From Octopus sinensis (Eukaryota): a stretch of DNA of 64,000 nucleotides. A program made the position numbers and the translations under genes. The stretch lies in assembly GCF_006345805.1 (NCBI RefSeq), contig NC_043000.1, forward strand, positions 48,484,001 through 48,548,000, read 5' to 3'. The first letter of the stretch is position 1. Each line of letters starts with the position of its first letter. The notes under the pieces are model-generated. The model had not been told where the DNA came from and made no database searches. It saw nothing but the letters and a program-made list of their open reading frames with translations. This document shows positions 1 through 64,000 of the stretch, in pieces.

Positions 1-1043
1 ATCATACGGAGTGTGAACTCGTTTTCTTTTGCTGCGTATAAACGAAAGATAAATTATTAAACGAAATGTTAAACGAAATGCAACTGAACTAGTAGGGTAA
101 GGAAAATTTGATTAGAGAATGATTCAGAAATTGGGATCAAACATTTATGAACAATAAGACATAGACAGGTGAGAAGGCAGAGTCGATCTTGCTTTGAATA
201 ATAGTCCCTGCTAAGATCGACTTTCACTTTTAGTATTATGTGGGTGATAAATTAAATATCAGATAAAATAGTTAGGATGATTAATGAAGTCGATTTGCAT
301 CCCGCTTCTAGAATGCATGATATTGTACCTATGTAAGAAACAAATTTTAAATCCTTCAGGTGTGCAGCAGGAGCAGCACATTAAAGAAGAAATTTTCTTG
401 CAGTGTTTTATTCAACCCTATTATTACCTTCTGGTATAAAATCTCACCGGTTTCGAGTTTCTATGTCTTCTCTTGTACTGTTAATATTATATCTTCCAGT
501 GATACGCATGGACTTCCTTAAATAGTCTATACTTTTCACTATAAAAGTTTCAACTAGTGCTGATATAAGAAATTTATATTAAGATTCAGAAGGATAGATA
601 TTAGTAGGCAAGGTTACACATGAAACTAAATAAATCACCTTACATTATTGATTTCTGTTTGCAGTTCGGTTCTGACTTCAAATCCTACCGAGTGAAAGTG
701 GGTCTTAAACGAGTAACGAGTTAAATATACCACTACCGAATCTGAACAGTTTCTCCGATGTGCTTCTACAAAGTCTCCACCAATCAAATATTCCTCATAA
801 AACTTTCAACCAATCCGAGCAGTAGTAGCACGCACTTGTCAAAGGGGCTGTATAGTGAGACCGAACCTAGGAACACGTAGTCATGTAACGAAATTTGGGA
901 CTGCATAAAAACGTCTAAGCTCATGTTTTAATATCGAACTCAGCTGTGATGAAGCAGACCAATGATCAAAGACGTTCCAGCCAAGACCACCCCATTGTTT
1001 ATATTGTACATCTCTCATAAACAATAAGTTTTGCAACATTACC

Positions 1044-1273
1044 TGTTACTTTATTACCCACAAGGGGCTAACATAGAGAGGGCAAACAAGGACAGACAAA
1101 CAGATGAAGTCGATTACATCGATCTCAGTGCGTAACTGGTACTTAATTTATCGGCCCCGAAAGGATGAAAGGCAAAGCCGACCTCGGCGAAATTTGAACT
1201 CAGAACGTAACAGCAGACGAAATACGGCTACGCATTTCGCCCGGCGTGCTAACGTTTCTGCCAGCTCGCCGCC
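1044..1273 (-). mobile_element. tRNA-derived SINE, family A (Nin/Deu-like central domain), full length
   Basis: Minus strand starts GGCGGCGAGCTGGCAGAAACGTTAGCACGCC and has a B-box-like GAGTTCAAAT and the core GCCTTTCATCCTTTCGGGG. Flanked by a 15-bp TSD TTTTGCAACATTACC (1029-1043, 1278-1292). Many homologues in the window. Confidence 0.9.
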
Positions 1274-2089
1274 TTATTTTTGCAACATTACCGGTCATGT
1301 GACGGGTAATGCACGAGTGTTGAAAATAAAGTCATTTTTAGAGCGATGACGAAACAGAAGTAATATACAACAGTAAAAAATTTGAATATTGTAAGAATAG
1401 GAGGTATCGACTTCATTAAATACAAAAGATAGAGAAAAAGAAATTGCAGGAGGTGAAGGTGGAGAGGTAAATTATCAGTTGTAATTATATAGGAGAAAAT
1501 GTAGTAAAAGTAGTAGACTGCCAAAGAAGGAAAAATAGCATAAGATAACACGACCAAGCAACCAATTATGAGTATTATTAGTATGCGATGTTAAGCATTG
1601 ATTGATGGATATGTAAGGATGCTCATTTATATGCTTGTATGTATGTACGTAAAGTAGCATATACTTATGTACATGTATGTACATGCATATATCAAATCAA
1701 AGCTTTAGAAATCAATAAAATAAACACTGGAGTATAATCAATTTTATGCTCACACTGTTATTAAGTTGTAAGATGACATTAATTTTTAAAATGATTAATT
1801 ACGCTATTTTGATAAATGTATAAGTCATGAAATTACTCGATACATTTATATATAAATGAGCAAACGGACATGAATATGTATGGTTGAAATGATAGTCTAT
1901 GAGGCAAATAATTATTTTCAATTAGATGTGCGCATGTGTGGATGCCTTAGCAAAATAAACTATTTCCAGTGGATATTATCCCGTTAGAAATACTACTATT
2001 AGAAAAATTGTAATTTGAATTTGAGCGAGAAAGATACTTTAATGAAGCACTTACAGCTTTGATGAAATATCATCCATATATATATATAT

Positions 2090-2312
2090 ATATTATATAT
2101 ATATATCTATATTATATATATGTGTGTGTGGTGTGTGTGTGTGTGTTGTAAGTATGTATATGTACGTGTGTATATGTACTTAAGTATCCTTTTATCTGTA
2201 TATCTGACTATATACATATATCGATTTATGTAAATAATGTATATATATATATATATATAATATATATATATATATATGTGTATATATATATAATATATAT
2301 ACTATTATATAT

Positions 2313-2371
<59 letters not shown>

Positions 2372-2500
2372 ATATCTACACACATACATGCATAGATGTA
2401 TGAATATATGCGTAATTATATGCATATATACATACATATATATATGCACACATGCACGTGCGCACTCACAGGTGCGTGTGCACGCGCATATGCATATGCT

Positions 2501-2566
<66 letters not shown>
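2090..2566. repeat. Compound microsatellite (TA)n/(TG)n/(GATA)n
   Basis: Visible dinucleotide runs; pure (TAGA)n at about 2500-2566. Confidence 0.95.
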
Positions 2567-3136
2567 TGCAATGCATGAACTTGAGTTTGTATATTAGATA
2601 GGCATTCACATATTGAAAAGAAAAACCATTCATATTCATGAACTGTAAAACAATAGGCCCTTCCTGGCTTTTGTATTGTTTTACATATGCATTGCTGCAG
2701 ACATGAAAATATCACTTGCTTTTGCATATGAATAGGCGAATATTTTACGTATTATGCATACAACTATTTAATAGACGAATCTGAAAAGGATTTTATAAGA
2801 TTTTTTTATTTGGCAATCAACCAAATCTCGAAGCCGAATTATATTTCGAGGCTTTTACGAATATTTTGGGGGTAAATGATGTGATTCTACTTTCCTTTCC
2901 AATCGTCTGAATAATCAGCCACATAGAACACAGTAAGAGAAGCTTAAGCCTCTAACATGCTTTTCCTCTCCAAATGTGTACACACAGGCTCGTGCGCACA
3001 TAATTGAAGCAACAAGCAATATTTATGCAAAAAGATAAAAATACATCATCGCTTAAAAGTGGAAGGGGTGTTAGGACACACAATATTGCGAATTTTTACC
3101 AGGTGAGAATCTCTCGTGTGGTTGTGATTGTGATGC

Positions 3137-3180
<44 letters not shown>

Positions 3181-3184
<4 letters not shown>

Positions 3185-3686
3185 GTCATTTTTCTCGCCC
3201 CTCCTTAATTCTTCTGTCCCTCTGCTTCTACTTCTCCCTCTTCAATTCCCTCGTTACCGATGGGCCAGCCTGCTCTTTCCTTTTGGGTCTGACCGTGGGC
3301 CGTGCAACATCGTTATTCTTCCCTATGTTTGTGAAATTTCGGTATCCCTGCCGTAAGAGTTCATTTCCACACGCGCCAGCTTAATTCAATTATATTTGTG
3401 TAACATTGTCCGTTTTTTTCCGTCCTTGTTTTTGTATATATTCGCTGCTGTCTTCCAAGGAATCTAATGCTCTTAGCTTAGTTTTTTTCTTGGGACTGGC
3501 CAGATTGGAGCAATCTCAAGAATAATCAGCCCAAATTTCGAGGATAATCTGGTTCTTGACTGAAGATAGAATACTTCGAATGACTCGTCCTTGTTTTCTT
3601 TTTATCGTCTATCTGGATGTTTTGTTGTTCCATTTTGTATCACCTAGTTGTCCGGATGTTTTGCGTTCTTGTCCCATTTTGTATTT

Positions 3687-3688
<2 letters not shown>
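3181..3688. mobile_element. Unclassified pyrimidine-rich interspersed repeat between microsatellites
   Basis: GC-richer, T/C-skewed block bounded sharply by (TG)n and (TA)n, with an internal repeated CTGGATGTTTTG/CCGGATGTTTTG...CCATTTTGTAT. Class not determined. Confidence 0.45.
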
Positions 3689-3739
<51 letters not shown>

Positions 3740-5255
3740 GAACGTATATATTTATGTTATGCATGCATATATATTTTTTGTATATGTACGTATATGCATA
3801 TATATGAATTTAAATGTATATATGTATGAATATATGTGTAAATATATATATATATACATATGTGAGAGTGTGTATATATATTTACACACATATTTAAATA
3901 TATATACACGAGCTTGTATATGTGTGTGTGTGTGTGTTGGTGTGTGTACTGATACTTCCTATTATTTGTACGTCAGTCATTGTCGATAGTTTCCTTTGCC
4001 ACGTTTCCCCTGTCAACGATAAGGTTGTGCTATGTTATAGACCCGCTCATTTGTGAACTTTCAACGGAGTTCGATAAGGAGAATTAAAATTAAATATCCC
4101 GTGAACCGCAGAATAATTTTGTGTCTTTGTGTGATTTCTTTTGTTATTAGATTACCCAATTCGGATACAGACTTTCAGGTAACGTTGTAGATTAAATTAT
4201 ACCGAAGCTAACGTTTCAAAATGAATACAGGCATCTTAGCTCATGAACTGAAAGAAAATATTTCGCAGCTTATCGGTGCGTTATTCGTATTTTGTAAAAA
4301 TAAAAAAAAAAACATAATAATACAGTCAACAACAATAACAACCAGATTTTTGGTTACGAATGAAAGAGAGGCTTTGGGGAGGGAGTTTAGTGAAAAGAAG
4401 CAAGTAGGTATGGCCTAAATTCACCAATCACACAAGAGTGATTTCTACAGAAACAACAGCAGCAAGAGTAATATTCTAAATAGAAGATATTCTCAAAAAC
4501 CTTTCTATGATTCACACATTTGATAACATGATGTTATTCTCCTATATGCAGTTTTATCGGAATATACAGAAGTGATTTATTTGGTTTTCTTTACATCGTA
4601 CGACATACACATACTCAAATACTCATACAAAACGGTATACAGCAAAAGAAATAGATACGATTTTCTACCTTAGAGCTTTTTGGAATATTACTCTTATAGT
4701 TCAATAACAGTAACACATCACAATGTAGTGTGATACTGCTTAAGCAGTTCCAGAATGCTATCAAGTTGAAATATTTGCTCACTTTTCATTCATACTCGTC
4801 AGTGTAAAAAAAATCCGATACTTACGTTTGACGATTTGATTCAAAGATAGATATACTTACCTAAGATTAGATTCTGCATAGCATCAGTTACTTTTTTTTT
4901 TATCTCATATATATATATTTTTTCATTATTTATATATATATATTTTTTTTCATATATATATATTTTTTCATTATTTATATATATTTACAACATATATTTC
5001 TTTTTTTTATCATTTATATATTTATTTAATTATTTATATATTTCCTATTCTCGATTGATTTATTCAACAGTGTTTTCCAATATTATTGAAATTTACGTCT
5101 TTATTACATCTGTTGGCATTTTCTATATCTCCTATTTGTTGTATAACATCTGAGCGTGGGATTAATTTATCAGCTTGCAGGTGTAGAATCAGAATTTTCA
5201 ATATTTTTCATAAAATATAACAGAAACACTGACATAAGCAACACGACACCTTACA

Positions 5256-5299
<44 letters not shown>

Positions 5300-5678
5300 T
5301 ATACACACACACACATACATACACGCATATATACTACATAATTTTTTAATATATATATATATGTTTGTCTGTGTGTATATAAAAAATATATGTAAATATT
5401 TTTATATAAATACACAGACATATACGTAGGTATAATGGTTTCTCAGCATTTTTTTCTCTTATCGTGCATCTAGTCTTTCATTATTTCATTACTGGAATGT
5501 TGAGAATTACTTTTTTGGGGAGTAAATATTCTCGTCGAATTGTAGATACGCAGTAGAGAAGAGCTTATGTTGCAAATGCCAGAGAAATCTAAATCTTGTT
5601 TTGAAAGAATATAACAAGTGTTTGCTACAGCTACTAACTGAGAAAATGTATTCTACATTAAATATATATACAGCGCGC

Positions 5679-5900
5679 GCTGGCAGAAACGTTAACACGC
5701 CGGGCGAAATGCGTAGCCGTATTTCGTCTGCCGTTACGTTCCGAGTTCAAATTCCGACGAGGTCGACTTTGCTTTTCATCCTTTCGGGGTCGATAAATTA
5801 AGTACCAGTTACACACTGGAGTCGATGTAATCGACTTAATCCGTTTGTCTGTCCTTGTTTGTCCCCTCTATGTTTAGCCCCTTGTGGGTAATAAAGAAAC
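5679..5900 (+). mobile_element. SINE family A, slightly 5'-truncated
   Basis: Same consensus as 1044-1273; 17-bp TSD ATATATATACAGCGCGC (5662-5678, 5901-5917). Confidence 0.92.
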
Positions 5901-7302
5901 ATATATATACAGCGCGCACACACACGAACACACTCATACACATCTACATACGTATATAAATTAACGCATATGATAACATCGACCAGGAAAAATATACAAG
6001 ATGCATAATAAAATGTAATGCATATATTTAGAGTATTCGTCAATTTCTCTTTCTTAATAATAACTACGAATTAGAAATATAAAAGAAATATGTTAATTAG
6101 CTACCAGAATTAAAATACCTCGCTACATGGCAATGTTTTATTTTGCAGATGGTTATTGACAAATCTATTTTATGAACCGCCATCACATATGCGTGCACAC
6201 AACGCAATAACATGGCTAATAATCAAAATTTAATGAATGAAGAAGACAAGATGAGAAAGGCAATGTTTAATTAATTATGTGATTTTTCAAAGAGATTTAA
6301 TAATGAATATCTTATGTGTGCTGTTATAATTTTCATTTTCATTAAAAGACCGTATTAAATTCATGCCTCACATTAATATAACCAATCGCGAGTCTTCTCT
6401 CAAACTTCGCAGGAAAATGCAATAACTTGTACTGTAATCAATAGATATTCAGATATTGTACTCACTTCCCAAATCAATTTTGTTTTCATATATATTTGGA
6501 CTGTTACTTCATAGGAAAATATTTGCTGACCAAATCTTAGAAATGTCTACTAAATATCTACGAGTAACGTCAGATTGCCTTTCTGCAAACAACATCCTGC
6601 AAATAAATGATAGGACACACATAATTCAATGTACAACTTACCCCTACAGTAATCTGGATACATTACTCGCTCGTATAAAATCTAATTTATTTTTTTATCA
6701 GATATAATAGGTTTTGTAGGACAGTATGTAACAAGAATAATAATCTACTAGATGCAAATTTTACTTCCGCATATATATATTGTTAGATAAATATAAATAT
6801 TACTATGAAAATAATTAAACGATACGATATCAAGCCAGTAAATCCCGGAAGGTTTTGAAAAGTATCCAAAACAAACAAATAAATAAATAACATACACAAA
6901 CACACAAGCACGCACATACATAGACGCAGGAATACGCAGAAGAATACATACACACACACACTCACACATACATAGATGCATGAATACATACATACATATA
7001 TACATACATACATACATGCATACATACGTACGTACACAAGTACACGTGCACACTGGCCCACACACAGATGCACTCGTGCACAATAAGATCTCAAACAGAC
7101 AAACGATCTTCCGCAACGGGCTAAGAGAAAAGTCCCTGAAAAGGTTGCAAATTGCGATGAAAGAACTTTGACAAACGAACACAAAACAACTTACTGTATA
7201 GCTAATTTAAACAAATAAACGATTAACTAATAAGGGTAGAAATTGATGTTGATCAATTAAAACCAGTGGCTTAGCATATTTTTAAAATCCGAAGATTAAA
7301 AA

Positions 7303-7655
7303 TTGTGTTACATACAAAAGAGGAATTACCTGTTTCTTTACTGCCCACAAGGGGCTAAACACAGAAGGGACAAACAAGGACAGACAAACGGATTAAGTCG
7401 ATTATATCGACCCCAGTGCGTAACTGGTACTTATTTAATCGACCCCGAAAGGATGAAAGGCAAAGTCGACCTCGGCGGAATTTGAACTCAGAACGTAACG
7501 GCAGACGAAATACGGCTACGCATTTCGCCCGGCATGCTAACGTTTCTGCCAGCTCGCCGCCAAAAGAGGAATTACCACTAAACTGGACACCCTATGTTTA
7601 GCATATAGGGTGTCCACTTTAGTGGTCATTCCTTTTAATTTTGTATGTAACACAA
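7303..7655. repeat. Palindromic (fold-back/MITE-like) sequence interrupted by a SINE
   Basis: TTGTGTTACATACAAAA (7303-7319) pairs with TTTTGTATGTAACACAA (7639-7655). Inner GGAATTACCACTAAACTGGACACCCTAT pairs with ATAGGGTGTCCACTTTAGTGGTCATTCC. Confidence 0.75.
7331..7560 (-). mobile_element. SINE family A, full length
   Basis: Consensus match; 16-bp TSD CAAAAGAGGAATTACC (7315-7330, 7561-7576). Confidence 0.92.
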
Positions 7656-8194
7656 ACAAACGATTAGTTAGTTAGATATTTAACCAGTTGACTAATAATG
7701 AAAGAGTGGAATTGAACCAGTACATGTATGAATAATATTAGTGTAATGCCTGTCCCTAGACACAACAAAATAGCATTTTCTAGATTGCTATAACATAGGC
7801 TCCTTCAGTAAAAAGGGGTGTAGTGAAAATAGATGGAATTGCAACTACTATTACGTGTGTAGATATTTACAAACATACTGGAGCCATTAGGTGGACTACA
7901 TTTAAAAAGGTGTTCATTAATATTACTTAGATCGTCAAAATGTAGGAGAACAGAGGCGTTTTCTCATATTTTTAAGTGTGGCTTTCTCCAATTAAATATG
8001 CTAACCGTGATTCTATCAGGCGGGAAATTATGAGTGGACAAACCGCTTATACAGGGATACGTCTAAGTCAACAACAACTCCTTACTTGAATGAGCTATGG
8101 TGCCACAAGAATTGACTTAAAAATAATAGATTCTATCAGGTGGTAAGTTTATAGAGTATCAAACCAGCAAAAATTACACTGTACAAATTATGTC

Positions 8195-8548
8195 GCTATG
8201 TGCTATGAAGTTTGCTTCCCAACAACATGGTACCGGCTTTTGTCCCACTATGTAACACCTTGAGCAAGTGTCTTCTGCTATACCCCAGGGCCGATGAAAC
8301 CTTGTGAGTGTTGCTATAAGGAAACTGAAAATCCGTCCTACGTACGTATGTGTGTGTGTTTGAGTATTTGTGCTTATCTCTCATTATCGCTTGACAACTG
8401 GAGTTGAGTTTGTTTGCATCCCCGTACATTAGAGGTTCGGCAAAAGTATAAAATAAGCTCTGGGGTCAATTCGACAAATACCCTTCAAAGCGGTACCCCA
8501 GCATGACTGCGGCCCAGAAGTTGGAATAGATGCAAAAATAAAAGAATG
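8195..8548 (+). mobile_element. SINE family B (long, internal (TG)n), diverged copy
   Basis: Matches the reverse complement of 39223-39617 (CACCTTGAGCAAGTGTCTTCT; ATCGCTTGACAAC; GGTTCGGCAAAAG; AAAAGA tail). Confidence 0.8.
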
Positions 8549-10571
8549 TCGATACTGTACAGTATATTAATCAGTTATCTACATTATGATGTCTATAAAC
8601 TTCTAATTAAGAGCTTAAAAATGCAAGAAAAAAACTAGAACAGAACAGCTTCTTTATTTTCTCAATAGTAAGCATCAACCTTGTGTTACTTAACTTTGCA
8701 TAACTCGAACATTTGTAGAGTGGTTTACACGTATTTCTTCATGCCTCACATATTACATATCAAATAAAGCAAACTAAACAGAAGATTGTAGTATTCTTGT
8801 TCTATGCCAGTAGAACATATTAAATCCAGTTTAAAGCTTGAGATTTATAATCAAATTAATCTTTTCCTATCATTTTATCTGCACAAATAAAAAAGAAAAT
8901 AACAATATGAACTCTACCTTTGACTACATTATTTGACTTATATATGTATTATGACAACAAACAATTTTTCTTTCACTTTTGAATTATCCGACCTCACTTA
9001 GAGAGTTATTCACCCAGACACGTATCAATATATAGCATCGTTTCAAATTAACCGACAGCAATTCATATCCATAGACTATCTATTGTTATAAACTTGACAC
9101 CTCTTCATGTCTATATACCTCTGAAATATCTATGTTGCTTGCATTCCTTTGTTCCTATGTTATACCTCATCAGAGACGAAGTATGCTACAGGAACAAAGT
9201 AATGTTTGTAGAAATTTGGCTATTAGTTCTTACTTCTGTAGCTAAGGAAGTGCCCACATCATTTCCCTTTCTTTGATAATGTAATCTAAACTGAAGAACT
9301 GTATAATTCTTTATTATATAGCAGTAGCCAACCAAAACATTTATGCCATTGAAAAAGTAGATATTTATTGCCCCATCTCGTTAGAAAACTTCTTTTTAGT
9401 TGCTGAAGAAATTTTAGACGAATACACCGATGGTAAATATTTGGTATTTGTCTGTAATTTCTAAATTTAAAGAAAAACTCATTATTTATAATTAACATAC
9501 TTTGAAAGTGAAAAGCTTTCTACACCCGCAACTACATACAAATACACACATATATGCGTGCGCATCTATCAGACTTAATTTCACCCATTTAGGTAATTAA
9601 AGAAGAAATACGATGTACAAAAGATTACAACAATTTTCTCATTTTGAGAATAACAACAATAACAAGAACAATGTCCTCTTACACTACATTTTTTTTTATA
9701 AGTGTTCATTTTCTAAGTAAGATTTATTTGGATTTTGTTTGTGTGGAAATCATTAATAGCTTATTAATGGTAAATGTCTTAAGTGACTTTCTGTAAACAC
9801 AGATATATCTATTATCATTCGATTACATTTTTTTCACGCAGCCGCGAAATTCTCGTGTGAATGTGACTGTTCAGTAAATTGAACAATTAAACACAGGCGT
9901 TAATGAGATGGTTATATTTCACGTGTTGTAACTACAACCATTACTTCTTTGAAATTTCCTTCAGAAAATTAAAAGCATTTCTCCTATTACAATTTTTACT
10001 GATTAACTTCCCAACATTCATATTTCAAATGACTTTTATCTCTAAGCAAGGTATTTTGATGCTTTTTTTAATGAAAAATTAGTATCTAATTCGTAATCCC
10101 GGTTCGTATTTTTATTACAAAATACCATTTCTAACATTGAGAGCAACTAGTGTGATTGAGTGTGTGTGCGTATGTATGTGTGTGTGTGCGTGTGTATGCG
10201 CGCGTGTAACTACGTGTGCACAAGTGCGTGTATCGGTGCTTTTGTAGAAGAGACTCAGCTGTCATAGTTCTTTACTTTGATATACAGAATTGTTTCTACA
10301 CCGCTATTTGACAGATTCACGCTTTTTGACAGATTCACCCTATCATTTTCAGACTGCAGATCTTTTCGGTTTGACACGCCAGATTCCACATCTTTCTTTC
10401 TTCTTTTCTTTTAATCCATTTATTTATTGAGAAATTAAGAGTAAAAATTGTCGAACTTTTAAAGAAAGAAATCTTTTGGCATTTCAGCCTACCAGTTGAA
10501 ACTAATCTCGACACGCTGGAAGTCGGAATTTCAGTATGCACCCATAGTCAATTCTCTTTCAAATCCCACTT

Positions 10572-10725
10572 ATGAATGAATGAATGAATGAATGAATGAA
10601 TGAATGTATGTATGTATGTATGTATGTATGTATGTATGTATGTATGTATGTATGTGTTTGTATGCATATGTATGTATATGTATGTATGAATGTATATGGA
10701 TAAATGTATGTATGTATATGTATGC
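10572..10725. repeat. (ATGA)n-(ATGT)n tetranucleotide microsatellite
   Basis: Directly visible. Confidence 0.95.
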
Positions 10726-11736
10726 ATGTGGGCCTGTTTGTATGGGTATAGACATATGGGCAAAAGATAAGTCTCCCAAATTCCATGTCTTCCCACTCTA
10801 CCTATGCCCAGCGAAAACCACAGATGAAGCACGGATAAACAAAGAAAATACTTTCATGCAAAAGTACAAATCAAGACTTAACAAACTTTAACAGAGAACA
10901 TACGCAAATATCTGTTCACACACAAAATTCATTCTGCCACTTAGCATGAGGATGGTACACATTAACACCTAAGCTATAACCACTGGACTACATACAAACG
11001 AATCCCTACACGCTCCCACCAGACAGATTGAATTTGGAGTACCTTGATTATTGCGAAACAGGTTCACTCAACCGTGTTGGCTTTGTTTTTAGGCGCAAAA
11101 TATACTGTCACGTGACACTAACGCACGAACGTAGCAGGAAACGTACAAACGTTATGCACTTAATCATGTGGCCGGATAATTCAAAAGTGAAAGAAAAATT
11201 GTTTGTTGTCATAATTATATATATATATATATATATATAAGTCAAATAATGTAGTCAAAGGTAGAGTTCATATTGTTATTTTCTTTTTTATTTGGTTATA
11301 TTGAATGTAAGGCATTCTCTACGAACACTTGACAGAAAACATTCAGAGCATTGATTGTTTGGACATGTTCAGTCAACCGTGTCAGCCTTAAGTTACTACA
11401 CCAAACATTGTAAGTTGATACTAACACATGGACAAAGTGGGAAACCTACTAAAATTTCTAAGACCAGTCATGTGGATATCCTCTACCAGTCAAATCCAAA
11501 TCAAAACATACTAATTTGGAGACATGAACTCCCTATAAAAATAGGGCAGGCTTCAAACACTAGTCAGAAGCAAGACAGAAGCCACATATTTCTCTTTGAA
11601 CATTTTGAAAATCAGTGTAAACTATGAAGCAGGTTAAAAATTTTAAATATTTCAATAAAAAATATTTTAACTATTCTCAGGGCATTTTCAAATTCGATTT
11701 TTCCTATATTTATATCCGTGTGGAATAAAATAACTT

Positions 11737-11862
<126 letters not shown>

Positions 11863-12572
11863 AGCTAATGCAAGAACATTCTATATTGGTGCCAGATGTG
11901 TTAAAAATAACAGCCTAGACCCGTAAAAAACGATAGGTGTTCTATTGACATGCTAGAAATTGCAGAGTAATATACGTTACATCTTTTCTAGATCTGGAAT
12001 GACCTGAGATTAAACCACAAGCATAAATATCCTCAGCACCATCATTAACAAAGCTACAAATATCACCAATACTACCACAATAACAACAATCACAACTACT
12101 ACTGACTGCGGTGATGTTTTACTAGCAGTGTTGGTGGTATTGTATATAAAACCACTACCACAATCAAGACCGTTATTACTACCACAAGGAGGTCAACAGC
12201 CACAGCAACAACTTCTGTCAGCACCAATGCTAGCACAACCACATCAAATACTATTACATACATCTTGTAGAGGTGGTGACGGAGGTGGTGATGGGGTGAT
12301 GTAAATCTTAATAGAGGTCTCTTGTTATAGAAACATATGGCAATTCCGATTTCCAGCTTGTTGAGATTGGTTACATTTAATTGACAGAATTTTCAAAAAG
12401 CTTCACTCTATAAAAAATCGTAAATTTTCTATGAATAATTTTTCACCCAAATGGTTACAATTTCGTAATAAGCATGAAAAACTATATTTGTTGTGGGATT
12501 TTCTAAAACATTTGTTCTGCTGTGTCGATTCGAAAAGATCCCAAACTTCATTTCGTTTCTGAAACCATGTAA

Positions 12573-12804
12573 CTCTTTGCCTGTCCAAAGTATTTCCATA
12601 AGTTTGTCCAAAACATCAGGGTTTGTTTTCCGACTTTTAGTTAGACCTTCATTTATCCACTCGTGGTAATATAAAACTTTCCTTCCATAAGTTCCAAGCT
12701 ACTCTGGCGGTTGAAACGATTGCTAATGTGTACTATATATGATACAGAAACGCCAAGGAAATATCTCCTGCTTATCACATGTGACACACATAACAGACAA
12801 AGAG
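12573..12804. mobile_element. MITE with TTAA target site (piggyBac-like)
   Basis: Ends CTCTTTGCCTGT ... ACAGACAAAGAG are inverted repeats; flanks are GTAA and TTAA. A second copy lies inverted at 33242-33459. Confidence 0.7.
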
Positions 12805-13972
12805 TTAAGCTAATTCTATTTATGACAATCGCAAAATCCCTATTTTCGAAGAACGTAAAATATGAAGAAAATATGAATTAGTGGATTAGATTAAAGCTAT
12901 TTCGTCTATTTTAAAATTTAGCAGTTCATTCTTGATTATATTACACTAAAATAGCATTTTGTTTTCAGTGCGTTTGAAACTCAGATAACTACACATGTAT
13001 CTCAGTTTAAATAGACGATATGCATCGTAAAATACAGACTTCTATGAATCACATATATAGAGAGAGAGATAATGTTTAATCTGTTCAAAGAACAAAATTC
13101 AATGGAGTTCATTTATTTCGTACTTCCGGGACCTGAATTTAAATGAATATTTAAAATTATTGTCTTTTAATGTATTGTGTCTATGAGATTTCTGCAGATC
13201 TTTTGTTTATTGTTACAGTTTTATGTTATTTCAAGTAAATACGAAATATATATGCTACTCGTAAAACAAGATAGAATAGCTGATTTTATGCCATTTTAAA
13301 AACAAAAGCAAAGCACAAACAAAGGAAAACAAAATATGTTTACAGACTTTCTGATGTTTTGTATGCATTTATTATTACCAATAGGATGATAGTAAAGAAA
13401 TATTATTTTTCTGGAAGTTTTCTACACATTTCGCCGCAAGGAACTACTAAAATTCAGTTTACGACTCCAGCTGTTTATGGATAACGCTAAATATTATCTT
13501 CACTATCTTTATGTTATTTTCTGGGAACATAAGGTAAAATAACAGCATTAGACTGACCAGCACTAAATTTAACTGGCATCTGCCGGTTGACCTATTTATT
13601 TGCGAGAATTTTTGTGCGATTGGCAATGTTGTTGAAACATCCGCATCTCATTTATAGCAAAGAAATGGAAAGACGTAGGATGACGTGAATGAAATAAAGT
13701 AAGTTTAATGTGATTTTTGTGCCAATGTTTAAAGATTGAAAGCAAAACAAGAAAACAGGCTAACAATACTCGTGATTCAGGAACTGTAGATTGTCTGTAG
13801 GAGAGAGATATTTGATTAAATGAATTGTCATCTAAGTTCAGTGAGAACGCAGATGTTCGCAAGTAGCACACTGTCGCAAACAAAGAAAATATAAGAGAAA
13901 AGCTTGGATATATTATATATATATATATATTTTTTTTCTTCCAAGATTTAAATGCCTCTAATATATCTATAG

Positions 13973-14187
13973 CTTTTATCTTTTACCTGTTTCAGTCATT
14001 AGACTGCGACCATACCGGGCACCGTCCTGAAGAGTTATTAGTCGAGCGAATCAACCCCAGTACTTATTTATTTTGAAGTTTGGTACTCATTCTATCGGTC
14101 ACTTTTGCCGAAACACTAAGTTATTGGAACCGTAAACACATCAACACCAGTTGTCAAGCGGTGATGGACATCAAACACAGACAGACA

Positions 14188-14219
<32 letters not shown>

Positions 14220-14812
14220 GTGGACTTCTTTCAGCTTCCGTCATTAAATCTACTCACAAGGCTTTGGTCATCCTGAGGCCAGAGTAGAAAACATAAAGCG
14301 GCGAGCTGGCAGAAACGTTAGCACGCCGGGCGAAATGCTTAGCGGTATTTCGTCTGCTGTTACATTCTGAGTTCAAACTCCGCCGAGGTCGACTTTGCCT
14401 TTCATCCTTTCAGGGTCGATAAATTAAATACCAGTTACGCACTGGGGTTGATGTAATCGACTTTATCCGTTTGTCTGTCCTTGTTTGTCCCCTCTGTGTT
14501 TAGCCTCCTGTGGGTAGTAAAGAAATAGGTATTTCGCCTACCGTTACGTTCTGAGTTCAAATTCCGCCGAGGTCAACTTTGCCTTTCATCCTTTCGGGGT
14601 CGATAAATAAAGTACCAGTTACACACTGGGGTCGATGTAATCGACTTAATCCCGTTGTCTGTCCTTGTTTGTCTATCCATATTTAGCCCCTTGTGGGCAA
14701 TAAAGAAATATATAGTAGAAAACATTCGCCTAAGGTACCATACATTGGGACTGAAGCCTGAACCATGTGGCTGGAAAACAAACTTCTCAACACACAGCCA
14801 CGCCTGCGCTTC
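13973..14812 (-). mobile_element. SINE family B interrupted by a family A dimer
   Basis: Family B sequence on both sides; insertion flanked by TSD AGTAGAAAACAT (14283-14294, 14714-14725). Confidence 0.85.
14297..14710 (+). mobile_element. SINE family A tandem dimer (full unit plus 5'-truncated unit)
   Basis: Full unit to about 14528, then a restart at GGTATTTCG; a single TSD surrounds both units. Confidence 0.88.
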
Positions 14813-17270
14813 CAGGGAGAGATACAGGGAGCTAGATAGTTTGATAGATGTCTGTTTGACTTACGTGATATACTACTACTACTACTAGTTGTAGTTGAAT
14901 AGCTAGCATATACAATTGATTTTCTTTTGACCGAAAAAAAGATTCAAAGAGAAAGAGAAGTTACACTTTCTCTTGATCCCTTCTGACAGAACAAATTGGA
15001 ATGTACTTTCTATTGTTGCATGATGAAATTAATTTATCCATTTCTTTGACAATCGATTGGATCTGAAATACAAATTTGAACACTGTTGTTAAAGATATAA
15101 ACGGAAATAAAGCTGCTTTTCTTTCGAAGAATTAGTTGAAATTTAATTAAATATTTCCATATTAGAAGAAAATATTACCATGTTTGCCAGGAACTATCAT
15201 AATTAAAGCACAATTAACAGAAATAATTACAAATAAACTGAAAAAAAAGAAGCATGTAAGAAAACGAGGAAAATTTAGGAAAAAAATAGAACTCAATAAA
15301 ACCGCCGAAGAGAAAAGAAAAGCATATTTCTTCTCCACAGAGGAGGAAGAGGGGAAGGTATATATGTACTGAAGTGGTAGTAGTGGCAATGTGATTAGGT
15401 GGTAAAACATGGAAGGTTTTGCTTTATTGCTTTGTTATTTTGTTTTATTATTTTCTTTCAACTCACCTTAAGCAATGGACAATGAGGCGAAAATACTACA
15501 AAGGAATATGACATTTTTTTTTTAATTCGAAGCGATTAGATTACAGCGTAATGGAAAAAGCGGTAGAAAAAAGAATTAGATACTATTATTTAAGTAGTGT
15601 ACTGAAAGAAACTGGTCTTACAGAATTGATACTGTAATTAGGAGTAGTAACGTATTGTGCGTTTGGAAAACCACATATAAAAACTCATAATCTTATATAT
15701 TGCAACTGTACTTCATGATCATGCGTTTGTTATTTTCTGTAAGAAAAGGAGAGAATAAACGCTGCATTTTAAGGAAAGCGCATATCATTGTCAGTTTTCT
15801 TTTTTCTTTCTTTTATCAATTAGTTCAGTAATCGAAGACTTCATTGCTATAATCTATTAAATGAGGGAACTGTGGCTTGAAAGTTTGTTGTTTTGTAGCT
15901 AAATTGTGAATCTAATCTTTTCATGGCTCATTGAAATAGCTAATGTTTAGTACTTTGCTGAGGTTTCTTTCGCATTAAGTAGATGAAAAAAAAAAATAAG
16001 CATATATTCTTCTCGGCTGATTGTTTGATTATCAGAAGGAAATTTTACCTTGCACACATTCACTACTGTTATGCGAATTGAAATAACCTGGCAATAGATA
16101 TTCTGGACAAAAAGACCTGTCTCATTTGCAAGTAATTACAATGTCTTGGTGAGTCACTCGTTTTAACCTTAATTTAAGGGAAAATGTTCATACGTTCTAA
16201 GAGTTTCGTGCGTTAATGTATCTGCATTTAGAGAGTGTAATTTCAAATCTCAACGGTTGGTCAGCTTTCTTTTACTATATATAAATAGAAACTGCTAACG
16301 CAAGCAACTTTTTGCGGTTAATGAGACTTGCCTTATTATTATATACATTTATTCTCAAATAGTAAATTAGCTAAATATCTAGTTCTATTCATTAACTTTT
16401 AGTCTTTCCATCTGTATGCTTCGAAAGTTTATTATTATTAGCGAACAGAAATCGCTGAAAAGCCAGGAAATGCACATCTTTGTTAACGATAAAGCTGTGC
16501 GAGTAGATATACTGCCAATTTAAAATGAAGAGTGTGGGGGCAGACGTTACACGAAAAGTAAAATACAGGGTTTTATCTCCCTTACTTTGCCAGCATTGAA
16601 AATATCGTGCCGTCAATTTGATAAGATTGTAATTTTGTTCCAATTAAACATCGTTATCTAGCGCTTTCCCAGAGAAAACCTTGGAAATTATTATATCAGC
16701 TGAAAGCAGAATGTTCTAGTCCAAATTTTAGCTTTCTTCAGGGATGACGATTATTTCTTAATGATCATTTATGAAGTACATAAAACGTGCCATACACTCA
16801 AGTTTTGGGATATCACCAAATTCCGAGCTACTTTGTATTCTAGTAATTTATATTCTGAGGAACTTCTTTCTTTATTTAATCTGTTTAGAAAATGTACATC
16901 ATTTTCCTACAAAGAAACGGAAACGTAGTTCAAGAAACTCTCACGCAATTTCATTATAGTGCTAAATTCATTTGTTTTCTACATTTTGGTTTTTTTTTTC
17001 TTAGATTTCTAAACTGAATATTTCTTCATAAATAATATTTTTAATCGAGAAAAGCATCATAAAATTATAAATAAGTAGTCTTAATATTTTGCAGTTAGGT
17101 GTAGATGATCCCCAAGTTATCAATGCAATTTATTACATTGATACGTTGTAATATTTTCATATTTTCTTCCTTCATTATATATGCATGTATATGATATATA
17201 TGTATATCATATATGTATATGTACATATATGCACAAAAAATACGTATTTATTGATATACATTCATATATA

Positions 17271-17324
<54 letters not shown>

Positions 17325-17443
17325 CATACCCGTACATATATATATATATGTACAGGTAGATAGATAGACATCTTTTAGCTTTCTCATGTTCAGTCATCCG
17401 ACTGCTGCTATGCTGGTGCACACACACACACACACACACACGG

Positions 17444-17498
<55 letters not shown>

Positions 17499-18148
17499 CA
17501 TACACATACACTGAGAAAGAAAGAAAGACACACACACATATACGTATTTGGTTACTCATGAAAATGCTCTTCTTAGATGTTGTAGAGTTTATAAGAAAAG
17601 AAAGAGCTGATAACTTTGCTCTGTTTCTCGCAAGGTGTGTGTATATAATATGCGTTTTAGAATGTTCATAAACATGTCTCAGAATTCAAAGTGTTTATTA
17701 GTTGTTTCCGTACTTATTGACGAAGCTTTTAAAGTAGTAGCAATCGATGAATGCTAGCACTAATATTGTTAATTCTTTTGTTTTTGACCCCTCACCACAA
17801 TTACCCACCCCATTCTGAAATAATTTGCTTAATTAATGTCTTTAAGTTTGCTGTTTATCCCATGGACTTAAATACGATAAATGGTGGAAATAATACCAAT
17901 AATACCTATCTCATACAAAATTCGACCTTGAATAAGAAAAGTAAAGGAAAAGAAAAATCTACGGTTACTGATAGTTAGCTTTCAGATTCCAATTCCAGTA
18001 ACATTTGTACTTAGAAAGGTCTGAATAAGACGTGGCATTTATTTTTGCTTAATTTATTATAAAAAAAAAATGTTCACTCTATGGCCAGCAATGTTTATTT
18101 TCTTAATTGCTATCTTTTGCCAGAATAAAGGTAACAGCATAATGATCC

Positions 18149-19766
18149 GGCAGTGGGAATGTAGCAAGAAGTTTGCTTCCCAGCCATATGTTTCTGAGTT
18201 CAGTCCCATTGTGTGGCACCCAAGGGCAAGTGTCTTCTCTACTACAGCACCGGGCTGATCAAAGCCTCCTGAATGGATTTGGTAGACAGAGGTTGAAAGA
18301 ACCCCATCCGTGTATATATTGTTGCGAAACGGACTGGAATCGCCCGCCGTCGTCGCTCGTCCCGAACGGCTCACACAAGTTCCGCCACGGAACCCAAAGA
18401 GGCGGAGAGAGGAGATACAGATAGATACTGCCACAACCTCAACAGCACAGAGATACAGAGGCACAACCCGAGATACAACCCAAAGAGGCAAGGCAACAAC
18501 TGGCAACACTGGCTTATATTCAAACAACAGTTTATACGACAATCAATTGCTACACATCAAATACATTTAAGGCAAACAACAAATCAATACATCATACGGT
18601 ATACCACAGATCAAAGCATTTAACAACATGCATGTAACAATATAACAGTGTTCAGTAACGACACAACAAGTCCAGATCAAATAATGTTCACGATACGTCA
18701 CAGTCCAATCAGAACACTTCGATACATTATACAATGTTCGTATCACAACAATTCACGTTACAATTCAACAAGTCCTTTACTCAATTCACAATGTTCTTTA
18801 TCGACTACATCGACAGAGTCCTTCTTTTTCTCTCTTCTTTCTCTTCTTTTACAGTCTCTTTACCTCGTGACACATATCAATGCACAAACACATACCTTAA
18901 TTCCTAACTGAATCTGCCAGTGTCCCATTCCTCTGAATACTGCTAAATCCTTCTGTACATATCCCTTCTGCATATTCCAATCGCTTGCTCCTCAAATCCC
19001 AAGATCCCTGCTGATCTGTCCAAGATCCGTCTGTGTTCTTCCACGACCGCTCAACCGACCGCAAGATCCGTCTGTGTTCTTCGACGACCGCTCAACGACT
19101 GCCAAGACCTCACTTCGTCTCTGTCCTTCTTCCACTCCCTCATCTCCCTCTGTCTATATCGCTCTTACCCTTTCTAACTGCCCTGGTCCTTATACCCTAT
19201 CTATATCGCCTGCTGTCTCTTAGCCTTTCTATTTGCTATCTGATTCCTTACTCTATCTATATCGCCTGCTGTCTCTTAGCCTCTCCATCCGTCCCCTACT
19301 GCTTATACCCTATCTCTAGTTGCTCTCAGCCCTTAATCTGTCCCTTTCACTTGTATTCTCGCTGACCCTCTTATCAACCACACGAGGTCACAGGTCATTC
19401 CAAAACCCATCAGTCCTCCATTAGACAAAGAACCCGTCACTTTTCACCAGACATACTGGAACCATTATTCCTATGTGGGTCACCAGAAACACTACACTAA
19501 TTAAACCCGAAATGCACTTAGCCAACCGTAACAATATATTATGTGAGTGTGTATGTCTGTGTATATCTATGTGTCTGTGTCTGTCTTCTTGATTATCTCC
19601 TATTATAGATTGACAAATTGTGTTGATTTCTTTAGCAGTCCAGTAAAAGACACAGATAGAATAAGTATCAGGTATAAAAAATAAATACTGCGGTGGATTT
19701 GATCCGCTAGACACTTTCAAGTGGGGTCACATCATTGCCGCAAGCCAGTAAATGAAACAGGTAAAT
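18149..19766 (+). mobile_element. SINE family B split by a solo LTR
   Basis: 5' half 18149-18319 (GAGTTCAGTCCCATTGTGTGGCACC...GGATTTGGTAGAC); 3' half 19534-19766 (GATAGAATAAGTA...TGAAACAGGTAAA). Confidence 0.78.
18320..19533. mobile_element. Solo LTR (Gypsy/BEL-like), 1214 bp
   Basis: Termini TGTTGCG...CGTAACA (TG..CA short inverted ends) flanked by ATATAT on both sides. Interrupts a SINE precisely. Internal ~40-bp and ~30-bp duplications; no coding similarity seen. Confidence 0.8.
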
Positions 19767-19990
19767 GGGGTCAAATTGAAAATAAAGCATCCTCAAAGTT
19801 TAGATTGTGGCTAAGCTGGAGCACTGCCTCCAAGTTTATTCGTAGATGATGCCGAACTCAATCAATCTTTTGTGTAGTATTTATTTTCTGATTCGAGTAA
19901 GGGACGAAAATTGAAGTAAACCTTAGTGCGAAGGGACGTAACTCGATCCACTGTGGAATTTTTGTTCGAAGCACATACTTTGTTCACATG

Positions 19991-20330
19991 ATAGAGAAGG
20001 TTGATAGCTACGGACCACTCAGGAGAAGTTTGAAGATCCAGTATTCAAGGCATACGTTCGGCTTCACACCCGTTATAGTTGGAGCTACAGGTAATATACT
20101 AGACCAAAGTATAACTGAACTTTGATTTGTGGAGAAAGACCGTAGATGCTTAATTCATAAGCTACAAATGGCCACGACTTCTGGAACCTTCAAAATGTGT
20201 AAAACGTTCTTACGATTAAAGGATGAATACTTACATTACACGAGAGACGACGACAGTTTCCTTTCCTTTACAACCTTCCCACCTGGAAGGTTGCCGGTCA
20301 AAAATAAGCTAAAATTAAGAGAAAAATAGA
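19991..20330 (+). pseudogene. 3' fragment of a restriction-like-endonuclease non-LTR retrotransposon (R4/Dong-like)
   Basis: Frame from 19991 reads EKVDSYGPLRRSLKIQYSRHTFGFTPVIVGATG...EL*F...LIHKLQMATTSGTFKMCKTFL. This resembles the RLE C-terminus (K..Y..L...P(I/V)I(V/I)GA.G); one in-frame stop. Confidence 0.65.
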
Positions 20331-20685
20331 ATACATACATACGCATGTCCGTCCGTCCGTCCGTCCGTCCGTCCATCCATCCATCCATCCATCCATCCAT
20401 CCATCCATCCATCCATCATCCATCCATCCATGCATGCATGCATGCATGCATGCATGCATGCATGCATGCAGCATGCATGCATGCATGCATGCATGCATAC
20501 ATACATACATACATACATACATACATACATACATACATACATACATACATACATACATACTACATACATACATACTACATACATACATACATACATACAT
20601 ACATACATACATACATACATACATACATACTACATACATACATACATACATATATATATACATACATATATACATACATATATGT
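20331..20685. repeat. Graded compound microsatellite (GTCC)n-(ATCC)n-(ATGC)n-(ATAC)n
   Basis: Directly visible; each block differs from the next by one base. Confidence 0.95.
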
Positions 20686-20844
20686 GTGCGTATATAATTT
20701 TATGTATATGTTTATATATACATATGATTGACAGAATCATAAGATTGTTGGTTAGAATACTTTGCCATATTTGTTCTGAATTTTGAGATTTGATTTCAAA
20801 TGCCACCGCGTCAACGTTGTTTTTCATTCAGAAAGAATAAATAT

Positions 20845-21057
20845 ACTTTGCTACTCTAGGCACATCCCCCGAAATTCTGGGGGAGGGGCCCAGTCGATTA
20901 GATCAACTCCAGTACGCAACTGGTACTTAATTTATCGACCCAGAAAGGATAAAAGGCCAAGTCAACCTCGGCGGAATTTGAACTCAGAACGTAAAGATAG
21001 GCGAAATACCACTAATAATTTCGCCGGGCGTGCTAACGTTTCTGGCAGCTCGCCGCC
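20845..21057 (-). mobile_element. SINE family A variant with alternative 3' tail
   Basis: Head and core match family A; tail differs (CCCCTCCCCCAGAATTTCGGGGG...). Confidence 0.85.
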
Positions 21058-24000
21058 TTAAAAGGAATGAATATGGCATTATCCTAGAGTTGTTAAAACC
21101 GTGTTTTTTTTCTAACTGTTACACTGTAGTTGTTCCACTGTTTGTAGAGCTAAGAGGATGGATGTCTGCATCTGCTCGCCACTAATAGCACCCCACCTCC
21201 AAACCACTAGCATAAGTTTGGTACATTCTAAGACCAAGCTATTAGATTGCGATTAGACTGCGGACCGTAGCTACACACATACAGACACACACACGCTCTC
21301 TCTCTCGTGCAAAACACAACACAGCTACAGGCCTTAGAACACGTTTCCGTCTAGAAAATTTCACTCACAAGCTTCTGGCTGACCCGATGCAATGCTAGAA
21401 ATTCATGTCTTAAAATGTATATTGGGATCGAATTCGGAAGTACAAAATTACGAAGCGACCTTTTCAACTAAACGACTATGTCTCCACCAAAGATCTGACT
21501 TCGGTCTGAATATTACTACACTGATTCCTTGCTTCTACCAACAGAAAAAGCTTTCTATCATGTGAGAAGCAAAAACAAACTCAATCTACAAGCCAGTTGA
21601 CTCCAGTAGCTCTAGCTCAATTGCAGATTAGGTCGATATTACAGAAAAGAAGAATAGAAAAAGAAAAGAAGCTTTCATCCTGCTTTTAAAAAGTAATGTA
21701 GTATTTAACATGACACTATTGTTAAAATAAATAGAAAAACCTTATTTCTTTTAAATATAACAGACACTTGCAACCACTACTGCTGCAGGTGCTGTTGATA
21801 GAACAGCTATTGTTGCATATGTACTTACGGTTCAGAATAATACATATAACTGACTATTGTAGAACTGCAATTCACTGTAGTGCACCATCAAACTTAAAGC
21901 GCAAGTTTTCAAAATCAAGGGGCATTGTATTAATCAGAAGTTTTCATTTATACTAAATAGAGAAACTGACCACATCGTACGTAACAAACGTTATACAATA
22001 TTGCACGAAAGAGAACTTGAAAACAAAATTTCAAGTGAATTGATTGAAGAAGAAAGTATATAAAAAAGAAAATCCTACATAAAAACTAACAACCGCTGAA
22101 AAGTGAGTAGATGAAAGCGCTCTCAAATTACAAATCGAAAGTTGAGGATAATGTAATATTTGAGAGCAGAACAGTTAACTTCAAAATCAATAGATGATAA
22201 TAAAAAGTAAACATATGCATGTCATGCACTAGTTATGTTCACTCGACGCTTTACAATGTTGTGTAGCGAAGTTAAGAAGCTACATGATCGTATTTACTAT
22301 TTATAAGTTACTCGGACTTCAAAGATAATTTAGTACATTATCTAGGTTAAATGAGTCGTTTCAAAATAAGTAAGTAAAGAGAAACACTTAAACACTTACA
22401 ATGTTACGTAAGTAAAAATATTGCTAAATATTCCAACTATTATTTGTCAGAAGCGCCATACTGCTGCATTTGCATTCTCAGCAAATTTTAAAAATAGATT
22501 TGTGGTTTCGAATCTCGAATGAAATTTTCAGTTGATATATGTTACGAATTCACTTGCAAAAGATGTGAAGACCTAATTTCTTATTTTCGAAATAAACTGA
22601 TATTTCAACACAGAAGAAATCCATTTTCATTTGATTCTATGGTCCAGTTTCACTTGAAATTAATTTTTATTCAATTTCATTTTCATCTATTAAATTTTAC
22701 TGACTCATTTAACAGAACTAGAAATTCTAAAGTACATCTTTACCAGAAAGTGATAAAATATTCTTTAATTAGATGTAACGTCATAAATGTTGTTTCGTGT
22801 TAGTTTATTATATAGTTGTGAGAGCTGAGAGTATTACATGCACCAATAAATCAAATAAATGGGAAGTTGTGATGGTCATTACGAACCTAAGTCAAAAGAA
22901 ATGGCAGCAAATCATGAGCAAAAAAAAAAGGAAATGGATTCCAGAGACATGTATTAAGTTACAATAAAAGAGAAGAAAGGACATCAGATAGTGTGGCGTT
23001 ATGCCTATCTTGGTGGTTTTAGCGATCTAAGGGAAATGATCTAGACAGAATTCTAAGTCGGTATTTAGAATTTGTTCAGCTCAAATAATCCATACCCTGA
23101 GACTGTTTCATGAAATGGAAATTTCTACTTCAATATCTGCGTTTTAGATACCAAGTATGAAGCTCGGATTAATAAACTGTATTTATTTTCCTTGTATATT
23201 TTTCAGAACTTCGTTGCGTAATGTGGAAACTACAATAGTATTCTTTCTTCTTATACAGATCTATTTGGCTATTTCAATTGCTGTAGCGTTATTATTTACC
23301 ATCTTATGTTTATTTATATCCTCTTTTAAACGATTTTTCTTTTAGCCAGCCATTCTTTTTTAGCATGGACTCCTGAGAATTCTAATTATATGCAAACTAG
23401 GAATTTCTAGTTTATGTGTCCCATATCTTTTATCCCATGTCTTTTGTAAGTGTGTTAATTGAATATTCCTATATCGGCAAAAAAACAATATAATTTCAAA
23501 TGGTTCATTGTATTTATATTTAATTTGCTTTGCTGATCTCATTTCCGGGAGTTGATTTATTGCCTAGAGAGTTATTCCAAATCAATTGATTCAGTTGGAA
23601 TCGATTTCTGGGAAGTTGACTCAAATGTTTAAATAACAATTCTATTTTGGTTCTGACAAAGTTTACTTAGCTTCATTTGGGTTCTCGTAGTAACCATATT
23701 TTGAATCTTCTAATGTAAGATCAGAAGCTATTTTGTAGCGATTGTAGTCCATGAAAGTGGTAGAATAATTTATTACTTGTAACTGTATATAGAAAGTATA
23801 GAAATAGTTATATACTTTCTAAAGATTACAAATATATTGGGTGTATCGGTTATATTAAATTACATCGTGCTTTAAGTTTCGGGCCAATATGTTTGAAGGT
23901 TGATTTGTTCGTAGAAACAGTAGACGTTTTTCAAACAGTGCATGTCACATTCCGACGGAAAAGATTTCCATTTTAACTCTATTATCTAGAATTGTTTTTA

Positions 24001-24982
24001 TCGCAGAAAAATAGCCGTGCAGTGAAGCCCTAAAAGGAAATGAACAAACAGTATTTCCAAAAACGTGACACAATCGAATTCAAAAGACACAGAGTTCAGT
24101 AGCGTAATAAAAGTAAAACTAATAAATAATGTATTTTATATTATGAAGAGGATCAATTTCTGAATGGAAGAGATGTAATATTTTTTAAAAAATGCCTTAC
24201 TTTAATATATTACTAGCATATATCGAGCTGGAAAGGAAAAAAAAACGGCAGAGTCGATTATGACAAGGTTTGAATTCCTTACATGAAGGGTTGAAACTAA
24301 ATACTGTATGATATTCAGATCACCACTGTAATGTTTCTATCAATTCAATAAATAATAGCAATGCTCTGTTCATGTCTTGTATATCTGTTTTTATATACAT
24401 TCCATAAATGCATTTTTAATGCTTCATATCATGATGGAAATTTCTATAGCATTTGATTTAGGTTCGACACAATATTATATATTGATGATTTTTTTCCTTT
24501 CATTTTTCCCCACATATAGTATATTTATACCCCTCACAGTTTTCCCACTCCCTCTCTCTCTTTCTTTCTCTCTCTCTTTCTATTTATTTCTATCACATAT
24601 CTTCATTCTCTTTTGATTATTCTTCCACAAAGCCTAACTGCAGTGCTTTTACCATGTCGTTTCAGTGTTAAGAGAAACTATACACGTATGTATATTCAGA
24701 TGTACATTTCTCTTCTCTATCATGTAGGAGTTTATACTTTAGAGATAATTTATATATATTTAGGTTTTACCCTGAACTTTACAGCATTATTATATTTCCT
24801 TTCACACCGCTCTTTATGATGACTTCGTTATTCAAAAGGATAGATTGAAACTGTGGTTGTTGAGGAGATAAAATAATTAATTTATACACGGGCACGCACA
24901 CACACGATATCCATATAGAAATTTTTCTTCCACTTCTTTCTACACAAAATGAATGAACGAACCAATACATATACATAAATAC

Positions 24983-25068
<86 letters not shown>

Positions 25069-25117
25069 GTTTTATATATATATATATGTATATATATACT
25101 TTTATATATATATGTAC

Positions 25118-25173
<56 letters not shown>

Positions 25174-25218
25174 TATTTTGTTTCTCTCTAGTATCAGCTC
25201 AAAGCTGCGGCCATGCTG

Positions 25219-25264
<46 letters not shown>

Positions 25265-26211
25265 TCACTCATTTACTTTGTAAAGCGGACATAAATAGAG
25301 TGAAAATTGTTTTTTTGTTTCGTTCTTCAAATTACTACTAACCAGTAAAGAAGTAAAACTGATATTCTCTCTATACGTATTTAATAATAACAATACCGCA
25401 TCTGAAGCTGGACGCCTGTTTCAGTATAGGATGTCGTTTCAGTGCAGAGAGTTACATCATATTATATTTGTGCAGTTCAGCAACAAAGAAAATTAAATTA
25501 AGGCAAAACAACATCTCTGTGTTGTTTTCAGTTCAGAAAGTCAGAGCTATGTGTAACTTAAAATAGAAACGATGGATAATTATTTCGTTTTTTTTTTTTT
25601 TATTTCTGCCCAAATTATGGGGTAGCTGATCAGAAATTGAAATATTGGATAAGATTACTTGCGGAAAATATAAATCTTCTTTTGTCTTTGTCTTTTTTTT
25701 CCCTTCTATTTCAGTCACTCTGTATTCTGACCGCTGTCTGGAAGATGTGCATGACGTACCTTCGTCAGATTGTAGTCGACATTTTTTTGTTCTGAAAAGT
25801 TCTGGGTTCGTTATTCACTTACACGGATGAGAATAGCGAGTGAAATTCTTTATTGTTGAAATTATTACGAACAAATAAATTAGTGAAGACAATATAGTAA
25901 AGATTATGAATAATACAAAACGAACGCCTGTTTCGACATGAAGTGATTTTTGCAATACTGGGACAGCTTACATTACGTTGTTCCTGTAATTCAAGACAAA
26001 AATTGAATAAATAAAATGCCAATTAACGCTCTGTGTAGATTAAAATTATATTCTGTTATTGGAAAGTTATGTCCCATTGACTGGAGAGACGGTCAACGAA
26101 GCAGAGTGATGAGTCAGATAATGAAACATTCAGAGATTGGGAAGATATACCGAGCTTTTTATTGTTTATATTTTATATATGTATTCATGTTCGCGTGCGT
26201 GCCCATACTGC

Positions 26212-26345
<134 letters not shown>

Positions 26346-26349
26346 AGTA

Positions 26350-26579
26350 TGTATGTGTGTTTATATGTTTGTGTGTCTGTGTTTGTCTCCCCAACATCGC
26401 TTGACAACCGATGCTGCTTTGTTTACGTCCCCGTAACTTAGCGGTTCGGTAAAAGTGGCCGATAGAATAAGTACTAGGCTTACAAAGAATAAGTTATGTG
26501 GTCTATTTGCTCGACTAAAAGCCGGTGCTCCAGCATTGCCATAGTCAAGTGAGTGAAACAAGTAAAAGAATAAAAGAAT
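26350..26579 (+). mobile_element. SINE family B, 3' half
   Basis: CATCGCTTGACAACCGATGCTG...GGTGCTCCAGCAT...(AAAAGAAT)n tail. Confidence 0.85.
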
Positions 26580-27735
26580 ATATATATATATATAAATTTA
26601 CTCTATTGTTTTATTGGTTTCAGCTATTAGATACTGGAAGCGTGTTAATTAACCAAAGTAATGAAGTGTTCTAGTGACTAGATTGCAAGTTTACATGCGT
26701 AAATGGTCATTAAACGAGAGGATCTAGTCACGCAATGAAGCTAAATAGATGTTTATGAAACTCGTGCATATAAACTTATTTGCAAATTATTCTCACATGC
26801 AGAATTAGATTTGTTTTAGACTTCTAGATTATTGAATCCATCTCCTTGCATGTGAACCTGGCATACATATATACACCTATATTTGCAACTAGTTTTCTAT
26901 ATATTATTTTCATCTTGGATGTAAAATTCTTCTATCACATTTATTTCTCTCCTTTCAATTTTCCTTTGAAGAAGGACATTGTTTGAAACGTTAGACTCTT
27001 CACTCCTGATAGCAAGTCAACTGCACTCTTTTTAACGATATTTCTATATAGTTTACACTTACTACGGTTTTGTCATTCTATACTATATGCCCCAAAGTAA
27101 CTGCATATTCTTACTGAATCAACCTTACAAAACTGTTTAGCTATTATTTCATTTGCTTTGGTGTATTCTCAATTTTGTAGCAACAGACCAAAATATTTGT
27201 CTCTATTTTATGAACAGTTACCTTGGTCTCGAGGTTATCTTGTTAATAGAATCAATAACTGTATGCAAAGATATTTAACTTAGCATGAGTAATTATCAGA
27301 GAATGCCACAATGGGGAATAGTTTCTATTTCTTATAAATTAATATTTCGTAATGTAATTAATTGTAAAGTTAATTATTGTAATGTATTACGTGGTTAAGT
27401 ATTGGCGTTATTGAGAGCAAGCATGCTGAGAGATTGCGTCTGAAGATTTGCCAGAATGGTAAATAGAATATAGATAAAAGTGTGCTAAAAGTGCCACAGC
27501 AAATGTCTATATCATTATTTTGTGATGGCATGATGGTCAGTTCAGTTTGCTAATGACAGATCAATGAAGGTCAAATCAGTTTTGAGTTTATAACGTTAGG
27601 CTGCCATTTACTATAACTGTTTCAAAGTGAAATTTCCCTATTTATACTGAAATTTCTTATTTGGGTTGTAGGAATAAATACTGAAATGGTCTAGCCAACG
27701 AAGATATTTTCGGAGATATTATTTGTTACAGATAG

Positions 27736-27966
27736 GGCGGCGAGCTGGCAGAATTGTTAGCACGCCGGGCGAAATGCTTAGCGGTATTTCGTCTGTCGTT
27801 ACGTTCTGAGTTCAAATTCCACCGAGGTCGACTTTGCCTTTCATCCTTTCGGAGTCGATAAATTAAGCACCAGTTAATCACTGGGGTCGACTTAATCTAC
27901 TTAATCCCTTTGTCTGTCCATGTTTGTTCCCTCTATGTTTAGCCCCTGGTGGGCAATAAAGAAATT
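27736..27966 (+). mobile_element. SINE family A, full length
   Basis: GGCGGCGAGCTGGCAGAATTGTTAGC ... GTGGGCAATAAAGAAAT. Confidence 0.9.
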
Positions 27967-28440
27967 AGATCGCAAACAACTTTTACTCAAATAACATTCT
28001 ACCATTTAAAAATGGTAAGGAAATAATAGATAACGGTGTTCTAGATATATAATGTCTATGTGAAAGACGAGGAAGTCACGGCCAGAATACCCGATCAAGG
28101 CAGCTATGGGATTAAAGACCAAAAACTTCAACGTTAATAACGATAACGACAAAACTAGATTGGTCAGAATTATTTGACACTAATGTAATAAGCGGCGAGT
28201 TAACTGTTTAGATTCCACCGAACATTATAGCGAAGAGAATAGTGAAAATTACGGTTGACACAACGCAGGCATGTATGTGGAGTTTAACTATGACTCGTCT
28301 TGTCGTGCTTGACGTTTGGTACATTGGGTATTTTCTTCATTATACTCTAATTACCCAATGGAAACAGTGTGGGAGCTCACTTACCACACTCGCACGCGCA
28401 CAAATATATGCGTTAGTATATTCCATTACAGAAGATATGT

Positions 28441-28695
28441 GAAGGTGTGTGACTTAGTGGTTAGGGTGTCAGCATCATGATCATAAGATTGTGGTTTCGA
28501 TTCCTGAACCGGGCGACGCGTTGTGTTCTTGAGCAAAACACTTCATTTCACGTTGCTCCAGTCCACTCAGCTGGCAAAAATGAGTAACGCTGCGATGGAC
28601 TTGCATCCCATCCAGCTGGGGAACACATACGCCATTGAAACCGGGAAACCGGGCCCATGAGCCTGGCTAGGTTTTAAAAGGGCGCATTTATTATT
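28441..28695 (+). mobile_element. tRNA-derived SINE, family C1
   Basis: A box TGACTTAGTGGTTAG, B box GGTTTCGATTCC, central GTTGTGTTCTTGAGCAAAACACTT, then GCGATGGACTTGCATCCCATCCAG and a (TTA)n tail. Confidence 0.8.
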
Positions 28696-29477
28696 ATTTA
28701 TTGGAGAAGATACATTGATTCAAGACTAAGAAGATGGTTAGTTAAGCAACCAACACTCAGCCAACTATAACCAACAGACAATGTAAATGCAAGATCTGCA
28801 ACTTTAACAAGCATCAGTAGATATGTTTGACTATATACCAGAACTAGAGTAAGATATCCTACATTCATATGGCCTTCTTGTTGTGCCCTCTGACTTTCCA
28901 AATACTGAATGAGATCTTTTCCTTCCCACTTATTTGATATTTTTGACACGTCTGTATTTATTGGATTAGTTGAATAATGTATGCGCTACAAATGCATACA
29001 AATACATATGCGTATATTCAGGTGTGTATATATCTGTATACATGTTATTCTAGTTTGTATCAGTAATTTAATTTCGTCTATATTGACACCCAGAAGCATT
29101 TTTGAATCCACTTAACAATTTTACATACTTTTACTTTTAGTTGCTTTGAATTCAATTTTACCATTTGTTCTGCTAATTTCTTCTCATTCCTCCTTATTGT
29201 TTCCGTTTCTTTCGCCTCTTTAGGAAAACACTTTATGTCCATCCTATACCCATACACAACCCCATACATACATACGTGTGTACGTATGTACATACGTACC
29301 TAAGTATATATAAACATACCTTTGTGTACTTGTGTGTATTTAAGTATTACGAAATAGCAATATTTTATTGAAACATGCTTTTATCGTTATTCTTAGTTTC
29401 ACGGTTGAGTTTATTCAAACATGGTATAATTGGAAACGTGAAAAACCAGGGTTATGATTGAAAAAATTCAGCTTTTA

Positions 29478-29574
<97 letters not shown>

Positions 29575-29625
29575 GTCTGTCTGTGTGTCTGTCTGTCTGT
29601 GTGGATGAGTGTGTGTGTGTATGTC
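29478..29625. repeat. (TATC)n-(TGTC)n microsatellite
   Basis: Directly visible. Confidence 0.95.
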
Positions 29626-29781
29626 TATGTATGTGCGTACCTGTAGATTATATATATATATGGATACGCATATTTTGTAATGACTAAATGCAAACCGAAC
29701 ACGCATTCACACACATAAGATTATGTATATAGATACGCTTATTTATGCATATATGTATATACACACATATCCATGTATATG

Positions 29782-29818
<37 letters not shown>

Positions 29819-29939
29819 TCAATTTAGGGTAGCAAAAAATTCAGTAAAAATTTATCGCTACCAGCGGCCTGATGGAAAAGAGAAAATAGTCAAAGACTAA
29901 ATATGTATAAATATAACAATTTAGGCCATTCCTAAATTG

Positions 29940-29972
<33 letters not shown>

Positions 29973-29976
<4 letters not shown>

Positions 29977-30183
29977 TATATACTATACAAATATTTGACA
30001 TAGACTTATACTGTGTGATTGTGTGTATACTTTGTGTTTGTATATATTTCGGTACTTAATTGCGGGGGTATATATATATATATATATATTCATATATACT
30101 ATACAATATTTGACATAGACTTATACTGTGTGATTGTGTGTATACTTTGTGTTTGTATATATTTCGGTACTTAATTGCGGGGG
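29973..30183. repeat. Near-perfect ~96-bp tandem duplication separated by (TA)n
   Basis: TTCATATATACTATACAA...TTAATTGCGGGGG at 29973-30068 and 30089-30183; differ by a 1-nt indel. Confidence 0.9.
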
Positions 30184-31077
30184 TATATATATATATATGC
30201 GTGGGTGTGTATGTGTGTATGTATATATATATGTATGTATGTATATTCACTAGTTTTAGTCTGTGACAATGTGCGCGCGTATGTTTCTCTATGTATGGAT
30301 TAGTATTATGTGTATGTTTGTTTTTGCGTCCATCTGTCTGTGACATCACTGCCGAACCAACCAATGCACCGTGGAAAGAAATTATGAGAAACATAATGCG
30401 TTTTATAGTCAATGAAATCAGCAATTCAAATATATATTTATGACGAACGTTAGAAATAAAACATATATATATATAGCCATATGTTGCTATTAATGTTATA
30501 AAGATGGGTGAGATATATTCAGCTCAAAGGGATTGTGTGTCCGTGTCATCGTTTAAAGCCATATAAAAATTGAATTGTTATACAAATTTAGTGCAACATC
30601 TATGATATATCTTCCTTAAAAAGGATAAAGTATTCATAATTTCAATAGAAGTTTTTATATATTTGATATGTCGGTGGCAATTAACGCAAAACATAGTTCG
30701 CGTCGAAATTCTGTGGCTGTACTATCACGTTAAGCGGACCATTCCGCAATTCTGAGTAATATGATATGAAGTCATGTTTTCATGCCTTGCTGTATTATTC
30801 ATACTTATTGTAAATTTGTTCAAAATTAATTGTAGTCTTTAAATGAGACTGTTACTGAATACTTTCCGATATACCTTTGCTCATAGGTACGTGTATATTG
30901 TAGGCTTTTATATATTGATTAACATGTCCAAGCCATCTCATACGTCTTTGTGTGAAGAGTGCAAACATGCTTGGTATTCCTGCTTGCTTGGGGACATCTT
31001 TCTTGGGGACATGATTCTGCTATTTAATGCCAAGGGTTTTCCGGAGGCAGCGCAGGTGAAAGATATTTAGGCAATGC

Positions 31078-31540
31078 TCTTGGCGTGTTAGCCGTATGGA
31101 AGATGGCGGAATCCCCAAGGACATACTCTAGGGACAGCTTGCTAGGGGCACTAGGTTTGTGGGAAGACCATTCTTACGATACAAGGATGTTTGCAAAAGG
31201 AACATGAAGGCCTGCGACAATAATATTAGCAACTGGGAAGCGGTTGCCAGCAACCGTGGAGATTGGCGACGTACCATAAAAGAGGGAACACAAAGGAGTG
31301 ACAGAGGGAGAGAGGAGAAATGGAAAGACACGAAAAGACGTCAACAAGAAACTATGACATTACAACCAGCCAGGCAAAGTCTTCGCTACATTTGCAGCAC
31401 CTGCCAGAGAGAGTGTTTGTCCAGGATAAGACTACACAGCCACAGCAGGAGATGTATTAGGACATGAAATGTAAAAGCCGGGCTAGATTATTTTATGCGC
31501 AACTCCATTGTCTCCCGGGACAGAAAGGATGCCAACAATA
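31078..31540 (+). pseudogene. RTE-clade LINE 3' fragment (post-RT region, C-terminal zinc finger, 3' UTR)
   Basis: RMEDGGIPKDIL*GQLARGTRFVGRPFLRYKDVCKRNMK...W...CSTCQRECLSRIRLHSHSRRC; RTE-like 3' end CCATTGTCTCCCGGGACAGAAAGGATGCCAACAA. Confidence 0.88.
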
Positions 31541-32699
31541 TATTGACTATTAATATTTTCAGTTATATAGTTATATGTGCATTTGTAGTCACAAATATAG
31601 AAGGTACTCAATATGTGAAGAGATCACAGAGAATGAAGATATACACTTTTCTTTGCAGCGTGTCTTTTAAAAGGCTGTTATACACTGTACGCTCGAAAAT
31701 ATTCAAATGTATTTCTTAAAGTTGATAGATAGTGACATCAGCTTTGACAAACGATATATCTCTGTCTTTTATTTTATTTCAATCTGTAAAAGTTCCCGTA
31801 TTGAAGAATCATAGGTATTGTTATTAAACGTGTCACAGAAATGTGTTCTGTTTCCTTCTGATTATACAACAAGATTTATATCAAACTGATGTGAAAGATG
31901 AGATAGATTTCACGACTAACCTCTGCACCATGCCCAAAATAAGTGTCATTAGTTTAATGCAGTAACTTCTCTAAGTTCTGTTAACGCATAGCTTTCCCGT
32001 GTGTATGAACTTATAAGAAACGATATTTCAAGGGTATATATGTGAAGTTATTTTTCAATGAATGTAAAATGCATAATAAACCAATGCAAATATATCTCTA
32101 ATATCTCTAATTAATAATGATTAAGTCCAGTGAGAAAATCTGAAGAAAATATGTGCTTTCTGGTAAGGCGAGAAAATGTGCTTATGATGTGATGATTAGC
32201 CGTTCAGCTGAGGTATGTTTCACAAAATTAACGCCACATGAATATAAATCTTTAACTAATTCAGAACATGCAGAGGTTGTGATCTTATAAATTAAAATTT
32301 ATCTATAATCATTCATATAGCTTCCTACGTTACAAGATGTTAATGAGACGATCAAATGCTTAAATACCTGACATATGTTGCTAATAAGTTTAATATTTTT
32401 CGGACTATTAACTTCCGTCTGTAGAGATGAAAAGATGTTTAATATTAACATGTACGAGACAGTTAAATGAATTAATGGTTAGAGCGTCGAACAAAATATA
32501 TTGATTTATTTAACTACAACATCTTACGTTCTGATTTCGAGTCTCGCTGAGGTCAACACTGCTCTTAATCGCTCCGTGATCAACAAAATAAAATACAGTG
32601 ACACACAGGAGCTGATTTCATATGCATTAAAATCCTCCCTTTCGAAATCCTGTGACCTTGTAACTATATTAGAGATCAATATCCACATATACGCCTAGA

Positions 32700-32943
32700 T
32701 CAGGATGAGTATATTCGGTCATATTATGCGGATAAAATCCCTGGAGAAGGACATCATGCTTGGAATGGTCAGTGGCAAGAGAGGAAGAGGCCGACCAAGA
32801 ACCCGCTGGCTTGACACCATCAAGAGTGATACCGGAATGGACATAGCCAATCTGAAAGAAGCGGCCCGGGATAGAACTGACTGGAGGACACTGATCCAAC
32901 GAATGACCGAGAGTCGACTTCGACTGAGCGGATAGAGAGAGAT
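32700..32943 (+). pseudogene. RTE/BovB-like LINE 3' fragment
   Basis: FGHIMR..SLEKDIMLGMVSGKRGRGRPRTRWLDTI...L.EAARDR..WR.LI, the typical RTE C-terminus; ends in a short (GA)n tail. Confidence 0.9.
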
Positions 32944-33241
32944 ATTCGAACAATGAATATCATGAAGAATCAGATATATCACAATATCATAGAGGCACCT
33001 AATTACCGGAATACTAATTCCATAAAACGCTACTTAATCGTTTTTGTGGTAGCTCTCTTGAACGCATGACAAATTTTCTCCATTTTCATTTCTGTCTACT
33101 TTCAGTGAAATGAAGTTGTTTGTAATTTGAATATTATTATTCGCCAAAATTCTACGAACATTATGGAGCATAAAACAGGATACACAGTAATCGAAGACTG
33201 AACCTGGTACACTAGACATGAACACCATATAAATATTTTAA

Positions 33242-33459
33242 CCATTTACTTGTATCATGCAGAACTCATTTCTTTGGCGTCCATGCATCTTATACGACAC
33301 ATATTCATAAGTCGTTTTCAATCTTTAGATTAACTTTAGGCTTATGAGAGGAAGGTTTTATATTACTCAAAACGTATGAATCGAGGACTAACTAAAAGTC
33401 TGAAAACAAGCATAACCGTTTAGGACAAACTTATGAAAATACTTTGGACAGGCAAAGAG
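33242..33459. mobile_element. Second, inverted copy of the TTAA MITE
   Basis: GGACAAACTTATGAAAATACTTTGGACAGGCAAAGAG|TTAA is the near-exact reverse complement of 12573-12610; TTAA also at 33238-33241. Confidence 0.7.
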
Positions 33460-34035
33460 TTAAGACAACGAATTACTAGAAGAAATATCATGTTTACTGA
33501 GCCTCCAAACGTGAAGGGAATCTTTAGGTAACCATCTTACATCACATGCACTAAAGAAGAAAACTTTGAAGACGATGCCTCACAGGTGCAATGGGTTGTG
33601 TGTACTTACAAAGCATAGTAGGAAGAAGATGATAGCATCATGATATCAGCTTAATGCACATAATTCATTTATCACAATTCTTTTTTTATTGTCCTCTAAA
33701 GTAAATGGCGAATTATTAGATCTAACAAGCGCCGTAATCGAGTCACTAGAGAATGATGCCAAAATTGATGTAAATATTAAATATGCGATTGATTTTCATG
33801 TTCCTCTTCTTTTAAAACTAAATAGGAAATTGCTTGTTGCTCAGCGTGCTATATAAATAAGCTTCGAATTGGAAAAATTCGTTAACTTTTTTTCAACTGT
33901 TGAGAGATTTTGTTCAGAGTAAGAAAGAGTTCTTGAAAAGTAAGTGACATGTTTATAAATCTGTGTAGAGACCTCCAAAGTTTTAGCTCCAGACCAATCA
34001 GACTCCAAATGTAATGGATCTTCAAAGAGAGAGAA

Positions 34036-34070
<35 letters not shown>

Positions 34071-35257
34071 AGAATATTATTTATGAAAGTTTCAAGCACC
34101 TATATATACTTGTTTTAGAAAGGTACTGCATTTCAATGGATTTAATCGGGATTCAATATGTTCTAGAAAAGACAGACATTTAAATTATAGCAAATATATA
34201 AAGCTAGTAATAGTTGTGGGTGTTTAGTTTTGCTTGGGTGGTTATAATTAACGAGTGTTTCAATCGTTCCGGATGAGATTATTTTCTATTTTGCATGCAA
34301 GTAACGAGCATTTTTATAATATTAGCGCGCGCGGATGTGCGTAAATATGTATTTGAATGTATTTGGTTAGAATACATTTGTTATTGTTCAAGTAACGTTG
34401 AACCAATATGTAAGTATTTATGTATGCATGTATGATTGTATGCACATATGTAGGTATACGTGCATATGCTTGTCTGTGTGCGTATGCCTGTCTGAAACAC
34501 TAAATCTATTTAATGGAGAGATATGATACAGGATTTTAATTATTGCAGCTTTTAAGTACACACACACATACACAAACACTGAAACACACACACTATGTAT
34601 GTCCGTATGTATGCATTTATGTATGATACACGCAACTGGAAGTTTGCATTTGAATATCCATTGCAGCCTTTAATAGGATTTATTTACATTTATTTAAAAG
34701 GTTTCACATTATCAAGATTTTCTAAAAGTAGTATCATATGGAACCTGAAGCTACACCGTATTTGTTTCGTCTCTGATTTGATTTCGAAATTTTGCTCCTT
34801 TTTATGAAAAGGTTATGATTCAAATTGTCATCATTTCATCATTTGAGATACATTTTAGTTTGATGAAGGTGTTCAAGAGGTCAGGGGTTAATGCGACTGT
34901 ATGAATGATATTCTCAGGCTATATTAGGCCAGTGAATGTCTCATGTGACAGCATGAATAACATTCGCGCGTTATATCTTTGCATTAGATCAAGTAACCAT
35001 ATGTTTACTAAGGCTATTAAAACCTCTACGCATTTAATACTCTACTTATCAATATTCATAAATAAATACATACGTAAAATTATACACATTAATTCATGCA
35101 TACATGTACATACATAAAAAATCGCAAGCATGCTTATAATATTACTGCGTGTGCACGCGCGTAAATATGTATTTGAATGTATTTGCATATATATATTTAT
35201 GTACAGATATAAGTATATAAATGTGTGTATTACATACACATACATACATACATATTG

Positions 35258-36125
35258 GTATAATATTAGCAGCCCGCCGAAATATACTGTTTAATGGGAA
35301 ATCCTGGGCTCAAAAGGATACACCCAACTTTTCTCACATCCCCATGGGGACCAGTAACTCCGCCTAAGTTATGGACTTATAGGGAATTACCTACTTAACG
35401 GTCTCCATGAACAATTTTCTAACATCTTCGATGGTCTATACGAAGACGACGCTCTGTTCGCATCCCAAATTCTAGCAACCGGAAAATCGAACAGACTGGA
35501 AAAAGATTAAGAGCTTTTCTAAAAACATCGGCCTTAGCATCTGTAACAACGTTAAAACTGCTAATTTCTTGGACGTAATCTTGGGCTCGCAAAACTAAAC
35601 CTTCTACCTCTACCACAAACCTAGAGAAAACCTCCACTATCTGAACTTCTCCAACCCACCCCACTCCGTCCTAAAATCTATTGTGGAAAGCATTTCCTAC
35701 TAGATTTCCTCACTATCTGCTAATAAGGGTTTATTGGATCAGTATGCAAAATATAACAACTGTGCCTTACAACGTGCCGGATATGAAAACTGAATCGAAT
35801 ACATAGCCATGTGGGATATTTCTCCCTCCACTAAACTCGGAACTGAAACCAGTTCCTCCCCCACCCCAAAATAAAAGTAAAATCCACCCCATCCTACCAC
35901 ACTAATACCCGGCCAAATTTCAGAGTAGCGGCCGACCTAGCAAGCAATCCTCCTGCAAGATGACCCCAAATCCTGTATACGTCGCAACTCACCGAAACAA
36001 ACAACAGCGTACACTTCCAAAGCCCTATCTCCACCCAGTGAACCCGTCTCCCATATTGGATTAAACGACAAGAACCCGGGTTTTATCTGGTTCCATCCCC
36101 TTTGCTCTTAATGTTCAGACTCGAG
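35258..36125 (+). pseudogene. Decayed Penelope-like element reverse transcriptase fragment
   Basis: Ordered motifs with stops and frameshifts: ARRNILFNGKSW, FSHIPMG..SA, GLYEDDAL (YxDD motif), NFLDV, Y.KP....Y, ISSLS.N, AL.RAGY, and IWFHP near 36085. These match Penelope-like RT (FDVTMG, GLYRDDGL, NFLDV, IIWFNPP). Confidence 0.8.
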
Positions 36126-36787
36126 AACCTAGCAGGATTTGAACTCAGGACAAAGAGTACCGGAACTAATGTATGTATGTATGCATGTATGTATGTATGT
36201 ATGTATGCATGTATGTATGTATGTATTTATAGTGTTTATTCAAACTATATTTGATTAAAACCATTTCTTAATTAAAAAAGAACCATATCCTCTGCAACAT
36301 GTATTGAGTACTCGTTTCTCACATCAAATCGTATGCAAAATATACTCATAAACACATGCACACCCGCCCGCACACACACACACACACACGTCTACCAGTT
36401 AATGTGGAAGTTATACTAGAGCGCAAAATTCTGTATTTACCATAACAGAACCTCTCATTTGGACACTCAAATCCTCTGTATATCGCTGACGTGGGAATCG
36501 GCCGCCTTATCTAGCCACAGATGTCTGACTATGACAAGTTCAAGTAAGTTTAAAGTCACATGATCAGGCAATTCCGACGGCCGTAGCGGACGGATAGCGC
36601 CGCCATCTATATAAATACGTGTGCTTTTATGCAACCCAAATCCATATGCGAGGCCCTCTCAAAGTAAATAACGCTATATTCTCTGTTCTGGTACAACATC
36701 AACTTTAAGAGGAAGATAAATATTGCCTTTTGTATTAATACTGCTTCCGACGCTATTATTTTTTATGTATAAATGTGTATGTATGTG

Positions 36788-37091
36788 TGAAGGCCCGTGG
36801 CTTAGTTGTTAGGGCCCCTAACATTGGGGTATTCGGTTCCCGGCTGTGCGTTGTGTCCTTAAGCAAGAAACTTTATTTCAAGTTGCTCCAGTCCACTCGG
36901 CTGGCAAAAATGAGTAATACCTGTATTTCAAAGGGCCGGCCTTCTCACATTCTGTGTCCCACTGAATCTCCCTGAGTGCTATGCTAAGGGTACGCATGTC
37001 CATAGGGTGCTCAGCACGTTAATTTCGCGAGCAGGCTGTTCTGTTGATCAGATCAACTGAATCCCTCGTCGTCGTAACCGACGGAGTGCCT
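36788..37091 (+). mobile_element. tRNA-derived SINE, family C2
   Basis: Head and core shared with 28441-28586; tail TACCTGTATTTCAAAGGGCCGGCC...CGTCGTCGTAACCGACGGAGTGC shared with 62935-63125. Confidence 0.82.
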
Positions 37092-38638
37092 GTTACGTAT
37101 GTCTCTATGTACGACTATCGCCACTCTGTATTAATATTTGTTCTACCATTAATGTTTTTTTTATATATTTCTTTATCTGTAATTACGTTATTTTAAGCAT
37201 TTGTATCCAGTTTACGTTAAAATGAATGGAAGTAATTGTACTTATTTTTGTAAAGTTTACATTCACTTCAACCCTCTGGTAAAACAGCTAATAGGTGATC
37301 CACTATATTCGAATAGTAAAACTCCTTCATTTAATTTGATACTGAGTGAACAAACAGTTCGAATATTGCGTTGGCCGTTTTTGTATACATCTTCTGTGCG
37401 TTAGCTAGCGTTATCAGTAACATCTGTGTTGATTCTCTATGTTCTTCGATATGAGCAAAATTATCTCTGGCAACCGAATGAAATAAAAACAGAAGCAAAC
37501 CATAATACACGTAGCTAAATAAAAGAAATCTGATTTACAGAAACATAAGTAATTCTATTTACTTGAAAGTGTGAAAAGTAGACTGTTCACAGATTTGGCG
37601 CAGATTTGTACATTTGTTTTTCATTTCCTTTGAAACAAAAACAAACACAAGAAATTTAAAAATACACGAGTAACTTTAAGAATGCGGTGAATCTCAATTG
37701 AGCGCATGTTCTATCTTCCATCATACTTCTTTGCTTTTTTTTTTCGAAATAGTTTTACTGCAATAAGTAAGTTTGTGTTAAGCTACACAGTATAGTCATA
37801 CAAATATTTATCAGTCTATTCATATACTCCAGAAATTTAGAAATGTTTTGGTGTAAACAATTCATTAATCTATACTAAGTTGCTGGGTTTTATAAAGTTT
37901 AGCTATAAAATTACGCTTTACTTGGAGGATAAAATATTTTGGAAGGTTATGATTATAGGGAAGCATTTTACTGTATTAAACCGATCAACCAGAGTTACCC
38001 CATATCAGATATTTCATAACTGGTCGGTCGTTTGACAACCTGTCATTGTTATATTATACAAAAGTACACGTTCATCTTTGATTTTATTAGTTACCCATCA
38101 GTAAATGCCGTATTGCTTAATTTTGCAAAATCTCGAGTGATTTCTGCATAAGTTGAATCTTCACCACGAAAGAAAGTGACAACTACTTATTATATAACTT
38201 CGCATTCATGGGTATAAGCTTCCTTGGGAACAGACACGATACCTATAAAACAGTTTTATCGTTAGGAATAATGAACAAAAAAGCAAAAGCCAACAAAAAG
38301 TGGATCTTAAACTGTAAATTCATAATGATTTACTTTTTTATGAATTGAACTAGAGTCTTAAGGTGATCGGTGTTTGATGGGATCACAAGTCCTGTTGAAC
38401 TGATGCAAGATAACCGTTTTCAAGATAAGATATGACTCTATGTTTGGGTTAAGAAAAAGAAGTGCTACATAATCCATAAAATTCAGCCAAACCAAAATGA
38501 TGTTAGATTCCCTAGACAGATCTAATCTGTATGCTGTTTATAAAAATACACTCTCAAGCGTTTCTCAATAAATTACGATCTCTTTTTAATAAAATTTAAT
38601 AAAATATGCAAATATGTTTTATGACAAGTGGACCTTAG

Positions 38639-38671
<33 letters not shown>

Positions 38672-39120
38672 GATGCAAGATCAACTTGCCAGCTTGCATT
38701 GTGTTATGTTTTTGTGAATAATCATAGGTGTTAAATTTTACTATTAGCTCATCTTAAGAAAACTGGGTTTTTTTTTTAATCATGTGATATTTTTGTCTAT
38801 CAATTAAGAACACGCGTCTGAAACAGCTGTAGTAGTGAATATCAATCCATTTATGTTACTGTTTATACTTCACCATACTCGGAACCCTCTCTGCGTTGAA
38901 TCTGAAGCTTAAATTCGACTATGGAACACGTGCTGTGAGTGTACTCCTATGTGACTTTGCGTACACTTTGTGTATTCTTTTAGTACTAGTGAATGTGTGC
39001 ATAACTGGGGGGTGGGGCAAATCCGTATTTACTTTTGGTGGAACTTCGATAAAGCTATAAGTAGTAGCGTGTAGAGTATTGGGTTAAAAACCGCCATTGG
39101 ATGGAAGAGAATCTAAGGTT

Positions 39121-39182
39121 GTCTATGGGACTCGAACCCACATCTTCTGTAAGCATGACTGATATGCTAACTGTTAAACCTT
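39121..39182 (-). mobile_element. tRNA-like head of another SINE family
   Basis: Minus strand GGTTTAACAGTTAGC...CATGCTTACAGAAGATGTGGGTTCGAGTCCCA with a B box; related CATGTTTACAGAAGATGTGG near 40046. No full cloverleaf. Confidence 0.5.
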
Positions 39183-39222
39183 CGAGTATTCTACATCGAC
39201 TTTAGATGCTCTGTTCTTCCTC

Positions 39223-39617
39223 TTACTCTTTTACTCTTTTACTTATTTCAGTCATTTGACTGTGGCCATGCTGGAGCACCGCCTTTAGTCGAGCAAATCG
39301 ACCCCAGGACTTATTCTATAATAATGGTACTTATTATATCGGTCTCTTTTTGCCAAACCGCTAAGTTACGGGGACGTAAACACACCAGCATCAGTTGGGA
39401 CAAACACAGACACACAAACACTGACACACAAAAACATATACACACATACATATACGACGGGCTTCTTCCAGTTTCCGTCTACCAAATTCATTCACAAGGC
39501 TTTGGTCGGCCCGGGGCTATAGTAGAAGACACTTGCCCAAGGTACCACGCAGTGGGACTGAACCTGGAACCATGTGGTTGGTAAGCAAGCTACTTACCAC
39601 GCAGCCACTCCTGTGCC
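39223..39617 (-). mobile_element. SINE family B, near full length
   Basis: Head GGCACAGGAGTGGCTGCGTGGTAAG, B-box-like GGTTCAGTCCC, internal (TG)n, (AAAAGAGT)n tail. Confidence 0.9.
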
Positions 39618-40248
39618 TCTCAAGAACTGTAGAATATTTACATTATAAAAATTTAGTAACTTCGTGAGATGTGAAGTAGATTATTTTCAGCGATGGAACT
39701 CGAAGCATATGAAAATAAAACAGTGTGCAGTATATACGCTTATGAAACCCCTTGTATAGAAATAAATCGAAGGATTCCCGTGGGATTTGAAATTACATCT
39801 GCTGTAAACACTCCAAACGGTATTATTTATGGCTTTATTCTAGTTATAGCTATTATTTACGCATTATTCAACGCACTACCATTTATAAATTTATTTACTT
39901 CGAGTTTCACAGTTAAAAGTAATTTCCGTCAATTTCTCGATGTTTATAAATTATTTTAATGTAAACATCCTACAGTTTTTGATGGTAATAAACTGGATGG
40001 AAAATATTCGAGCTGTTGCTTTGGTACAGTGGTCAGCGCAGCATCCATGTTTACAGAAGATGTGGCAGTTATTTTTCCCCAACTATTTTTGCTATCCCAC
40101 TATATAAAAAATTAACATACCACTTTATGTTTAAATTCTTGTGTTTTTCTATAAGTTTCAACTACATATTTTACGTTCAGGTGGTCGCACCAGTTTTATC
40201 CTGCTTTAACCTCCTACACTTCGGACATCTATATGTTTTTTTAAATTC

Positions 40249-40286
40249 TCTTTCTGTTGAAGAGTGTACGCTCGAAATGTAAAAGA
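40249..40286 (+). ncRNA. Degenerate minimal type I hammerhead in a Penelope pLTR-like repeat
   Basis: TCTTT CTGTTGA A GAGTG TA CGCTC GAAA TG TA AAAGA: stem I TCTTT/AAAGA and stem II are intact, but the core has A6 changed to T. Confidence 0.55.
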
Positions 40287-41221
40287 TGTTCTCACCTTCC
40301 TGAACGTCAAACTAATACACCTGCTTATTTATACACCTGTATTCGTCTTTTGTTTTTCTATAAATTTCAACTAAATATGTGTGTGTGTGTGTGTGTGTGT
40401 GTGTAGAAATTTACAGTTTTGAAATATTGTGCATGCATTGTCCTTCGTCGTGCATTTAAATGTAAGCCAAATGTGTTTATAATTGTGTAATAGCGTAGAC
40501 ATTTTTCCAGGCCTCCTATAACATGTAACAGTAGGAAAAGTAATTTCTTCCTTTACTCAGTTCATTTCGTCTGATAGATATTCAATTTACTGAACTTGTA
40601 CAGGAAGGAACGAAGAACATAACGGCCACTTGTTCAATTAGTAAAAGAAACTAGAGTTATACTACGTGAACAAAAACGGTTTAAGCGTGGGCTTAACTGC
40701 ATTATTTTTATAAAGGATGTTCTCCGTATGTTCATTGCAAATGAACTTAGTAATTGACGGAGACATATTTCTTTCTCGATTACCTATGCGAGTGACTGAT
40801 TATTACTTCACTTTATTATATATTGCTTTTAAGCTATGTAACTTTATATATGTGTTGGTTTCTTTGAATTTTATCGTTTGTTTTGTTTGTTTTCATCATA
40901 CTGGCGTAATATCTAATTTCATAAAGGTCTAATATGTTTTTATCGTCGAACAATGGAAGAGAAAACTGCTTTATTAACTTTAAATTAAAGTTGTTCTTTA
41001 TAAATACCTATTATTTCTCGGAGTATTACTGATAGTGAACCGTTCTTGGTTGTTTTAAAGTAATTAAGTGTAAATGTTACGACCATTAATTATTTATGAT
41101 TAAATAAAGGACAAAATCACCACTAATTGTTATGAAAATTCCTATTTATTAACAACAGTACTGACTGTTTTATGTACTGGCATCTGTTTAATTAACAACT
41201 GAGTGTTTTATGAAGGGTTTA

Positions 41222-41724
41222 TCTATATATATAAAACTCTAGTTGTGTGAGTGTCTGTCCCCTTCGATTTAGATTCCTAACTCCTCCCACATTTTGCGGT
41301 GCAGTTTAACCAAATTCTTATAGTCGTGATTCATATCGAGCCCGTCTGGCTATTAGCGCGCGTCAACGATGAGTCTACGATTTAAAAAATAATTTAACAT
41401 CATTTTTTATTCCATTTTAATGCATAATTTTTCGTGTGTCGATGGCGGCGGAGTTGGCGTCCACGCTCACAGCTGCACCTGTTTGCTTCTCCCCCTTCCC
41501 TCCCTCGTGAAGCTGTGGGGAAGGGAGTGTAAAGAAATCAACGTCGTAATGCGTTGTCAAGGAGACCAGCGTTCTTTTAGAACAACGACTTCATGGCTTG
41601 AAGACACCAAAACAGAAATGGCTAAGAAAGCCCGAATTGGCATCTATAAGGGAAGTAACTCTCTAAAAATGCTTATATAGTTATTTCCCTTACAAACCCG
41701 AGCAACGCCGGGCGATACCGCTAG
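41222..41724 (+). mobile_element. Non-autonomous Helitron
   Basis: A|TCTATATATATAAAA 5' end, subterminal hairpin CCCGAGCAACGCCGGG (41697-41712), CTAG|T 3' end, inserted between A and T. Confidence 0.88.
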
Positions 41725-44704
41725 TTATATATAAAAATTCAAAACAACTCAATCCAAAACTACTATTTTCGTTGGTCTGCGTTGTGTTTCTACAGTCAGT
41801 ACATCCACCTCTTCTCATTCTTCTCACACTCTTAACCTAATATTGTATTACATTTTCCCCTATAATCCTTCCTTTCTTGCCTTCAAATCTCTAAAATTCC
41901 CTTTTTCTAACGAATCTGTTTCAACTGCCAAGTTCTATTTGAACATTAACTTTATCAATGCAATCCCTATTGAAGGGCAAGCTAATTTTAGAAGCTTTCC
42001 TTCTCCTTTTCGGTGTAATTAAGAACAAAATTGTTTATCTGAAAATACGAGTTACAACAACCAACACCATCACCACCAGCACTACTATAACAACAGCAAT
42101 AAGATAAATTTTATTACTAATAGTATATTTAGACAGAACATCAAAGAATTTGAAGAATACAAACAGAAAAAGAGTTTTAAATCTTGTTGAAATTTTCGAC
42201 GTAAGCTAAATAAATATGAAATAAGAGAAACCAAGATTCTCTGTGTGATACTGGACTACCATAATTTTTTTATGAGCTTGGGTGAACAGTCTGCTGGGAG
42301 CATATTCTCCTAACCATTTTTATATGGTGATGCACTTGCTTTATAATTTAATTTCATTTGCCTTGACTAATGATTACATATTAAATTATATGTAATAAAT
42401 AAAGTCAATTATGTCCGGCATTTAGTTATAATCAAAGCATGGGGAAACCGTGAAGTTCCACTATAGTGACATCAAATTTTATTTTCTCGTAGTCTTGGAA
42501 ATAAAATCGTTCACTTATAAGTGTTTCGATGCATCTTTGTCTTTAATGTAGTTTTCACTTTAGTTGCTAATTAATAAAAATTCTTGCCAAGTTTTTCCTT
42601 GTCCTCTACGTGCATCTTTGCTCCGTAATGCTATTCTCTCAAAATTCAATCTTTTAGTAAGTAGCATTATCATTTTGATACAATGCCATCGCGTGAACTA
42701 TGGAATAACATACAGATTAATCTTCATTACATTTATTCCTGGATATACACTTTCACGACTTCTGTGTAAATTTATAACGTCATCTGCAACGCAGATACAT
42801 TTTCTCTTGGTAATGAGCCAGGATTCGCCATTAATAACATATTAATGGAGGAAATAAAACAAAATCATTATGTATACATACCCATCATAGGAGGTGTATA
42901 TTTACTTTGATATACAGAAATGGACATGTACACATTCAATGCATCTTTGTAGCTACGTTAACTACGCAACACAGTAAACTATAATCCATCAATAAGTGAT
43001 TTATACTTATCTTAAGCCAGATTAATTCCGGGTTTGGTACATTTGTTATAATGGCTCTTGGTTTCTAGTCGAAAATAAAATCTCAGTCATGCTCTGGAAT
43101 TACTTTCAATGTTTCCATATTAACAATATCTCAAACTAAAGTGCATCAATAAATTCTGTTTGTTTATTTTTGTTTTGTCTTGCTTTTTTTTTTACCACGG
43201 CATTCATGCTAGCGATTATGATGATGCATTTTGTATCTGCTCTCTTTCGTTGTATTGTTTTCCATTTTAATTTTCTTAGTTTATGCCTCATTTAAATACT
43301 TCCGGCGTTTCTTATTGATGTTTCACATTTTGTGTTAATGAGAGTTCATCCTTAGAAATGCTGAAAGGGTTATTAAAAGTAAACTTTCATAGATATCTAA
43401 CAAAGACAGATAATTTAGTTGCATGTAAACAACTGGTATTAAAATATACTATGGAAATTATACAGAATGACTTTAATTGCTATTTCTATAAAATGTCTAA
43501 ATTATCCAAAGAAAGTTGAGTAATCGAATATTTAAGAGGATGTATGAACTGTTCATCAATTCTTTTACTTTCTTTAGTGATACTATTAACTACATTAATG
43601 GCTGATATACTCTCGTTCCAACTAGGCTCTGCTGACAGTAAACACTGATAAATTACTATACTGAAAGTAAACAGCAAAACATAACCGAAAATATTACTAA
43701 ATAAGAAATCACTTAAGTTTGAAAAAACAACAACACGTAATCGATATGAATCGATATGTGTAGAACAACAGCAAATTAAATACTTCAAAACATTTCTTCA
43801 AAGGGCAAAAAATAAAGAAATTAATTATTATAGGCAAACTTAATCTGGAGTATAAAACGTCAAAGAAGTAATATCTTTGTGTCAAATTTACATAGGGATA
43901 AAGTAGTCTACTCTATCATGAGACTATTCTATAATGGCCCGACTATTTAGAATTATATTTAGCGTGCTAGACTAAATAGAAAACTTATGAAATAAACTGG
44001 AAAACCCCATAAAATGCAAAGTTTCATATATTTTTAGTTAGATTGGCATTCCCTTAAATAGATGTAAACATTTGGCTCTGTGTTCAAGGTACAAATTGAT
44101 GAATATGAATTTATCAAACGATTTTGTTTCAGATTGTTGCTGACTTGAAGAAATTTCAACTTGTTTAACTAACTTAAAGACTGAATAAGTCGGAGTCACT
44201 TTATTTATGCATTATATATACTTCCAGTATCTCTTTAGGTTTGGGGGAGATCAAGACTATAATCAATACAAATTCTAGTAAATATTCAATCACATCATTT
44301 ACTTATCCCAAGTTAAAAGCAATTAACCATTCTATTACTAAACACCTTAGTATAACAGGCTCAAACAGATATTCTTGAATTCTTATTTATTTCCTCGTCT
44401 TCTTCCTATTTCTATGTGTTCTATCTGAGACAATTTTAATGTTAACAAACGATTCGAAAACTACTCGACGTACATTGCTTCTCTTTACCTGGACTTAACT
44501 ATAATTTATAAAAACCATTCTAAATAAATGGATAGTTTATATTTAAGCCTTCTTTACTTTGCAATCTTCAAACTTTTGCATGATAAAAGTCATGAGTAAT
44601 TCGTTGCCGTATATTGAACTTCTTTCTAATAATTGTCTGAGAATTTAATATCTTATCTCTTATCGACAGCTAATAAAGTAAGAAATCCTCATAAGTGTGC
44701 ACGA

Positions 44705-45001
44705 CATGTATATATGTATGTGTGTGTATATATATATGTGTGTGTGTATGTATGTAATTATGTATGTATATATATATATGTATGTATATATATATATATA
44801 TATGTATGTATATATATAGGTATATATATATATATGTATGTATTTATGTATATATATATGTATGTATGTATGTATATATATATATGTATGTATGTATATA
44901 TATATATATAATATATATATATGTATGTATATATGTATGTATATATATATATGTATGTATATATATATATGTATGTATGTATGTATATATATGTATATAT
45001 A

Positions 45002-45035
<34 letters not shown>
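44705..45035. repeat. Degenerate (TA)n/(TATG)n microsatellite
   Basis: Directly visible; abuts the retrozyme-like array. Confidence 0.95.
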
Positions 45036-45036
<1 letters not shown>

Positions 45037-45228
45037 ACAATGATAACTATCAAAGTAGCAGTAGCGGTAACACATCGTGACGTATATTTGCCATCTCAAT
45101 ATGGCTACCCCTAAGGGTGGATGCTACTGTAGTTTTTAGCCCCAGGAGGACACACTCCTCCAGCTGGCCATAGACACAGAAAGTGTGTCCTGTCAGTATT
45201 TGCAAAGGGAAGTCATCCTTCCCGTCTT

Positions 45229-45298
45229 CAACTTATGATACACACGGACTCGAGTTTCGAGGTATTGACCTCTCGTCAGCGTGTGACAATCATAGTTG
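45229..45298 (-). ncRNA. Type I hammerhead ribozyme (intact)
   Basis: Exact reverse complement of 45724-45793; predicted cleavage between 45247 and 45246. Confidence 0.9.
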
Positions 45299-45723
45299 TC
45301 GGCGAGAATTAGATTTCCTTCACAAATACTTATACTTTTTCCAGCGTCCACTGTCGCTGATATTGAAAAAGTGAAATCAAACAATGATAACTATCAAAGT
45401 GAGTTATATACAGTAGCGGTAACACATCGTGACGTATATTTGCCATCTCAATATGGCTACCCCTAAGGGTGGATGCTACTGTAGTTTTTAGCCCCAGGAG
45501 GACACACTCCTCCAGCTGGCCATAGACACAGAAAGTGTGTCCTGTCAGTATTTGCAAAGGGAAGTCATCCTTCCCGTCTTCAACTTATGATACACTTATA
45601 TACCGCTACTGTATATAACTCACTTTGATAGTTATCATTGTTTGATTTCACTTTTTCAATATCAGCGACAGTGGACGCTGGAAAAAGTATAAGTATTTGT
45701 GAAGGAAATCTAATTCTCGCCGA

Positions 45724-45793
45724 CAACTATGATTGTCACACGCTGACGAGAGGTCAATACCTCGAAACTCGAGTCCGTGTGTATCATAAGTTG
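45724..45793 (+). ncRNA. Type I hammerhead ribozyme (intact)
   Basis: Stem I CACACG/CGTGTG extended by CAACT-ATGAT/ATCAT-A-AGTTG; core CTGACGA (45743-45749); stem II GAGGT-CAAT-ACCTC; GAAA (45764-45767); short stem III in palindrome ACTCGAGT; GTC cleavage triplet ending at 45775. Confidence 0.92.
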
Positions 45794-46011
45794 AAGACGG
45801 GAAGGATGACTTCCCTTTGCAAATACTGACAGGACACAGAAAGTGTGTCTATGGCCAGCTGGAGGAGTGTGTCCTCCTGGGGCTAAAAACTACAGTAGCA
45901 TCCACCCTTAGGGGTAGCCATATTGAGATGGCAAATATACGTCACTATATATATATATATATATATAAAGGCACCGCATACATATACATACATGTGCGTG
46001 AGTTGTGTGTA

Positions 46012-46050
<39 letters not shown>

Positions 46051-46546
46051 TCTAACATCAATGACTTGTTTTTCGCAAATGTAGATCTGTCATTGACAAA
46101 GCAGAAAATTTATTGCTTGCTATTGTTAACATTAATGGTCTAGTGTTTCATGTTAGATTCAAGAGTTGGTAAAGAGAGTCTGTAAATAGAAGAGCAAAGT
46201 GACTTAACAATTATTCTTGTTTCGGTATTATAAATGCAGTTAACTCCAATATTGTCGTTATTCTATAATCACAGGGTTTTCTTTTATAATACAGCCGTTC
46301 ATGTTGCTGAGATTGTCTTTCTAACTACACTAAGTTCTCTTCGCAGTATCTGTCAGTCTGTCAGACAAAATTTGAAGTATATCAAAAAGTTTTCCTTGTG
46401 GTCTTTCAGGGTACAATGCAAATTTCGTTTACTTAGACATCCTGTCTTATTATCTAACGTTAGCGTGGCTGCTAAAAGATTTACCACACTGTTTTTTTAA
46501 TTATAGCTATTTTTGCTTATTTTCCTTCTGGTTTGTATTATATATA

Positions 46547-46754
46547 TAAAGTTAATCCAAACATGAAAACACAAAGAGAAAACACAGCAAAGCGAGGACG
46601 TGGAACAAGTATAGTGTTATTGGACGCTCAAGGAAGTGAAGAAAGAAGGATTTAACGTTTCGAGCGGAGCTCTTCGTCAGAAACATAGACAAAGAAAAAG
46701 TCTAAGAAAGGGAAGACAGAGGAAAAAATCGTCAACGATACACACGCGGTCACA
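46547..46754 (-). mobile_element. Penelope pLTR-like repeat with a minimal hammerhead core (46648-46685)
   Basis: Minus strand CTGACGA A GAGC TCC GCTC GAAAC GTTA, with palindromic AACGTT; stem I weak. Bounded by (TA)n and (TATG)n; downstream sequence resembles 40290-40345. Confidence 0.65.
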
Positions 46755-48102
46755 TGTATAAAGTATGTATGTATGTATGTATGTATGTATGTATGTATGT
46801 ATGTATGTATGTATGCATGCATGCATGTATGTATGTATGTATGTATGTTTGTATGTATGTACGTACGTATAGACAGATAGATAGATAGATAGATAGATAT
46901 ATAGGGAGTGAGAGAGAGAGAGAGAAATACACGAATTTGTGCAGGAAATTATTCCTTTTACGCTTAAACTTATTTCCTCAGAAATTCTACTTGGAATAAA
47001 CTGATATTTTTGTCATGTAGGGTACATCATGTTTTCTCAGTCCAAAAATGTTTGCAGTTAAGTTATTATTGTTGTTTTCGAAAAAGTCTACGTTGTGGCT
47101 CATTGATTCCAATCGTATCCAAAGACTCAGACTACATTAATGTGACATTATCAATAATATGTATCTTTCATTTGTATGCTGAATTAGTACATCAACGCGA
47201 ATCCATATAATAACTCATTTAAAATCTGCATTATATCAATTATCGCTCACAGTATTATATGTCTTGTGACTTTTGTTTTATCTCCATTGGAAATGTGGGT
47301 GGAATATCAGTTCTACGCTTGGTACTAACAGAACTAGTAGTAGCATCGATTTTGGCAAGTCAGATAATCAGCTATTTTTCATAAGACATACTTTATACTT
47401 TTAACGATGTAAGCTGTTAGTAACAGATATGAATAGGTGTGCATTTACGTTTGAAGAAAAATCTGGCAAATCGACATATAAAGGTCAACAGAGTGGTCAA
47501 GCGCAACGTTGCTTCATTATTATCAATAGATCATTGAATTGTATTATCGATTATTGAGACATTCCAATATATAAATATATACAAGCAATGAAAAACATAA
47601 CATGTGTATAAATACAAGCACACACATATATACACGCATGTATAAATCTATGGTATATTGCGTGTATCATTACAAAGCATCATTACAAAATAATCCTTCT
47701 CTTTTGGAACATTTTATACTGCTCTTTCATTATTGATAAATGGAAGGGATTTATGGATAACATCATTAGATGAAAATTTGTTCAATGAATTGCTTTAAAA
47801 TTACTCACATTTTATGTTCGGATATGATTTATCTCAAATTATGATGCATCAACGATATTTAACTCATATTTGTGTATCCGAGTGAAGTGAATACATATCA
47901 GTACAAGCAAAGGTGAATACCACTGACATTACCATTTTTCCAAACTCAAATTTACCGATTTATATTCTCAGGTAAAATATATATAAATACTTGGTTATGT
48001 AAAGTACTTAGAAAGATCTCTATTTTGAGCCGCGCACTTTGATATATTTTAATAAGGATGCTTCCTCCGAACTTACATTGATAGTTTAAACACCAATACA
48101 GT

Positions 48103-48513
48103 ATATAATTCTCAAAGAGAAAATATTTATCCTCACTTAACGGTGGATGTTCTATAAGAACAAACTAATATATATTTCTTAACAAATCCTCTAGCTAATC
48201 GCGATACCAGTACCTGTCCTGGCACTGATTTTTATATATCATTGGCGGGGAGATGAGTTGCTGCTATTTCTAGTGGTCGAGCGGCCATCATTGATGAAAC
48301 CAAGGAAGGTAAAACTCACATGATCTGGTGGACTCGGCGCTGGACAAGGTGGGGGTTTATCTCACCGCCAGCGATATAATCATTTTGTACTATATAAGCA
48401 TTTTGTAGCCTATATGAGGGTTTCTCTCATAGTAACTATCGCAGTATAGTTTGTTCCAACAGAACATCCTGGTTTAAGTGGGGATATATATTATCTCTCA
48501 GCAATATTATATA
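48103..48513. mobile_element. Decayed fold-back/long-TIR MITE
   Basis: Outer arms 48103-48170 and 48445-48513 (ATCCTCACTTAAC..GGATGTTCT...GAACAAACTA); inner arms 48235-48254 and 48359-48378. Confidence 0.65.
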
Positions 48514-49276
48514 TTAGCTGTCGCTAATATATAATTCTCAAATATTACTTTTTCTTGACATTTGTTCAAAAGAATCTGATTGATATAGTATTATATATCG
48601 ATTAGGTCAACAACCTATGATCGCAAAATATAATCATCAAACCTGCTGACCGCATTAAACGAAGCCCTGCCAATATGTAAGTTCAAAAAAGCAAAATATT
48701 TCTTAATGAATGTCATTATACAAATACGTTTGTGAACGTTTTATTTTCTGTCAATGGGTGGTGTCTCTTATAATATTTGTTTTGCTTCTAGAATAGTTTG
48801 CTTTCTTTATGCTATCTTAGCATCATGTGCAATCTTGGCAGCCAGCGCTTTTCTGTTCATAATGGCTTAAACACGTATTAAACGGTTAATTCAATTGGAC
48901 ATAGATTTTTAACTATGTCAATCCGATTAAAAATTGTATTAATGTTCCTTCTATTTGAACAAATGTATTTAGATTTTCACATTATTATGCACAGACTACG
49001 ATTGTTTAATACTAATAATAACAACAACAACAACAAAAGCAATAATATTAAAGGATAAGAAGAAGAAGAAGAAGAGTAACAATATCAACAACAATAATAT
49101 ACAAGAAATTTATGTATAATAGAAGACCATTTACTGATGGGGAGCTGAATACTTATAACAGCCAAATTTATTATAAAACTGGTTTTCACTGCGACTCAGG
49201 TTCGCCAAATCTCTTTCCTTCTGGCTTTGCTATCTCGCTTTATCTAATATATATTTATATAATGTAAAGTATAGAA

Positions 49277-49381
49277 GCCATCTGATCATGGCTAACCACA
49301 TTGCGGAGGGGGTGTTACTGTAGCTTTATAGCCCCAAGAGATCGTCGTCTCTAGCTGGCTTTAGACACAATATCAGTGCCC
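49277..49381 (-). ncRNA. Unassigned multi-hairpin motif homologous to part of the retrozyme unit
   Basis: Colinear with 45090-45190; conserved linkers and altered but still pairing stems. Strand inferred from the hammerhead sense of the homologue. Confidence 0.6.
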
Positions 49382-49471
49382 TTGGACAATCTCATTCTGA
49401 GATTTAATTATGCATATTTATATATATATTTATATATATATATATATATTATATATATATATATATATATA

Positions 49472-49530
<59 letters not shown>

Positions 49531-50382
49531 TGAGTGTGTGTATGTATCTATATATATATACACATATATGGGTACAGGATGTCACCAACTGTGCAAACAA
49601 TATGAAATACGTAAAAACAGGACAAATAAACACAGAGAAAGGACCCTTCATCAGTTGTCAGGTGTCTATCTACTCCTCATTTCGAGCATTCAACGTCAAT
49701 ACATACATACATACATACGTACGTACATATATACATACATCATTTATTATTATTATTTAATTGAAGGCCACGCATCCATTTCCAAGTATGTATATATATA
49801 TATATATATGTTTCAGTCATTAGACTGTCACCATGCAGGGGCAACATCTGGAAGGGTTTAGTAAAAAAAAACAAAAGAAAATGTACTTAGTTTTTAACTC
49901 TGGTACTTATTTTATCAGTCTCTTCTCTCGAATCACTAACTCACAGGGACGAAAGAGACCAACAAAAGTTGCCAAGCTGTGCTGGGGGGGGGGGGGGTAG
50001 ACAGAATCCCCAAAAGGCACATACGCATATATAAATATATGTAAATAAACACACACAAGCATATGTAAGCATTTATGTATGTGTTAATGTATAATGTCAT
50101 ACAGTATAGATATATACATATTCATATACTTCTATATGTATATATTTTAATGTGTGCGTTTGTGTTTGTTTGTGTGTGTATGTGCGCGCGCGCATTGTGG
50201 AATTGATATTGATGTGAGTATAGTGTAATCCACTTTCTAATTAGTAGATTACTTTTGCCTGTAAAAGTCGAGAGTTCGTTCGCAAGATGGCACTTACACA
50301 TTTACATATGTGACCACGTCTGTATCTCATTTGTGTGTGTATATGGCAGCCAATGGAACTTCTGAGTGATTTTGTCTACCCA

Positions 50383-50721
50383 TTCGACACAAGTACTTAT
50401 TTATCTCTAAGCTTGGTACTTATTCTATCAGTCTCTTTTGCCGAACCGCAAAGTTACGGGGACGTAACCACACCAACATCAGTTGTCAAGCGATGGTGCA
50501 CCGACAAACACAGACACAGACACACAAAGACATACACACACACACATATATATATATACGACGGGCTTCTTTCAGTTTCCGTCTACCAAATCTACTTAAA
50601 AGGCTTTGGTCGGCCTGAGGCTATAGCAGAAGACACTTGTCCAAGGTGCCACGCAGTGGGATTGAATCCGGACCCATGTTGTTGGGAAGCAGGCTTTTTA
50701 CTACACAGCCACTCCTGCGCC
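50383..50721 (-). mobile_element. SINE family B
   Basis: Colinear with 39300-39617. Confidence 0.88.
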
Positions 50722-51362
50722 TATATGAACGAATCTGAAACTTGGTTTCATATACTATAGAACCATCAGAGTCCAGCTATAATTTTGATTGTCCTTCACA
50801 TTCACTCAGTCTCTTGGTGGAATGTGATTTCTTTCGGGATACAACTATTTAGATATTATCCTTTTTATTGATTGCTTCAAACATCTTCTGTTCTTTCTTA
50901 TAATTAAGATATTTATTTGTCTACTTAATGATATTTCGCCAAAATTGCATCATTATCCATAATATACTGTAGACTATATATATGTTTCGATTTGCTTACA
51001 CTGCACGTAGCTGACAACAATTTCGTATGTAATCCAGTCATTAGCGAAACTAACGTCTTTTCTTTCCTTTCCAATCTCAATTAAACTGCTAGAAAGTCTG
51101 AATAATCAATAATTGCACATGATATTTAAACCAGAATTTACGAGTTTAATATACAAGATATAATGTAAATGTAATATAGCAAACATAATTTGATAGAAGA
51201 AATTGTCAATATTAACGAAACTACTGCAAAATATAATAATGTATGAGTTTCCCCAAGAAATGAAACTGCATTCATATTGCGCTCTGTGAATGTAATTTCG
51301 CTTTTTACTCGCACATCGCACACATACAAGCACATACACACACATGAACGCATGCATACATA

Positions 51363-51437
<75 letters not shown>

Positions 51438-52260
51438 CATTCATAAGCATGCACATAAATTTCTCGAATTATTAGAAAGATCAACTCTGTCTTTTTTCAA
51501 TGAGTACACACACCCACACACACACTCACATACACACACACTCTCTCACACACACACACACACACTCCCACACACATACATATACGTACATATATGCACA
51601 CGCACACATATATTGTTTAGGTATTGATGCTCATAAACATATCAAGCCGAAATTTATTCCTATGTTTCCTACTGGTTGTTATGATTAATGTGTCTGATAA
51701 AACAAAAATGCGATGAGAAAGAAAAGAAGCTATTCCAGAATTGTTTGATGATTCCCAGCTACAGCACAATTATTCATTCTGTTGATGATTAATTAATTTT
51801 GACTGTTTTATGTTTTGTCTTTTCAGACTCCACTTAATGCTATTTCTAACTTTAATAGGAACATATTAATACTTTGTTGTCATCTAAATACTAAACTACG
51901 TTTAGTAGTTCATATTTCATTTAAAAGAAACTGCCTTGGTTACCAATGGAATAAAAGAGTAAGTTTGGTTATTTCCACAATTTGCAACATCAAGAAATAA
52001 CCACATAGAAGTTAGTTAATGTTATTCTCTGATCCAACATTGCGGGAGGAAATATTCCGACAGTGTCTGTTTTAAAGTTATCATGGGAAGTATAGTTTTA
52101 ACAGTTGCTTGCTGGGTGTATAGTATTTAGTTAACTATATAGAAATATTTGTAAAATCGTAAAATCATTGACTGGTGCTGAAATTAGTAAGATGAATTAG
52201 AAAGTTAATTATGTTTAGCAGAACCAATAACAAACAAATTTACTAAATAAAACTCATAGA

Positions 52261-52362
52261 TTACTCTTTTACTTGTTTCAGTCATTTGACTGTGGCCATG
52301 CTGGAGCACCGCCTTTAGTCAAGCACATCGACCCCAGGACTTATTCTTTGTAAGCCTAGTAC
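52261..52362 (-). mobile_element. SINE family B, 3' end only
   Basis: TTACTCTTTTACTTGTTTCAGTCATTTGACTGTGGCCATGCTGGAGCACC. Confidence 0.85.
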
Positions 52363-52402
52363 TCTAGGAATGATTATTATCTGAAATAAATTATAAAATA
52401 AC

Positions 52403-52612
52403 CGGCTGGCAGAATTGTTATCACGCCGAGCAAAATGCTTAGCAGCGTTTCTTTCGGCTTTACATTTTATTCTCAAATTCCGCTGAGGTTGATTTCAGCT
52501 CTTATCCCTTCGGGATCGACAAAATAAAGTACCAGTTGAGCACTGGGGTCAATGTAGTCGACTATCCCCCTCCCTCAAAATTTTTGGTCTTGCACCATCA
52601 ATAGAGAATTAT
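52403..52612 (+). mobile_element. SINE family A variant, diverged
   Basis: GCTGGCAGAATTGTTATCACGCCG...AATAAAGTACCAGTTGAGCACTGGGGTC with the alternative CCCCCTCCCTCAAAATTT tail. Confidence 0.8.
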
Positions 52613-54741
52613 TAATATAAATTATACTACTACAAGAACATTGCATTAGCACTTTTTTCTTAGGCTAATATCTTAAGTAACCAACGATAAAAAAAGAAAC
52701 TTATTTAATCTGCTAGAAATAGCAGTCAAACTTTCCTCAGAGCACAACCTACTCTCTTCTCCTACACCCAAATAAAAATATAAATAAACTGAATCAACTT
52801 TGAAAACCACCCCCAAAAGCCAAATGGTTACGGCTGCAGCACCTATGATCATAAATGTACTTGATTAGAGCTTATCTCCCGGGAAAAAACGGTATCCGTT
52901 CAGATAGACACTTTAAATTTAAGACATTCCGTCTTCTCCATGTCATGATTTATTTTGTCCTTTCCACTATGCTCTCTTTATAATCTATTGTGGTGCACAA
53001 ACTAGTACACGAAGACATTGTGCACGCTAAGGATGTTATCATGTGATCAGAGTATCTTTTAACTTTGTTAAAACACAGACCTGTTAGAAGTGATATCCGA
53101 GGTTAAATCTGAGTTCATATTTAGATTCAAACGAAGCTCTCGGCAGTTATACAATGCTACCTTAATGTTTATAGTAACGATGTTTATCTTTCCATGCTGT
53201 CTATTTACAGATAGCTGGATAGAACAGAATAGGACAGATAAATGAATAAATAGCTAGCTAGACAGACAGACAAGTAGATAGATAGATAGATAGAGATAGA
53301 TCTATAGCTAGGTAGGTGTACTGGTAGGTAGATTAATGGAAAAACATTGTTTAATTAGTAGATAGTTGGTTAAGAATATTACTAATGGACACAGCATTGC
53401 CTCGGTTATTGAATATGAAAAGTCGGTTATTTAATTAATAGATCGGTAAAACAACATTAAATTTTTTCTATATTTAAGATGAACACTCGTGTGATGAGAA
53501 TGCTGCTGTACTCCATCTCCGAATGTAGGAGTCGATGTCTGATCAGGTGGTAAAGCAGCTCTGTAAGCCTAAAAATAAATCTGCTTGGTTAGATGTTGGG
53601 CTTAACTAGTCACTTAGTTTAATGTAACCACAAGGTATGTGTATGCCTAAAAGGAGTTTATTCTGTCACAAGTATTCAGACAACGTCTCCGGTCAGAGAA
53701 CAAATACGCCCTCTTCCCCATCCCACCCCCAACGTTATTAGAGGCCCGATAAAATGGAATTGACGCTGAACTTCCTTATCTGACAATCTTATGAAAAACG
53801 TTGACCACCGATAGAAACAATATACTAAATTGACGAATTTACAAAAGTCTCTAAAAACTGTTATTTTACTACACACTACAGTATCACTTAATATCACTAA
53901 TTATAATGAAACATTTCGTTTTTGTAAAGACACCGATCATTTATCCTTAAATCAGTTTGTGAATAATTAAAGATATAATATATTATTTAGTCGAAACATA
54001 TAGTTAATAGATTGGCACATCACACTTACTATCGTTTTATCAATAACTCTAAACGTTTACAGTGACCCTTCATAAACCATTATTTTTATTGTCTTTGTGG
54101 AGAAAATTCGAGGGGTAATTTGTTTCCTTTAATGACTTTTTAAATATATGTTGGAACATTCCCTTCTAGAATATCATACTTCAGCATATTGTATTGCCAT
54201 CTTATCTGTAAAGTAGGTTTTATCTATTTATTTCTTTGTGACAAGGACCCACTCAAAATATGCGTCCAGAAGATTACTGTAAATTTGCATTTGGTCAGCG
54301 TTAGTGAGGTAAAAATACAGTGCAGCATGAATAAAAGTAGCAAAGACATAAAAACACAACAGAAGCATAACATACAAATAAGTAATTAGTATAATACGCT
54401 GTGCAGCAGAAGACGAGATATTGATGTTTCGAACTTTAATTCCTTGTGAAGACAGAACAAAAAGAAAAAGTTGAAGTAGAAAAGATGCGTTTTAGGACAA
54501 AGCCTTGGCTATTTAAATAATTACAAGGGCAATAATTAAGGTTTCAAATGTTGGCATAATATTCCAAATTTAGTGGGAGATTACTCGCTAACATTGACCT
54601 CGCTGTTTAACTAGTATGTAGTAAAGGATGAACGGCAAAGTTGACCTCAGTAGAATTTGAACTCAGAAACCTTGTGTTAGAGGAATACACAAGCATACAC
54701 ACACATGTGCATATTTGCACACATCCAATATAACAGACTTG

Positions 54742-54895
54742 ATTCTCTCTTCTCTCTCCTCCTTTCTCTCTCCTCCTTTCTCTCTCTCCCTTTCCTTTCT
54801 CTCTCTCTCTCCCTTTCCTTCTCTCTCTCTCTCCCTTTCCTTTCTCTCTCTCCCCCTTTTCTTTCTCTCTCTCTCCTCCTCTCGCTTTTTCTCTC
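54742..54895. repeat. Polypyrimidine (CT)-rich tract
   Basis: About 150 nt almost exclusively C/T. Confidence 0.9.
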
Positions 54896-57800
54896 AAACA
54901 CAGAGGCACACACTTCAAAACCTTGTTCTCACGCTTATTTCCTTTAGCACATGTCCGTTCTTCTCGGCTAGACTCCAACTTCTCTACTTATATCCTATCC
55001 ATTTTATAACATGTATCGCTTCTGGGAATCGAACTTGCTTTTTTGTTTTCCTTTAAATTTTTCTCCCTGTTTTGTTCTTTCATGCATTTTGAAGAACTCA
55101 GATGTCTTAAATGTTCATATCGCTTCCTCTTCTTCGCAGTGAACTTTTGTTCATTACTTTTCTAGTTAATGTTTCGCTCTGTTTTTGTTAATATTTCAAC
55201 CAGTATACAAATCCCATGATTTGCGAATCTTAATCACATGCTGCATCACGAGCAAGTTATAAATCGAGGCAATGCCTTCATTCGATCATATCTGATCAGG
55301 GGATAGACAACAATCAAAAACAATATGTAATATTCTACATCACACGCTGTATGGCCGGCTAAATACTTGTATATACAAAGCCGCTTATTGCTCTTAGTAA
55401 TTAGAAATTAAATTTATCCTTAAAAGAAAGTGCTGTGTCATTTAGTCGGTGATAATGGTTTCATGCTCTGTTTATATCGTACCCCGTAAATATTTGCAGT
55501 TTATTCTATAATTGTGCTTCTAGTATTATGTGGAAGACTTAAAAAAATATAATTTGCAGTTAAAAAAGACGTAAACCAAAAACACTACTTTCTATTGAAA
55601 ACTGATGACTTTTGTACTTTGAAGCAAAAATCTTTTCAGTCAAATTTTGTTTTATTCAGACATTTTTTTTCAGCTATTTATTTACATTTACATGTTGGTG
55701 TTATTCTGCTCAGCCAACTATCGGTTTTCAACTTATAGAATTGAAGCCAATCGCTATGATAAGGTTAGCACGCTCACGAATTCTCCGGATTTCTATTATA
55801 GATATTTGCAACTTTTCCAAAGGAAGCAAACAAGTAGAAGACTGTAGGATCTATAGAAAGAAATTCCAAAAGTTATCTTGCACTACAAAACCAAATATTG
55901 CTGTATTGGCTGGTTTCCGATACAAATTTTAGTAGAGTTTTCTCGTTGTTTATCGATCGTCAGTCGTTTTTTTTTTCTCTTCTTTCCTTTCGACGTTAAA
56001 CTCTGCAGAAACAAGCAAATGTAAAAGTGCAAGGCAGATGAACCTAGAATAATGACAAACACTTCTTTGGAATAGAATACATTAGTCTATTCATTACGTT
56101 TCAGACTTACGCTTCCTGTTTCATTACTAGTTTTCATATCAATAATTGTTTCTCATGCAACTACGTCTGCCAATCAATGAGATTACTTCATGCCTATTCG
56201 CATATTATACATTGTTGAGAGCCGATAATAAACAAAAAGTTTAATGGTGCCTGAGTTCATGTTTGTATATTAGAATTTACTCTTACGAAACAAACTCCAT
56301 TGTTCATCTATTAAAGAAATCTATGAGAAACACGCAACCTGTATTCCGACTATTTACGTGATGTAAGTCTAGCTACGAAAAAATGTGCCTAAGTGATAAT
56401 ACTTGCGTTTGCTGTGTCAAATTCAAACCTCAAATGACTCCGGCAGACTGGCTTAATCTAAATATATTTCTCAACTATTCAGCGGTGCACTGATGATACA
56501 ATGGCTTTCTTAAGACTAACTTCACACTTATAACACAATTCATTTAAGAACTTCTGTAAATCTAATGCACATGTAACATACATTTCATGCAACGCCTTTA
56601 ATATAATATTGCTAAATAGAATAAATTTTGTCTTGTCAGGGTTTAACACAAGCTTTGCTTCATTGGGTTGACCGTTGCAAAAACACTCCTTACAATTATC
56701 TGTTTAATTACTATATCCACCAAGGAACTATTATAGGTTATATATAATTATATTCGCAGAGCTGAATCATAGTAATTCAGCACTGATAATTTATATTCTA
56801 TCGCTGTAAACGGAGTAACATTTCTTCCACAAGGATACACTAAATGAAATATGAGTTTATGAGGGACCTTCAGTACAGTCGCTCGATTTGTTAGAAATGG
56901 CTACATATTCCTTCTCAAATCGTACTCCACTGTACTTAAATATTACATAAAACACGTTGGATAAAGTTGTCTTAAGTTGATTGAATAAAGTACTAAAAGA
57001 CATGATGGCCACGAGTGGAATGTCTTTGGTCGTCGGATTGTTTCTTTGTTTCTGACCAGAGACTAGATAACTAAATAAGATGTTGTTTTATCCAATGACA
57101 ATGAAGAATTTAACAGGATGAATATGGGCCAATGGGATACTCATGTATTAGACTATACTGTGTATCATTGCATGGTATTTCTTTGGAGTTTGGCAAATTA
57201 ATTTACGAGAATTTTAGTGACTTGCTGCGAGACAAAGCAGCGTCATAGTTGATACATGTTATTAATCTGTCAATCGATAGACTTGTAGCCGTATAATTCA
57301 CCTGGCTGCGATATTCAGCAGGAATATTGTCATTTGATTACATTTTAAAAAAAGCTGGGAAATGAGAATGTGTGACAGTTATTCCTTCTTTCTTACAACT
57401 GTTTGCATGCAGATGTGGTTAAGTGATGTCCACAAGAGATCAAAACTGTGTAGCTGTGATCCAAAAAGAAACATTTTGTACGCACATCTTTTTGTTGTTG
57501 CTGGTGTGGAGAAAGGAAAAGTGTTCATAACATTCAAAACACTTTCAACACCAATGGGAGTGATGCCATTAATGTTCTTGAAACACAACAAAGCACTACT
57601 TGTGGGAAGATTTAAATAGCAGGGCAGCTCGCAAGGGCCGATGTTCTGGGAAACGAGGACGCTTGTAGTTAGTACAGAATCTGGAGGTTGGGTACAATAT
57701 GAGTGATAGAAGATGAAAAGAATAAACTGGTAATGTTTGTGTAGAGGTGCCATGAACTCTATCTAGAACAATGATCAAAAACTATTGTAGTGGTAGTGCA

Positions 57801-60484
57801 AAAAGCAGAGGAAGAGGAAACCGTACCCCTTAGGGTCAGGGACTAGAGAGTATCTGTGAGTGATACTATACCAATCAGTCAAATGATCATTTCCTTATTG
57901 AAATGACTCTTTGTTGCTTTTGAAGTAATTTCTGCATTTCCATTGCACTCAAGTTTGGAAATCTAGCATGAAAATTGTTTTACGTGAGATAGTCTTTCGA
58001 CAGCTAATCACATGAAAGGTGAAACAATTACTAATCATAAACACACGCAAAAAAAAAAACGAAAAAAACCCCCCAGAAAACTGCTCTAACTATGGTTTTG
58101 CCTGTTGGAAATTGTTATTAATATCCTTTCACAAATCAATCGTGCACATAAAATTTCTTTCTTACGTTGGGACAATTTTATAATGAAGGACTATCTATAA
58201 TCGATTAATTCGACTCAGTACATTACCTGCACTTATTTTATCGACCTCGCTAGGATTTTAACACATAACATAATGAGATATAACATTATATGCGAGCCAT
58301 TTAGTGTGATATATTACCATTTCTATAACTCCACCATTCTAGGTGTGTACACAAAACTAAGCATTTTATTCGCTTTCATGTATGTTTAGATTGTTGTCTC
58401 GGATAAAAATATCTTTGATGATAAATTACTCGTATATAATGTCTTTTCAGATTTTTGTCGATAGTAGCAATTTTGTTTTGAAGTTTTCAAAGAAAGTGAA
58501 CTCGAACAGCAAAATTTAGGATAAAAACCTTATTTAAATATTACAAACGACGTCTCGTATGGCTTTAATTGCGTATTTACTGAGGTTTATTGCCAAAAAA
58601 TTACAACATAAAATCTATTTAGACTATTCAAACATCGCCAGATGATGTAAAACATGTATTCCTCATTAAAACTATATAAATCCTAACAAGATAAGAAAAT
58701 AGACGTTCGCTTCAATGCGATCGTTATTGTATGAAAACATTATGCTTTCTCCTTTTCTTTCATTTCCACCACCTCTTTTTGGCATTCTCCCACATACATT
58801 TTCCTCAAATTTTCGCTCAACAGACACCTGTTATCTTTTGTATTTCTTTTCTCTTCTGTACTTCATCTACAGTTTCACCTTCCGTCTGTTTGGTGTGTAT
58901 TCTATACCTACCCCTTCTATAAACTCTTTTACCATTTTAATTTTATTACATATTTTTCTTATATAATTCAAAATTTTTTTTTTTTTGTTGGGAAATTCTT
59001 TCAATATTTTAACAAAGAAAGACTATTAATGTAATGATTATATCTCAGATAACAGTTTTCCTGATTTGAGGTTTTAAAAGTTGTTTCAAGCGATTCTCGA
59101 TTTTCACTTTAATAAGTATTTATCATAAAGCGACGAAGGAACAAAGATGCAAAGAAAACTTAGATAGAAAGATAGATAGATAGAGTGACAGAGTGGGAGA
59201 GAGAGAGAGAGAGAGAGAGCGAAAAAAGGAGGGAGGGATTAAATAAATAAAACAGAAAAGGGGATGAGAGAAAACAGGTTTCTTCGCATAGAATTAGTGC
59301 AATCAACTTAGTAAACTTCAGCTCTTTACTATATCTATCGACTTTTTCTTTCCAACTCTATATTACACTATAGACGCATGCACGCATGCACATACACACG
59401 CACACACACACACACACAATGAATATGGGTTTGCTTCTCCGAAATAATCATTATCCTTTCACAAAAAATCATGCAGATAAAATTCCTTTCTTACGTTGGG
59501 TACAAATCTATAATGAAGGACTACGTACATAATACACATAGATACATACATACATACATACATACATACAAACATACATACATATACAATAAGCTTATAC
59601 GTACACACATACACGATAAACTTATACATACACACATACACAATAAACATATACATGTATGCACAATATACTTATACATACATACATACATACATACACA
59701 ATAATCTTTTCGAAGGGAAGCGGTGAAGAAGCCGAGAAGTAGTCGCTCGACCAACTCGAAATAGCAGTCAATTTGGCTTAATACCACACCCAAAGTAAGC
59801 TTAGGTATCATCATCTGGACCTTGATAAAATATATCTGAAAACCAAAAATGATCTGATCTGAGGCTGAACAACAACGAGACTTCTTTTAGCTTACCTTCT
59901 TGACCCTTCCACTAAGTGACTAGTGTGGAACAAAGGACAAACACTGCGCTGATCAGTTTCTGGTCGGACAGGGGTCTTTGTTGGTGAAACTCTGTGGACA
60001 TTTGCGAAATAAGGCTGGATGCTTGAATTATAAGTACAGTCCATACGGCAAACTGTTCAAAAGGCTTAGGAAGAAGGGAGATTATGTTAAAAGACAGTTA
60101 CCTAAAATTCTACGAATATGGATCGAACCTAAGATTTCAGATTTGGTTAAAAACATTTAACCATTCAATCACGCCTAAATCCACACACACACGCGCGCGC
60201 GCGCAGACGCGCGCGTACATGAGCTTCATCTTTCACTTTCACTCTCGCGTGCGCATGCGTTTTTTGTTTTCCTAACCGTGATATGTGGGGATGGGGTAAC
60301 AGTGAATAATATTTACTGCATTTTTGACTTCGACAAAAACGGTGCTATGTCTTTTTGTCCGACGTCACTTCGCCAAACGTCTTTTCGTCCACATCTTTTG
60401 TTCCGACGTCTTTTGGTACGATGATTTTTTTTTTGTCCAACGAGAAATCCTATTAATAAAATTCTCGTCTTTCTGCAGCTCGTC

Positions 60485-60990
60485 TCCTTGACAGAGCTGC
60501 AGTCTTGGGGGAAGAACAAACCGTGACTAGGTGTCTAGTATCTAGAATGTCGTCAGCCCTCACAGCCTCTACCAGTTGATCAATGGGATTGGTAGATGTT
60601 CCACTTGAGAAATTTATAGAGGATTAGTGGCGGTTAAGTGCAACGGCGTTTTCGAAGAGACTCTAGGCGCCGACGAGAACGAACTGGCTAGACTGTTCCG
60701 GAGGATTTTCCGGTGGAAAACTATCATGGATAATTTCCAGATGTCCTTGGCCTGGCATTGCTACCGGATGTTATACACTGCTGATCACACAATGTGCTTC
60801 CTCGCGTTGTTGTAACTTTCGAAAGATGCTACTTTGCTGGTTAGGCGAGCTGGCCCACATCCAACCTAAATAAAAAGCCAGTCTACCGCAGAGTCACACA
60901 TTTACAGCTAAGTGCAGCTGGTGCAGCGTGAAATGAAGTGTTTTGTTCAAGAACACAACGCGCCACTTGTTTTGGAATGGAAACCCCAAT
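60485..60990 (-). mobile_element. Family C-core SINE with a long GC-rich tail
   Basis: 60900-60990 is the reverse complement of the C1 core (GCGTTGTGTTCTTGAACAAAACACTTCATTTCACG). Adjacent ~400-bp GC-rich block is presumed tail; left boundary uncertain. Confidence 0.55.
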
Positions 60991-61012
60991 CTTAAATGTT
61001 TAGCAAACACAT

Positions 61013-61200
61013 TTATCTTTTATCTTTTTCAGTCATTAGACTGCGGCCATGCTGGGGCACCGTCTTGAAGAATTTATAGTCGAAAGTATCGACCCCGGTA
61101 CTATTTCTTAAAGTCTGGTACTTATTTTATAGATCTCTTTTAATGAACCACTAAGTTACGGGAACATAGACACACCAACACCGGTTGTCAAGGTAGACAC

Positions 61201-61241
<41 letters not shown>

Positions 61242-61401
61242 CGAGCTTCTTTCAGTTTCCGTCTACTACCAAATGCACTCACAAGGCTTTGGTCGGCCCG
61301 AGGGTATAGTAGAAAACACTTGACCAAGGTGCCACGCAGTGGGACTGAACTCGGAACCATGTGGATGTGAAGCAAACTTCTTATCACACAGCTACCTCTG
61401 C
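61013..61401 (-). mobile_element. SINE family B
   Basis: Colinear with 39223-39617; internal repeat is (TA)n. Confidence 0.88.
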
Positions 61402-62934
61402 AACTATATAAATTCTTTTCTCTTTAGCTGCATCACAAAAATACCCAGAATTTCCTTTTGTAAATATGTGTTCGGTCCATGGTCTCACATACTATTAATT
61501 GACTTACTGTTCTGAAAAGAAAAATAATTCATTTGCGAACGTTTTCAAGCTACAATACCTTATAAACTCGGTTGCCGACTGATTTTGTCGTCTCATTAGA
61601 TTTTTTTTTTTTTTGGACATGACTTTATTGACAACGCTGATAACTTGGATGGTCAGCATTCGTATTACATTTGATATTGTTCTTACCTGAAAAGACAAAA
61701 CGTCAACAACAACAACAACAACAACAACCAAAACAATAACAAAAAAAATAATAATAAAATAACAATAAGAAACGAATGAAATGCTCACGCACACAAAAAT
61801 AAAAATTCTACAACGTTATTTCTGAAATGATAATATTACTGAAGTTTAGTTGGTATTGTTAGCCAACGAAAGAAACGTTATTCAGCGAATAGAAAAATAG
61901 AAGGTGAGAAATTGCCGTTATGATATAGATGGACTCGTTGATTGGTTGTAATCTTGCTATTGAGAAATCGGTATCTTCTGGTTAATTTGTAGCTGTTAGC
62001 GTTGCTGATAGTTGTAAAGTTTAATGACTATGGTGCCATCTAGTTCACTGGGCGAAAATTGCTTCTATTTATTATATTGCGAATAAAAAAAATTGCTTTA
62101 GGGAAAATGTCGTTCATTAAACAGATCAATTGTATTTGCTGCCAAACAGCTAGAATAGGCGCGAGTCAGTTCTTATTGAACGCTTTAATGAAACATGTAT
62201 CCTTTAGTTGAGCTATCTGAATATATATGAATACCTCTAAATATAAATCATATATATCGGCCAGTACTTTTAGCATTCAATAGAACTAGATATAATCTTT
62301 TGTCTAGTCAAAATAGCAGTCTTCTTCGTAGGAAACCTCTTAGATTAGAGAAGATAACCACTTGGTGACAAATGCCTGCGTGTGGGCAGTGCATCACGTG
62401 TATGGCTACCGCTTACCTGCCTAATACAAGAACGAGCGATAAATTTGATTGCAAGCTGGGAGTGAAAGAACTGAGCGCAATATCTTTTAATTGAACAGAC
62501 GTATAAATGTAATTACTGTAAGCTATACTCGTTAATTATATATCAGTCCTATTCTTTAGTGTAAAGAGTTATATCTACTTCAAGTACACACACACAATAT
62601 ATATATTCATATATATATATCGTGGCACTATAGTATAAGATGCTTGCTTCCTGAACACATGGTTTCAGGTTCAGATGTAGGCACCTTCGCAAGTGTCTTC
62701 TACTATACTCTCAGACAAATTCAAGACTTGATTTGGTGCATATATATATATATATATAATATATATATATATATAATCAGTGAGATGCAGTGTCTAATGA
62801 AATGAAGCTGTTGCTTAGCTGTTATTCTTCTCAAGCAACAAGTAACGGTTGTCCTTAGAGTTTGGGTAGCCTGGCTCAAGCTTTCGGAATTACGGAGATG
62901 TACTTGCATAGCAAATGATTTGATCTGAGAAAAT

Positions 62935-63320
62935 ATGGTGGAAGCACTCCGTCGGTTACGACGACGAGGGTTCCGGTTGATCCGAATCAACGGAACAGCC
63001 TGCTCGTGAAATTAACGTGTAAGTGGCTGAGCACTCCACAGACACGTGTACCCTTAACGTAGTTCTCGGGGATATTCAGCGTGACACAGAGAGTGACAAG
63101 GCCGGCCCTTTGAAATACAGGTACAACAGAAACAGGAAGTAAGAGTGAGAGAAAGTTGTGGTGAAAGAGTACAGCAGGGATCACCACCATCCCTGCCGGA
63201 GCCTCGTGGAGCTTTAGGTGTTTTCGCTCAATAAACACTCACAACGCCCGGTCTGGGAATCGAAACCGCGATCCTATGACCGCGAGTCCGCTGCCCTAAC
63301 CACTGGGCCAGTGCGCCTCC
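62935..63320 (-). mobile_element. tRNA-derived SINE, family C3, full length and CpG-rich (young)
   Basis: Head GGAGGCGCACTGGCCCAGTGGTTAGGGCAGCGGACTCGCGGTC...GGTTTCGATTCCC with A and B boxes; tail shared with 36918-37091. Confidence 0.88.
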
Positions 63321-63600
63321 ATCTCATGCTTGTACTGAGTGTAATACAGTATCGGTCAGACATTACGATCTACTGACGTTTCAGTCAATGTTTCGTTCTC
63401 TTATAGGTTCTCAGTCGTTTAAATTATTAGTCAGTACGGTTTGGACTGGTGTGACTAAACGATTATTAGTATTAGTATTTTTCGTCAAATCAGTAGACAC
63501 ATATGTTGGCTAAAGATACTTTACTAACGAAAATGTCAGAGCATCAGTTTTCTTGCTGCACATTTTGCAATTGTTGTGGAACCAATTTTGATAATTAGCA

Positions 63601-64000
63601 TTACTCTTTTACTCTTTTACTTGTGTCAGTCATTTGACTGTGTCCATGCTGGGGCACCGCCTTTATTCGAGCAAAGCGACACCAGGACTTTTTGTTTGTA
63701 AGCCTAGTACTTATTCTATCGGTTCCTTTTGCTGAACCGCTATGTTACGGGTACATAAACACACCAGCATCGGTTGTCAAGCGATGTTGGGGTGGGGGTG
63801 GGGGACAAACACAGACACACAAACATATACACACACACATGCATATATATACATATGTACGACAGGCTTCTTTCAGTTTCCGTCTATCAAATCCACTCAC
63901 AAGGCTTTGGTCGGCCCTTACCTAAGGTGCCACGCAGTGGGACTGAACCCGGAGCCATGTGGTTGGTAAGCAAGTCGCTTACAACACAGCCACTCCTACG
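63601..64000 (-). mobile_element. SINE family B, reaching the window edge
   Basis: Colinear with 39223-39617, with a ~20-bp internal deletion near 63918. Confidence 0.9.

Follow-up and report, generated by a model that had tools for sequence, protein, structure and literature searches.

Non-LTR retrozymes of metazoans, the circular RNAs that they form and the hypothesis connecting them with Penelope-like elements (PLEs) have been described by Cervera and de la Pena (2020; PMC7229834). Among their examples, the retrozymes of Mytilus galloprovincialis are repeats of 350–390 bp. Non-LTR retrozymes also receive a one-line mention in the covered part of PMC8969392. In vertebrates, non-LTR retrozymes occur as monomer, dimer and short-multimer families and are proposed to be non-autonomous dependants of PLEs, a link drawn from co-occurrence and pLTR homology (Li, Clavereau and Pollet, bioRxiv 10.64898/2026.07.22.740005); molluscs are absent from the classes sampled in the covered portions of that preprint. 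PLEs themselves show partial tandems, an inverted 5′-truncated copy, a tail of 30–40 bp that is often one-sided, and TA targets (PMC8557442), and the tail on one side of inverted copies is likewise reported in PMC3846280. With the anole PLE protein in vitro, both strands are cut and extended, and the reverse transcriptase (RT) begins at two internal positions which delimit the tail, the two strands behaving alike (PMC11167929).

We analyzed a window of 64,000 nt of the Octopus sinensis genome (G000, 2.72 Gb), in which an earlier note had proposed a retrozyme-like repeat mobilised by PLE-type RTs. The non-LTR retrozyme class is thus already published, and what is new is this family: in the open literature we found no cephalopod or octopus retrozyme, hammerhead or Penelope family of this kind, and no literature on retrozyme insertion ends. 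The unit represents a young family, which by its testable features belongs to the non-LTR retrozymes and has a clear PLE integration signature. We consider it likely that this dispersed, non-coding 352-nt family with a hammerhead motif is a non-LTR retrozyme which the RT-endonuclease of a co-resident PLE has copied into (TA)n tracts.

Layout of the insertion in the window

Positions 45036–45948 form a single head-to-head insertion in a TA tract; the minus arm is 1.6 units long, and the plus arm is a single permuted unit. The insertion has TA tracts on both flanks: the left target microsatellite, (TA)n/(TATG)n, occupies 44706–45035 (sequence reading and tandem repeat analysis), and the right one, (TA)n, was read at 45946–45966. 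We numbered the unit after the natural unit of locus L005, in which the predicted cut follows position 349. The minus arm (45036–45595, minus strand, 560 nt) comprises a full unit (45244–45595) and then a terminal part of 208 nt (45036–45243). Its 5′ end lies 3 nt beyond a cleavage-site position and its 3′ end is unit position 216, which is the tail-bearing register; the PLE-type 3′ tail, as the term is used in the covered parts of PMC8557442 and PMC11167929, is at 45036–45073 on the minus strand (unit 171–216, with an 8-nt deletion). A 5-nt inversion of a hairpin loop is present in the same arm at 45179–45183 (minus strand), with a second copy at 45531–45535. A short filler of 5 nt (45596–45600) joins the two truncated 5′ ends head-to-head. 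The plus arm (45601–45948, plus strand, 348 nt) runs from unit 175 to 352 and then from 1 to 170, its homology reaches 45945–45948, and its 3′ end is in the tail-less register. The insertion fits the general end rule described below, with 216 at the left and ∼170 at the right.

The earlier note had described near-identical tandem and inverted 352-bp copies in (TA)n, and we found exactly this: a direct repeat at offset 352 (45059–45243 against 45411–45595) is 100% identical over 185 nt, and the inverted arms (45074–45421 and 45601–45948) are 98% identical over 348 nt. The tandem and inverted copies therefore stand, while their arrangement had to be refined to one full unit, a 208-nt part and a 348-nt permuted arm ending at 45945–45948.

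Each arm has one type I hammerhead, at 45229–45298 on the minus strand (core 45279–45247, predicted cut 45247/45246) and at 45724–45793 on the plus strand (core from 45743, predicted cut 3′ of C45775). The ribozymes lie on opposite strands, one on each, and neither arm holds two cleavage sites. The 352-nt monomer expected earlier had to be given up for this locus, because double cleavage is impossible with one ribozyme per strand. Since no monomer with ribozyme-made ends on both sides can come from it, the window insertion is likely to be a dead-end product and not a monomer source. With its single ribozyme per strand, it departs in this point from the retrozyme definition, with which other loci of the family, such as L005, L066 and L098, do agree.

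Stretches of the window were matched in at least 20 sequencing runs from 9 studies and six organism codes, none of those listed being recorded as RNA, and no host gene was recognised among the 30 window frames of at least 110 aa. The window also contains an old fragment of the 352-nt unit (49257–49382, minus strand; unit 53–167, 69% identical) and a second, unrelated small repeat flanked by TA (46546–46760). The latter has a minimal hammerhead-like motif (core 46680–46654, minus strand) with a palindromic stem III and a stem I of 3 bp; relatives of 72–86% identity exist at more than 10 other loci, and it is likely to be another PLE-derived family. Tandem repeats with two copies each are located at 14344–14710 (184 nt) and 29953–30198 (115 nt). 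A frame of 111 aa at 31132–31467 (plus strand) ends in a Cys/His-rich motif, which we take to resemble a LINE C-terminus.

The hammerhead motif and the repeat family

The cores at 45743–45775 (plus strand) and 45279–45247 (minus strand) have the same sequence. In the plus arm, CUGACGA (45743–45749) is followed by a stem II of 5 bp (45750–45754/45759–45763) with GAAA, and the core then contains the palindromic ACUCGAGU, followed by GUC at C45775; the stem III palindrome is at 45767–45774. Stem I has 6 bp (45737–45742/45776–45781) and is extended by a bulged outer stem (45724–45733/45783–45793). The ribozyme motif itself is an ordinary type I hammerhead. A check with Rfam Hammerhead_1 (RF00163), as suggested in the earlier note, did give a match (32.2 bits, E 7.8e-6), but one below the 34-bit cut-off, and a scan of the whole window at the cut-off yielded no hammerhead matches. 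We rejected the miRNA matches from Rfam as microsatellite artefacts.

We compared the active fold across 21 hand-picked copies spanning all subfamilies and observed that 97.1% of the cells were paired, against 15–59% in slid controls. Two-sided changes were present in 5 of the 18 pairs and affected all four helices. The third pair of stem III is UA, UG or CG among these copies, so that the 8-nt palindrome is retained, and compensatory changes were seen in a set of 17 closer copies as well. As a shuffle control can be beaten by mere kinship of the sequences, weight was placed on the pair types. Whole-unit RNAalifold of 10 close copies had two-sided pairs at only 2/94 positions, their divergence being too low for the test. 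With the core, three helices and compensatory changes, a type I hammerhead motif in each arm, as claimed earlier, was confirmed.

The unit of L005 folds with z = −6.64, and the stem III palindrome could form a self-duplex of −10.7 kcal/mol. A palindromic stem III is the dimer-type architecture of metazoan hammerheads according to the covered part of PMC4209133. Two results count against easy cleavage of the monomer: the minimum free energy structure of the ribozyme fragment is a fold different from the active one, and in the folded circle the pairing probability of stem III is 0. Self-cleavage of the unit transcript is a prediction from the modelled fold. Other hammerhead-like motifs were noticed at L107:757-1250, L111:584-626, L165:3235-3275, L172:3274-3408 and L102:2621-2678, the one at L107 sitting in a head-to-head element within a TA tract; the genome contains several families with hammerhead-like motifs.

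We counted 654 exact copies of the 33-nt ribozyme core genome-wide (0 for the control), and the full-length matches are 97–100% identical among the 40 scored out of 1623 candidates, in support of the earlier view of a recent family with other genomic copies. Mean divergence was 0.9% within loci and 2.0% between loci. Unit length and both 3′ ends are kept in a subfamily of ∼88% identity and in another of ∼75% identity (218 pattern matches), and a 20-mer common to the older subfamilies has 1324 exact genomic matches. The unit measures 352–353 nt, within the retrozyme range of 150–450 bp; its GC content is 43.2% (retrozyme criterion, below 45–50%), and tandem arrays, which had been foreseen, comprise up to about 7 units. 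That it is non-coding, as first read, agrees with a longest ATG frame of 38 aa and a longest stop-free stretch of 84 aa in a natural two-unit stretch. Retrozymes of the non-LTR kind have no PBS, PPT or true LTR, and their target duplications, where they occur, exceed 4 bp; no LTR-like framing of the unit was seen in the sampled loci, and target duplications are unreadable inside TA tracts.

The longest sampled arm is 2.5 kb, and the copies are dispersed short insertions over many contigs, unlike satellite DNA with its long arrays at few loci. Later local duplications were observed at L064, L073 and L078; at L064:2746-3185, the array contains a repeat of a tail-ended copy and a TA run, which points to local duplication or re-insertion.

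These properties place the unit next to the retrozymes of PMC7229834. It shares with those in the covered sections a short non-coding tandem unit with a GC content under 45%, a canonical type I hammerhead, a highly self-paired RNA and PLEs in the same genome, the likeness being one of description. Expression, cleavage and circles were demonstrated for those retrozymes, whereas the octopus family is known from sequence alone. Its fixed double 3′ ends, head-to-head arms and TA targeting are undescribed in the sections of PMC7229834 covered.

Insertion ends and Penelope-like elements

We surveyed the ends in 59 loci, selected by the exact ribozyme core, which contain the first 100 core matches on contigs C1 and C2 in order of position. 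Among their 97 arms, 51 had the 3′ end at unit 164–172 and 35 at 209–220, with 11 elsewhere. There are thus two fixed 3′ ends, at unit ∼167–170 and ∼212–216, about 45 nt apart, while the 5′ ends are variable and spread over the unit. From the lists of junction positions we used the positions and not the totals, since reverse matches were double-counted and the ∼170 list represents one haplotype.

The two registers are strictly paired. Out of 31 head-to-head pairs (L078, a local duplication, entered the count twice), 8 had an off-register end, and the ends of the other 23 all fell in a fixed register; 22 of these 23 were mixed, with one end of each type (p = 1.4e-6). The sole exception, L068, is due to a 24-nt inner piece, and the outer ends of this locus are mixed too. 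On other contigs (C3, C4 and part of C5), all 14 pairs were mixed and none had the same register, among 36 and 34 ends. Single-arm insertions mostly ended at ∼170 (24/29). TA runs flanked both ends at 44 of the 59 loci, one end at 12 and neither at 3.

Only 4 of 86 5′ ends lay within 10 nt of the predicted cut site (p = 0.23), so there is no excess, and 1 of 33 further loci started there. A pile-up of 5′ ends at this site, suggested by 1324 versus 758 exact 20-mers on its two sides, was therefore rejected, the extra loci being older subfamilies with variant cores and the direct test not being significant. A peak was present at unit 130–153 (19/86 in one 22-nt bin), which could be due to TA microhomology, to stalling once a round is complete or to a bound protein.

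With 5′ ends that vary, targets in (TA)n and 3′ ends fixed at two positions, the insertions of the unit carry a PLE footprint. Like canonical EN+ PLEs (Penelope/Poseidon, Neptune; as described in the covered parts of PMC8557442, PMC3846280 and PMC11167929), they show 5′ truncation, partial tandems, an inverted 5′-truncated copy, a one-sided tail, an AT or (TA)n target and a hammerhead in the repeat. The unit differs from those elements in having no RT or GIY-YIG frame, the whole element being one 352-nt unit; its tail is about 45 nt as against 30–40, and it carries a canonical ribozyme, stem I being long, in place of the minimal one of the PLEs. The PLE anatomy of the insertions supports the mobilisation by PLE-type RTs put forward in the earlier note.

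The polar ends also bear on whether the repeat could be a DNA-level minisatellite or fold-back repeat that recombination or repair has multiplied in TA tracts, the hammerhead being a relic. The later local duplications at L064, L073 and L078 are in favor of such a repeat; however, fixed 3′ ends with variable 5′ ends, strictly paired registers, the occupation of many contigs and the compensatory changes in the RNA fold are against it. It is largely refuted by the polar ends, and we regard it as very improbable.

Searches for GIY-YIG domains gave matches in 147 of the 150 scored out of 5029 candidates. Several families with RT and GIY-YIG are present among the loci examined, with open frames of 775–781 aa and, as read from the sequence without a tree, a CxxC linker as in Neptune or Nematis. 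One of them, found at L111, has an RT-GIY-YIG frame of 781 aa and TA-targeted copies that are 98–99% identical, and a partial tandem of this type is present at L120. Judged from these sequences, it is a candidate driver of the unit. In this family (L111:1140-5960 and L112-L123, e.g. G000:C1:207473000-207481000), an overlapping frame of 479 aa precedes the 781-aa frame. The homologues of the PLE proteins suggest a molluscan host. Several homologues of the PLE RT-endonucleases are labelled as proteins of bivalve gill symbionts, and these are probably host DNA in bacterial bins.

In 32 GIY-YIG loci, 22 further PLE or junction loci and 30 old-subfamily loci, we found no autonomous element that terminates in the unit, so that the PLE dependence of the unit is read from the insertion footprint. 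L118, where an 88% unit lies beside a PLE frame of 775 aa, was rejected as an autonomous parent, as the unit is a separate insertion behind a TA/AG tract and the PLE has a different 3′ end. At L046:1122, L085:2615 and L097:2755, a 5′ junction of the unit adjoins PLE coding sequence with no TA tract between them; these could be insertions with deletion or RT template switching. The PLE family at the L046 junction had no unit homology in the 12 loci examined, and a chimera is unsupported.

A parent could still have escaped such a survey, and the unit would then be the mere pLTR of an autonomous PLE, its copies being heavily 5′-truncated. The insertion anatomy is that of a PLE, Xenopus retrozymes and pLTRs are related (bioRxiv 10.64898/2026.07.22.740005, covered portions), and our survey took in a part of the candidates (150 of 5029). 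Nevertheless, long arms do not run into an ORF but consist of the 352-nt unit over and over, head to tail and up to about 7 times, the older subfamilies keep the same closed unit, the L118 copy is a separate TA-tract insertion next to a PLE with its own 3′ end, and an RT match within 1.5 kb was seen at 1 of 30 old-subfamily loci. This reading, which the earlier note had named as one that would refute its own, met with no link to a PLE end in the loci examined, and we consider it improbable.

The non-autonomous retrozyme, which we prefer, has other relatives among PLE dependants. It shares the proposed PLE dependence and the monomer, dimer and short-multimer families with the vertebrate retrozymes (bioRxiv 10.64898/2026.07.22.740005), but a homologous pLTR was not found here and the link is instead made by insertion footprints. 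The Chlamys MRC1-type elements are also non-coding PLE dependants with multicopy head-to-tail insertions; unlike the octopus unit, they generally have 3′ ends resembling those of an autonomous family, and hammerheads are missing from most Chlamys elements, according to the covered part of PMC8557442.

The template RNA and the proposed cycle

Next, we considered the RNA from which the arms are copied. At shared variant sites, concordance was 450/480 on the same strand and 209/237 between opposite arms, compared with 20994/67760 between loci; the copies inside one insertion are one haplotype. In 121 of 141 locus-by-variant cases, every covering copy had the lineage variant. Of the 146 private substitutions, 121 were confined to a single copy, as expected of later mutation or assembly error; 15 were present in some of the covering copies and 10 in all of them. 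In the window, variant 205G is present in 3/3 covering copies and at one other genomic site. The 5-nt loop inversion is found, genome-wide, in both minus-arm copies and nowhere else, the plus arm lacking it. Variants shared by the tandem copies of the tail-bearing arm and lacking on the other arm were likewise seen at L042, L021 and L008, and they imply that one error-free template is insufficient; they could have come about through gene conversion, a second copying of the first cDNA or the use of two sibling RNAs.

For the whole cycle, we propose that arms with two or more ribozymes would be transcribed and that the ribozyme, probably dimeric through its palindromic stem III, would cut out monomers, which a host ligase would close. 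Judged by length, about 24 of the 85 arms sampled have room for two ribozymes and could serve as such sources. The PLE protein would then cut both strands of a TA tract and prime reverse transcription inside the RNA, the usual start being ∼170 (as in the single-arm insertions) and the start for the second strand ∼215. Both cDNAs would cross the cleavage junction, possibly for more than one round, and stop at a variable point, and the joining of the two cDNA 5′ ends would give the head-to-head insertion.

The same family and the same PLE enzyme could also work on an uncut linear multimer transcribed from a source array, with the ribozyme mostly idle and the arrays regrowing through RT jumps or DNA-level duplication and not by rolling circle. 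Its only difference from our explanation is the template step, and for that step alone we hold it to be a possibility of some weight, on the less probable side. With the anole PLE in vitro, cleavage is dispensable and uncleaved RNA is the main substrate (PMC11167929, covered part), 1 of 9 predicted Xenopus retrozyme dimers was cleaved (bioRxiv 10.64898/2026.07.22.740005, covered portions), stem III is weak in the monomer, and a heterogeneous source array fits the arm-restricted tandem variants. On the other hand, variants that arose once and are fixed through the insertion in 121 of 141 cases would need a repeated monomer-to-multimer step, the assembly has no source array for the variants of the window, and the ribozyme fold is kept across about 25% divergence. 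The absence of a 5′-end excess at the cut site indicates that the template is continuous there.

Clean cyclic contigs from two sequencing runs are a further point against an uncut multimer. In X2 and X3, whose status as RNA is a guess, one contig of 383 nt each has a 30-nt terminal overlap and closes to a cyclic 353 nt, with no coverage of the unique flanks; in X15 and X16 the flanks are covered and the unit is broken into many contigs. An abundant circle, a tandem transcript or tandem DNA fit the cyclic contigs alike. We lean slightly towards a circle rather than an uncut multimer as the template. A more specific proposal, in which both arms are copied from one circular 352-nt RNA, a PLE dimer priming the strands at ∼170 and ∼215 and the cDNAs rolling round, is tentative and we think it rather unlikely. 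If true, priming at two sites of one RNA would invariably give rise to the PLE tail and the inverted pLTR, and the insertions would be genomic evidence of an animal circular RNA serving as a retrotransposition template.

The mobilisation of animal retrozymes by PLEs via circular RNA is a hypothesis in PMC7229834, with support from co-occurrence and homology in bioRxiv 10.64898/2026.07.22.740005, as far as the covered parts of both go. In the octopus family, hundreds of young retrozyme copies carry the signature of PLE integration, and the counted rule, by which an inverted insertion pairs a tailed with a tail-less end, agrees with the two sites at which the RT starts in vitro. With an RNA of 352 nt and intact frames of co-resident PLEs, the formation of PLE tails and inverted repeats, as well as the question of a circular template, become testable, and the family is useful as a minimal model of PLE integration.
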